From the NCBI GenBank assembly GCA_021613535.1, contig CP075494.1, positions 6,448,001-6,512,000 of the forward strand: DNA of 64,000 nt, in the 5' to 3' direction. Below, piece by piece: positions 1-64,000 of the stretch. This DNA is from Adineta vaga (taxonomy: Eukaryota > Animalia > Rotifera). A program made the position numbers and the translations under genes. The notes below the pieces were generated by a model, which was not told the DNA's origin, made no database searches, and saw only the letters and a program-made list of their open reading frames with translations. Numbering within the stretch: position 1 is the first letter of the stretch; every line of letters begins with the position of its first letter.

Positions 1-280
1 TATTTAAACGTTTCGCTTCAACTTCCATTTCTCTCTGAAGCATATCTGATAAATAACTCACCGCTAAAATTACATAAGTCACTCCGACCTAAATAGATAC
101 AAAAGAAAATAGAATGATATAAAGGATCAGATGGTACTCTCAAATAGGTACTTGAGCTAAAGCTTCGATTTGATGTAATACCATTGGCTTATTACAAAAT
201 TCAACTAATGGTTTCGGTTTTGTGAGTGTTAATGGACGTAAACGAGTACCATAGCCACCGACAAGAATAAGTGCTTTCAT
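1..280 (-). CDS. GMPPB: Mannose-1-phosphate guanyltransferase beta, 5' part (runs off the window)
   Basis: Manual translation [43 protein letters not shown], intron 151-89, then [17 protein letters not shown]; GGYGTRLRP nucleotidyltransferase motif. Not in the ORF track. Confidence 0.95.
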
Positions 281-1432
281 GTTCTTAATTCAGAAATATA
301 TTTAATGTAATAGAAAATTTATCTGAAAGAGAATCATGTATATGTTTTTCATTTTTATTTTAAACAGACAAGAGTAATTTGTGGAAGATTCAACATTTGA
401 ATACGCACTGATCAAAAGACTATTGCAAAGAAAAACAATGAAAAGTGAGAAATGGCACAGCATAAAATATTAACAAATTATTCAATCTGCGTATCAATGA
501 AACAGATGGAGGAATAAAAAAATCGACGAAATATTCAAATTCTCGTAATACAAACTTTTCAAATAGAGAGAGAGAAATCAAATCTTGATCATGAAAAGTT
601 TTCTACTTGAATAGTGTCTATATGATACATAACCAAACTATTTTTTTAATTAAACTACGGCTACGGTAAAAGAACAAGAGTCATGTATTTCCTTTCTTTC
701 GATATTCATGACAAGTGTATGTCATGCACTACACAAATATTCACATTTATTTCAAAGAATGGATAGGAAAGTGTTAAACATGGAATTAATTTTGATTGGT
801 TTAGAAGGCAGATCTTAACCACATTCACTTCAATTTTGAATCTAGTACAGCTCATTGTATTAAGCATTTCAAGAATAATCAAAAGGATTTTGCTGACTTG
901 ATTCATATTGTGCATAGAGATATAATGATAATCATTCTCTGACTAGTTTACAGATACAAACAGCACAGAAAAACCTTCATCATCAATCAATAATATGATC
1001 TATTATCACCTTCTCGATTTATACTACACTGAATGAGAGATTGACGAGACAGAGATCTTTCAATCGTGTTTCATCCAGTAAATTTCTGATACTGAAAATT
1101 TTGAACTCTGTATATGCATAGGAAGGATAGATATTGTTATAAAATGAATTCTCAGGTAATATTTATGTCTGGTTTAAAAATATAAATTGTTTCTCTTGTG
1201 AATATATGAGATTTATTCACCTAGTAAAACAAACAAAAAAAAACAATTGGTATTCATCACCGTTTCATTTGAGACATACAAAAGACTATGAGAATATACA
1301 GACGAAGAAGAGACACTTCTGAAAAACAATCCACTAACGTTGTTGACAGAAGGAAAATGAGACGATTTGGTTTTTCTTTATTGTTCACATAGACACAGAC
1401 ACACATACACACACAAATAGAAAAGAATGAAA

Positions 1433-2516
1433 CTATCGCCGTTGCATATTCTGATTACGTAGAAAAGGTACATGTGATCGTGTACATTTGTTCGCATAAT
1501 GTCTAAAATAGAGAACCGTGATTTCATATGTGATAAAAGTTCAGTTTCGTTTTTTCTGATCTTACCCCCGTTCTCCACACTTGAAACAAGTGACATCATG
1601 TTGAAACGGTTGTGACATTCCCATCCCAGGTGGATGCTGTTCATCGTTCATATGATGATTTCCCGGCTGTTGTGACATTGGTACATCATGTGTGTGATTA
1701 TTTGAATTTTGATTTTGACCGTAAGATGGTCGATTATTATGTTGCTGTGACTGAGAATTATTTGATGGCATATTAAGATATTTTTGTCGTTCTTCATATG
1801 GTAATTTAAAGCATGAAGATGCTTTATGTCCTGTTTCATGACAAAAATCACAAACATAAACCACTTTACGTTGTACTGGAGTATATTCGTTGGAATTCGG
1901 TAGTTCAAAACTTGGATGTGATAATGTACATCTTGGTCCTTCAGGACAAAATCCGCAAAGATAGTTTTGACAGAGAACTTTTCGTGTATGACGATTTTTA
2001 CAATTCGGTCCATGACGACAGAATCCTCGATCATACCAAGGACAATCTAATGAAAAGCAATCAATCGATATAATTACTTTCAATTTCATCAATACATACC
2101 ACGTATCTTTGATTCCGGATCCAAATGAAGAAAAGCACATTCTTTATTTAAACATTGTCCATATTTTGAGAAAAAATAGCATTCAGGCATTTTTGCCATA
2201 TCATATTCGTGAAGAAATTCACAATCATCACCTAAATTTTAATAAAAATTCTCTAAGGTAAATCATCTTTTTCTTTACCTTTTTTGCATAAACCACGCAA
2301 CCAATGTTTACATACAACTGTTTTATCACCATGTATATGACGAAATGGACAACGTTGATTTGAACAATTTGAACGAAGAAAAAATTCACATACTCCAACA
2401 TTTGCTTTATCCATGTTAGGAAAAGGTAATGGTAATGCACCCTGTTGAGAACAGACGATTTCATCAAGATCAAAATGAATGTTCTGAACAGGTGCTATGA
2501 TATCTTGCATCAACAT
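1433..2516 (-). CDS. CPSF4: Cleavage and polyadenylation specificity factor subunit 4 (CPSF30), multi-exon
   Basis: Tandem CCCH fingers (VVCKHWLRGLCKKG, DCPWYDRGFCRHGPNC, LCQNYLCGFCPEG) and a C-terminal zinc knuckle VTCFKCGERG|HYANKC split by intron 1565-1503; stop at 1433. Confidence 0.95.
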
Positions 2517-2708
2517 CGTGTCTCTTTTGTTGAAATTCGAATGAAAATGGGAAAAGACATTATATTTGTAATTTTATCTACTTATTAATGGATAAAGATT
2601 TTAACCATTCAAATTCCTAATCAGATGGTGCCACATGTCCAATAATCGTTTACTAAGTATGCAATGCAGATGTTTTCCTTCCGAATTGTTGATTGATCAC
2701 ATATAACT
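2517..2708. promoter_or_regulatory. Candidate bidirectional promoter CPSF4/SEC62
   Basis: Divergent start codons 192 nt apart; contains ATGGTGCCACATG (2625-2637). Confidence 0.6.
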
Positions 2709-3768
2709 ATGTCGGAAAGTCGTAAAAAGTCTCGACGACGTCGTTCATTTGATGATCTCGCCGAGTTAACTCCAATTGAAAAATCAATTGCAAAATATCT
2801 TCGATTACGATGTCCAACAAAAAAAGGTGTTTTAATGGGTATGCAAGTTGTTTATTTTAATGGATCAAAAGCCGTTGAATGTTTAACGGAATCAAAATGG
2901 TCATCTATAAGTACAAAACCGACAAATAATGGAAAAATTCCGATTTGTTTCTCGTCGAAACATGATGCTGTTCAAGTATGATTCAAATTTCTTTAATTAA
3001 ATATTGTATGTAATTCTTATTTAGATGCTTCGAAAATTCTTGGATCATGAAATGTGTCGTCGAGTGATCAAAGTTTATAAAGGTACGAATGTTATATCGG
3101 AAGTCAATGAAGATACATCACAATCCAATACACCTAGTGCAACTCGTCAACGTAAAAATAAACCAAAAGAAAATGTATCTGCAACAGTGGAATCTCCAGC
3201 AGTTGAAGATGATTCAAAAGAAAAAACGAAAAAGAAAAAATTCAAATTTGAATTACATGGTGATCAAATGTTTGTTGATTCACCAAATGATTTCTATGTT
3301 TGGATTTATTCACCAACGACAATTAAACACTACATCATTGGTGGTTTATTAGTTATTGGTTGTATTGGTGTTTGTCTTTTTCCATTATGGCCAACACAAG
3401 TTCGAACTGGAGTGTATTATCTCTCCATTACTCTAGCGAGCTTATTGGGAGCATTACTTTCATTAGCATTTTTAAAATATATAATCTTTGCAATGATATG
3501 GTTAATGACAATGGGTAAAATACGATTTTGGTTTTTGCCAAATTTAACAGAAGATGTTGGCTTTTTCGAATCATTCGTTCCATTATATGTGGTTAATGCT
3601 CCAACAAAAGCGAAAAAAATTAAAGAAATTATTCATGAGAATGAACAAGGAGATGAAGAAAAGAATATTTCAGAAGAAGCGAATGACTTAGAAGAAGAAA
3701 ATAAACGGCAACGTTTAGCCGATGATGGTTTTGAAGTTCTATCAAAAGATGAATTAGAAATCAAATAA
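2709..3768 (+). CDS. SEC62: Translocation protein SEC62 (2 exons)
   Basis: VVYFNGSKAVECL, YVWIY, CLFPLWP, two TM segments, FWFLPNLTEDVGFFESF; one ~50-nt intron ending at 3025. Confidence 0.95.
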
Positions 3769-4714
3769 TGAATGTCATATATGTGCATAGACTAGATGTG
3801 AACAGTCTATTTTTATGTTGTCAAATTTTGTATGTAACAATTTTACATTCGTTTCTTATTAATTATTGTTGTGTATTAGTTTCTTGTATCATATTCAATT
3901 ATCGTTGTCAATGTTTAATAAATAACACAGAATTATGTATCTCATTTTATATCATTTTTAGACTTCTTGTCAAAATAGACATAGGATATGATTTTCATGT
4001 TCGTCATTTTATCGAGGTAGTATATAATGTGTTTATAAATTCATTCGTATGAAATTACAAAAAAAAACAAAATGATTGTTTTTCATGCTATTTTTCATCG
4101 ATATTTATAGCAATGATCAAGTTTGTCGAGTACTAGTTTGTATTATTAGGAGAGAAAAACAAACGCATAACTTATTTTTTTACCTTAGAAAAACATGATT
4201 TTCGTATGATCTGACATGTAGTGTCGATCGAACGAGAAAATAATCATATATATATATATTTTTGAGTATGAATAAAAAGAAAAATTTCTCTCAAGATTCT
4301 TGATAAAACGAAATATCGTATATTTTTCCGTTTATACAAATTGCCTTCTAGCGAGAATGAATACAACACTGAACTTGTCTTTTAGCGGCATCTTTCGAAC
4401 ATACATTCTATATGGATTTGTTGTAACATGAATAATCATTCACTTTAACTTTCCAATAGGAATGCTGCTCATATTGCATAGGTGTCTTAGACTCACATTC
4501 ATTGGTATATATAGAGAACAAGCTTCGTCTTTGTATTTCGAAAGAACGCAAGTAAGAATCAATATGGCTGCTATTCATACATGTGTATTATTTTCGTTTG
4601 TTTTTTCTATCTATATTATACACCTGAATAGACACAACTTTTGTTTTTCTTTTCATCATTTCAGAAAGTAATCAAACAAATCCGATCAATCGTATCTGTT
4701 TCATTTAATTCATC

Positions 4715-5195
4715 ATGCAAACTCAAGATCAATTTGGTATTGTTTACGGTGCTGCTTTAAGTAAGTTATTTAGTCTTTTTTTCTTTTGAATGACTCATTC
4801 TTTGTATTAAATTATAATCGTTTAGTTCTTGGAGGTTTACTTGGTTATTTTCGTCGTGGAAGTGCCATTTCACTCTTATTTGGTATGTTCTGTTTTCTTG
4901 AGAAGAGTATTTTATGAACGATTTCTCTAGGCGTTCTCTTCGGAGCTTGGTCCCTCTACAATGCAATGCATCCAACACGTCAAAATAATGTTGCAAATTT
5001 AGCTGTAATTAAAATTATGAAATTTCTTAATTAATCATCTAATATTTTGGGTTACTTTCCTTTTTTTAGATTGCTTCAGTTCTTGGTGTTTTGATGTTAT
5101 TACGATTCTTAATCGGTGGTAAATGGTTTCCAGCTCTTCTTATTGTTGGTTTATCAGGCGTTCAAATTTATCGCAATTATCCATATCTTAAATAA
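4715..5195 (+). CDS. TMEM14: Transmembrane protein 14 family (4 small exons)
   Basis: Spliced translation MQTQDQFGIVYGAAL..LGGLLGYFRRGSAISL..GVLFGAWSLY..RFLIGGKWFPALL matches the TMEM14 pattern (YGxL, GGxxGYxxxGS, RFxxxGKxxP). Not in the ORF track; one internal donor is uncertain. Confidence 0.85.
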
Positions 5196-5583
5196 GAAGC
5201 ACTGATTAGCACACAAAAAAACATTTATTTTTCTTCGTTGTTTTCTCATTTCTTTACTTATTCTTGCTGGTTATGTTTTTTCTTTGTTTCTGTGTCTTGT
5301 CTTCTATTCCATGTAACGATGTTGTATCTTCGATTCTTAACTATTTCTTATATATCAGCTAATTTCTGTTATGTACTTGTCGTAGTGTTTTATGAGATCA
5401 TAACTTTAACAAAAACAAAAATAAAACTATTAGTGTATCATCATCTAGTGCAATGAAAAGAAAAGAAAATATCAAATATGATTTTTATTCATCACTTTTA
5501 TTTTATTTCTAGAATGTGCATTTTCATGCCAAGTTTTCTTTGTTTGGTTTGTAACAATAACAATTGAAAACAAAAATAGAACA

Positions 5584-8500
5584 ATGTCTTTTCCGCCACA
5601 TATGCCAATGATGCCCCCAATGCCATTCTTTCCTACCGGCGCGCCAATGATGATGCCACCTAACGTAAGTATTTCTCCATTTTTGTATTATTTACAACGA
5701 AAAATCTATTTTATTTAGATGTCTACACCACCCCCAGGAATACCAGCAGGAACGAATGGTGCCCATAAACCAGCAGAAAATGAGAAGGTTTGTGATGAAA
5801 TTCTTGTCATTATTTAAGTATATTCGATGTTCTATTTATAGAAAAAAAGTCTTCAAGTCGCAACAACTGTGTTTGTTGGTAGTATTTCGGATCGAGCACC
5901 CGATGCAATGATTAAACGAATGCTTCATGTAAGTCATACAGTTATTCAAAATTTTCTCACATTTTCGTACTCGATTACCCATCTGTTATCGTACTGATAT
6001 GCTATCTAAAGTTCAAATTTCATGATTATATCTATTTTTGTTCTATTACCTTAGAATTGTGGTAGTGTTGTCAATTGGAAACGTGTTCAAGGAGCCAGTG
6101 GTAAACTTCAAGGTAAATAAAATCACTAGTTTTTATTTCTTCATCATGAATATTTTTTCTCGTTGTCTTTAGCATTCGGCTTTTGTGAATATGAAAATCC
6201 TGAAGCTACACTTCGTTGTATACGTTTACTTAACGGTTGGCAAATTCAAGATAAAAAATTAGTCGTAAGTGTTTTGTTATTTTCAAATTTTTTCTTTTCG
6301 ATCCATCACGACTACTAGATCCTTATTTTCAACACATAAACATGTAAGTGTTTTCCATTGTGTTAGAACTCCCGGATGTTTTCAGTCGATGATCAGATGT
6401 GTCCTAATTGATCTAATTTGGTTTTCAACACGAGACAGATAATTGATCTGGTAACAATTTGTACACATCATTAATAAAGTGATTTTGTTCTATGAAACAT
6501 CTTTTTGTTCTTAGTGTTCATTGACACACAAATCGTCATTCTTTTATAGAAAAAATGCACAAGAGTGAGTGGTTCCTTCTATTGAGAAATATCTATTTTT
6601 TTTAAATTAAATTTCTTTTGTATTCGAGATACAAATCTAGCGTATATAATCATATGTTGTTCTATATTGTATGAAATCTCATTCTCACATATATGTTTTA
6701 GGTAAAAGTCGATTCTAAAACAAAAGCATTACTTGATGAATATAAAAAGAAGAAACGACATGAATTAGCAAAAAAAGCTGCTAACGATACAACAGCATTT
6801 AAATTTATTTATGAAGATGACGAAGATGATGATGATGCAAAGAAATCGAACAGTAACGATGCAGATGGAAAGGTAACGATAGTTTTGAATGAAGAGAATG
6901 CAATTTGTTTTCTTTTTGTAGAAAAAATCCGGTGAAGAAGGTGAAATCGAAGAAGAAGATGATGATTATATTGATAATGAAACACGTCGTGAAGATCAGG
7001 CAATAAAATTATCACTTGAAACTATCATGCGAGAATATAATCGAGAGATGAATCAACGAGCATTAGAAGCGAAAGAATTGGCTGCTCGAGAAGCAGCAGC
7101 TGCTGGTGCAGGTTTACAACCACAAAATATGCTTTCTATGCCGCAACCACCTACATCATTAAATACACCAGGTAATTCAGCAGGAGATTCGTCAACTGGA
7201 AATGCTGCTAGTCCAAATACACGACGTAATGCCGATGGTGGAGCTTCAATAGATGATGAAGAAGGCAAACGAAGTTTAATCAGCAATGAAATTCTTATGT
7301 TTCGTGATCGTTTCAAAGATGAAGATACCAAAATGCGTAATACAGAAAAAGAACGTAAAGATCGTTATGAACGTGAACGAGCCTTACAACGTGAAAAACG
7401 TGCAGCTGAAGAAGCAGGTTCTAGTGGCAATAATAAATCTTCTGTTTCACCACCATCATCATCATCTCGTGATCGTTCATCACCAAAACATGAACGAAGT
7501 AATACAAGTCGACGTGATCGATCATCACCAAGCGATGATCGATATCGTAGTTCATCGTCAAGAAATAATACTAGTAATTCTGTACGTAATCGAACAAGTG
7601 ATCGACGAAGTTCACCACCATCACGTTACGATCGTCGTTCACCACCTCCTCCATCACGTTATAATCGGCGTCGTTCACGAACAAAATCACCTGTATCTAA
7701 AAGTCATCCTGCTGATGAAGACGACGATGAAACTTATGAAAGAAAGAGAACAGAAAAACGATTACGAGAAAAAGAAGCTCGTTATAGAGAAGTAAGTTCA
7801 TTGAAAAAAACTTTTCATATAACATGATTATTTGAGATCTGAATACGATCTGTATCGATATCACTATTTGTCATAATGATTTTTTTTTCGTTTTTCTTCT
7901 TTTAGCGATTGAAAGCTTGGGAACAACGTGAACGAAAGAAACAAAATGATTACAAAATGGAAAAACGTCGTGAATTAACTCGGTTACATGATGAAGAAAA
8001 AGAAGGCAAACGTTTATTAGCATTTCTCGAAGATTATAACGATGAAAATGATGATCCAAAATATTACAAGTTTGTTTAATCTTTAAAGAGAGTTTATTAT
8101 TTATATTATGAAATCCTTTTCTTTCAGTGAATCATCATTGGCTCGCCGTTTAAAAGACCGCGAACATGAAATTGATCTTGATACGCGTGATCGTCGTTAT
8201 GAAAAAGAGGAAATTGAAGATTTACGTCAAAAATTATTACTTCAAGATAATATTGATGATATTGATATAGAAATAAAACGTCGTTTAGAAAAAGAAGAAG
8301 AATTAGTACGAAAACGTTTAGCTGATTTGACACGAGCAAGTGATGAATCAGCTGATGAATCAGATAATGATGAACAACCAACAAATCATCGAAAAGATAG
8401 TAATAATATAGCACCTACCGAATCGGCGAATACTAGTATGATCACGATTATTATTTAATAAAAGAAAATAAACAATATTTTACTTTATTTAAGGTACGGG

Positions 8501-9339
8501 AAGTATGGATCAAGCATTACGACAACCGATGTCACCACAAATTGGTGAGAGGAATATTTTGTATAAATCGTAGATTACTATATGCTTTCTTATTTAGAAA
8601 CAAAAGTTAGTCCACGTCAAACATCTGCGCTTGGTGGTGCACCAATAACAGGTACAAAATTACCATCAAAACGAAAGCTTGCTGTTAATGAAGTAAATTT
8701 TTTTTGAAACATATCTATTTGTTTTTGACAACAATTTTCATTTCAGGCTTTTCGTGATGATCAAGATGATGATAGTGCCAATTCTTATCAGAAAAAATCA
8801 AAATTATCAGCTATTCCTGATCAACAACCTGTACCAATGCCTCAAAATTCTCCTCACATTAAAGAAGAACCAATGAATCGCACGTCCGCTGGTAAAGCTA
8901 CAGCTGTTACACCTACAAATAATGTTAATTCTGCTCAAGTACAAGAAGAAAAACGTCAAGCTGTACGAAAATTAATTGAAAATATTCCAACGAAAAAAGA
9001 AGACTTGTTTACATTTCCACTCGATTGGTCACTTCTTGATTCCGTAAGAATTAAACTTTCGATTCGATTCAAATTATCTGTTTTCTTTTTTTTTTGTAGA
9101 ATCTAATGGAAAAACGTATTAAACCGTGGGTTACAAAGAAAATTGTGGAATATATCGGCGAAGAAGAAGTTACGTTAACAGATTTTATTTGTTCATCAAT
9201 AATGTCGAAAAAAAGTGCCGAAAGCATTCTTTCTGATATTCGCGTTGTACTTGACGATGAAGCAGAAGTATTTGTTGTTAAAATGTGGCGATTAATTGTC
9301 TATGAAATTGAAGCTAAACGACATGGTCTCAGCAAATAA
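5584..9339 (+). CDS. RBM25: RNA-binding protein 25 (Pro-rich N-terminus, RRM, R/E/D-rich region, PWI domain)
   Basis: TTVFVGSISDRA..CGSVVNWKRVQGASGKLQAFGFCEYE RRM; FLEDYNDENDDPKYY; PWI IKPWVTKKIVEYIGEEE..VLDDEAEVFVVKMWRLIVYE. Confidence 0.95.
6319..6343 (+). other. Candidate poison micro-exon (25 nt) in the long RBM25 intron
   Basis: TAG|ATCCTTATTTTCAACACATAAACAT|GTAAGT; preceded by a typical 54-nt intron; in-frame TAA at 6337-6339. Confidence 0.65.
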
Positions 9340-9972
9340 TTGGCTTTTCTTTGTCCGATTTTGTTCTCGGTGTGTTTGTGTGTATGTGCGTGTGTATTCT
9401 CTTACATGTTTTTCTTTCTCTTCTTTATTCAGACAAGAAAAAAAAGCAAGAAAATAGATCAATTATTATTATTATGTACAAAAATATTAAGGTCATTCAA
9501 GTTAAAACATGAAGACGTACTTGAAAATAAACTTGTCGTTTTTTTAATATAAAAAAACTGAAATCTAGAAAAGAAACTCATGATATGTGTATGTATTTGT
9601 CACTTTTTTTTGCGTGAGCTCGTGCTCTTCTTTCTTTTCTCATTTTGTGTTTGTTCTTCTTTTTGTTTTGTCTGTGATTTTTCAACACATACAAGAAAAA
9701 AGGAGGAAAAAAAGTTAAATATTGTTACACACATGAACTTTAAACTTTCTACAACCCCATGTTTCTAAATGTAACGAAAATAAGAGTATCGATCTGAGTG
9801 AAAGCATCAGTATGTTGTATATGCTGTGCATTCACACTTTTACACTCAAGATTGAATGCGATCTGTTTATTGTATGAAATACACGTGGTATGAAGGTACA
9901 AAAATTTTAAACACTGAATGGAAAAAAAAAGAATATGATGAATGTATTTGTAGCCATATACACTATACATTC

Positions 9973-11529
9973 TTATTCTTCAATGTCTAATATCATGTTA
10001 ATTGCGAAACGATTATCAGTAGTGGTGACTCCTAAACCTCTAATGATCTTTGTCACAGCTTGAATAGCAGCACTTTTAACTGAACAATTCTGGTTAATTA
10101 CACGCCATTGAGTATCTCCGTCTTTATATATATACGATCCATTCCCAGACAATGCCCAAACAAATACAGAGTAATTATTTTTTATTTCACATATTAATGG
10201 AATTGTAATCCAATTCATATTTGTATTATCTGAATGTATTGTTTCGTGTTGAATAACTACACCATCATCATTGACTACGAATCCTATATGTCGTCCACGA
10301 TAATCAGACTGTATTCGTACAGCCCCAAGCTGTATAGGTTGTTTGACTGTAAACATGTATCCTCGAACCCAATTCATAGTTTTTGAAGTCGGTGTCGATG
10401 GGCCATTAGGTTTTGAAATATCTAATGGTACTAATCGATTTATAATGGCATTCCTTCGAACAAGATACATTTCGCTTTGAATATGGCCATAAGTTGAACA
10501 TATTTGGGCAAGATTTTCGAAATCTTTCTGATCTCTTTGGAATGTGTGCCGTTGTACAGTACAACCTTCACCGATTTTTTGATATTGTTCCGTGAGATTC
10601 TTATGATCCTGAGAAACATTTGATTTGAATTTTAAGATCTGTACTGAATCCGATGAATCTAATATTTTTCGAACACAAAATTCTTGAACTGTAGTTAGTT
10701 TTGAATGTTCGTCAATTTTCATCTGATGTTGAGTCAATATTTTCATTGTTTCGACTTGTTCATCATGCAATTGTTTGATCAATACATCTTTTCGTTCTTC
10801 TAATAAACGTTGAAGATCAGCAAATGTTTGCTGAATTGTTTGTTTCTCATGGCGAATTATTTCATATTGTTGAGCAATAGCATTTTTAGTCACATCAGAA
10901 AACTGAATTAAATTTTGTTTCATTCGAAAAAGTTCTTGTGCCATTTGCTCCAGTTCAACTTTTTTTCCCGCAGCTGCATCTTTAATTGGTAAAAATTTAT
11001 GATCTTTATGTTCAAATAATAAACAATCGCGACAAACAAGAGTAGAACATTTTGTACACCAAAATCTGAATTGTTCATCGGTATGTTCGGAACAAAATGA
11101 TGTTGTTTTATCTGAAGATGGAACAATTTTATGGGATTGTAGTGCTTTAATAGAGTGAACAGTTTTGGTACAAGACTCGCAATAATGAAATCCACATTTT
11201 TCACACCAATTTACTGCAGAATTTTCATTGCAGTTACCACAGACATCATCTGATTTCTTTGGCTTAGATGAATTGATATTTGAGATAAAACCAACCATGT
11301 CCTTAGCTGTTCGATTAATTGGTAATTGTTCAATAGCATTTTGATCGACTATTTGATTATCTCGAAATGGACATGACAGTCTACCATTTTGAACAGATTT
11401 TTGAATACAATTATAACAAAATGTATGTGAACATGGAAGAATACGTGGATCTGTATAATAATCTAAACAAATGGCACAAGTAACCAAGTCTTGTAATTGT
11501 TGCTTGCCAGAACTATTGATAGTTGCCAT
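9973..11529 (-). CDS. TRIM-like E3 ligase (RING, B-box1, B-box2, coiled coil, uncharacterised C-terminal beta domain), intronless, copy 1
   Basis: CAIC..PCSHTFCYNC..CPFRD RING; CGNC..WCEKC..H and CSEH..WCTKC..CRDC..HKDH B-boxes; 518-aa ORF. Confidence 0.9.
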   Translation of the reverse strand: MATINSSGKQQLQDLVTCAICLDYYTDPRILPCSHTFCYNCIQKSVQNGRLSCPFRDNQIVDQNAIEQLPINRTAKDMVGFISNINSSKPKKSDDVCGNCNENSAVNWCEKCGFHYCESCTKTVHSIKALQSHKIVPSSDKTTSFCSEHTDEQFRFWCTKCSTLVCRDCLLFEHKDHKFLPIKDAAAGKKVELEQMAQELFRMKQNLIQFSDVTKNAIAQQYEIIRHEKQTIQQTFADLQRLLEERKDVLIKQLHDEQVETMKILTQHQMKIDEHSKLTTVQEFCVRKILDSSDSVQILKFKSNVSQDHKNLTEQYQKIGEGCTVQRHTFQRDQKDFENLAQICSTYGHIQSEMYLVRRNAIINRLVPLDISKPNGPSTPTSKTMNWVRGYMFTVKQPIQLGAVRIQSDYRGRHIGFVVNDDGVVIQHETIHSDNTNMNWITIPLICEIKNNYSVFVWALSGNGSYIYKDGDTQWRVINQNCSVKSAAIQAVTKIIRGLGVTTTDNRFAINMILDIEE

Positions 11530-12090
11530 TTGTAAAATGTATGATAGGAAAAAAATGTTTTTCCTTCTTATTCAAATAAATAACGATTCGTGTAATCAAG
11601 CTATAGCATGAGTCATTGCAATGGGTTTTTTTTCTTACCTTTAAAACTCTTTTCATTTGTTCTATAGAATATGCTTGAAATTGATGTATTACAAACACTA
11701 TTATGAGATCACATCATTCTCGTTGTCTATAAGACAATCAAACAGTAGTTGTACAGTCAAAACTGATTCTTACATACGTTCATTCTTGTATCGATATATA
11801 CTAAAAAATAGATATCTAAACTATTTGCATTATATTTTCTTAGACAGATGCCGCGCTTGTGTCAGATTTTGTTTGCCTTATTTGTCTTTATGATGATTTT
11901 AGAAGTGAATTGATAGAATTACTGTTCTATGCGTATAATTTCATAGCTTAACGTCCAAATTGTAGATCATACTTCCCAAATAAGTGATGAATAATCGTTT
12001 GTAATGAAAGACTCATCAACACATAGTTTATTCGAACTTTTTTTTATTTTATTTTATTTTATTTTAAAGACTACTCATTTCAATAGAACT

Positions 12091-13641
12091 CTATTCTTCA
12101 ACATCAATAATCATACTGATCGAATGAGTATTATTAATAACAGTCAATTGTGAACTAAGTATGATTTGATTTGTAATACTACATAATTTACTTTTCACGG
12201 AACAGTTATCATTGACTTTTCGAAATTGATTATCTCCATTTTTATACGTATACGAGCCACTATTTGATGGAGGTAATACTAAAACTCCATAATTATTCTT
12301 AATTTCACATTCAATTGGAATTGTTACCCATTTCATTGTTGCATTAACTGAATTAATAATACCTTTCTGTATCACCGAATTCGTATCATCAACTACAAAT
12401 CCAATTAATTGTCCAACATGATCGGAATGTATCCGAATTGATCGAAGTTTCATCGGTTGTTTTAATGAAAACTTATAACCACGAGCGATATTCTGTTCTT
12501 TCGAAATAACATCTGTTCGATTATCACTAATTTTCGAAAGATCTATCGGTATAGTTTTAATTGTAATACCATCTTTCTTGACAACATGTGATTTACTTTT
12601 AATATTTCCTAGTCGTAAAATCATATCAGCTAATTGTTCTAAATCTTTATCATCTCGTTTGAATGTATGCCGTTGTATAATACAACCTTCATCTATTTTT
12701 TCATATTGTTCACTAAATTCTTTATATTTATGAATTAATATTGATTTAAATTTTAAGATTTGTACTGAATCTGATGATTCTAACATTTTTCGAATACAAA
12801 ATTCTTGAACTGTAGTTAATTTTAAATGTTGATCAACTTTCATTTGTTGTTGACTTAATATTTTCATTGTTTCAACTTGTTCATCTTCTAATTGTTTAAT
12901 CAATACACATTTTCGTTCTTCTAATAAACGTTGAAGATTAGCAAATAATTGTGCTGTTTCTTGCATTTCATAACGAACTATTTCACGTTGACGTTCAATC
13001 GCATTTTTCATTGTATTTGAAAATTGTGTTAAATTTCGTTTGATTTCATTGACTTCATGCATAACTTTTTCGAAATTATCCGTTGCATCTGCAGCTGCAT
13101 CTTTCATTGGTAGAAATGTATGATCTTTATGTTTAAATAATAAACAATCACGACAAACGAGTGTATCACATTGAGTACACCAATATTTAAACTTTTCATC
13201 GACATGTTCGGAACAAAAAGAAAGAATTTTGTTTGACAGAGATACGATAGTATGAGTTTGAAAGATTTTAATTGCATGAACAGATTGTGTACAGGCTTCA
13301 CAAAGATTTGTTCCACATTTTTCACACCAATTCAATGCTTGTTTTTCATTGCAATTTTCGCATGGATAATAAGTTTTCTTATCCAATGATGGATTGATAT
13401 TCAATAGAAAATCGACCATATCTTTTGCGGTTCGATTAATCGGTAGTTTATCAATATCATTTTGATCGATTATTTCATCATCTTGAAATGGACATATAAC
13501 TTTGTCGTCTTGAATGGATGTTCGAATGCAATTATAACAAAATGTATGTGAACATGGAAGAATACGTGGATCTTTGTAACGATCGTGACATATGGTACAA
13601 GTGATCAATTCTTGCAATTGATCAGTATTTGTACTAGTCAT
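12091..13641 (-). CDS. TRIM-like E3 ligase, intronless, tandem copy 2
   Basis: Same architecture, collinear with copy 1 over the full length; 516-aa ORF. Confidence 0.9.
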   Translation of the reverse strand: MTSTNTDQLQELITCTICHDRYKDPRILPCSHTFCYNCIRTSIQDDKVICPFQDDEIIDQNDIDKLPINRTAKDMVDFLLNINPSLDKKTYYPCENCNEKQALNWCEKCGTNLCEACTQSVHAIKIFQTHTIVSLSNKILSFCSEHVDEKFKYWCTQCDTLVCRDCLLFKHKDHTFLPMKDAAADATDNFEKVMHEVNEIKRNLTQFSNTMKNAIERQREIVRYEMQETAQLFANLQRLLEERKCVLIKQLEDEQVETMKILSQQQMKVDQHLKLTTVQEFCIRKMLESSDSVQILKFKSILIHKYKEFSEQYEKIDEGCIIQRHTFKRDDKDLEQLADMILRLGNIKSKSHVVKKDGITIKTIPIDLSKISDNRTDVISKEQNIARGYKFSLKQPMKLRSIRIHSDHVGQLIGFVVDDTNSVIQKGIINSVNATMKWVTIPIECEIKNNYGVLVLPPSNSGSYTYKNGDNQFRKVNDNCSVKSKLCSITNQIILSSQLTVINNTHSISMIIDVEE

Positions 13642-14267
13642 TGATGATACTTCTATAGAGATTCAAATCTTTGTTTTTATGTAGTAATCAAGGTGACAAA
13701 AGACATTTTTTTTCTTCTATTCGTCGATAAAAAAAAAGCAATAAGAGACATTTTTCTTTTCTTTTCAATTCGACGATGTACACGTGTTATTAAACAAACT
13801 TGTATTTGTTTACTTTATTGAAAAGTGGAAATCTTACTCTTCTGATACTTTCGTACAATTCCACTTAAAAACCAAGGTTTATCGAACAATCCTATCAGCA
13901 TATGATATTTAGAAAGATTGCAATATCGAGGAAAACATCACGAAATTCTGTTTGTTATTTAACATCTGGATTAGATCTCTCTCTCTCTCAAATTGATTAT
14001 GAATAACATAACTTCATCAAATATTCTGCATATCAATGATTAAATCATTTCAGAATGAATAAATACTATTAGAGAATCACGAGATGAAACTACTTGATAT
14101 TTGATTTTCTATATAATTACTCAAATAATGTCACACCTGACATTCATTTCGATTTCATATCAAGTTGATTCATAGATCATAAAATTGAGGATCTATAAAA
14201 ATCGTTTTGTCTGTTAACGATTCGTTATCAAACAACATTTCTCTTCCACAAACTCTTTTCTTCAGCA

Positions 14268-15167
14268 ATGAATCGAACAACAACAACAACAGCACGTTCA
14301 AACAAAAATGGTCATGCTAGTTATAAAATCACCCGAACAATTACCGATACTGATGGAAAGAAACATACTGAAACTATGGAAATGGTTGATGACGACGCAA
14401 TAAAAGTGAACTTAATTATCATAGTAATAATTTTTTCTATTCTTATTTTAATAGTATATGCAAGGTGTACGATTACAAGATAATGATGCATCCGGCAAAA
14501 ATAGATTTGGATTTTGTTCATTAACACATCCAAGTAGTTTGTTTCGTTCAACAAAACCAACCGCTGCAAAACAATCGCCTACAGTTCAAGATAATAATGA
14601 ATTTATTCGTGAAGCACTACAAGTACATAATGAATTACGACGAAAACATGGTGTTGAACCACTGCGATTAAATAATGATCTATGTAAACTAGCTCAAGAA
14701 TGGGGTAGATATCAACTCATTTGTTTTGTTCACCAAAAAATATCTTTATATTCTTTATTTTAGCGAATCATTTAACAACAACTGGCGTTCTTGTACATAG
14801 TAAAACCAAATATAAAAATCAACAAATTGGAGAAAATCTTCGTTGTCAATCATGGCCAGTGACAGGTTTAGTTTCTTTCTCGATAACTTCTGCTCTGTTT
14901 CATATATATATATATATTTATTTATTTATTTATTTAGGCAAAGAAATGACTGAATCATGGTATAATGAAGCGAAGAAATATGATTATCATAATCGTCAAT
15001 TATATCAATCTGAAACGGGTCATTTTACTCAAGTTGTTTGGAAAAATTCTCAAGAAGTTGGTTTCGCTCAAGTTCAAGGTCCATCAATGAACTTCGCTGT
15101 TGCTATGTATCATCCTGCCGGAAATTTTCTCGGTAAATATGAGGAAAATGTATTTCCGCCGAAATAA
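14268..15167 (+). CDS. CAP/SCP-domain protein, GAPR-1/GLIPR2-like (4 exons)
   Basis: HNELRRKHGVEPL, AQEWA, GENL, WYNE, GHFTQVVWK, YHPAGN motifs; no signal peptide. Confidence 0.9.
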
Positions 15168-16058
15168 ATTTTATTGTACAAAATAAATCATGGACATATT
15201 TTTGGGTTTTATTGCAATCAATGGAAAATAATCCGTAATTAACGCTTTATAAGAAAATAAATAACAAGAAAAACGAATAGAGCAAAAAGTAACAGATATA
15301 AATAGATTTTCCAACTACCCGATCGAGCCAATAAAATAACACGACGACGTGCTTGTCCAACCAAGCTGTCAGTATGATCCATATTATCATGTAATTCCTA
15401 GTAGAAATAACATATGGTTTCAAAACAAAATTGACTCTCTCGATCAATGATATCGTAGTGTTTTACATGCGTTTACAAGAAAACATTACGATGTCATTTC
15501 CTAAAGGTTAACTTCGAAATACTTTCTAACAAACCTTTAAATATTTGTTTTGGAATTTTGTTTCTTCACCAATTTGCACTGCTAGATGTTTGAGTTGATT
15601 AACTTTAGAATTTAATAATTCCGTTCGTGCTTCATTTTGTTCTTCAATGTACGAATAATTCGTACGTCTCGAATGTGTATTAGATTGTCGTTCATCATTC
15701 ATTGTTTTCTAACAACAAAACATCTGAAGTCAACACTAAAAAAATACATGAAATTCATATATTTCAAAGAAAGTTTTATTCATTTTCAAACAAAAACAAA
15801 TAAGAATATTAATAGAAAAATTCATTCCATAGACTACTAATACAAAAATGATCAAGCACACAAGAGTAAAAAAGAAACACTGTACAAGAGTAGCACGCAT
15901 ATATAATCACAACAAAAAACGAGAGAAAGAAAACTTCAAACAAGGAATGTCACAGTTGTACTGTTCAAAAAGATCATAAGAGAAATAACAAACAGTAAGG
16001 ACGGAGAATCACATTATGTTGATTAATTTTAAAAAAAGTGAACAAAAGAGCACAAATA

Positions 16059-19000
16059 TTATTTTCCGAAACTACTACTAAAAAATCGTCGTTCTTTCAA
16101 TTTGGTTAAACTTGATGAACGCGACTTTTTTTCACTTGTTCCAGATCGGTAGGATGCTGATGATTGAGCCATCAGTCTTTCACGTAATCGACTAAGTTCG
16201 ACATGTTTAAGTTCTTTAATTTTAGTTTTTAATTGATCACGATCTTTACTTGATTTAATACCCATTGCCTAGAACGAGATTGTTAATCATAGATGAAAGA
16301 AATCTCCAACTAATTTACCTTCATTTTCGAACCATCGAGTACTAAGAGTTTTTCACCATCGATATTTCGATTGAGAAATATAGGAATTAACGAAGTCATT
16401 CTCTGAGCTGTTAACCATTGAATACAGCGATCGGTTGTCCAATCTTTAATCTCAACATACTTGACAATAACGAAAAAACAGAATAATTAAAAGACCATGC
16501 TTAAAATTTCAAATTACCTCATCAGTAGAATATGCTTCATTGCCTAAAAATACGATAAACTTAGAGAATTGATTTACATTAAAAGAAATCTTCTACTAAC
16601 TCGTTTTTTCTTTGAATGAATCTTTAGAAATATTTGTTCTCGTACTAAAAAAAGCACGAATACATAAATATTCATATAGTTTTACAATGATAATTTACTC
16701 ATTAAAATTTGAATCATTGGAAACTCCACCAAGTGATGGTGTAGATACATGTAAAGCTGGTACGTTCATTGTATAGGTTTTGGTTATATGAGCTTTATTC
16801 AATGATGCACTTCGATCAAATTGATCCGATGATTTATTATGCATTGTTGCTAAAAGAAAGATGAAAAAAAATTTTCTATCAAATCAAAAAATCTAAACTT
16901 ATTTCGATGAGTAATACCTGAACGCATTTGCCAAGGTTCAAGATCATGCTGTGAACGTGTTAGCATTTTTTCTAATGATAACGATGGAATACGAACGGAT
17001 GATACTGTAATTGGTAAACGATTAGTTGATAATAGTGGTTGACCAGAACTGGAACGTGTTCGAAAGGTTGAACGTTCAGGTACATCAGGTGAATATGAAA
17101 CTGAATATTCCGTGTTTTTAAATGACGATAAATTACTGTCAGATCTTGTTGCTGATGTTGCAATAACTTTTTCAAGATCTTCAATCTAATAAGAAAAGAT
17201 AAATTCATCACCTCATCGATCAATGTAATAACAAACTTTTTTCATCAATTGATTAATATGTTTATCTTGTTGTTCGGATAATTCTGTTTGCTGTCGTCGT
17301 AATTCTGCATCACTATAAAATACAAATAAATATATGTATATATTTTCAATAAAAACTTGTAAACAGTTAAATTTATATCGAATTGACGTTTATATAGTAA
17401 ACAAAAAGCGGTGTTTTTAGTGTTTTTCTTTTACCAACACCTGAATACCTACATTGATTAAAATCTGTTATATGGTTTTTAAATAAGAATGAAAATAATG
17501 ACTTGGATAAAACTTATAATTATCTTTTTACATACCGATCTTGTAGTTCTTTGATTAATGTCGTTGCTTGTGTATATTTCTCTTCGATTTGTTTGAGATC
17601 ATTCTGTGCTTGTTGATAAAGTTGCTAAATAAACATGAAAAAAAAGGTTGATGATAGGTTTCGTACTTGAAAGAAACAAATACACTTACTCGATAATGTT
17701 CTCTTTCTTTTTCTGTCGTATCTAATGTTCTTTCTAGAGATTCATAACATTGCTTGAGAATTTCAATTTCAAATTCGTTCGACATTTTCTCATCAATTGG
17801 CTACAAAGAACAAAGATATCTACACGAAATCAAATCCGATAGATTTACTTCTTCTTCTTCTTCTTCTTCATTGAAATTTTGTTCATAATAAGCATCATGA
17901 TATTGTTGCAATGTTTCAGGAATATCTTCTCGTTGTTGATCTAACTGTAATGATCGTTGAATAAGAGCAAATATTTCCGATTTTTCTGGTTCTTTTTCTC
18001 GACCAATTAAAAATCTACTATGTTTCATTCAACATTCAGAAATACACATACAAAAAAACAAACATACTTTACTAAACCCGATGTCGTTTTTAAAACATTC
18101 GTAGCACATGCATGCGTAACACCAACAAGTGATTTTTCGTTGACTTCAATAATTTGATCGCCAACTTGAATGCTATTTTGAAAAAAAAAAGATTGAATAT
18201 TAATTATGATTATTCATATCAAACAGAAACATTTACCGTCCGTCTTTAGCAATAATTCCCTGAGGATTTAATGATTTCACAAAAATACCTAATTTTTCTA
18301 AGCCACTATCAGCACCAACACCCATTCCCAATACGCTTCAACAAATAAATTCAATAAACTAGATGACAAGTCAATTTTCATACCTTATACCAAGACCATC
18401 AGGTCCTAAAATGAACAAATCAATCATATATATTCAATGATCAATAATGTATCTACCTTTTTCGACTTCTACAGTAAAAACATTCATTTTTTCAATTCGT
18501 TTTTCCAATTCAAATTCTGCTGCAGCTGCAAATGGATCAATATCTTCATTTCGTCGATCATACTCACTAGGTGAATATGTTGGATAAACCTAAATAATCA
18601 ATGATCGATTTATTTTCAATTAACTCTTTCATCTTACTCGAATTGGTGCATGACTAAATTTAACTCGTTTCGTTTCATTTGATATGTTCTCATCTGGAAG
18701 TTCTGGAATACCAGGTTTTTCATAGAAAACTGGAGATGATGATCTGTTGTCTCCTTGAGTATGATCAGTTTCTAAATGAATTAAAACAATATTTGTTTTA
18801 CTGTTATGATTGTATGACAGACAGATGTATTTGTTACGACCTAGGACGATAAGAAGAAACGGAGGTGTCTACGAGATCTGTCATTTTTCTTTCTCTACAT
18901 GTAAGATAACATAATCTATTTTGGATCAAAAAAAAATACTGAGATGGATAACTCGTAGTATGTATTAGTTATTCGACAGTAAACAAATTACATTTACACT

Positions 19001-19705
19001 GATTGATCTCGATTCAGAATAAGTTTTTGACTTACCATGATATGTTGTTGGAGCTTCAGTTAATTTTGATAAAACATGTTTTTCATCATCGGAAAACATT
19101 AATTTCGGTAGTGTTTGTTCAATTTTCGTTGGTTTAACAAAAACAGTATTTAAATGATCCATACGTTTAAGTACATTGAAAGGTAGAAAACGTGTTGTCA
19201 ATTGTTCATTCGATAATTTGATGTCGTTTTCATCGCGATGTTGTTTTTTAAATTGTTCAATAGCATCAGCTGGAAAATCATAATGTTGTTCAGCATTAGA
19301 ATACCGTCGATCGATAATTGCATACGATACATCTTCAGTTCCATTTGGAACTCCATCAAATGATCGATTTGTTGATGATTGTTTAGAAATCTCATGGCTA
19401 CGTTCTTGTCGATTATTAACCATCGATTTTGTTGTTAGCAATGATTCATTATTACATGATGTTGTTTCATCTAATGTATGAAAGATTCCTTTTGTTTCCT
19501 GATAATTTGATGTATGATCATCTGAGTTTAATTTATTTGCCATTAATGAATGATCAGTAAAGACATTACGTAATCGTGTAACATGACCATTATATTTATT
19601 ATTTGTATGAGAGGTCTCTGTTGGAGTATCAACGAGAAGATTCGATGTCGAATTAGTATTGGTAAGAAGAGATGGTACTGCTGAATGCAGAAGAATGTTT
19701 GCCAT
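16059..19705 (-). CDS. PPP1R9: Neurabin/spinophilin (PPP1R9 family): PP1-binding motif, PDZ, coiled coil, SAM
   Basis: KRVKF (RVxF) then [27 protein letters not shown]; [35 protein letters not shown]; C-terminal SAM ([21 protein letters not shown]). Confidence 0.93.
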
Positions 19706-22375
19706 TTATTATCTTCGTCTTAATTGTTTGTTTGGGCGGAAGGCTTGTCGCCTGCCCTAATATCGTTCTTCTATCGTCTTAACAACGGTTGCATACATCA
19801 ATCAATGATAGAATATTTATTCTATCCTTGGTTTTAACGAAGATTTCGATAATAATCATTAACAAATAAAAAAAAACGATACGTGTAAAAAAAATGAAGA
19901 AAAAAAAACTAGTTATCTAAAGAAAGAGAAATAGTTGATCTTATGTAGGAAAAAAAAGAATGAAAGTGAGATCGATTGTTTGTTGATAAGAAAGACATAT
20001 AAGCAAATATTCGAAGTAAACATTGGTTAATTTAAATGGAAAATAAAATTGAAATCGCTTTCAGCTCAGCACGATTGCTCTCGTACTCGTTCTTTTCTCT
20101 TAACATGAAGGAACGAACGAACGAAAGAAAAAAATTAAAATAAACAGAAATAATTATTTGTTAAATAAAAAAGCCAACCGTATAAATCTTTGTTTGATTA
20201 AGACCAGACATTGAGGACATCTATATGACCCTGTTCGAAAAAAACAAATTTTGTTGCTTATCATCAATTCTGTTTCTAGAATACATCTAAAAGCTTAATA
20301 TCAGTTCTTTTATTCTTATCTTCGCATAACAAATCTATTTATAATTTCTATTTATAACTTGCACCTTTGAAAATCTATCTTTATACATGTATATTGAATT
20401 ACTGATCGAACACAACCACATACATAACTGAAAGGTATATATATATATATTTGAAACTCAATTGATTGTTATTAAGAATCATTGAAGGACAAAAAATATT
20501 TTTAGCTGGATTATTAATAATACATTTGATTGTTGTTGAGAAAAGAAAAAGAGAATAAAGTCATCTTCTTACGTTTGAAATGAAGTAGTTTTACTTCAAT
20601 TAAGAAAAGAGTCAGGCAACCGTGTATTCGAATAATATAAATATTATTCAACAAGAAAATATTTTCTTTCTCATCGGCACTTGAAGATGGAAAGATCTAA
20701 ATGATGAAACACAAAAAACTATCTCAGAGTTATTTTTAGCTTTATCTTTTTCTTCTTCTTGGTCGTCGTCATCGTTTTCTTCTTCTTGTTCTTCTTCTTC
20801 TTCATTTCTTTTTCTCTTATCGACTCAATGTTTGTCTATGTCACGATAGCATACCAGGGTGTTATTGATGCTTGTTTCTAGACCCCTCTCTATTATTATC
20901 CTGTATTGTACATCTTTGATATCAACCATAACATCATCAGATTTCTATAAAGATTATTGATTTATTGATATAAAAGTTTATAAAATCAAAAAACAAAATT
21001 TCTTTTCAACTTTTTCGTTTTCTTTTTCAATAGATCTTGTTAGTTAATATAATAGAATCCTAATTTTTTTTTATTCAGATCGAAGAACGTTGCGTACATT
21101 GTAAGTCTGTAACTTGTCATCAAAACGATTAGAACGATGGTCGATAAAAATAGCGAAAGAGAGGAAAATCCTAGTGTACAAAGAAAGAATATAATATGTC
21201 ATTTGGGGAGAAAAAATACATTCGATAAAAATAGTAATTGATGAATAGGAAGAAAGAAATAGCCACATCAACTATAATACAAGCCGGTTAAAAAAAGAAA
21301 ATAAGAAGAGAGAAAGAAAACGAACGGCAGGTGAAGTATTATGTAAGAGGAATGAGTGAAGAATACTTTTGTTCGAAAGATTTGAAAAAGAAAGTAACGA
21401 AAAAAGATATTTCTTTCTTTTTGTAATTATTAGGCATGTTTTTCTTCTTTTCTTTGACGTAGAATTTTATGTTCTCTTGTGACTATTGCTATTTTTAGTT
21501 TTACTCCGTTCTTCTCTTCTCACTTTTCTTCCTTTTCTCCTTCATCTATCCATTCACAAAAAAAGGTATACACCAGTGTTTTGATGTTGCTGCTTCTATA
21601 TATTTTTTCTCTCTCTCTCTCCCTTTCATTTATGTTAATAGAAAAATGATATTACCTACACAAGAGAAAAAGTTCGTTCTAACACAACAGAAATTATTTA
21701 CATGTATTCGAGCGGATCTATACATATATAATAAGAAAACTGTTTGTTTTGCACTTTTAAGTGTAGCTATGGTGAGAATATATGATTATATTATTGAAAC
21801 AGCTTTCTTTTTTCTATAAACGACAAGTGGTAGCTAGATCAGATTTATATAGATAAGTAGGTCACAGAAAAAAGATTTTATTGAAAAATTATCAATCGAT
21901 TATTGTTTTCACTTGTTCGATAATGTCTTAACTTCTCTGATTCCATTCTAATTATCGAACTATGATGACCTTTGTTATTATTTTTCTCATAAAGCACCGT
22001 AAATAGCATGTTTTTGTCTCATTCTGAGCTGAGTTTTTTTTTGCTTTCTTTTTTTTTCTTTTCTTACTCTTTGGGTTTTGCTTTTTTTTATTCGTCTCAT
22101 ATGAAGAAAGAGAGGAAGAAGAGAAAAACACACGCACACACACACACACACATATTCTTCTTTCTTCGACCAAAATTGACTGGTAGACACTAAACAAAGA
22201 GATAAAGCAAAACTAAGTGGGAGTAGCATCTGTAAAGAAGTATGAATAGAGAGAGAGAAGAGTATATCATTCATTTCTTTTCTTTCCTTTTCCTACTCCT
22301 TCGTTTCTTTTTATTTGTATTTACGTTTTGTTTTTCATTATAGAAAGTTATAGATTTCTTACATAACCATTCTTC

Positions 22376-25300
22376 ATGGTAGACTTTTGTCGACCATCAT
22401 CTTTGCCGGGCAATAATACAATAGGCTCTGGTAATTCGCCAACTTCGAATACAAATACTAATCCAAATTTAAACAAAGACGGAAATTCGAAATATTTCCC
22501 ATCTGTATTTGTAAGTATAAATTCAAAATCTAAGAACATTTTTTTATTGAAGGTCAACATTTGGCATGTGATCGAAAAGAAGAATATTGAAAAGGATTCA
22601 AATGTAATTCAGTCTTTTTCAGATATGTCCTCAGATTTTCGAATGAAGTTCTATCGGAACAAAATAAATAAATTTACATGTTTTACTTATATATTTTCTG
22701 TTCTACTCATTCATTGTTTTAGCTTCCTTACTCGCATCTCATTGATCCTGGTAGACAAGAATCTGTCACAGCAGCAGTAGTAGCAGCAACGGCTGCTGCA
22801 GCGGCCGCATCATCAGCAATGGAACAAACACGTCTTGAAGAAGAAAAACTACGTGTTCACGCAAAAGATAAGAAAGATCAAAGTAACTCACGATTTGTTT
22901 TCCTTATCTTGAAAAACTCTTTTTCAATCTTTGATTATTGTAGGTGCTAATGCCTCGGCTGAAGTTAAAACTCATTTGAAAAGTTTTCTTCATCGAAAAC
23001 TACAAAAAGAAGGCAAATTAGAGTAAGATAGAAAACAAAAGAATGTTTATAAATGAAAGTTTTTTTTTTATAGAAATCAAGATTCAATGGAAATGCTTCG
23101 ACGATTTCAATCAGAACCGGTATTAACTAATCCACGTCTTGAATCGGGAAATTTTAAAATCAAATCAGACTTACGTCAAAGTATTCTCTATCGCCATAAG
23201 CAAGTTACTCCGATGTCAGATAAACGTCATCCGATCCGTTCAACAAATCCAGCTCAAATACAGCAACCAGCTGGTAAACAAAAGTTCTCTTTTACATTCA
23301 TTGAAAATATCTGTTTTCTTTCAAAATGTTTAGTACCAACTGTTCCGTTAATATCATTTACTTCCCAATCAGCTCAAATACCTCTGCCTGAACATTTATG
23401 GTTGGCGTTTCCACGTGCACTCTATGGTTGTTATTCAACTGGTAATCTAGGTGAAAATGCCCAATTAAATTCCTTAACAGCAGCAACAACAACAACGACA
23501 CATGAAAATCATCAACATACAAATATTCTTGGTCCAAAACATTTCATTGTTGAAGAAGAAAATGAAGCATTATTAGCGAAAGAATTACAAGAAGCAAAAA
23601 TTCAAAGTACACATAATAGTCTAAGTTCAATGCATAGTAGTCAACCACATCTATTAAATTTTGAAACAAATGACTTTTGTCATCGAAATCCAAATGTAAG
23701 AAGGACAATTTTTATGTTATTTATTCATAAAATGAAAACTTTTTGCTTTAGTTATTACTCGATCGGTTAGCATTACATTCCAAATCATTATCTTCTTTAT
23801 CAGCAATATCATCATCAACAACTGAAAAGAAATTACAGAAAAGCCTTTCTGGTAGTATACAATTACGTTTTACTACTGGTAAATATCATTTTTGTTTGTT
23901 ATTTTTAATGATCTGTTATTTCAGGTATTGCCTACGATGATGATACATTAAAACATGAATGTTATTGTAAACGTACAGATATTCATTTAGAAAATCCTCG
24001 TCGTTTATTAGTTATTTATGATCAATTAAAAAAATCAAATTTATTAGATGATTGCGAAATTATTCGTGGTTATTGTGCAACCATTGATATGTTAACTGAT
24101 TGTCATGAGTAAGTACTTTTTCCACTATTTCTAACAAGTTCAACTAGATGAGAGAAAAAGAAGTATGTTGATTTAATTGCGTACAATATTTACATGTGTA
24201 GAATTGAACTTAGAAACATACAGAATAAAGAATGAGTACTATAGAAAGCTTTTAGCAAAAAAACATTTTTTTTATGAATAATAAAGTATGAAGAAAAATA
24301 ACAGTTAGATGTTTGCACTCTTAAGATATAATATCAAAGTTCACCTTTTCTGATAAAGATGTTTTGTTTTTTAAAGATTAACAATCATAATATCAGAAAT
24401 GGGAACACTAGTTTGACGTCGTTGTGCCTCAATCTTTAATGATGTTTATCATGTACCGAAAAAGCTATAGAGTTCTTACGTATCATGGTCAATACTCTAT
24501 GAATTAACAGTAGACAGATTTATTATAGTTTCCTATGCTAGAGTACATACCGGATAGTGCGTATTCACCCCTTGAAATTATATTCAACCAATCTGTAAAA
24601 TTTCTGGAAACCTTTTGTACTTTTATTGCTTTAAGTTGATTAAGTACACAATTATATTCTTTGAATTTATTTTAGTCCTGGACATGTTTATTTATTTGGT
24701 TGCGATCAACGACAACGTAGTCAACAATCAACTGCTATTTTAACTGAACGTTTAAATTCTATTGTTCGATTGCCTTGTAATGGTTTTGGTATCCATGATG
24801 ATACAGATACGATATGGAACGATGATTATACAGCACGAGCATGTCGACTAGCTGTTGGAAATACAATTGAATTAGCAAAATATGTTATCGATGGAAAATT
24901 AAAAAATGGTTTTGCACTTGTTCGACCACCCGGTCATCATGCAACACAAAAACCATTAGGTTTTTGTTACTTTAATACAGTTGCACTTACAGCAAAATAT
25001 TTGAAGAAGCATCGAAATCTCGAACGAATTGCAATTGTTGATTGGGATATTCATCATGGTAATGGTACTCAAGATTTAACCTATGATGATCCCAATATTC
25101 TTTATATATCATTGCATCGGTATGATAATGGAACATATTTTCCGGGTGGTGGTCGAATAAATGAAGTAAGTGAAAACTAATTGATAAGGAAAATCATTGA
25201 CAATGTTTCATTTTTTTTCATAGTGTGGATGTGATGATGGTTTGGGTAAAAATGTCAATATTGCCTTTTCTGGTGAACCTCAATCAGTCATGACTGATGT

Positions 25301-25963
25301 AGAATATTTAGCAGCATTTCGGTATGGCAATTTTTATTATGTTTATATTCTCATATGTAATTATTTTCTTTTTCAGAAGTGTTGTTATGCCAATATTAAA
25401 ACAATTTCAACCGGAAATTATTCTTGTTTCATGTGGTTTTGATGCATGTATGGGACATCCACATCCACTCGGTGGTTATGAATTAACACCAACATGTAAA
25501 GAAGAAAAAAAACAAAGAAAAGATTTTCTCTTTAATTGATAATTTCTTTAGGTTTTGCCTATATGACAAAAGAATTGATGAATTTATCTAATGGAAAAGT
25601 TGTACTAGTTCTAGAAGGTGGCTATGAATTAAATGCATTAGCAGAATGTGGAAAATTGTGTATTGAAGCATTACTTAATCGACCGGTAAAGATAAATCAC
25701 CCTTGATTTTTTTTTGCAAGATTATCTTAAATTTTCTTTTCATTCAATAGATACCAACATTTAGTAACGAAACTCTTGAAAGTAAACCAAATTCATATGC
25801 TGTACGTAGTTTAAAACAAGTCATTCAAGTTCAACGTATGTTATTGAATACTACTGCATGTTTTAAACTAACTATTATTTTTGTTTCAGGTGAATTCTGG
25901 CCGTTAATTGATCAATATAAACATTTAATATCCATATCACATACCAAGGCTATGGAGTCATGA
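22376..25963 (+). CDS. HDAC4: Class IIa histone deacetylase (HDAC4/5/7-like), multi-exon; start codon tentative
   Basis: MEF2-binding-like [16 protein letters not shown], 14-3-3-like LRRFQSEP, catalytic [36 protein letters not shown]. Confidence 0.93.
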
Positions 25964-27497
25964 TTTAATATAATTTCATCGTTAAAGCATACTACGCAAC
26001 AAAGCTTTTTCTTGTCTTGACGTTTTTGCTCCTAACGATGACTTTTATGTCCAAAGAAATCTATTTCCTAATTAATGTACTTTGTCGATTATCTCATGGT
26101 GTTTTTTTTACCGGTGATCCGTAAGACTCAGTTGTTTTTGTGTTTTGCACACATACACACACACACACTTATATATATATATCTATATATACATGTATGT
26201 ATTAAGGCTTATTTCATTTAAATAACTGCTAAGCAGTTAGTTTAATATTATTTGCCTTCTAACCATAGCCATAACAAATAATAACTCCCTTTATGTAGCC
26301 AGATTACGTTGTACTTCCTTTTATCTTCTTCATTGTGTTTTTCTTCTTTCAATGTTTATCTCTGTTTGTTTTATTTTAAGCTGATATTTTTCTTTCTCTC
26401 TCTCTCTCTTGCTGAAAATATATACATACATATTTTTCTTTCTTTCTTGTGTTTTGGAGTTTCTCAGTATCGCTCAACTTGTTTCGTATCCGATGTAATT
26501 GTGTTTCTTTTGTTTTTGCATGTGTACATGCTTTATCACAATTGCAATTTTATCTATGAAATATAGATGAGTTAAGCAAATATGAAACTATTCTTCGATA
26601 TCTTACATAATTTTTTTCTCTTGTTTGAACGAGGGTATGATTTAATATAACAGATTGATATACAATTTCCAAATTCATATTAAAAAGAACAAGGACGAAT
26701 AGAGAGAATAACTACGAATTTGAATACTCTATGCACTCTAAGATGATCGTAGATGAAAAAGAAAAAAATTTGGTTTTCTCATTTTGTATATTTATCAAAT
26801 TCATAATGAAAATTGTTGTTTTTGATGTATCTATTGATATTATTGGTAATGAGAGATGTAATATAATATTGATAAAAATATGAAAATATGATGCGTATTA
26901 TGTTTATTGAATTATTTAGAGGGAAAGTACTTGTTTATGAAAAGGAATTCATGTTTTGTAGATGCGTAAATTTCCAGTACATTGAAATCTATTTAGATTT
27001 TTTTGTAATTTTATATTAATTAATTTTTAATATAAATATCTTCTTTTTCCTGACTGGAAAACAAGTTATACATCACTGTCTAGATCACTAATATAGTAAT
27101 GTCATGTTGGAATCTTTATCTGTTCAGAACAGTAATTCATTATGTCTTATAATATTTTATTCGAACACATCAATCATCTTCTTTTGACATTGTTATTCAA
27201 CAGATAGTTTTTTGATCTCTACATTTTACCAATCTAGTCCTATTATTTGACTTGAATTAGTTTTTCTTCTAGATGTTTCCATTAATTCTAAACGAACAGA
27301 TGTCTTATAAAATCAAGTGAAAATAATCGATACAAATAACATCTATTTGCATAAAAGAAATCGTTTAAGTATTGTTTATTTATCTGTAAAGAGGAAAAAA
27401 AGACCATTAAATGTTATGTTATAATAGAACTATATGATGTTTTATTGATCATGAAGATACGAATCTTCTTTTTTTGTTTTCTATTGAGAAAATTATT

Positions 27498-28049
27498 TTA
27501 TGGCTTTTTAACAATGGATGGAGTGTTACTATATATTTGTGATAGTCGCTTTTGTCGAATTTCCATTTGAGTTTCAATATTGAGACTTGAGCGATGAATT
27601 GGAGCATTTGGATTACGTATCGATGAATTTCGACGTACTACTTTCGATCCTGTCGAAGGTAGAAGTGGCGATTTTTTAACTAAAAGAAATCGATTTATAA
27701 ATGAAATGAAAATGTCTTTACAAAATATATACTTTGATCTGTTTTATTCTCATCATCGTCATCTGTTCGCCACATTTTATAACAAATACGTATTAATTTA
27801 ATAAATATAACAAGTAAAAATAAAGCGACAGCAACGACACCAATACCAATTAAAATATTACTAATAGATGAATCTTCATTTGGTCCTAGAAAAGAATTAT
27901 TACGAAGAATTGTTATGTATCAATAAGATTATACTTTTCATAAAAGTTTTCGTTTGAGAACCATTTCTAGTTAGATTTGTAATTTCAGTAATATTTAATG
28001 AAACAATAACATCAGATATTTCATCAGAATCATTGTCTGATAAACTCAT
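27498..28049 (-). CDS. Small single-pass membrane protein (3 exons), unknown function
   Basis: Manual splice MSLSDNDSDEIS..TFMK / PNEDSSISNILIGIGVVAVALFLLVIFIKLIRICYK.. / KKSPLL..SIVKKP*; short GT-AG introns keep the frame. Not in the ORF track. Confidence 0.7.
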
Positions 28050-29611
28050 TTTGATTTTAAATCTTTTTAAAACATACAAACGTAGTTTTTTTATCGTTTA
28101 ATTTTTGACAAGTTTGTCATTAACTATTCTTCTTTCGACAATAACAACACTATCGCCATAATAGTTGTTTTTTATCGCTTCTACCCTTATTTATAAGCAA
28201 CAGAGAAGTAACACAAAACACGACCTTCGACGTCATCGTACTCGGTATTAGTCATCTCATGCAACAAAATAACAATAAACCAAAAAAAAAAGAAAAACGA
28301 TAGCCTTGACTACGATCTTTATGACAAAGTATACTTATGTAATATTGACTTACCGTATGGTAGATATTCCGATAAGTGCGAATGATCTTTCAACGATTGT
28401 TTTTGCTGTTGATTTACAGTAGGTTCAATATCAATGATTAAATATGTTTGCCGTAGTTTATATCTGATTGATGTATTATAAATAAGAGCTTTTGAAGAGC
28501 AATGATGTTGACGTTCTGGTTCGATCATTATTAAAAGATCACTGGAAAAAAAATACTAAACACATTATTATATAGTAAATCGATAATGTCAATAATAGAT
28601 ACACAAATCAGTTTTTTCTCACCTGTGGACAAATGAAAAGTGCAATGGTGATGATGAATATATAATTGTGTAAGTGTAAATAATAGTAGAGACCTATAAT
28701 TGCTTGACTTTTTGAGTAAAAGAATACGATTAATTTGAAGATACATAAATATAATCGGAAAAACAGGTGTGTCGAAAGAATTTTAGAGGGTTCTGTAGGG
28801 ACAAGTGGTGAATAAGGTATTTAAATTTAACGAGGAAGAATATAAAGCAACTTTCTTGAACATTTTAATCTGTTGCTATTAAAATTAAATACGAATTATG
28901 AAATTATTTAACTATTACATAAAGTGATGTAGAAATCTAACATTTTTATGCACTTACTCAGGATAACTGACGCTTTCTATATTACTTATAGAATATTTTG
29001 CAAATATACTCGATGCTGACTTTTAAGAAAAAAGACTTCATGAAATTTACTTGCCAGGTGGACGACATATGTACATAATTCTTTCAAGAGAGTAGTAAAT
29101 TAATTCCAATCCTTGTACAGATTTCTTTTCTTCAATCTTTTACGAAAGAAAACCACTTGATACATAATGAAGTGTATGATTTTTCGCATGATTAACATGT
29201 TTTAGGCCTCGTTTATTACACTTGAATAAATATATTTGATCAGAATTTTTTGAAACCGTAAACAACAATGAGTTGTTGGTAATTGATTACTTCAAATTTT
29301 TACTCGGATAGGATAGAATTTCGATACAATTCAAACAAGTTCTAATTGATTTTAATGAAAAATAAATGTTGATAAATATTGAACGTGAAAGAAAAAGATC
29401 AATATCAAGAAATATTTTGTTCGAGCCAGTGTATAGAAAGTATGTTTTTTAGTGAATAGGAAAAATAAATGTTGATATTACTGAGACAGAAATTGAAGAA
29501 TAAAATATCATGTTTACTACCAACAACAACAAAATATTAAATATCTCAAATCAAAAGATTTTACTGTTCAATCATATTCACCATTCAGTTTCTGCATACA
29601 TTATTATCATC

Positions 29612-31077
29612 ATGCTTTTATCACAACGTAAATTAGCTATTATTTTTGGTATTGTAGCTTTCCTAACAGTAATACTAATAATCATATTAATCCCAATTTA
29701 TATGAGAGGTAATCGCAACACTACATCAACTGTAGCAACAATATTTATAAATACAAGTGCTACTATCAGTGAATCTAATCTGGCCACCACTGAAAGAGCT
29801 ACAACCATAGTCAATACTTCTTTCCATTCCAATCAATCAATAATTACAACGAAAACAACACCAGTTACTACTACTTCTACAACTGATTCAGTTCATCCAA
29901 ATACAAATCAAAGGATAACTATGGATGAAAGAAAAACAACTCTGATCTCGACTCAAAAACTAGTGACTACTGCTCGACAAATGTTTCCGAATGGAACAAT
30001 GGCAACAAATACCACAATATCAGATGAAAAGACAACATCTGATTTACCAGAAGAAATCGAAATAACAACGAATATAGTGTCTAACCATAAAACTACATCC
30101 ATTTATGAGAAGACGTCTTCAAACAATATAACAGCAATGACTATACCAATAACAGATCAAACATTGATCGTTGTTTCTACAAATGTATTTTTCGACGAAA
30201 CATCGACAGCAACTAGTATAGAATCAAGTCAAGAAGCTACCACTACTAACCCAAAAATATTATCAAATAAAACAGATGTAACAGTTAACACAATCTTGAT
30301 TCAGAACAATGAAACTACTACCATGTTAGAAGTTCTTCCAAAGAATATAACATCAACAACAGTCAGCACAATTTCACATCAAAAGAATGAAATCACTACG
30401 AAGCAAGAGATTCTTCCGAAGGAAACAACAACTACAGCAATTAGCAAAAACACGATCCAGGAAACTTCAGTTGATACTTCAAAAGTATATTTCGGGACAA
30501 TGGAAATAACGCCAATCAGCACAATAATGATGATGATGAAATCTACGATCTTGACAAATTCTAATGCAACAAAAATTGCAGCAACTATATCGCATTCAAG
30601 TACTATCGTCGATACAATAAATTCTTCCCAAAGTATATCAGATAATCTGTAAGTGTTGTAAAAGCATTCATCTTCTATTTTTTAGTGCCTACAACGCATA
30701 TCATGCCAACTGAATTAACAAAACAGAAAATTGCTACAAATAATGTGTCATATTCCACGCAACACAGTTTAATATCAATAACGTCAAGTATGTGATAATT
30801 TTGAGTCGAATCTATTACTATACAGAGCACCCCTACCCTCAAGATGTTATCTTGACAACCAGACTAAACATTACATGATCAAGTAGAAAAAGAACGAACT
30901 AAGAATCACATATAAAAGTCTTCCACAACAGAAGAGTTTGTAATCATACATTTATTCATCATAATCTCTACTGGATGATATTAAATTTCTTTTCTTTATT
31001 TTAAAAAAGGTTCCACATCAACTTCTACATTACAAACACATTTAACTACCAATAACACAAATTCCACATCATTATAA
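29612..31077 (+). CDS. Thr/Ser-rich mucin-like type II membrane protein
   Basis: MLLSQRK, TM LAIIFGIVAFLTVILIIILIPIY, then a long T/S-rich tract with many NxS/T sequons; small 3' exons about 30686-30787 and 31010-31077. Confidence 0.75.
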
Positions 31078-34000
31078 AGAATACATTTATTCTATCTCTT
31101 TTCGTTTCATAAGTAAGATAACCGATGAATATGATCAATAAATAATGTATAATGGCTAATGCTTCATAAAATGCGATCGTCCATTAACGCTTTCTATCAA
31201 CAAAATAGATAACGACATATTAAATCAGTCTTTTTTCATTCAATGATCCATTTTTATAAATCATTTATGATTCTATGTATTCATGAATATAATGGCTATC
31301 TATTTCCTTTAATATTCTTGTTGAGCAGATGTTGTCGCGAACTTGTTCATTCTTCGTTCTCACATCGCAATTCCGGAAGAAAATATGTATATATATATAT
31401 ATATTGGATGACCTTTCTCTGAAAAAAATGGGAAAGAAATTTGAGTATCAATGCGTATTATATCTAAATTGATGATGGGTGTCTGGATGAAATGAACAAT
31501 AGTTCTTTCTTTTTTCAAATAACGATAGTTAATCGATAGAAGCTTTTGAAAGTAGAGCAATATGAATGAATGAATTGTTGTTGATCTTTTTTCCTAGAAT
31601 CACAATAGTTGTGTATATGTATTCAATTGTTCGAAGAAATAGACAGGAAACTGTACAAATTCCCTGTAAGTAGATGAACACAATTTGTCTCCGCCCCCCA
31701 ACTGTGCGATTAAGTACATTGACACACAAAAAAAGAGCCTTGATGCTTTTTGATTGATCGAGTTAGTTAATTGGACAAGCTAATGCAAACGTCTACTCGT
31801 TAATGTTCAAAAGGAAGAATCACACACACACACACTCACATGAAAGGGTCAAACGGAAGAGAACGAACGCTCGTAAATTTCAAAGACAAACATATGAGTT
31901 AGTTGTTCATTGGGAAAAGAGTGCAAAGCATTGTACAGATGTGTAATGACGACTGTTCGTTATTTTAATGATTGTAACTTTCTCTTTCTTTTCTTTTTCT
32001 CACTCGTCTCATTGCCTTCGGATATAGAATGAATGTGACCACAGCATTCATTTTCTAACTCAAATTGAGAATAGAATGAAAAAGAAAAAAAAAAGGTATC
32101 CACTTGAGACTTCGACAATAGAGTCTATTTCTGTACCTAGAAGCATAGTGAGAGAACTAATCAAGCAATGCTCTAGATCTAATCCATTCCTGATCACATG
32201 CATGAATGACGAATATGATATAGAATAATCCCTTCATTCTTTCTCGCTGTGTCGTCTGTGATTGCTTTATTTCTTTTAATTGCAAATAGTAACTGAATTC
32301 CATTGTGTCAAGAAAATTTCCAATATGTAGTGGTAAGATAGATATGTCTGTATATGATGAGAAAAGGTCGTGACTTGATTGTTTTTCCTTGAATTGATAT
32401 GTATGATTGTCTGTGTCCTACATATTAAGATCTAATTGCATGCGACGATGTGCTTTGTTCATCAAGCGTGCTATGTATGTGTGTACTTGTTCATTCATTG
32501 TATATGTCTATTGACCATACAAACTCGTTTTTATTTTTAATCAACCAACTGAGTATCGTCATCAGAGTGGTACTCTTAACAATGAATAACGGTGAGAACG
32601 ATCACTCGAATTACCTACTTGAGTAGTCTACATTTGTTGAAAGTTTTAATAATACTCGATATTTGTATAGTCTATATAGTTGAAGTAACAGCTGACTATA
32701 TTATTCCGCTCAATTCATCAGTCTAAATGCAGAAGATATTGGTAAAAATCATTACGTCAGTGTCATCTGCTGTTTTGCAATTGTTTAACGATAAGGAGAA
32801 GAGAAACAAGAATTCATCTTTCATTTGGCATTCGTTAGTATTCAGGTGCAGTGAACATCTGTGCGAATCTTTAGAAGAAAAAAAAGATAATATATTATTA
32901 CATCATTGTATATACGTTTTCTTTTTTTTTCTCCATTAGAATTCACAATTGAATGTGACACAAAACTAAGTATAATTTGCTTTTAATATCTTAAATAGAA
33001 CTAAGAAACTTTTCTGATGAATAAAATGACATTTTCCGTTTCTTTTCTCTTCATAGTTGGTCCGCCTTTCTCTTTCATTGATAAAATTCAATTTAGTTTG
33101 TTAAACATATGCATGTGCTGGTTATCATGGGAAAGCTACGAGCTGCTATTCTTTCCTAATAAAAGGTTATTCTCATAGTCATTATTAGTGCTTCTTGTTC
33201 GACATGTTCATATGCCACAAGTCATTCTCTTCCGGTTAGTTCTGATCGTAGCTGTTATTATCCTCCCACTGTGCATCTTAGTCATCGTTTGAATGATGAT
33301 TATCGACGACTAATTGTATATAGATGTGAACAGAGAAAAAGAAAAACAGCAGAGAGAGAGAGAGAGAAAGAGAAAGAAGAAAAAATAAGCACAACCAGAG
33401 CGGCTGTTCATCGACTAATGCGAGCACAACCATCACTAACCGTGTCGGGTATTGTTCACACGTAGAGTAAAGATTTTCTTCTTAGTATTCATCGCTGTCA
33501 TCATCGTGTCTATCTAATTATAAAGTTGAGCACATCATCCGAACAATACCTATCGTGAAAAGGTTTGTTTATCGATTTTGAATTATAGATTGCATCTCAT
33601 TAATCAAGCATAATAAATACGTTTGTCTTTCTTGATCAAATGTCATCGTCAATGATGTATACTCACCGTCTTCATATTTGATCGGTTTAACAGTATGACA
33701 AGATTGAAGTGATAATCATTTTTTTTTGATTTTATGTAAATATTTTTCATTTGATCTACATAGAACTGAGACTCGTTATTGAAACGGACGTGACTTTTAC
33801 TTGACAAGCGTTCAAGCATTAATAATAACAGCATATTAGTTCAATCGTAAAACATTAGGCCCTTGTACATTTAAGCAATAGACACTTACTATTATTACCC
33901 TATTTGATAAATATATACTTGCGCACAAAGATTTGTTCTCGTTTCATGTTTTCTAATTAAAAAATCGTTGTTTTATCGCAGAATATTGAGTAGTCTTTCT

Positions 34001-34280
34001 TTTGATCTCGTCTGTTGAGAGAGAGAGAGAGAGAGAAAAATGAAGCGACTTAACCCTCAAGCAATTGAGTATGTGCGTATGTGTTGCGCAGTCGTGTCAT
34101 GTTATCACATTAAGATATTATGCAAGTACATCATCATCATCATTATCATCATCTTCTCCTCACTAGGATGAATGTTGAAATAGGAGATAGATTCCTTCAT
34201 TTTGTTATGTTTATTACTCAGTCAGAATTACTTATCAGCTCTTTATTATATTTTCAGATATATGAGTATTGATTAGAAAT

Positions 34281-37200
34281 ATGATGAAAGTATTAATAAG
34301 TGTTTTAGTAATGATTCAAACAATTAATTCACTTGAATTAAGTATGCATATCAAGTATTTTTTTTAATTTAATTTTAAAATCAACTTTTTCTTGTATAGA
34401 AAAATCATCAAGTTGTCAAACAGCTTTAGGAATGCAATCAGGTTCAATTCCGGATTCAGCTATATCAGCATCGAGTAGTTATGATATCAATACTGTTGGA
34501 CCAAAAGCTAGTCGGTAAGTGATTGATATTTACTGATGATGAATAAATCTGTCGATGGCTATTTTTCTAGAGCACGAACTGAACAGTACGGTGGTGCATG
34601 GTGTCCATTGCATAAAGTTGCATCAATACCAAATGAATGGCTAGAGATCAATTTCGATAATTTAACTTATTTAACACAGGTAGAAACGCAAGGTCGTTTC
34701 AATAATGGTCAAGGAAAAGAATATGCAGATTATTATATATTAATGTACACTCGATTGGACAATCTTAAACATGATGAAATAGTATGGATTGAATATAAAC
34801 CGAACAATGAACGTCAAAATTCGACATGGATACGAGCAAATCAAAATACTTATATAGGAGAAATTCGACAATTGGGTAAGTGTTACTATAAACTTATACA
34901 GATATTCGAGAGTATTGTATTGAAATATGAATGTTTATTTAGATCCACCGATTGTTGCCAAACGACTTCGTTTTTATCCTGTTAGCAAACAAAGTCGAAC
35001 TATATGCATGCGTGTTGAAGTGTAAGTATGAAATATCTCGGTCGTTTCTCGCAAGTTTTGTCGTTGTCATTTTTAGTTATGGTTGTTTATTTTCCGATGG
35101 TATTGTTTCCTATTCAATGCCACAAGGACGTACCGATGTCAATTCATTTGGTGATGATACTTATGATGGAAAATATCTGCCTTCGAAAAATATATTAATT
35201 AATGGTCTCGGTCAATTATCAGATGGTATCACTGGTACAGAAGAGATCACTGTTCGTGATGGTCGTCAACCATGGATTGGTTGGTCTAATCAAACAAATG
35301 GTTTTATTCGAATAGAATTTCAATTTGATACTATTCGTCAAATCAATCGTGTAACAATCCATACGAATAATTTATTTTCGAAACAAATTCTAATATTTAA
35401 AACAGCTATTGTATCATTTTCGATTGATAATGAAGAAAAAAATTATTCACATTCTGTAATTTATCAACATAATCGAGACGATATATTTGAAATCGCTCGT
35501 CCAATATTAATCGAATTAAATAATCAAATTGGTAAATTTGTTCGATTAGATTTATATTTCGATTCGAAATGGTTATTAATCAGTGAAGTAACATTTGATT
35601 CACAGATTTATAATCCGAAAACTGAAAAGAAAACGGAAATTAAAGACAAAACTCTACGAAAAACTCTTACAATGGGAAAAGAAATACGTAAACAGCATGT
35701 AAATACTCAACAACTCATATCCACAACAACAATAATGACATCGATCAATGCAAAACTTAATATTCCCACAATTTTGACGGTTGAATTGTACTTAGCATTT
35801 CTTATCGGTGCATTGATTGCTATTGGTATCCTACTCTTTGTTTCATTGATATGGATTATTCGTCGAAAGAAGAAACTACGATTTCAAAAGTAAAAATTCT
35901 CATCATTCAAGAGTCGTTTCTTCTTATATGATTCTATTTTGTAGATTAACGGAAAAACCAGGTAGTAATTCTTCATGTTATACGTATCCCACATTACCTG
36001 TCCGTGAATTCTATGATTTGAATGTACCTATTACAAATACAAATGATGATCGTGATTATGCGGTTCCGGATGTGAATTTCTATTCGACATTTTCTCCGGC
36101 ACATCATGTATATAGTCCTCATTTGATACGAACATCAACAGCAAATACAAATCCATATCCAACATTAAAACCAATTTCATATTGTTGTTTACATCATCCA
36201 CACCAACAGGAACATCCATATGCAACAATGTGTCAACAAATATCGCCTCCTACTATTCAAGATATTTCATCGATTGAAGCAACTTGCGGAAATAGTTTAA
36301 TGATTAAATTAAATCCAAATGTTCAAAATCAACAGATGTCAATGAAGGAAATCAATAATGATCAATTAGTTTTCATTGAGAAAATTGGTGATGGATCATT
36401 TGGAAGTCTTCATATAGCTGAAATGAATGTTGATAATGCGATAGAGAAAGAAACTGTTATAGTAAAGTTATTAAATGATAATATTGGTGATCAAACGAAG
36501 TAAGTTATATTTCATGTAAATCGAAAGATTTTCTCATAACTATGTTTATTGTATCCTACTTAAGAACATTATTTTGGAATGAAATTGAATCGATTTCTAC
36601 ATTGAAGAATCCTAATGTATGTTCTATATTGGGTATTTCAACTTCACAACAAACAATGGCAATATTTGAATACTATTCACTTGATCTATATCAATACCTT
36701 CGTCAACAATCAATTCCATTAGATAATTGTTCTGCTGCGAGTTTCTTACTTTCATTAGCATGTCAAATAGCAGCAGGAATGAAATATTTATCATCTTTTC
36801 ATATAGTTCATCGAGATTTAGCAACACGAAATTGTTTGATTTCACCAATTAATCATCAATTACATCTAACAGATATTGCTATGGCAAAATCAGAATATTC
36901 AAATGATTATGCACGAATTGGATCACTTCAATCACGTATTCCTTTACGATGGATTGCACCTGAATATCTCTTCTCAAATGAATTTTCTCTTAAATCAGAT
37001 ATTTGGTCATTTGGTGTAACACTCTATGAATTATTTACATATGCACGTCAACGACCTTACCATTCATTAACAAATGAACAATTAGTACAACAATTAGCTA
37101 CTTTGTCACAAATACAAATGACATCATCGTTAATGACAAAAGATTTTCATCTACCAAAACCAGAATTATGTTCAAAAGAAATCTATGATATGATGTGTGA

Positions 37201-37309
37201 ATGTTGGCAACCAGATGCTCTTCGTCGACCATCATTTGCTGATATCTATATATTTTTAATTAGTCGTGCATCAGGTTCATCATCTTTATTAATATTACCA
37301 GGATTATAA
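34281..37309 (+). CDS. DDR: Discoidin domain receptor tyrosine kinase (DDR family)
   Basis: Signal peptide, F5/8C domain (CQTALGMQSG..GGAWCP..TQGR..CMRVE), DS-like domain (GLGQLSDG..WLLISEVTF), TM, tyrosine kinase HRDLATRNC..PLRWIAPE..SDIWSFGVTLYE. Confidence 0.93.
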
Positions 37310-37644
37310 AAGAAAAATATTAGTATTGTCTGAAAATACAGAGTTTTTTGCCTATCTATTTTTGATTTTGATCAAATATATATATATATACATATATGTT
37401 TGTGTGTGTGTGTGTGTATAGATTCTATACTGTGGGATCAACATTGACTGACATCTATCGATGGAAGAAAAGTCTCATATGATGTTTTTTTCTCTCCTCA
37501 TTCTCTGCAAAAAGAAGAAAAAAAGTCAACAATAACTATTGACGAATAAATAATAGTTTCAATTTTATAGTATGGTAACAGATATTCATAGAATGTTCCA
37601 TTATTTGAAGAATTAGAATGATTATTTTATATTAATTATATAAA

Positions 37645-38629
37645 ATGGGTAATCATCATTCAGTAAAACGTGAATGTTTACATGAAGCTATTCGACGCAA
37701 AGATGTGAAAAAGATCAAACAAATTGTATACAATAGTGATATTGATTTCATTAAAAATGATTTTAAATCTCTTGAACTTGCTACACTTTATAATCTTACT
37801 GAAGTTGTGGAACTTCTACTCAGCCGTGGTTGTGTACCTAGAGACAAACGAACAGCACGAGCATTTGATCTTGGTAAAACAAAATTGATTATTTAAACAA
37901 ATCACATTTTTTGTTCTTATTTTTAGCTGTTTGGAAATGTCATAAAGATATTGCAACGATGTTTTTAAAAGCTGGTATTGAATATAAAGGAAGAAATCAA
38001 TTTAATGAAACGATCTTATTTGTATCTGCATGTGGAAATAATTCTACATTAACAGAAATTCTCATTGAAGGTGGTTGTGATTTAAATGAATGTACTCGTA
38101 GTTGGACAGCTTTACACGTAGCTGCAGCAAGAAATCATGATGAAGTCTTACGAGTACTTGTTAAACATGGATGTGATTTGAATATACGTGATCGAGATGG
38201 TAAAAATAAGTGAAAAGTTTTTTTTAATGAATTTCTATCTAAGTTTTTGTAGGTTTTAATGCATTAATGTTAGCAATATTGAATGAAAATTTAAAGAATA
38301 TTAAACTTCTTGTTCAATGTGGTTGTTCAATTAATATTGAAGAACTTTATTCGACACCATGTCTTGCTAAACAATTAACGAAATATCCTGAAATTGAACG
38401 TATTCTTTGGAATGAACGTACACGTGCTAAAAATCTCAAAGAATTATGTCGTCTTCGAATTCGTTCATCATTAGGTCAACGTTTAATGAAGAAAACTTCA
38501 TTATTACTATTACCAATTCGTTTGAAAGATTATGTTGCATTGAGAGAATTATTTCCTTCATGTGAAGAACAACAACAGATGACATTAACTCGATTACCAC
38601 GCACGAATCTTCAAGCAATTCAATCCTAA
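37645..38629 (+). CDS. Ankyrin repeat and SOCS box protein (3 exons)
   Basis: Ankyrin repeats (WTALHVAAARNHDEVLRVLVKHG); C-terminal NLKELCRLRIR..LPIRLKDYV SOCS box; MGNHHS possible myristoylation start. Confidence 0.88.
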
Positions 38630-38864
38630 ATAGTCATTTTGTTGTTTACTTTCATTCTGTAATTAACAAAACAGTATTTTCTTTCTTGCTTCAGACTAGT
38701 CGTATTCTATGTTGTATATTCAGATCGTTTTGAATTTTTTCAACTTTTCTTTTTTGGAAATATAAAGGGATGAAGATCTTGTAAATGCTTCTATAGATTG
38801 AACAAATGAAGTCTATCGTAAATGATGAAAAGATTCTGTTTTTAACATTGCTTCAGATTGATTC

Positions 38865-40507
38865 ATGTCTGTTTCATCAGCATCGACATCTCGTCGTTCA
38901 TCTGCTTCTACTATCAATTCTAAAACATCAAAACCTCCTCCTTCTTCTTCCTCCTCGACACCTTTACAGGTGATAATATTTAAACATGATTTCTTTTTTC
39001 AATTTCAATTATTCAGAATCTTCAAAGGGAAAACGAATCACTTCGTCTAGAAATTCTTTCCTTACAAAAAATTCTTGCTACACCACTCGATGAAAATCGT
39101 CGTTATGTACATTTTCGATATCAGATTTATTCTTTGGAAAAACAAATTGCTCTATTAACACGATTACTTGATGCAAAAAGAGAAGCAGTAGCAACATGTG
39201 AAACAATTCTCTTAGAACTCAATCCATTTCTCGTGTAAGAATGATAAACATTTTCTCAATCTTTTTATAAACTTGTTTTCTTTCATAATATAGAAATCTA
39301 AAAGATAGAGTTCATCGAAAAGAAAATCTTGATGAATCCATTTTACAATCCTGGATTGATCGAATTGAAAGTAATCGAAAGAAATCATTCAAATCGATGC
39401 AGGTAGAATTCATTGATTCGCCATTCTCTTTGTTCAAATGGGTTCTTCTAGGATCATGCTAGTCTATCGGATAATGATACATTCTTTGCACCTAATAGTT
39501 TGAAATATGTTAATCAAGAACCAGTTCATCTTTTGGATATCTGTTCGGGAAAAATGGAACATTTAAATTTAAAAAATATCGTCAGTAATCGTTTCGTGAA
39601 TTGTATCTTTGTATTCTTCTTTGTTTTAGGCGAATTTAGAAAGTTCATTGTATGATCTTCATTCCGATCTTCGTTCATTCCAAAATGAATTACTTGATCA
39701 AACAAATCATTGTATATTTCCTAATCTTGATAGAAATCTACTTCAACATTCGAAAGACTTATCCGATAAAATCAATAGTACAACAAATGAATTATTCTAT
39801 CTATCAATTCTTGTTCCAACTCGAGTAAACCTAGTATTCTTTTTTAATCTAACTATGAGAAAATAAAATTTTGTTCTCAGCATCAAAAATGTACATTTGC
39901 TTCAGAACAAATCACAACGGATCTCATTTGTCAACGAATCAATACTCAATTTCGTTTATCACCTAATATCAAACTTTATCTTCAATCAATCTTCGATTCT
40001 CTTATATCTGTATTTAATCATGAAATTCATTTATTAAAACTTGAACTAAATAAAAAAACTCAACAGTTATCTTTCTATCGGCATTCGTTAACAAAAATTC
40101 ATTGTCAATACATACAAAATTTCATGGAAGTCTTATCCAAAGGTCAACAATCATTTAATAAACAATTACAAACCATTCTTTATGAACCATTAGTAAATAT
40201 AATGAAAGAATTCAATCAAATGAATAATGAAAAAACAGATGAATCATTGAAATCATTTCTATTTACTTTTAAAATTCATGTTGATCAATTCAATGAAGTT
40301 CTTCATGATCTTTATCAACAAATTACTGATGGTTCGAAAGCAACTGAACAATTATTTATGGAAACAAATGAACAAATGTGGAAAGATATTGAAAAACAAC
40401 AAAAACAATTACTCAATGAAATATCTTCAACAAAACAAGAAGAAATTCGTTGTGATAAAAATTCTTTGTATGATCTTTTTCATGTATTAGATTTATCTGA
40501 TTCGTAA
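38865..40507 (+). CDS. Uncharacterised coiled-coil protein, multi-exon
   Basis: Consecutive short exons separated by GT-AG introns; Ser-rich start, helical L/E/Q-rich sequence; no family recognised. Confidence 0.7.
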
Positions 40508-40969
40508 AAAGAATGTTTAATAAAGAATAACGTTTTTTTCCACGAAAAGTAGTTGTATCGGTTTTTATTGAGTCTGCAGGTATGTCGAATAACATCAGAA
40601 AGAGAATGAGTGAGTTTTTAAATTTTTTCCAACTTAGACAGGAAAAGAAAAACATCGGAGCATACGTGTGTGCATGCAATCATGATGAAAAATGTGCCCT
40701 TCCAAGATAAATAAATATAAAAAGGATTCTTTGCTGTACTTTTATTTCTTTACTAAAATTGAGTTGTCGCTTGTGAAATCGCAAGTAAGATAAAAAATTT
40801 CATTTTCTACAAAAAACATCGTTCTTTCAATATTGTCGGTTATCGTAAAGCTTAGAAAATTCATACGTTTAATACTTAAGAATAGAATATAAATCTGTAG
40901 TATAATGACCCGCAAGTCTGACATTATTTTCTCGCTAATATTGCTTTTTAGATAATTAAAGATTGAACA

Positions 40970-43045
40970 ATGAGTGGAAACAAATCAAGGGGAGTTGGCA
41001 GTGATGGACATGATAACAAAGACAAACACGGAGTGGGTTCATCCAAGGATTCGGATTCGCATAAACAAGCTCACCATGAAAAAGGTCAAACATTTCTTTT
41101 AATCTGGTTGGATTCCTACATCGATAAGAGTCGAGATCATCAAAATACACTAGTTCAATTTAAACACGTGATTTCTAATGTCACACCATTCATTGATCTC
41201 AATCAATGTATTCGATTTATCGAACACCACAAGGATAGTAAAATTCTTTGTATTTGTTCTGGTGCTCTTGGGGAACAGCTCACTCAACAAATTCATGATA
41301 TGTCTCAAATCGACAGTATTTTTATCTTCTGTAGTAATAAAACGCGTCATGAACAATGGGCGAAAAATTGGTCTAAAATTGAAGGTGTTTATACCGATCC
41401 AGTAGCAATCTGTCGAGCTCTCCAGAAAGTAGTTGTACGATCTGCCGAAAAGGATATACCGGACGATGAAAATAATCTGGATAAGAGCATGATCCAATTA
41501 GATCCATCATATATGTACACTCAAGTTCTCAAAGAAATCCTCTTGACAATTAAGTTCGACAATCAGCATATCAAATATTTCATTGATCGTTGTCGTGAAC
41601 ACTATGCTGCTGATAGTCATGAGCTTGAAAATATTGAACGGTTCGAACAAGAATATCGCGATCATTCACCGGTATGGTGGTATACATGTGATTGTTTTTT
41701 ACATCGTACTCTTAATCAGGCCATTCAGACAGTAGATATGGGTGCTATTATCGATATGGGCTTTTTCATTGTTGATCTACATCGTGAACTTGTAAACCTA
41801 CATGCTCAACAGTACAGTAAATCCCATTCAAGTAGAACCTTCCAGGTCTATCGTGGAGAAGGCATGCCTAGAAAGAATTTCGAGGAGTTGATAAAAAACT
41901 CAGGTGGTCTCTTGTCATTCAATAAGTTTCTATCTACTAGTAAGGATCAGCAAACGGCTCTTAAAAATGCTCATTATGCCGCTGGAAGATCTGACTTCAT
42001 TGGCGTTCTGTTCGTGATGAAGATTGATTCTGCTCGGTCAAAAGTACCTTTCGCTTCCGTAGCAAAGAACGGCTATTATACAGATTCAGATGAAATTTTA
42101 TTTTCAATGCACACAGTTTTTCGTATTCAAGACATTAAACCAATGGGTCATGGTAATCGTATCTTCGAGGTAACTATGGCACTCACTGAAGACACTGATG
42201 AAGCGTTACAAGCTTGTGGAGATAGCTTACGAGAAGAGATTAGTAAGAATTCAAATCCATGGTATAGAGTAGCTCAATTGCTGGTTAAAAAAGATGAGTC
42301 CAAAAAAGCCAAACAGATATACCGTAGACTTCTTCAAATGACTACGGATGATACTGAAAAAGTATCTATTTACAAACAACTTGGATTAATCAATGTTGAT
42401 CAAAATGAATATGAGAAAGCACTTGAATGTTACAGAGAAGCAGTTAGCATTGGAGAAAAATTTCAACCTCCAGAATATCTTCAAATGGCATGCTTGAATG
42501 ATGCTATTGGTGACGTATATACCAAGATGAATGAATATCCAAAAGCGCTTTCGTTCTTCGACAAAGCACTTGTAATTAAACAAAAAAAGCTTCCTGCAGA
42601 TCATTCAGACATAGTGTCTTCTTACGAAAAGATGGGTTCTGTGTTTTTGAAGATGGAAGATTATGAAAAAGCATTAATATTTTACGAGAAAGCTCTGACT
42701 ATTCGAGAAAAATCATCCGCTTTGCCTAAATCCCATCTACCAACTGCGTACATCAATATCGCTATGATTTATGAGGGCATGAAAAAATACGAGAAAGCAC
42801 TTCTATACTTTGAACAAGCACTCAAAATTCAACAGAAATCACCTCCGCTTGATGATCTTGCTTTGGCTTCTACCTATGAAAAGATTGGTGCGATCCACGA
42901 ACTTATGATGAATTACGACACAGCAAATTCATTCTTTGAAAAGGCACTGGTAATCAAAGAAAAAGCTTATGGTTCAAAAAACCATCCTGACATTGAAAAA
43001 TGTAGAAAAAAAATTGAAATTATACAAGGGAAAATACAGTTATAA
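40970..43045 (+). CDS. ADP-ribosyltransferase (R-S-E clade) with TPR repeats, intronless, with N-terminal alpha/beta domain
   Basis: WWYT..FLHRTLN, VYRG, FLSTS, DEILF..VFRI ART motifs; about six 42-aa TPR units (YEKALxFYEKALxI); 691-aa ORF. Confidence 0.88.
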   Translation: MSGNKSRGVGSDGHDNKDKHGVGSSKDSDSHKQAHHEKGQTFLLIWLDSYIDKSRDHQNTLVQFKHVISNVTPFIDLNQCIRFIEHHKDSKILCICSGALGEQLTQQIHDMSQIDSIFIFCSNKTRHEQWAKNWSKIEGVYTDPVAICRALQKVVVRSAEKDIPDDENNLDKSMIQLDPSYMYTQVLKEILLTIKFDNQHIKYFIDRCREHYAADSHELENIERFEQEYRDHSPVWWYTCDCFLHRTLNQAIQTVDMGAIIDMGFFIVDLHRELVNLHAQQYSKSHSSRTFQVYRGEGMPRKNFEELIKNSGGLLSFNKFLSTSKDQQTALKNAHYAAGRSDFIGVLFVMKIDSARSKVPFASVAKNGYYTDSDEILFSMHTVFRIQDIKPMGHGNRIFEVTMALTEDTDEALQACGDSLREEISKNSNPWYRVAQLLVKKDESKKAKQIYRRLLQMTTDDTEKVSIYKQLGLINVDQNEYEKALECYREAVSIGEKFQPPEYLQMACLNDAIGDVYTKMNEYPKALSFFDKALVIKQKKLPADHSDIVSSYEKMGSVFLKMEDYEKALIFYEKALTIREKSSALPKSHLPTAYINIAMIYEGMKKYEKALLYFEQALKIQQKSPPLDDLALASTYEKIGAIHELMMNYDTANSFFEKALVIKEKAYGSKNHPDIEKCRKKIEIIQGKIQL

Positions 43046-43647
43046 TTTGATCGGTTAAAGATAAAAGAAAATATCAGTTTCATCAAATATTGTAACATTT
43101 GATTGAAAATAATAGTGAATAAAATTTCTTTCGTCATCGAATTGTATTGTATAATTTCAATATGAAGCATGAAATGGAAAAACAATTGACGAGACAAGTC
43201 TATTTGTAACTTAATAAAGTGAACGTGTAGTGACTTTTTTTTATCTGAATGATCATTTCTACTAGAATGAATATTGAATTACTAAAATTTTAAAGTTTGC
43301 AATTGCTTCACGCAGCGTTGTATTAAAATACAATGATGGCACATCATCATTGTTGCACGGGCACATCCTCATAATGATCGCGACCTTCTTTTATTCATTT
43401 CTTCCGTGTCCCAAAGAAAGATGATTAAACCCATCAATCAGCAGTCACGATTTAAATAGATGTCGCTCTTTCTATTCACATCATTCGACAGTATCATTGG
43501 TTAATCATTTGACGAGAACGAAGAATAAGGAGAGCCTTGAATTGAATACAGTTCAAAAAAGTCTGTTGTTTATTCCATTCATCAATCATCTGTTCGATTG
43601 TATTTCATAGAAAATCTTTTCTCGATTCAAATTTCTTCTTCCATTAG

Positions 43648-46600
43648 ATGCCAAAACGCGTTCACAGTGCTAGTGATCGCGATGATATTAGTGAGTCAAC
43701 TGGTACATCGAAACGAACTCGTAAAATCGGTGAATTAGTACGTAGTTATCTTTCTTCTTTTCCATCAAAATCTATTCTTTCAATTCTAGAGCGATACCTG
43801 TCAAGAATTCTATGATGAATTACGAGTACATAAAACTGAAGATGGAAAAAATCCATCTGAAACTTTTCTTCGTTTGCCAAATAAGAGGTTTGTTACAAAA
43901 ATTGATTTCATTCGAAATTCTTCTCCTTTGTAAATTTTAAATCTAGAGGAAATGCAGATTATTATACTTCAATAAGTGATCCAATTGATTTCACTCAAAT
44001 TCAACAAAAAATTCATTCAGATGGATATACTTCATTTAAACAATTCATCGATGATATCGAATTACTTATTACTAATGCCAAAAATTTCTATCGAGTAAAA
44101 TCGAAATTTTCTTATTACTTTGTCATTTCACTTTTTCTTTTGTAGAAAAATTCCATGGAATGGAAAGATGCAAATGAATTATCGAAATATTTACATTCAA
44201 AAACGAAATCAGACACAGTTGATTCTCATTATCTCGAAGAATTTTTCACCGCGATTTACAATGTTCAATTCGATGATCGACCTATTACCGATATATTCTT
44301 GTTTCTACCTTCACGAAAAGTAAATCACAATCATTTGATAAATTGTATATCTCAACGAAAACGTTTTTCTATAGATCTATCCTGATTACTATCTAATAGT
44401 AACAAAACCAATTGATTTAAAAATGATTGCAATGAAAATTCAAAATAATGAATATGGTACATTGGATGATATGGAGAATGATTTATTATTAATGATTTCG
44501 AATGCAAGAAAATATAATGATCCTAAATCACAAATATATAAAGTAAATTGAATTGTTTAATTTAATCATTAATATTGATCTGGAAAATGTTTAGGATGCT
44601 TGTGCATTGAAAAAAATCATAACAAATGTTCGAAATGAACTTGAATCAGCATTAAAATCACCGAATGATCGATTAAGGTATGAAGAATCGAGTATTTTTT
44701 TTTCAATCATTTCAATTTTCTCTTTTCAAAGACTTCGTAAACGTGATGTACTTCTCTCATCGGAAGTTGCAAATATGGAGTATCCTGAAGAGCCCGATGA
44801 TGAAGAAATTATTCCAGCACAAACAGACGATGCCGATTCGGAAACAAGTTCACTTGGTGATGAAGATGATTTGTATAGAATTTTATACAATGCTATTCGA
44901 TATTACAAACTTGGTGCTCAGAGTTTAATTGATCCATTTATGAAATTACCGAATAGAAGATTTCATCAGGATTATTATGAAGAAATTCAACGACCCATTG
45001 CGATGTCTGTTATTAAAAATCACATCAAAGTAATAAAACACTTGTATATATGTATGCGTAATTAATTATTCGTTCATTTAGAAAGGAAAATATACACATA
45101 TCGATGATCTCGTCGATGATTTGAAATTAATGTTTGATAATGCAATGCAATATAATCAAGAAGGATCATTGATTTATAATGTAAGTTCATACATTTCATT
45201 CGTATTGTAAAACAGTAATAAATATATTTTATATATAGAGTGCAAAGAAATTACTTGATGTGACTTTAATGAAAGCTCATGAACTTGGTTATGATGAACA
45301 AAAACCAAGATTAAAAGAAGTTCGTGTTAATCTTCCGATGGTAAATATGTATTTCTTCTCTATTTGATCTTAAAATTTTCTTTTTAGGTTACCGTCAAAG
45401 ATGAATATCACGAATCTCCCAGTCCTCAATCGCCAAATGTAAATGAACGAAAAGAGAAATATTTATAATTATAATCTTCTATTTTAGTCACAACGAGGAC
45501 GACCATCGAAAAAGTCTGTCATAAAAACAACTGAACAGAATATTCAATCAATTTATACTTACATACGAGAATATCGAGTAAAATTTTCTAATTATTTTCT
45601 TTGAATTTTTCAATCAATTTTGTATTTTTTCATAGGAAAATGATGTTGGTCTCATTGCTCCATTCTTAGAATTACCATCTGCTGAAGAATATCCTGATTA
45701 TTATGAAACAATTGAACATCCAATTGATATGTCAATGATCAAAGATAAAATCGATAAAGGAACTGTAAGTTAAAATAACAAAAATCAATTTGAAATAGAA
45801 TCTCGATCTCAATATTTTAGTATAAACGTGAACAAGATATAATTGATGATCTCAATCGAATGTTTAATAATGCGAAAGTTTACAATGTTGATGAATCATA
45901 TATATTCAAATATGCTGCTCGTCTTGAACAAGCATTAGCAATCAAATTCAAGGGAATGATTGTGAAAAAAGAAAAACCAACACCACAACTTCCACGAATA
46001 ATCAATAAAAGGTATGATGAATACAAATTACGATCATTTACTTTTCGAATTATCTTCTATTCGATTTAGATCATTGAATACTTTACAAGATAAAATCTCC
46101 TATTTAATTCAAGCAATCAAAACATATACAGATCGTCATGGACGAACATTATCATCAGTATTTCTTACATTACCATCAAAAATTGATTATCCAGATTATT
46201 ATGAAGTTATTCATAAACCAATTGATCTTAAACGTATTGAATCACGACAATATTCATCAATTAATGAACTATCTAATGATTTAAAACTAATGTTTGAGAA
46301 TGCATTGTTATACAATGAACCAGGTTCAATAATTTATCGAGTAAATTCTTTCTAAATGAAGACAAAATTTGAATATCGTTATATTTAGGATGCATTGAAT
46401 TTACAACGATTATTTCTTGAGAAAAAACGAGATTTTATACATAATGATAATGTACAAAATTTAGTTTCAGAATTAATGATTTGTTTATTCATACAATTGT
46501 TTAATTATGAAGTAAATTTTATTTTTTTATGAACTCAATTAGAACATTTGCTTATCGTTTTATTTTTCTTCTAGGATCAAGATGGTCAATATATTAGTGA

Positions 46601-49600
46601 TTCATTTTCTGAATTATCTGAACAAGTAGAAAATGAACCGTAAGAAATCAGAAGATTTTGTTGATTAAATAGGAAAGATTTTTTGATATTTTGTTAGATT
46701 TGATATTGTATATACATTCGATTTAATTCGACAAAATCTTGATAAAGTATTTGCTTGATATCTATTGAAATAAATGAATATAATCGAATATTTTATTTAG
46801 CATCGATATCATCGATTAGATGTTTTTCAAGATGATTTATTTAAAGTATTTGAACGTGTACGAAAACTAAGTGCAGCAAATTCTCCAGTAAATATTCTCT
46901 CAGATTCGTTTGTAATTGGCTATAACATTTAACTTATTGTAGGTTTATCAAGATTCAATTAAATTACAACGTATCTACATTCGTTTACGTGATGATGTCT
47001 GTCAACATGGTAGTTTACTTCGATCACCAGCACTTTTATTTAATGAAGAACGATTTCAAGAAGAACTTGTTCGAGAACGAACTGATAAGAATTCTACAAC
47101 AAATACGAATAATCAGAACAGTATATCACCAACAAAATCATCTGATTCTGATGAACATAAAGTTTCCGTAAGTTTTGTTCATTTAATTAATTAATACATA
47201 AGTGAATCGTAAACATGAACATTCCATTTCATTTTAGCCAATGAAAATCATATCACCTATTGAAAAAAGTTCTTTATCCAAAGGTCAAACATATTATCTT
47301 GGTGATTTTGTTTATATCGAACCATCTGATGAATCAAGTGAAGCTGTTATTGTTTGTATTGAATCATTTGAACGTAAGAATAATGAAGATTATTTCAATG
47401 GTTTACAATTTGTTCGTCCCGATGAAACATATCATACACCTACACAAAAATTTCTTCGTCAAGAAGTTTTTCTTACTCAAACAATTGAACATATATCAAT
47501 GAATAAAATTCAAAATCTTTGTTATGTCCTTCATGTAAAAGATTATTTCAAATCTCAACCGATTTTAGAAGAAAATAATCTTCCATTTGCTGATCAAGAT
47601 GTTTACGTATGTGAATCAAGATATAATATTAAAACAAAAATGTTCAAGAAAATCAAATGGTGGAATGTACCAGAAAATAAACGTGTGAAATTAATTCCAC
47701 GAGATGTTCCATTAGAAAATATACGTATGCCATCAACATTAGTACATCATCGTTCATCAACAATAGACAATGATTCGAACAATATAGATGTAATCGATAA
47801 AACGAAAGAAATCATTTTATACGATGCAGTTATTAATGAAAAATTAAATGAAAATTCATCGATTAAACGAGATTATTATGAACAAATTGTAACTTCAACG
47901 AATCGATTTTATAAAGTTGGCGATTTTGTTTATGTTATGAATGTGGAAAATCATAATAATAATAATAATAATAATAATAATGGATTACAGAAACAATTTA
48001 TAAGTCGAATTGATAAAATTTGGAAAGAAAATGAGTAAGTTTAAAGAAGAACGTGAGTTTTTGATGTAAATAATGTCTTTTCATTTTAGCTCGTATTATC
48101 TTAGTGGACCAGTTTTTATTCAACCATCAGATATTAATAATCGTGAACAATTAATTGTCACTTCGAAATGTTTCTATGAACGAGAAGTGATTAAACGAGA
48201 TGGTCCAAGTACACAAATCGCATTGCATAATATAAGAGGCAAATGTTCTGTACTATCAGTAAAACATTTCTGTACACGTAAGTTTTCTGAATTTTTCTTC
48301 GAATAAACTAATGATTTATCATTTAGATCGTTTAACGGAAATATCTGAATCGGATGTATATGTTTGTGAATCGAAGTATGTCATTGATGATCATAGTCTT
48401 CGTGGATTATCCAAACCATTGAAAGTAAAATATTGAAATTAAAAATATTCGATCAAATAAAATCTATGTTCTATTCTATTGTAGAGAATATCATTATCTT
48501 CGAAAGCAACGGCAGATGAAATATGGACCTTTCGAAAAGAACTTTTATTGAAACAAGTAAGACTGATGTTCTGAAACGAGATTCTCGGGATATTCTATCG
48601 CGAAAAGATTAGAAAAACAATAAAATATTATGTTTTGATTTATTTGAAGGAAGCACCTGGTGGTCTATTAAAACTTGTAGATGAAGGTTCAGTAATGGAT
48701 GTGGATGATTCATCGAATCATATTGTCAATGGTGATGATCATCATTCTCATATTGAAACAAGCAATAGTGGTACTAATCTGAATTCATCATTTTCCAATC
48801 GTTATAGTAGTAATCGAGTAAGAATTGCGAAAAAAAATATAAGTATAAGATTTCTAAATATATTCTATTCTTTAAAAAGAAAAGTAATCGACGTGTATCA
48901 ATAACTCGTCCAATTTCGGGCTATCTTGTATTCGCAAGTGAATCACGAAAACGTTTAGTACGCGATAATCCAGGTATTCCATTTGGTGATTTAAGTCGAA
49001 TCATTGGTGATCAGGTAATTATCGAAATAATATATAAAATAAACTGATCCATTCATTTCATTGTTCTTTCAAATCGATATCTCTAGTGGAGACGATTACT
49101 TGGACCTGAACGAGAGAAATATGAAGAAAAAGCTCGTGAACGAGCAAAAGAACAAGAGACTCAAATCATTAATAATCCTATTGTTAATGAACCTCCACCA
49201 CGAGTAATAAATGGTCCAGTAACAATGAACGGATATTATCCGAGTATGTTATTATTATTCTTGACACAAAAATAAAAATTCTATCAAAAAACAATGTATT
49301 TAGATGTTCATCCACCAATGAATGGTATTCTTCCTGTTCTATTAAAAGCACCAACAGTTCCTGTTGTTAGCTGTCCTCCTCGTATCCAACGAGCTGTACA
49401 TCCGGAAACTTATTCAAGATATATTGATCATCTAAAAAATGATCATCCATTTATATCTGATTGGCCAAAGCAAATCAAAGCATCTATTGTTAATAATGGT
49501 AATACTTCATCGCGAACATTACCATCACATTGGTTTATGAATAATAGTCCCGGTTTTTATAATAATGTTTATGAAGCACTATGGTCAATGCGTGATAATA

Positions 49601-49650
49601 TGTGGTCGGATGTTGTTCGTGTACGAAATATATCTTCGGATGAATGGTAG
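43648..49650 (+). CDS. PBRM1: Protein polybromo-1 (BAF180): six bromodomains, two BAH, HMG box
   Basis: Repeated FxxLP..YPDYY..IxxPID..MFxNAxxYN units, BAH (GDFVYIEP..VYVCESRY), HMG (SGYLVFASE..FGDLSRIIGDQW), C-terminal ALWSMRDNM. Confidence 0.95.
47954..47981 (+). repeat. (AAT)n microsatellite encoding poly-Asn within PBRM1 BAH2
   Basis: AATAATAAT run giving HNNNNNNNNNG. Confidence 0.8.
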
Positions 49651-50376
49651 ATAGATGTATTCTTTTTGTTCTCTTATCTTAACACATTCATTCTACGAAT
49701 GATGTGAATACATAGTTCGAATTGTTTCTTACAGTAAAAATCTCTCTCGACATATATATATATATATGATGGGTTATTGTAGAATGTAGTTTTGTTTTTC
49801 TTCATGTTTATGTCGGCTTCTTGTCTGTATGTACTGTTAATTTCTTTCTCTTTGGTTTCATTTCTTCTAAATCTACATATAATGATGAAAAAAAAAACAT
49901 AGACATACGTCAGCAATATTGTTTGTTCTATTTCTCTCTCTATCCGTGATATATTACGGGATATATTGTATGTCTTGTGAATGCTTTCTCTTTTTAAATG
50001 TACAGACATTGTTGTATTATTAAAAGAATATAACAGATGATTGAAATGAAGATGTGAAATATGATCGAATAATTATTGATGATACATCTCTTTTTTCTTT
50101 GATCGATCTTTCTTTGTTATTTTTTTCATCAAAAAGCATGCTGTTTTATTATCTTCTCATTGAACATCAAAAGGAGGAAAAAAACAATAAACAAACAAAC
50201 AAACAAACAGAAAAGTAATGCGCTATATATGTATGAACGAGAAAGAAAAATGAGAGAGGAAAATAGAAATGAAATTTTTTCTGACAAACAACAAAAGCAT
50301 CATTAATAGACTTGCTTCTTTTTTCATTATAAAATCGTTGAATTAATAATAAAAGAAGAATGATTTATCTCGTTTT

Positions 50377-53399
<3,023 letters not shown>

Positions 53400-53712
53400 T
53401 TTTATCTAAAACAGATGAATTTGATGGTTGTGTTTTGTGTTGATGATTATATTATATATGTCCTTGAACAATGACGAAATCTAGATATTTATTTCGAAAG
53501 AAACCATTCTATATGTATGTTGATGTTTTCAATGAGGGGCATGTTTTTTTTATTACACTAAAAATTTTAAAGACAATTTTTTATGAATTAAAATAAAAAT
53601 AATTACGAAAAAAGAAAATCTGGATTTATTTTAGGGAAATTCTGTTATGGGTGGCGCCACATGATTATGATTAGTGGCGCTAGATGAGTGTGATTGTCCT
53701 TTTATTTCACAA
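53400..53712. promoter_or_regulatory. Candidate bidirectional promoter DDX5/ZFAND2B
   Basis: Divergent ATGs 313 nt apart; GTGGCGCCACATG (53651-53663) and GTGGCGCTAGATG (53674-53686). Confidence 0.6.
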
Positions 53713-54542
53713 ATGGAATTCCCTCAAGTAGGTCAACATTGTTCAGCTAAAACATGTAATAAATTAGGTAAGTTATTTTCGAATATTTCAACAAAATTCT
53801 TTGTTTATTTTCTCTAGATTTTCTCCCAATGAAATGTGATTTATGTAATTCTATTTTTTGGTAAAATTTTTCGTTTTTCCAACTTTTTTACACTGAATAT
53901 GTTTTGTTGTTCTCAGTAAAGATCATATAAAATATAATGAACATCAATGTCCATCATCTTATCGTAAAAATATTCAAATTCCAATCTGTCCATTATGTAA
54001 TCAACATGTTCCCTATGAATATCGTGATCAATCACCTGATCGTGCTGTTTCTGGACATATAGATCGTGATTGTCAATCACGTAAACGTGACAAAGTCTAT
54101 TCAAATAAATGCTCAGTTTCATCATGTAAACAACGTGAAGCTATTCAAGTGAATTGTGAAAAATGTTCTAAAACTTACTGTTTACGCCATCGATTTCCTG
54201 ATGATCATAAATGTCAAGGATTACAGAAAGTATCCTCATCTGCGAAACAGAAGTAAATATCCGAAAATTTTCTATCGAAAAAACTTATGATCTATTGTTT
54301 AGAACACAAGAAGAAGATGATTATTTATTTGCAAAAGCGTTACAAGAAAGTGAACGAGAAGAATTACAAAGAACACGTCGAAATGTAAGATGAGAACTAT
54401 TTATTTATAAATTTTCTCAGAGTGAATTGTAGGGAATTTTTGTTAATTTTAACTTTTGTTTTAGCAAACCACAGCAGCAACAACAACAGCGAATAATAAT
54501 AGTGCTTCATCAACTGATAATAAAAGTTGTTCTATTCAGTAA
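53713..54542 (+). CDS. ZFAND2B: AN1-type zinc finger protein 2B (AIRAPL/aip-1-like)
   Basis: MEFPQVGQHC..DFLPMKCD..FCKDH, PICPLC, second AN1 finger YCLRHRFPDDHKC, UIM-like EEDDYLFAKALQES, CaaX end CSIQ*. Confidence 0.92.
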
Positions 54543-54655
54543 CAATAATACTTCTTTTTGTTGTACATAAAAAACTGGATTAAAAATTTGCTTTACATGG
54601 CTTCTTTATGAATTTATAGCTATATATCATTTATTGATAATTTTTAGATAAAATT

Positions 54656-55281
54656 ATGGATTTTGGTGAACCATCACCAGATGTTATTGCACGATTATAC
54701 AAAGAAATTAAAGAAAAAAAGGTTCGAATAGAACAAAAAGTAAATTAACGATCTAAAAAAATTGATATGTTTAGATTCTCGAGCTTGATTGGAAAAATCC
54801 AGGAAAGAAAAATCGAACGAAGAGACAGAAAGTTGAACAAAATCTCAGTCCAATGAAATCAGATGAATCGACAAACTCAAAAACAGATGATAATAAGTAT
54901 GTATGATAAAATTACTGATTTTACTTATTTGTCATTCTCTTTTCGAATAGATTAGTAAATGAAATTGATGAATTTGATAATGATGATGCTCTCAGATCGA
55001 ATCATATTACTGTCTCATCATTTCGCTCTGCTGGTTTGATTTTCTACTTTTTTTTTCATATTATATATTCGAAATATTCTATTTTTGTTGTATAGTTGGT
55101 AAACCCAAAACGAACGAAAAACGTCTTATTGATATGAATACAGTCATTGCAAATATTGAACGCCAACAACAAGAAGATGAACGACTTCGGTAACACTTTA
55201 ATTTTTCTTTTATTTAAAAAAACAAACAAATTTATTCTTTTTAGACAAGGCATGGACACGTCATCGGATGATAAGGCTTAA
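54656..55281 (+). CDS. PAGR1: PAXIP1-associated glutamate-rich protein 1 (PA1)-like
   Basis: Manual splice MDFGEPSPDVIARLYKEIKEKKILELDWKNPGK..DEFDNDD..MNTVIANIERQ resembles the PA1 conserved blocks (PxPxxIxxLY..LEL; EFDFDD; C-terminal helix). Not in the ORF track. Confidence 0.7.
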
Positions 55282-55364
55282 ATATTTCAAATATGTTATG
55301 TATAAATTGTACATGATTTGTGTTCTTTTGTCTTTTTCAAATATCTAAAATAAAATTTTCACAA

Positions 55365-56414
55365 TTAGGATTCTTTCAACCATTTATGAATCGAAGCAAG
55401 TTGTTTTAATTCCATCATATTGACTTGATAGTCATCCGAAATCGTCTCATATTCCCAGAGTATAGCGGCAGATGTTCGTCCATGTGCACAAATGAACGGC
55501 ATTGAACAAGATTTTAATTCATTGAGAAGATGATTACATTCATTTTTCGATAAAATATCATTAAATTTAATGGCATTGTGACAAGCTAAAGATTTGAGAG
55601 TATCGTACATGAGTAATTTAGATTGATTGATTGTTTGGAGGAGAATCTTTGTAATTGTATCGTAGATAATATTATCGAGAAGAGAAGTTGTTGATTGACG
55701 TTGTCCGAGCGTGAGAAGCCAACCGGGTACAGCTCGAACGAGAAGATTATGAGTTGAAATGGAAGAAAAAATGAAACCAGTACGTTCGAGTAGAGAGATT
55801 TGTTCGGATGTATAGAGAAATCGTGGATTCCGAGGAATAGTGGCTGGTTCAGAGAGATGAAATGGAATTGTGTGAGTGTTTTCTTGTTGAAAATGTGTTT
55901 GAAGTCGTTCGAGAAGAATACGTTCGGAAATAGCATGTTGATCAAATAGAATCAGTTGAATCTGATTGTGATGAATTAAATATTTAGTAATTAAGAATTT
56001 CTTATCGAATTGACCAACGAAACAAGTCTGATGAAGAATTTCCATATTCATCAATTTTTGAGAAGTAATTTGTCGAAGATTGCATATTGATGGATAGATT
56101 CGTGGAGGTAAAGTATTTTGAACAGTTGGAGAATGAATATCAGATGATTGTTGTAAAGTTTTTTCTGTTATCTGAAATGTTTGACGAATATTTGTCGATA
56201 GACGAACTGGATATTGACTTGCATAATGTCGATATTTCGACCATTCACGTCGTTGCGATTGAAGAAGTGTCTGTTTATAAGATTTAGTACGAGTATGTTC
56301 AAGAGTTAATCGTTGTCGTTTATGATATAATGTTTCTTGTTGTTCATTAACTTTATTAAATGTCATCCGAGCTGCACGATATCGTTCAAGAATCGTATCC
56401 TTATCCGTTGACAT
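55365..56414 (-). CDS. MLH3: MLH3-like MutL C-terminal endonuclease domain lacking the N-terminal ATPase; intronless
   Basis: GQFDKKFLI, DQHAISERILLE, ACHNAIKFND, PFICAHGRTS; 349 aa only. Confidence 0.8.
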   Translation of the reverse strand: MSTDKDTILERYRAARMTFNKVNEQQETLYHKRQRLTLEHTRTKSYKQTLLQSQRREWSKYRHYASQYPVRLSTNIRQTFQITEKTLQQSSDIHSPTVQNTLPPRIYPSICNLRQITSQKLMNMEILHQTCFVGQFDKKFLITKYLIHHNQIQLILFDQHAISERILLERLQTHFQQENTHTIPFHLSEPATIPRNPRFLYTSEQISLLERTGFIFSSISTHNLLVRAVPGWLLTLGQRQSTTSLLDNIIYDTITKILLQTINQSKLLMYDTLKSLACHNAIKFNDILSKNECNHLLNELKSCSMPFICAHGRTSAAILWEYETISDDYQVNMMELKQLASIHKWLKES

Positions 56415-56773
56415 TCTATGTTCTTAATGAATTCAAATATTTCTTGTATTCAACCTCCATGAACGTTAAACAAAAGAACGAATAATAGCGATCCCTTGCA
56501 CATATACATAAGTATAAAAATGAGCCTATTGGATTTGTAAACTCTGAATATAACTATTTTATTCATCATCATCTTTTTAATATCAAAACAAACGCACACT
56601 CAGATGAGTCAATTGAGATTACTTGTCAATATAAAACAAATCTAAGAATATAAAAAAAAGCGAGTTCACCATTGAACAAAAAAAAGCAAACTATAAAATA
56701 GAAAAGATGCTGAAAGTCGGAAGAGAAATCAACTAAAATCGATCTGTTCTTGTTAGACAAGAAAAATAGAGAT

Positions 56774-59700
56774 TTATGTATGTCGAAACAGTCCCAGATC
56801 GCGATCAGCTGCTTGAATTTCATCAAGTTTTTTACTGAATATTTTTAGAAGTTTTCCAGCAAATTCTTCTTGTGAAACGAGTAATTTTGAAACTTTCTGA
56901 CGAATTTTATCGGTTCTATCAGTAGGATCATCTTTTGCATGTGCCTTCAAAAAGAAAACTTGGAAGAAAGTGTTATGTAAGTAAATATCTTACATGAAAA
57001 CTGTCTTCTGTTGTCGACATAATATCATCCAGATCATCTTGTGTGAGATTTAAAATTTTACTTGCAGTATGCAAAGCTGTATCATAACCCGGTAATGTTA
57101 ATGATAAAGATTCACGATGTTTTTGATGTTCACGTGCTCGCTTAAGAGAATCTTTCATTTCTGAACTTCGTCGAATCATTTCATGAAGTAAACCCTAAAT
57201 AATCGATGAACAAAGAAAAAAAAGTAAAGAATTGAAAGATTTTCTTTTCTATTACAATGGTAAATCGTTCATGTTCATTTAAAGTTTTGCGTGTTCGATC
57301 TAATTCAAGAGATAATCTATTGAATGTATCTTGATTCTTTGTATTTAATGTAATCATTTGTTGTTCAGATAGACGACGAGATGTAAGAAGTTCTTGATTT
57401 AAATGTTCATGATTAAGACGATATTGTCGAAGTTGTTGTTCGTTTAGACGATATTTTGTTTGAAAATCATCATATTTACTTTTCTATTTAGATGAAAATT
57501 CGAAAAAGATTCAAAGTAAAATGAACTAAAACTTTAATTACGAGTTTTTGATGTTCATCAAGAAGTTGTGCATAACGTGTCTCTGACAATTGCTTGTCAC
57601 GTGAAATAGCTTGTAGACGATTTTTGTATGAATCAAGCTGAAATAATAATTATTGAAAAAGCAACTGAAAGAAAATTGAATACTTACTGATACTTTTAAT
57701 TTCTCCATGGTTTCTGTTAATGATTTAACACGTTCTTCATCATTCTATTTAAATAAATAAATTTCGAATAGAATCACTGAAATTTCTTAGAAAAATACTT
57801 CATGTGGAACTTTTTCTTGTGCACGACTTGTAACTGTTTCCAAATCTGACAATCGAGTTTTATAATTTTCAATTAATGTTCGTTTGCTGACGATATCACG
57901 TTCTGTATGTGTCAATCTAATGATAAGAAAGAAAATTTCAAGCAATTGAAAAATCTTCTTCGACTTACTTTTCAGTTAATGATTGAAGATTTTTCGTTAA
58001 TGTTTCATTATCGTCCTGTAAAGTTTTATTTAATTTTCGTTGTCGTGCAGCATCGAATGATGTATTTTTTAAACGTGTATATAAATTATCAATACTTTCA
58101 CTATTATCCGATGTAGTTGAATCAAGACGTCGATGTTCACAAGTAGATAATGTTGGTTGAAAAATTTGATCATTCTTCAATCGACCACAATCAGTTGTTA
58201 ATCGCTATAAAAGAATTACATGATTAATATGACAATGAAAATTTCATACTTGATTAGTATTTTTGAGAATATTAACGCGATTATTTGCTGTTAATAAACG
58301 TTGTTGAAGTTGATGATTGTCTTCTTTTGCATCGAGTAAATCCATCTGTAATTGTTCCATACGTTTACGCATGGTTGCTAGCTAAAATAAAACGTACATT
58401 CCGTGAGCAAATTCGAAAATATTCTACATACTCGAGTCGAAGGTTTTTGTGTCGTAGATTTTCTTGCATACTGTGCATAGGGATCTCGATGAAATGAATT
58501 CGATAGACGAACTTTATTATTAACGTTTTTCTTCATTGGAATGTCTAAAATTTAAATGAAAAATGAAAGAAAAATTTAGTATTGAATGACTAACATGTCT
58601 TCTTTGATATCGATGGTCGTTTTTTTCGTTTCATTAATGAAGATTGTGTATGATAATCACAAAGACTACATGTATGACATCGTTGTTGTTGTTGTTGTTG
58701 TCGCCGACGATTTGTATTCACAGATTCAGTCTTTACTGATGATACTCGATAGAGATTTGTTGATTGTTCTGAAAGATCAATTGGAATTCGTGGACTTGGA
58801 TTTTGATCTAATAACATTTCTAAACAAGATTTATTTCCTTTCTTTTTTATTATTCGTTTCTTCTTTGTAAATGATGGTGGTGTAGGGAGAGTCTTTTTCG
58901 TTTTTATTTGAGTATTTCGTTTGAATTTATGAACTTGATCTTGTAATGCAAGTATTCGAAATTTTAATTTTTTCATTTCAGTTGTTGTTTGTGTTCGTTG
59001 TTGAAGTAAATGTTGTTTTTCATCAATACAAAGGTCTAAATTGGTTTTTAAACGTTCTTGTTCAAAAATTAAACATGTTCGTTCAGTTTCAAGATCATAT
59101 AGTTTTTTATCAAGTTCTTCAATTAATCGTTGTTGATCATCATTAGATGGAAGCACTGTTGGCGAGGAAGTCTTCATACGAAGATGATCATCTTTATCAT
59201 TCAATAATTGAATTTCATTTCGAAGTTCACCGATGACGATTGTTTGTTCATTGATTTCAATTTCTTGTAAATCAATTTTTTCTTGTAAACTAACACTAAA
59301 ATAAAAATTCAAACGGATCAATAATGAAAAAGAATTCTCATCAACCATCCATCGTACTTTTCATTTACTAATCGAGCATTTTCTCGTCGTAGTTTGGTTA
59401 CTTCATTCCAAACACTATCATCATCTTCTTGTTTAAGTAATTTACGATTTGATCCTGTTTGTCGTCGTCGACGTTGATCATTACATATTGAACAACCAAC
59501 TTTATTCTTTCGAATTGCTCTTCCATAGAAATAATCATTATTCGAATTCTTTTGTAATGTTTCATCATCTGTATAAGATTGTAATTCTTCTTTAACAGAT
59601 CGATATTGTTTTTGTAAATGTTTCAAACGTAACCAACGTTTATCATGAACTTTTTTTAATGTAGCAATTTGATCGTCACGTTTAACAAGTAATTGTTGAA

Positions 59701-61886
59701 CATTAGTTAAACGATCAGTTAAAGTATGAATTTTCTTTTTCAAATATTCAATATCTAGTGGAGATGATGTAGGAGATTGATCACGAACTGGAGGAGATGA
59801 ACGACGTTTCTTTTGAGATGAAGATCGAGTTGATCTAATATGATAATGTAGTTATGATTCTATAATTAGAAAAGAACTTACTTTCCAGTAGATAAATTTC
59901 GTCCAGGATTGTCACTACAAGCTCGACAATGACCAACGTGAGATAAATGACCCTTGCAGAAAGATATATATATATATGTATATATATATATGATCAATGA
60001 CATGATGAAAATGAAAACTTACTGGTACTGATGTATCACGAGAACGACGGAGAGTTAGTTTTAAATTCTCAATTTCATTATCACGATCTTTTAATGTCTG
60101 AAAAGTGCATCAAAATAAGTTTTTATTCGTGTGAACGTTTTGATCCACCGTTCTATCCTTAGGAGATGATGAAAAAATCGATTTTGAAATATATCTAAAC
60201 CTAAGTGATATACAAAACCACTCTCTTTTCAAGTATTCGTTAAAATAAATTTGATATCACGTCTATATGACCGATTGTATATAACTTTTACTTCAATCGA
60301 TGTTAGGGCAAGCACTTATACTAACAATGAAGTATTTACACTGTAGTACTTCGACTTTCTTCAAAGAAGTCTATATCCATTAGTTACATTTTATTTGTCT
60401 TGTTGAGAGTTATAAAAACAAATATAGAGCATTGTTTCATTTCAATTGTCTTTAATACAAATTCATGACTTTAAATCATCATCGTATACAGATTTTTTGA
60501 TGGAATAATGAATGTTTAGGTAGGCTATTCTCAAGGTTGATTGGTCACGAATTGTACTGAGAAGAAAAGAAGAAGAAAGATTAATTTGACTAGTGAATGC
60601 CTGCTAGACGTTTCTTTTAAAAGAGCATATCATTGAAAAAATGCCGTAGGACTCCATCATCTTATATCACATCTACATTTGACGACACGATAGTGATTCT
60701 CAACAAATGACTATTTAAAAATCTACTGTCTTTATATGGTTTGTTTGTTAAATAGTTCATACTCATAATTAAACCTTTGCATGAGAATAAAAATATAATT
60801 GGAGCATTGTTCGATCGGCTTAAGAAACAAATCATCTCGTGCACGCAATAGAAACTTGCGTAACTTCTTTTACTTACATTTTGAAGTGAAGCGATATGTG
60901 CTTTCAATGAATCATCCTCGAAATTACCATCTATATATGAATAGACCAATCTGTTTTTTCTTGATCAATCAAATGAAAAAGTTACTTGTCTGTTTCTTCT
61001 TTTGTAAATCAATTATTTCTCTTCTAATCGATGAAGAAAATATATTTTATTCAAATAAAGTTTTCTTTCATTCGAATTTATATACCTTAATTTGCCAATT
61101 GTATCTTCACGATCTTCAACTGCTGCTTTATAAGAATCAAGTTTTTCTCGCCATAATTGTGTATCTGCAGCGATACGGTCAAATGTCTATGAATTTTGAG
61201 ATACTATCAACATCAATACTTTCAATATTAAATAAAACTATACCATAATTTTTTCATGATTAACTGCTTCGAAATCAGATCTTTCTCGTAGTTGTTTTGT
61301 TAGATCATTGGCATGTTCGAATAAACCTACTCAATAATCATAAATTGGGAAAATAGGATTGGAAAAAATCCTTACGTTCATTTTCACTTTGACAATCACG
61401 TATCGTCTTTTCAAATGTTTGTACTTGTAATTGATGTAACTGTTCAAACGTTCTTGTCTAAAATAGTTTTGAATATTTTTAAAACAAAAAGATTGTAAAT
61501 GATTCTAAAGCAAACCTTGTCTTCATACTGTCTTAACTGTTCTTCAAGTGCACGAAATTCTGTATTTCTTTTCTTCAATAAATCTTCTAACACTTGTTCA
61601 CTAAATATCGAACCAATGAAAAGAAGATTTGTAGTCTCATAGAGTAACTTACCGATCTTCTAATTTAGCAATCGAAGCATTTTTTTCTTGAATAACTCGT
61701 TCAAGTTTTTCTATGAGTTGTTCACGATTTTTTGATCGAAGTTCCTCACTATTTAATAGTACAAATTGATGTTCACTTGTGAACCTACAAAAGAAAACGA
61801 TGTACAATGCGAAAAATTCGAAAGATTCTTTACGTTGGTTCTGTGAAAGCACTTGTTGGCGCTTGAAGACCATTCACAGTTGCCAT
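56774..61886 (-). CDS. CNTLN: Centlein-like centrosomal coiled-coil protein, many exons
   Basis: Long coiled coil; HDKRWLRLKHLQKQYRSVKEEL and QEDDDSVWNEVTKLRRENARL resemble centlein conserved blocks (from recall); C-terminal ASKILNLTQDDLDDIM; start MATVNGLQ. Confidence 0.75.
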
Positions 61887-62292
61887 ATATATATAAATAC
61901 TGATTTATTTCACATGACATTAAGTTCGTTTTGTTCATCTAACATTACCGCAGTATTCCTCTTTTGTTTCCTTGGTTACTCTCTCCTTGTTGGCTTCTAT
62001 ATTGTATAGTGCACTACTGTGTCAACTGTACAGAACGATGAAAAACTTCGCGGTTGTTTTAGCATTTTCTATTTGAAAAAAGAAATTTAAATAAAAATTT
62101 ATTTAAATACAATCAATTTCAAATCATTGTTCTTTGTTATTTAAACACAAATGTCGTCGGATTATAGTAGAATTAATTCTTGTCTTTGTTCTTTTCAAAC
62201 TTAGACATTCTCGAACGAATATTCTTCTATCATTCTCTTTCTTTTTGCTTCAGAATTTAAATTCAAACGGTCGATCAGTAACTAGATCAATA

Positions 62293-63697
62293 ATGGCACC
62301 AAAAAAAGCAGCTAATACTAAAACAGCACCAGCGCCAACGGAAAACGAAACCGAATCCAAACAAATCCAAGTTCGTCTCCCATAATCAGTTCAATAATAT
62401 ACGTATGAAATTTTTTTCTTTAGAAAAAACAAGATGAAGAAAACCAACAATCCACAGAAAATGAACAATTAAGTCCAAAGAAAGCTTCGACTGAATCGAA
62501 GAAACCTGCAGTAAATTATTCTAGATTACTTTAAACTTCGAATTACATCTTTAAATATTATTCTTATTAGAGTAATAATAGAGCTGGTCGATCACGAAAG
62601 AAATCAGAAGCTGAAAAACTTCAAGAAGAAGCATCTGGAGTAAATAGTTTTTCGATGAATAATTCTTTGACATTGTCTCATTAACTTTAGTTCATTGAAC
62701 GTGTCAATAAAAAATCCGAAGTAGGTGATGAATCTACCGAAGAAGATAATGATGAAGAACAAGTATCGAAGAAGAAAACGAATACGACCTCAACTGAAGG
62801 AAAACAAACAACAAAAGGTGCCGCTACTCGAGGTGGTAAACGTCAATTAGCAAAAAATATGCCAGTGCATGAAGAAGAAGATGACGAAGATGAAAAACCA
62901 ACGACTGCAAAGGCTCCAGCAAAAGGTAGAGCTGCTGCTCAGAAGAATAAGAAAGCCGATGAAGATGAACAAAAAGATGCTGGTAAATACTTTCCAATCA
63001 ATCTCAACAACTACTTATTCAAAACTTTTTTTATAGGTACTGGCGAAGACGATGACGCTGAAAATGATGGTGGTGATTCATCAGATAAAAAGACCAAAAG
63101 TAAGCCAACTCGTAAGCAAGGTCAAAAGAATAAAGCTGAAGCTGAAATTGACAATGGTATGATTTCAATTCTATGATTTTCATTGAAAAAAAAAACTTCT
63201 TTTTCTTTTTGAAGAACAAAATGAAGAAACTGATACCAAAAAGAAAGCTACCACTGCTCGTAAAGGTAAAGCTACAGCGTCATCAAAAAAATCTGAAAAT
63301 GAAGAAACACCAGTAAATGATGATTTAAAATTATCGGAAGATGATGAACCATCGGATGATAAATCAAAAGGTGCAACAACGAAAAAAGGACCAACAAAAC
63401 GATCAGCACCAGCATCAGGGAAAAAAACAACATCAGCTGCATCCGCCAAAAAGAAAGGACAAAATGATGAACCTTTCGAAGATCGTACTAATGATGAAAA
63501 AAATGAAGATAACGAAAATAATACCGATGATGGTAAGTCAAATTGTTGATTAGTTTTGATAAAATGACCTCGTTTCTTTACTATTTACAGATGCTTCAGC
63601 TGCTAAACAAACAAAAAAAGGTCGTTCAGGTGATAAAGCTCCTGCATCAGCAAGTAAAACTGCAGGTCGTGGTGGTAAGAAAACCAAAGCAACATAA
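62293..63697 (+). CDS. Highly charged intrinsically disordered K/E/D/A/T-rich protein (7 exons)
   Basis: Spliced MAPKKAANTKTAPAP..GRSRKKSEAEKLQEEA..RGGKR..KTAGRGGKKTKAT*; frame kept across short GT-AG introns; almost no aromatic residues. Confidence 0.8.
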
Positions 63698-64000
63698 ACG
63701 AACAGAATCAAATCATAGTATAGTATTACTAACAATAATAGAATCGCTTTTCTTTTCTTTTATATGATCTATGTTATTAATTCTAGCTGTTCTTTCATTG
63801 TGATTGTACAAATCTAACTTTCTTATCATGTTGATTCTTCTCTAATAATCATACTCTTTATGTTCTTTCTCTCTCTTTCTCTCTTATATTTTTTTTTCAA
63901 CTTAATTGTGCTAATATTATTGATTAAAACATGTTAAACTTTACTATAAGCAACAGATATATATATATATATATTATCAATTAAAAATCAAACGTTCGAT

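What the first reader, a model, noticed from the sequence alone, without database searches (positions are those of the whole stretch)
55365..56414. Stand-alone MLH3-type endonuclease domain with no GHKL ATPase
Seen: an intronless 349-aa ORF with DQHAxxERxxxE, ACH and CAHGR metal-binding motifs (MLH3-type ACHxAIKFND; the Pro after HGR is Thr). It is preceded only by ~120 basic/helical residues. The upstream same-strand gene stops 359 nt away, leaving no room for an ATPase domain. Established: MutL proteins normally couple an N-terminal ATPase to this domain, and MLH1-MLH3 resolves meiotic crossovers. Inference: a split, truncated or repurposed MutL-gamma subunit, relevant to the atypical meiosis and DNA-break repair of bdelloids if the taxon guess holds.
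Basis: partly seen in the sequence, partly recalled or inferred. Interest (0 to 1): 0.8.

Follow-up and report, generated by a model that had tools for sequence, protein, structure and literature searches.

The report
Bdelloid MLH3 cutting domain without ATPase
Bdelloid rotifers, reported to have lost the meiotic crossover gene MLH3, keep and transcribe a short one-exon gene for its DNA-cutting half only, without the usual ATP-driven half, so a crossover nuclease may still work in these asexual animals in an unusual form.

Summary
Window 55365-56414 (minus strand) is an intact 349-aa ORF with a MutL C-terminal endonuclease domain. All metal-binding motifs are present.

It is a gene of its own. 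RNA contigs from four studies cover it and stop 4 nt or less upstream of the ATG, with no splice to upstream exons. No MutL ATPase exon lies in the 64-kb window. In the whole 101-Mb genome the only MutL ATPases belong to MLH1 and a PMS-type gene.

About 30 single-exon relatives of 281-445 aa (most 341-371 aa) occur in Adineta, Rotaria and Didymodactylos. Neighbouring genes are the same in Adineta and Rotaria. Codon omega is 0.16 (0.115 in the domain).

It matches MLH3 better than bacterial MutL or PMS: yeast Mlh3 scores 1e-27 against 3e-19 and 6e-14, and MLH3 profiles score about 30 bits higher. The tree places it outside the bacterial-type clade but not inside animal MLH3.

"Truncated" is supported and "split" is rejected. 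The genome's MLH1 still ends in FERC, so the likely role is an MLH1-paired nuclease with a single ATPase; this is inferred, not tested.

The one published bdelloid inventory found (2018) lists MLH3 as absent. Hydra vulgaris has a similar intronless 433-aa Mlh3, so the layout is not unique to bdelloids. Verdict: new variant of a known kind, interest about 0.6.

The parts
55365..56414 (-). Single-exon CDS of 349 aa plus stop: an MLH3-derived protein with the C-terminal domain only
   Evidence: ORF. Pfam MutL_C 1.3e-14. Colinear RNA contigs in 4 runs. Single copy in the genome.
56223..56414 (-). Residues 1-64: basic region (net +8) predicted as two helices. It is specific to the bdelloid lineage and conserved among bdelloids.
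   Evidence: AlphaFold2 helices 5-26 and 29-64, pLDDT 62-90. Charge count. Alignment consensus LLERYxAAR...QETLYHKRQR. Omega for the N-terminal part is 0.27.
56058..56222 (-). Residues 65-119: low-confidence linker containing the conserved LPPRIYP motif
   Evidence: pLDDT 47-62. Conserved motif in alignment A1. Moth MLH3 alignments start at about residue 85.
55425..56057 (-). Residues 120-330: MutL C-terminal dimerisation/endonuclease domain
   Evidence: pLDDT mostly 74-98 per 10-residue block. Foldseek top hit is yeast Mlh3 chain 6shx_B at 1e-12. Profile against PDB: Mlh3 1e-27.
55908..55943 (-). DQHAISERILLE, the DQHA(X)2E(X)4E endonuclease motif
   Evidence: Read from the sequence. D158, Q159, H160, A161, E164 and R165 are invariant in 118 sequences.
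55557..55586 (-). ACHNAIKFND, the ACR/ACH metal-ligand motif
   Evidence: Read from the sequence. C278 is invariant.
55473..55490 (-). CAHGRT, the C(A/P)HGR(P) metal-ligand motif. Ala after Cys is the MLH3 type. Thr replaces the usual Pro.
   Evidence: Read from the sequence. C309, H311, G312 and R313 are invariant. Motif survey: CAHGR in proteins named Mlh3, CPHGR in the bacterial-type sequences and in this genome's PMS-type gene.
55368..55424 (-). Residues 331-349: C-terminal helix (..MELKQLASIHKWLKES), highly conserved in bdelloids
   Evidence: AlphaFold2 helix 333-348. Alignment. BLAST alignment with moth MLH3 runs into this tail, but a tail-only HMM finds no relative.
56415..56533 (.). 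Intergenic gap, presumed promoter and 5' end. It contains the in-frame TAA and the CATAG just before the ATG.
   Evidence: No RNA contig covers 56419-56533 in any of 4 runs. The ORF contigs end at 56375-56418, and the upstream gene's contigs begin at 56534-56659.
56534..56776 (-). Stop codon and 3' UTR of the upstream, separate coiled-coil gene (multi-exon, about 1100 aa in relatives)
   Evidence: Spliced contigs with CT..AC joints from 56943 upward. ORFs. Called as a separate 1085-1105-aa gene in A. ricciae and A. steineri.

Best explanation
This is a real, transcribed, single-exon bdelloid gene. It encodes an N-terminally truncated descendant of MLH3: the complete C-terminal dimerisation/endonuclease domain, preceded by a lineage-specific basic helical segment and a short linker. 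It has no GHKL ATPase or transducer domain anywhere in the gene or the genome.

Shown here:
- The gene structure, its independence from the upstream gene, and its transcription.
- Conservation across bdelloid rotifers, and purifying selection.
- An intact set of metal ligands, and MLH3-type sequence and fold.
- An MLH1 gene in the same genome that keeps the FERC C-terminus.

Inferred mechanism:
- The domain pairs with the MLH1 C-terminal domain, as Mlh3 does in MutL-gamma.
- The MLH1 C-terminus completes the metal site.
- The resulting complex has one ATPase (that of MLH1) instead of two, and nicks DNA during recombination. That would mean crossover or joint-molecule resolution together with MSH4-MSH5 and EXO1, which a 2018 inventory reports as present in bdelloids.
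- The N-terminal helices may supply self-association or a partner or DNA contact in place of the lost ATPase domain.

The intronless state, among genes with many short introns, suggests origin from a 5'-truncated retrocopy or from an internal-promoter isoform. This was not tested.
For: Gene and domain:
- ORF and motifs.
- Profile against PDB: yeast Mlh3 1e-27, B. subtilis MutL 3e-19, yeast Pms1 6e-14.
- AlphaFold2 mean pLDDT 80.7, mostly 74-98 across the domain. Foldseek's top three hits are Mlh3 chains of Mlh1-Mlh3 crystal structures.

Independent transcript:
- RNA contigs from 4 studies cover 55244-56418 with no joint inside or upstream. A gap at 56419-56533 separates them from the upstream gene's 3' end.

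No ATPase:
- DNA_mis_repair matches only C2:1543839 (MLH1) and C1:4882935 (PMS).
- The other HATPase_c_3 hits are HSP90/GRP94, MORC and sacsin-like genes.
- MLH3 N-terminal queries hit only the MLH1 and PMS loci.
- phmmer against six-frame translations finds nothing in the window or the relatives' flanks, while positive controls hit.

Conservation:
- About 30 relatives of 281-445 aa (most 341-371 aa) carry MutL_C only.
- They are single exons, with conserved gene order in Adineta and Rotaria. In Didymodactylos the upstream neighbour is on the opposite strand.
- The codon model (GY+F3X4) gives omega 0.16 overall, 0.115 in the domain and 0.27 in the N-terminal part. Pairwise values are 0.16-0.55.

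MLH3 affinity:
- The nearest non-bdelloid proteins are eukaryotic MLH3.
- MLH3 profiles beat bacterial-type profiles by 15-44 bits in 45 of 45 tests.
- All 30 ESM Atlas hits carry MutL_C; the three clusters shown are 100% eukaryotic.

Partner:
- This genome's MLH1 ends ...LYKVFERC.
Against: - No experiment or model here shows binding to MLH1 or nuclease activity.
- From my own knowledge of the literature, not checked here: in yeast the Mlh3 ATP-binding site matters for both mismatch repair and crossing over. Function without it needs some compensation.
- The tree does not place bdelloids inside animal MLH3. They form a long branch (0.75) in a basal polytomy. With 51 rows the three groups form a star.
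- The Pro after HGR is Thr.
- Pairwise dN/dS reaches 0.5-0.6 between close Rotaria species.
- The RNA evidence comes from unstranded contigs. These cannot show the strand or the true 5' end, and they drop rare isoforms. In one run the convergent downstream gene's contig overlaps the ORF's 3' part.
Confidence: 0.7

Rival explanations
1. It binds MLH1 but acts as a regulator or competitor, for example by titrating MLH1 away from the PMS partner or acting as a scaffold. It would not be an active crossover nuclease.
For: It lacks the ATPase that canonical MutL complexes use to license cutting. The N-terminal part is under relaxed selection (omega 0.27; pairwise values up to about 1). Pro is replaced by Thr after HGR.
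Against: Every metal-ligand residue and the DQHA..E....E motif are invariant across bdelloids and across 118 MutL domains. A pure binding role would not require this. Domain omega is 0.115.
Confidence: 0.12
2. It works without MLH1, as a homodimeric nuclease like a bacterial MutL C-terminal domain. The N-terminal helices would mediate self-association or DNA binding in break repair after desiccation.
For: The fold superposes best in TM-score on B. subtilis MutL domain homodimers (TM by target 0.66-0.71, against 0.50-0.53 for Mlh3). The N-terminus is basic and helical.
Against: Sequence profiles favour MLH3 by 8 orders of magnitude and by about 30 bits. From knowledge of the solved MutL-alpha and MutL-gamma structures: eukaryotic MLH3 and PMS domains need the MLH1 C-terminus in the active site. 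This genome's MLH1 keeps FERC.
Confidence: 0.1
3. It is a bacterial MutL C-terminal domain acquired by horizontal transfer. Bdelloids carry many foreign genes, and this one has no intron.
For: It is intronless among intron-rich neighbours. B. subtilis MutL aligns over the whole domain at 1.4e-10. The unrooted tree cannot say which side of the bacterial/MLH3 split bdelloids attach to.
Against: - The bacterial-type CPHGR clade excludes bdelloids with 99% support.
- The motif is CAHGR, as in proteins named Mlh3.
- MLH3 profiles win in 45 of 45 tests.
- The top hits are eukaryotic MLH3.
- The tail after the HGR motif is 34 aa, as in MLH3 (about 25-45), not the 15-17 seen in bacterial-type sequences.
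Confidence: 0.04
4. The gene model is incomplete. Unrecognised upstream exons, or a separately encoded half, supply the ATPase.
For: An AG lies 1 nt before the ATG. Contigs cannot exclude rare isoforms.
Against: - An in-frame stop lies 3 codons upstream.
- No joints appear in 4 studies, and one contig reads through the AG.
- No ATPase-like ORF is found in the window, in the flanks of four relatives, or as a third locus in the genome.
- In Didymodactylos the upstream gene is on the other strand.
Confidence: 0.03
5. It is a decaying remnant of MLH3 with no function.
For: Published inventories call MLH3 absent (PMC6264785). Some pairwise dN/dS values are fairly high.
Against: The ORF is intact in at least 7 species with synonymous divergence of 1 or more. 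Omega is 0.16. The catalytic residues are invariant. It is transcribed in 4 studies.
Confidence: 0.01

Closest known systems
MLH3, the endonuclease subunit of MutL-gamma (MLH1-MLH3); solved yeast C-terminal domains 6rmn, 6shx, 6sns
   Same: - The C-terminal domain fold.
- The motifs DQHA(X)2E(X)4E, AC(R/H) and CAHGR.
- It is the best sequence and structure match.
- A partner MLH1 with a FERC terminus is present in the genome.
   Different: - No GHKL ATPase, no transducer domain and no long linker.
- 349 aa instead of about 700-1700 aa.
- A new basic helical N-terminus.
- Thr instead of Pro after HGR.
- A single exon.
Hydra vulgaris 'DNA mismatch repair protein Mlh3' (RefSeq, 433 aa; P0214) and five further hydrozoan-like cluster representatives of 433-485 aa
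   Same: It has the C-terminal domain only, with MutL_C as the sole Pfam hit. It is intronless and sits tightly between unrelated genes, with no ATPase ORF within 10 kb on either side.
   Different: It has a different, low-complexity N-terminal part of about 190 aa and keeps CAHGRPS. It sits apart from bdelloids in the tree, within a set of non-bacterial (CAHGR) sequences that includes Ciona and arthropod MLH3, so the truncation was probably independent. Whether Hydra has a full-length MLH3 elsewhere was not tested.
Bacterial MutL C-terminal endonuclease domain (B. subtilis 3gab/3kdk, N. gonorrhoeae 3ncv, Aquifex 5b42)
   Same: The same fold and metal ligands. From knowledge of the literature: isolated domains of these proteins are known to nick DNA weakly with Mn2+. 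This shows that a domain on its own can be catalytic.
   Different: The bacterial proteins carry CPHGRP and a short tail, form homodimers and are part of full-length ATPase proteins. Bdelloid sequences lie outside that clade (99% support) and score about 30 bits lower on its profile.
PMS2/Pms1, the endonuclease subunit of MutL-alpha
   Same: It is also an MLH1-paired endonuclease domain.
   Different: This genome has its own PMS-type gene at C1:4882008-4884442, with an ATPase, introns, and the ACRMSIM and CPHGRPT motifs. The profile match to yeast Pms1 is 13 orders of magnitude weaker than to Mlh3.

Membership tests
MutL homologue, MLH3 subfamily (canonical) | C-terminal dimerisation/endonuclease domain (Pfam MutL_C fold) | tested here: met
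   Pfam 1.3e-14. AlphaFold2 pLDDT is mostly 74-98 per 10-residue block across residues 120-330. Foldseek top hits are Mlh3, Pms1 and MutL C-terminal domains.
MutL homologue, MLH3 subfamily (canonical) | Endonuclease metal-site motifs DQHA(X)2E(X)4E, AC(R/K/H), C(A/P)HGR(P) | tested here: met
   All are present and their ligand residues are invariant. The one deviation is Thr for the Pro after HGR.
MutL homologue, MLH3 subfamily (canonical) | N-terminal GHKL ATPase plus transducer (HATPase_c_3 and DNA_mis_repair) | tested here: not met
   Absent from the protein, from the window and as a third locus in the genome.
MutL homologue, MLH3 subfamily (canonical) | Closer to MLH3 than to PMS or bacterial MutL by sequence | tested here: met
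   Profile against PDB: Mlh3 1e-27, B. subtilis MutL 3e-19, Pms1 6e-14. MLH3 HMM minus bacterial HMM is +15 to +44 bits in 45 of 45 tests, with held-out controls at +124 and -117. CAHGR motif.
MutL homologue, MLH3 subfamily (canonical) | Nests within the MLH3 clade in a tree | tested here: inconclusive
   Bdelloids are monophyletic (96-99% support) on a long stem. They are excluded from the bacterial-type clade (99%) but unresolved among MLH3-type lineages. A constrained-tree test on 154 rows did not finish.
MutL homologue, MLH3 subfamily (canonical) | Heterodimer with MLH1 through the C-terminal domains, with the MLH1 C-terminus in the active site | not testable with these tools
   Only the precondition was checked: the genome's MLH1 has an Mlh1_C domain and ends in FERC. 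No multimer modelling was available.
MutL homologue, MLH3 subfamily (canonical) | Metal-dependent DNA nicking and a role in crossover resolution | not testable with these tools
   This needs biochemistry or genetics.
Horizontally acquired bacterial MutL fragment | Nests within bacterial MutL diversity and carries the bacterial motif type | tested here: not met
   The CPHGR clade excludes it at 99%. The motif is CAHGR. The eukaryotic profile is preferred.

The most novel reading that the evidence does not exclude
An MLH3 without an ATPase is a working crossover nuclease. The short protein pairs with MLH1 and resolves joint molecules in the non-reductional meiosis of bdelloids. The same stripped-down design arose more than once (Hydra) and may predate bdelloid asexuality. 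The Brachionus mlh3 knockout paper says its frameshifts in exon 2 stop translation 'before functional motifs', and the peptide at its cut site (..PRLYAQRG) resembles the bdelloid LPPRIYP just upstream of the domain. If so, the second ATPase of MutL-gamma is dispensable for crossing over.
Probability: 0.25. Interest if true: 0.78.

Novelty: new variant of a known kind. Interest (0 to 1): 0.6.

Why it matters
The one published bdelloid DNA-repair inventory found in the paper search (PMC6264785) scores MLH3 as absent and reads this as a recent loss. That feeds into the debate on whether these "ancient asexuals" can make crossovers.

This gene shows that the catalytic half of MLH3 was kept in every bdelloid species sampled, under selection, and is transcribed. 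The same paper lists MLH1, MSH4, MSH5 and EXO1 as present. The class I crossover route therefore becomes testable in bdelloids.

For the repair field, this is a natural experiment on whether a MutL complex can work with one ATPase. Hydra offers a second, probably independent case.

Tried and rejected
- Hidden ATPase exons: rejected by the Pfam scans, two MLH3 N-terminal queries and a six-frame phmmer search with positive controls.
- Other HATPase_c_3 loci: they are HSP90/GRP94, MORC, sacsin-like and TRAP1-like genes.
- Second copy or ohnologue: none found.
- Bacterial origin: not supported.
- Tail-only HMM, to prove MLH3 ancestry of the C-terminal helix: no hits, so that argument is dropped.
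- Constrained-tree (AU) test on the 154-row tree: did not finish in three runs. The 51-row tree showed that three monophyletic groups give only one unrooted topology, so the test could not decide the question anyway.
- Monogonont (Brachionus) MLH3: not recovered by two word-index searches, which only see proteins of 192-610 aa, nor recognised in the top 150 of the full search. The Brachionus papers give no domain map in text.
- A phrase search for described ATPase-less MLH3 returned only irrelevant papers.
- A loose end at 55858 in two RNA runs comes from an unrelated locus at C1:10065508.

Full report
**What is there.**
- On the minus strand, 55365-56414 is a 349-codon ORF. Its open frame reaches only three codons further upstream, to a TAA.
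- Pfam finds one domain, MutL_C, at residues 143-287 (1.3e-14).
- The three endonuclease motifs can be read directly: DQHAISERILLE (158-169), ACHNAIKFND (277-286) and CAHGRT (309-314).
- In an alignment of 118 MutL C-terminal domains, the ligand residues H160, E164, C278, C309 and H311 are invariant.
- AlphaFold2, run with that alignment, gives mean pLDDT 80.7. The domain (120-330) is modelled with confidence mostly 74-98 per 10-residue block. Residues 5-64 form two helices. Residues 65-115 have low confidence. Residues 333-348 form a terminal helix.
- Foldseek's three best PDB hits are the Mlh3 chains of yeast Mlh1-Mlh3 crystal structures (1e-12 to 4e-12).

**Is it a gene of its own?**
- All four runs laid on 55000-60900 are RNA. 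Their contigs skip 45-64-nt GT..AG or CT..AC introns in both neighbouring genes.
- Across the ORF the contigs are colinear with the DNA. They end at 56375, 56407, 56407 and 56418, that is, at the ATG (56414) or 4 nt beyond it.
- None has a joint into or out of the ORF.
- No contig covers 56419-56533. The upstream coiled-coil gene's contigs start at 56534-56659, downstream of its stop at 56774.
- One contig reads through the AG that precedes the ATG, so that AG is not used as a cis acceptor in the dominant RNA. Use as a spliced-leader acceptor is possible but was not tested.
- Caveats: these are unstranded contigs, and rare isoforms are dropped. In one run the convergent downstream gene's contig (depth 22) runs to 55595 inside the ORF, while the rest of the ORF has depth 3-5. 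The two 3' ends therefore probably overlap.

**Is there an ATPase anywhere?**
- The genome has 100.8 Mb in six sequences, and the window is C5:6448001-6512000.
- MutL_C is found only here and at C1:4884206.
- DNA_mis_repair is found only at C2:1543839 and C1:4882935.
- HATPase_c_3 is found at those two loci and at nine further places. By their translations these are HSP90/GRP94, MORC (a C2/C5 pair), sacsin-like and TRAP1-like genes.
- MLH3 N-terminal domains from a butterfly and a chytrid hit only the MLH1 and PMS loci.
- A phmmer search with four MLH3 N-terminal domains was run against six-frame translations of the whole window, the flanks of four bdelloid relatives and the Hydra locus. It found nothing there, while the MLH1 locus, the PMS locus and a metagenomic MLH3 scored as positive controls.
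- The protein is single copy.
- "Split" is therefore rejected. The gene is simply short.

**Conservation.**
- The word-index search found about 30 relatives of 281-445 aa (most 341-371 aa), each with MutL_C as its only domain. They come from Adineta ricciae, A. steineri, Rotaria sordida, R. socialis, two Rotaria sp. and Didymodactylos carnosus (45% identity), plus unnamed assemblies.
- In the six genomes fetched, the gene is a single exon.
- In Adineta and Rotaria the gene order is the same as in the window: the short MutL_C gene, then PAXIP1_C and zf-AN1 genes on the opposite strand, then a DEAD helicase. A gene of about 1100 aa with no Pfam hit lies directly upstream in A. ricciae and A. steineri, as does a coiled-coil gene in the window. 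No upstream gene is called within 5 kb in Rotaria sp. Silwood1.
- In Didymodactylos the upstream neighbour is on the other strand.
- A codon model on seven species gives omega 0.16 overall, 0.115 for the domain and 0.27 for the N-terminal 120 residues.
- Pairwise NG86 values are 0.16-0.55.
- The N-terminal helices, the LPPRIYP motif and the C-terminal helix are conserved among bdelloids.

**Which MutL family?**
- A profile of the relatives matches yeast Mlh3 at 1e-27, B. subtilis MutL at 3e-19 and yeast Pms1 at 6e-14.
- The exhaustive search's best non-bdelloid hits are eukaryotic: Synchytrium, Diplonema, moth and butterfly "Mlh3-like" proteins of 900-1400 aa, an ant Mlh3 and Hydra Mlh3.
- The motif after the second cysteine is CAHGR, as in all proteins named Mlh3. 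The bacterial-type hits and this genome's own PMS-type gene have CPHGR.
- HMMs were built from 21 long eukaryotic MLH3 domains and from 21 bacterial-type domains. In 45 of 45 tests the bdelloid sequences scored 15-44 bits higher on the MLH3 model. Held-out controls scored +124 and -117.
- All 30 ESM Atlas hits carry MutL_C, and the three clusters shown are 100% eukaryotic.
- The tree is less helpful. Bdelloids are monophyletic on a long stem and lie outside the bacterial-type clade (99%). They are not resolved inside animal MLH3.
- I therefore call the protein MLH3-derived. I do not file it as a canonical MutL homologue, because the defining ATPase was tested for and is absent.

**Mechanism (inferred).**
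- From knowledge of the solved MutL-alpha and MutL-gamma structures: the endonuclease site of Pms1 or Mlh3 is completed by the last residues of Mlh1.
- This genome's MLH1 has an Mlh1_C domain and ends ...LYKVFERC.
- The most economical reading is a heterodimer of MLH1 with this short protein, carrying one ATPase instead of two.
- PMC6264785 lists MSH4, MSH5, MLH1, PMS2 and EXO1 as present in bdelloids and MLH3 as absent. The usual partners of MutL-gamma are therefore available.
- How the complex would be licensed without the Mlh3 ATPase is unknown. The conserved basic helical N-terminus is the obvious candidate for a compensating contact.
- Rivals are a non-catalytic MLH1 binder and an MLH1-independent homodimeric nuclease.

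**Context and novelty.**
- The only bdelloid inventory found in the paper search says MLH3 is absent and was recently lost.
- Public databases name the relatives only "MutL C-terminal dimerisation domain-containing protein".
- The design is not unique. The Hydra vulgaris RefSeq "Mlh3" is 433 aa, has MutL_C only, is intronless and starts 27 nt after the preceding gene. No ATPase ORF lies within 10 kb.
- Five further cluster representatives of 433-485 aa group with Hydra at 100% support.
- In Brachionus, frameshifts in mlh3 exon 2 abolish male production and are said to stop translation "before functional motifs". This hints, but does not show, that monogononts also have a short form. I could not obtain that sequence.

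**Limits.**
- No stranded or raw reads were available.
- No multimer model could be run.
- The species name is inferred. A 101-Mb, six-chromosome assembly whose protein is about 73-75% identical to that of A. ricciae fits Adineta vaga.

Noticed in passing
L018:10001-11302 (Hydra vulgaris CP147932.1): The Hydra RefSeq 'Mlh3' is a 433-aa, intronless protein with MutL_C only. It sits between a DUF1242 gene and an RWD gene. Five other cluster representatives of 433-485 aa group with it at 100% support. This may be an independent case of an MLH3 without an ATPase.
   Followed up: partly
window 55244-55595: In RNA run X2, the contig of the convergent downstream plus-strand gene (depth 22) runs about 230 nt into the 3' part of the ORF. 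The rest of the ORF has depth 3-5. In other runs one contig spans both genes. The 3' ends of the two genes probably overlap in antisense.
   Followed up: no
window about 51000-59800, and L019-L024: The gene order MutL_C gene, then PAXIP1_C and zf-AN1 on the opposite strand, then DEAD helicase is conserved between Adineta and Rotaria. A large gene (about 1100 aa, no Pfam hit) lies directly upstream in the Adineta genomes.
   Followed up: partly
G000 C2:1542979-1545269, C1:4881972-4884442, C5:6503368-6504414: MLH1, the PMS-type gene and the short MLH3 each occur once in this assembly of a degenerate tetraploid, with no second (ohnologue) copy. This matches the published remark that mismatch-repair genes lack ohnologues in bdelloids.
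   Followed up: partly
L017:5349-7019 (JGI metagenome contig): An unidentified eukaryote has an MLH3-type gene with the same CAHGRTS variant as bdelloids. It still has recognisable ATPase motifs (DNGHGI, YGYRGQ) and a very short linker. It may be a useful intermediate form.
   Followed up: partly
window 56728-59576: RNA run X12 differs from the window at 9 positions in the upstream coiled-coil gene but at none across 55244-56375 (the ORF). It may come from another strain, with the ORF unusually invariant.
   Followed up: no
window 55858: Contigs in runs X8 and X12 match from 55858 onward, but their other 255 letters belong to C1:10065508. This is a short shared stretch or an assembly chimera, not an isoform.
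   Followed up: yes
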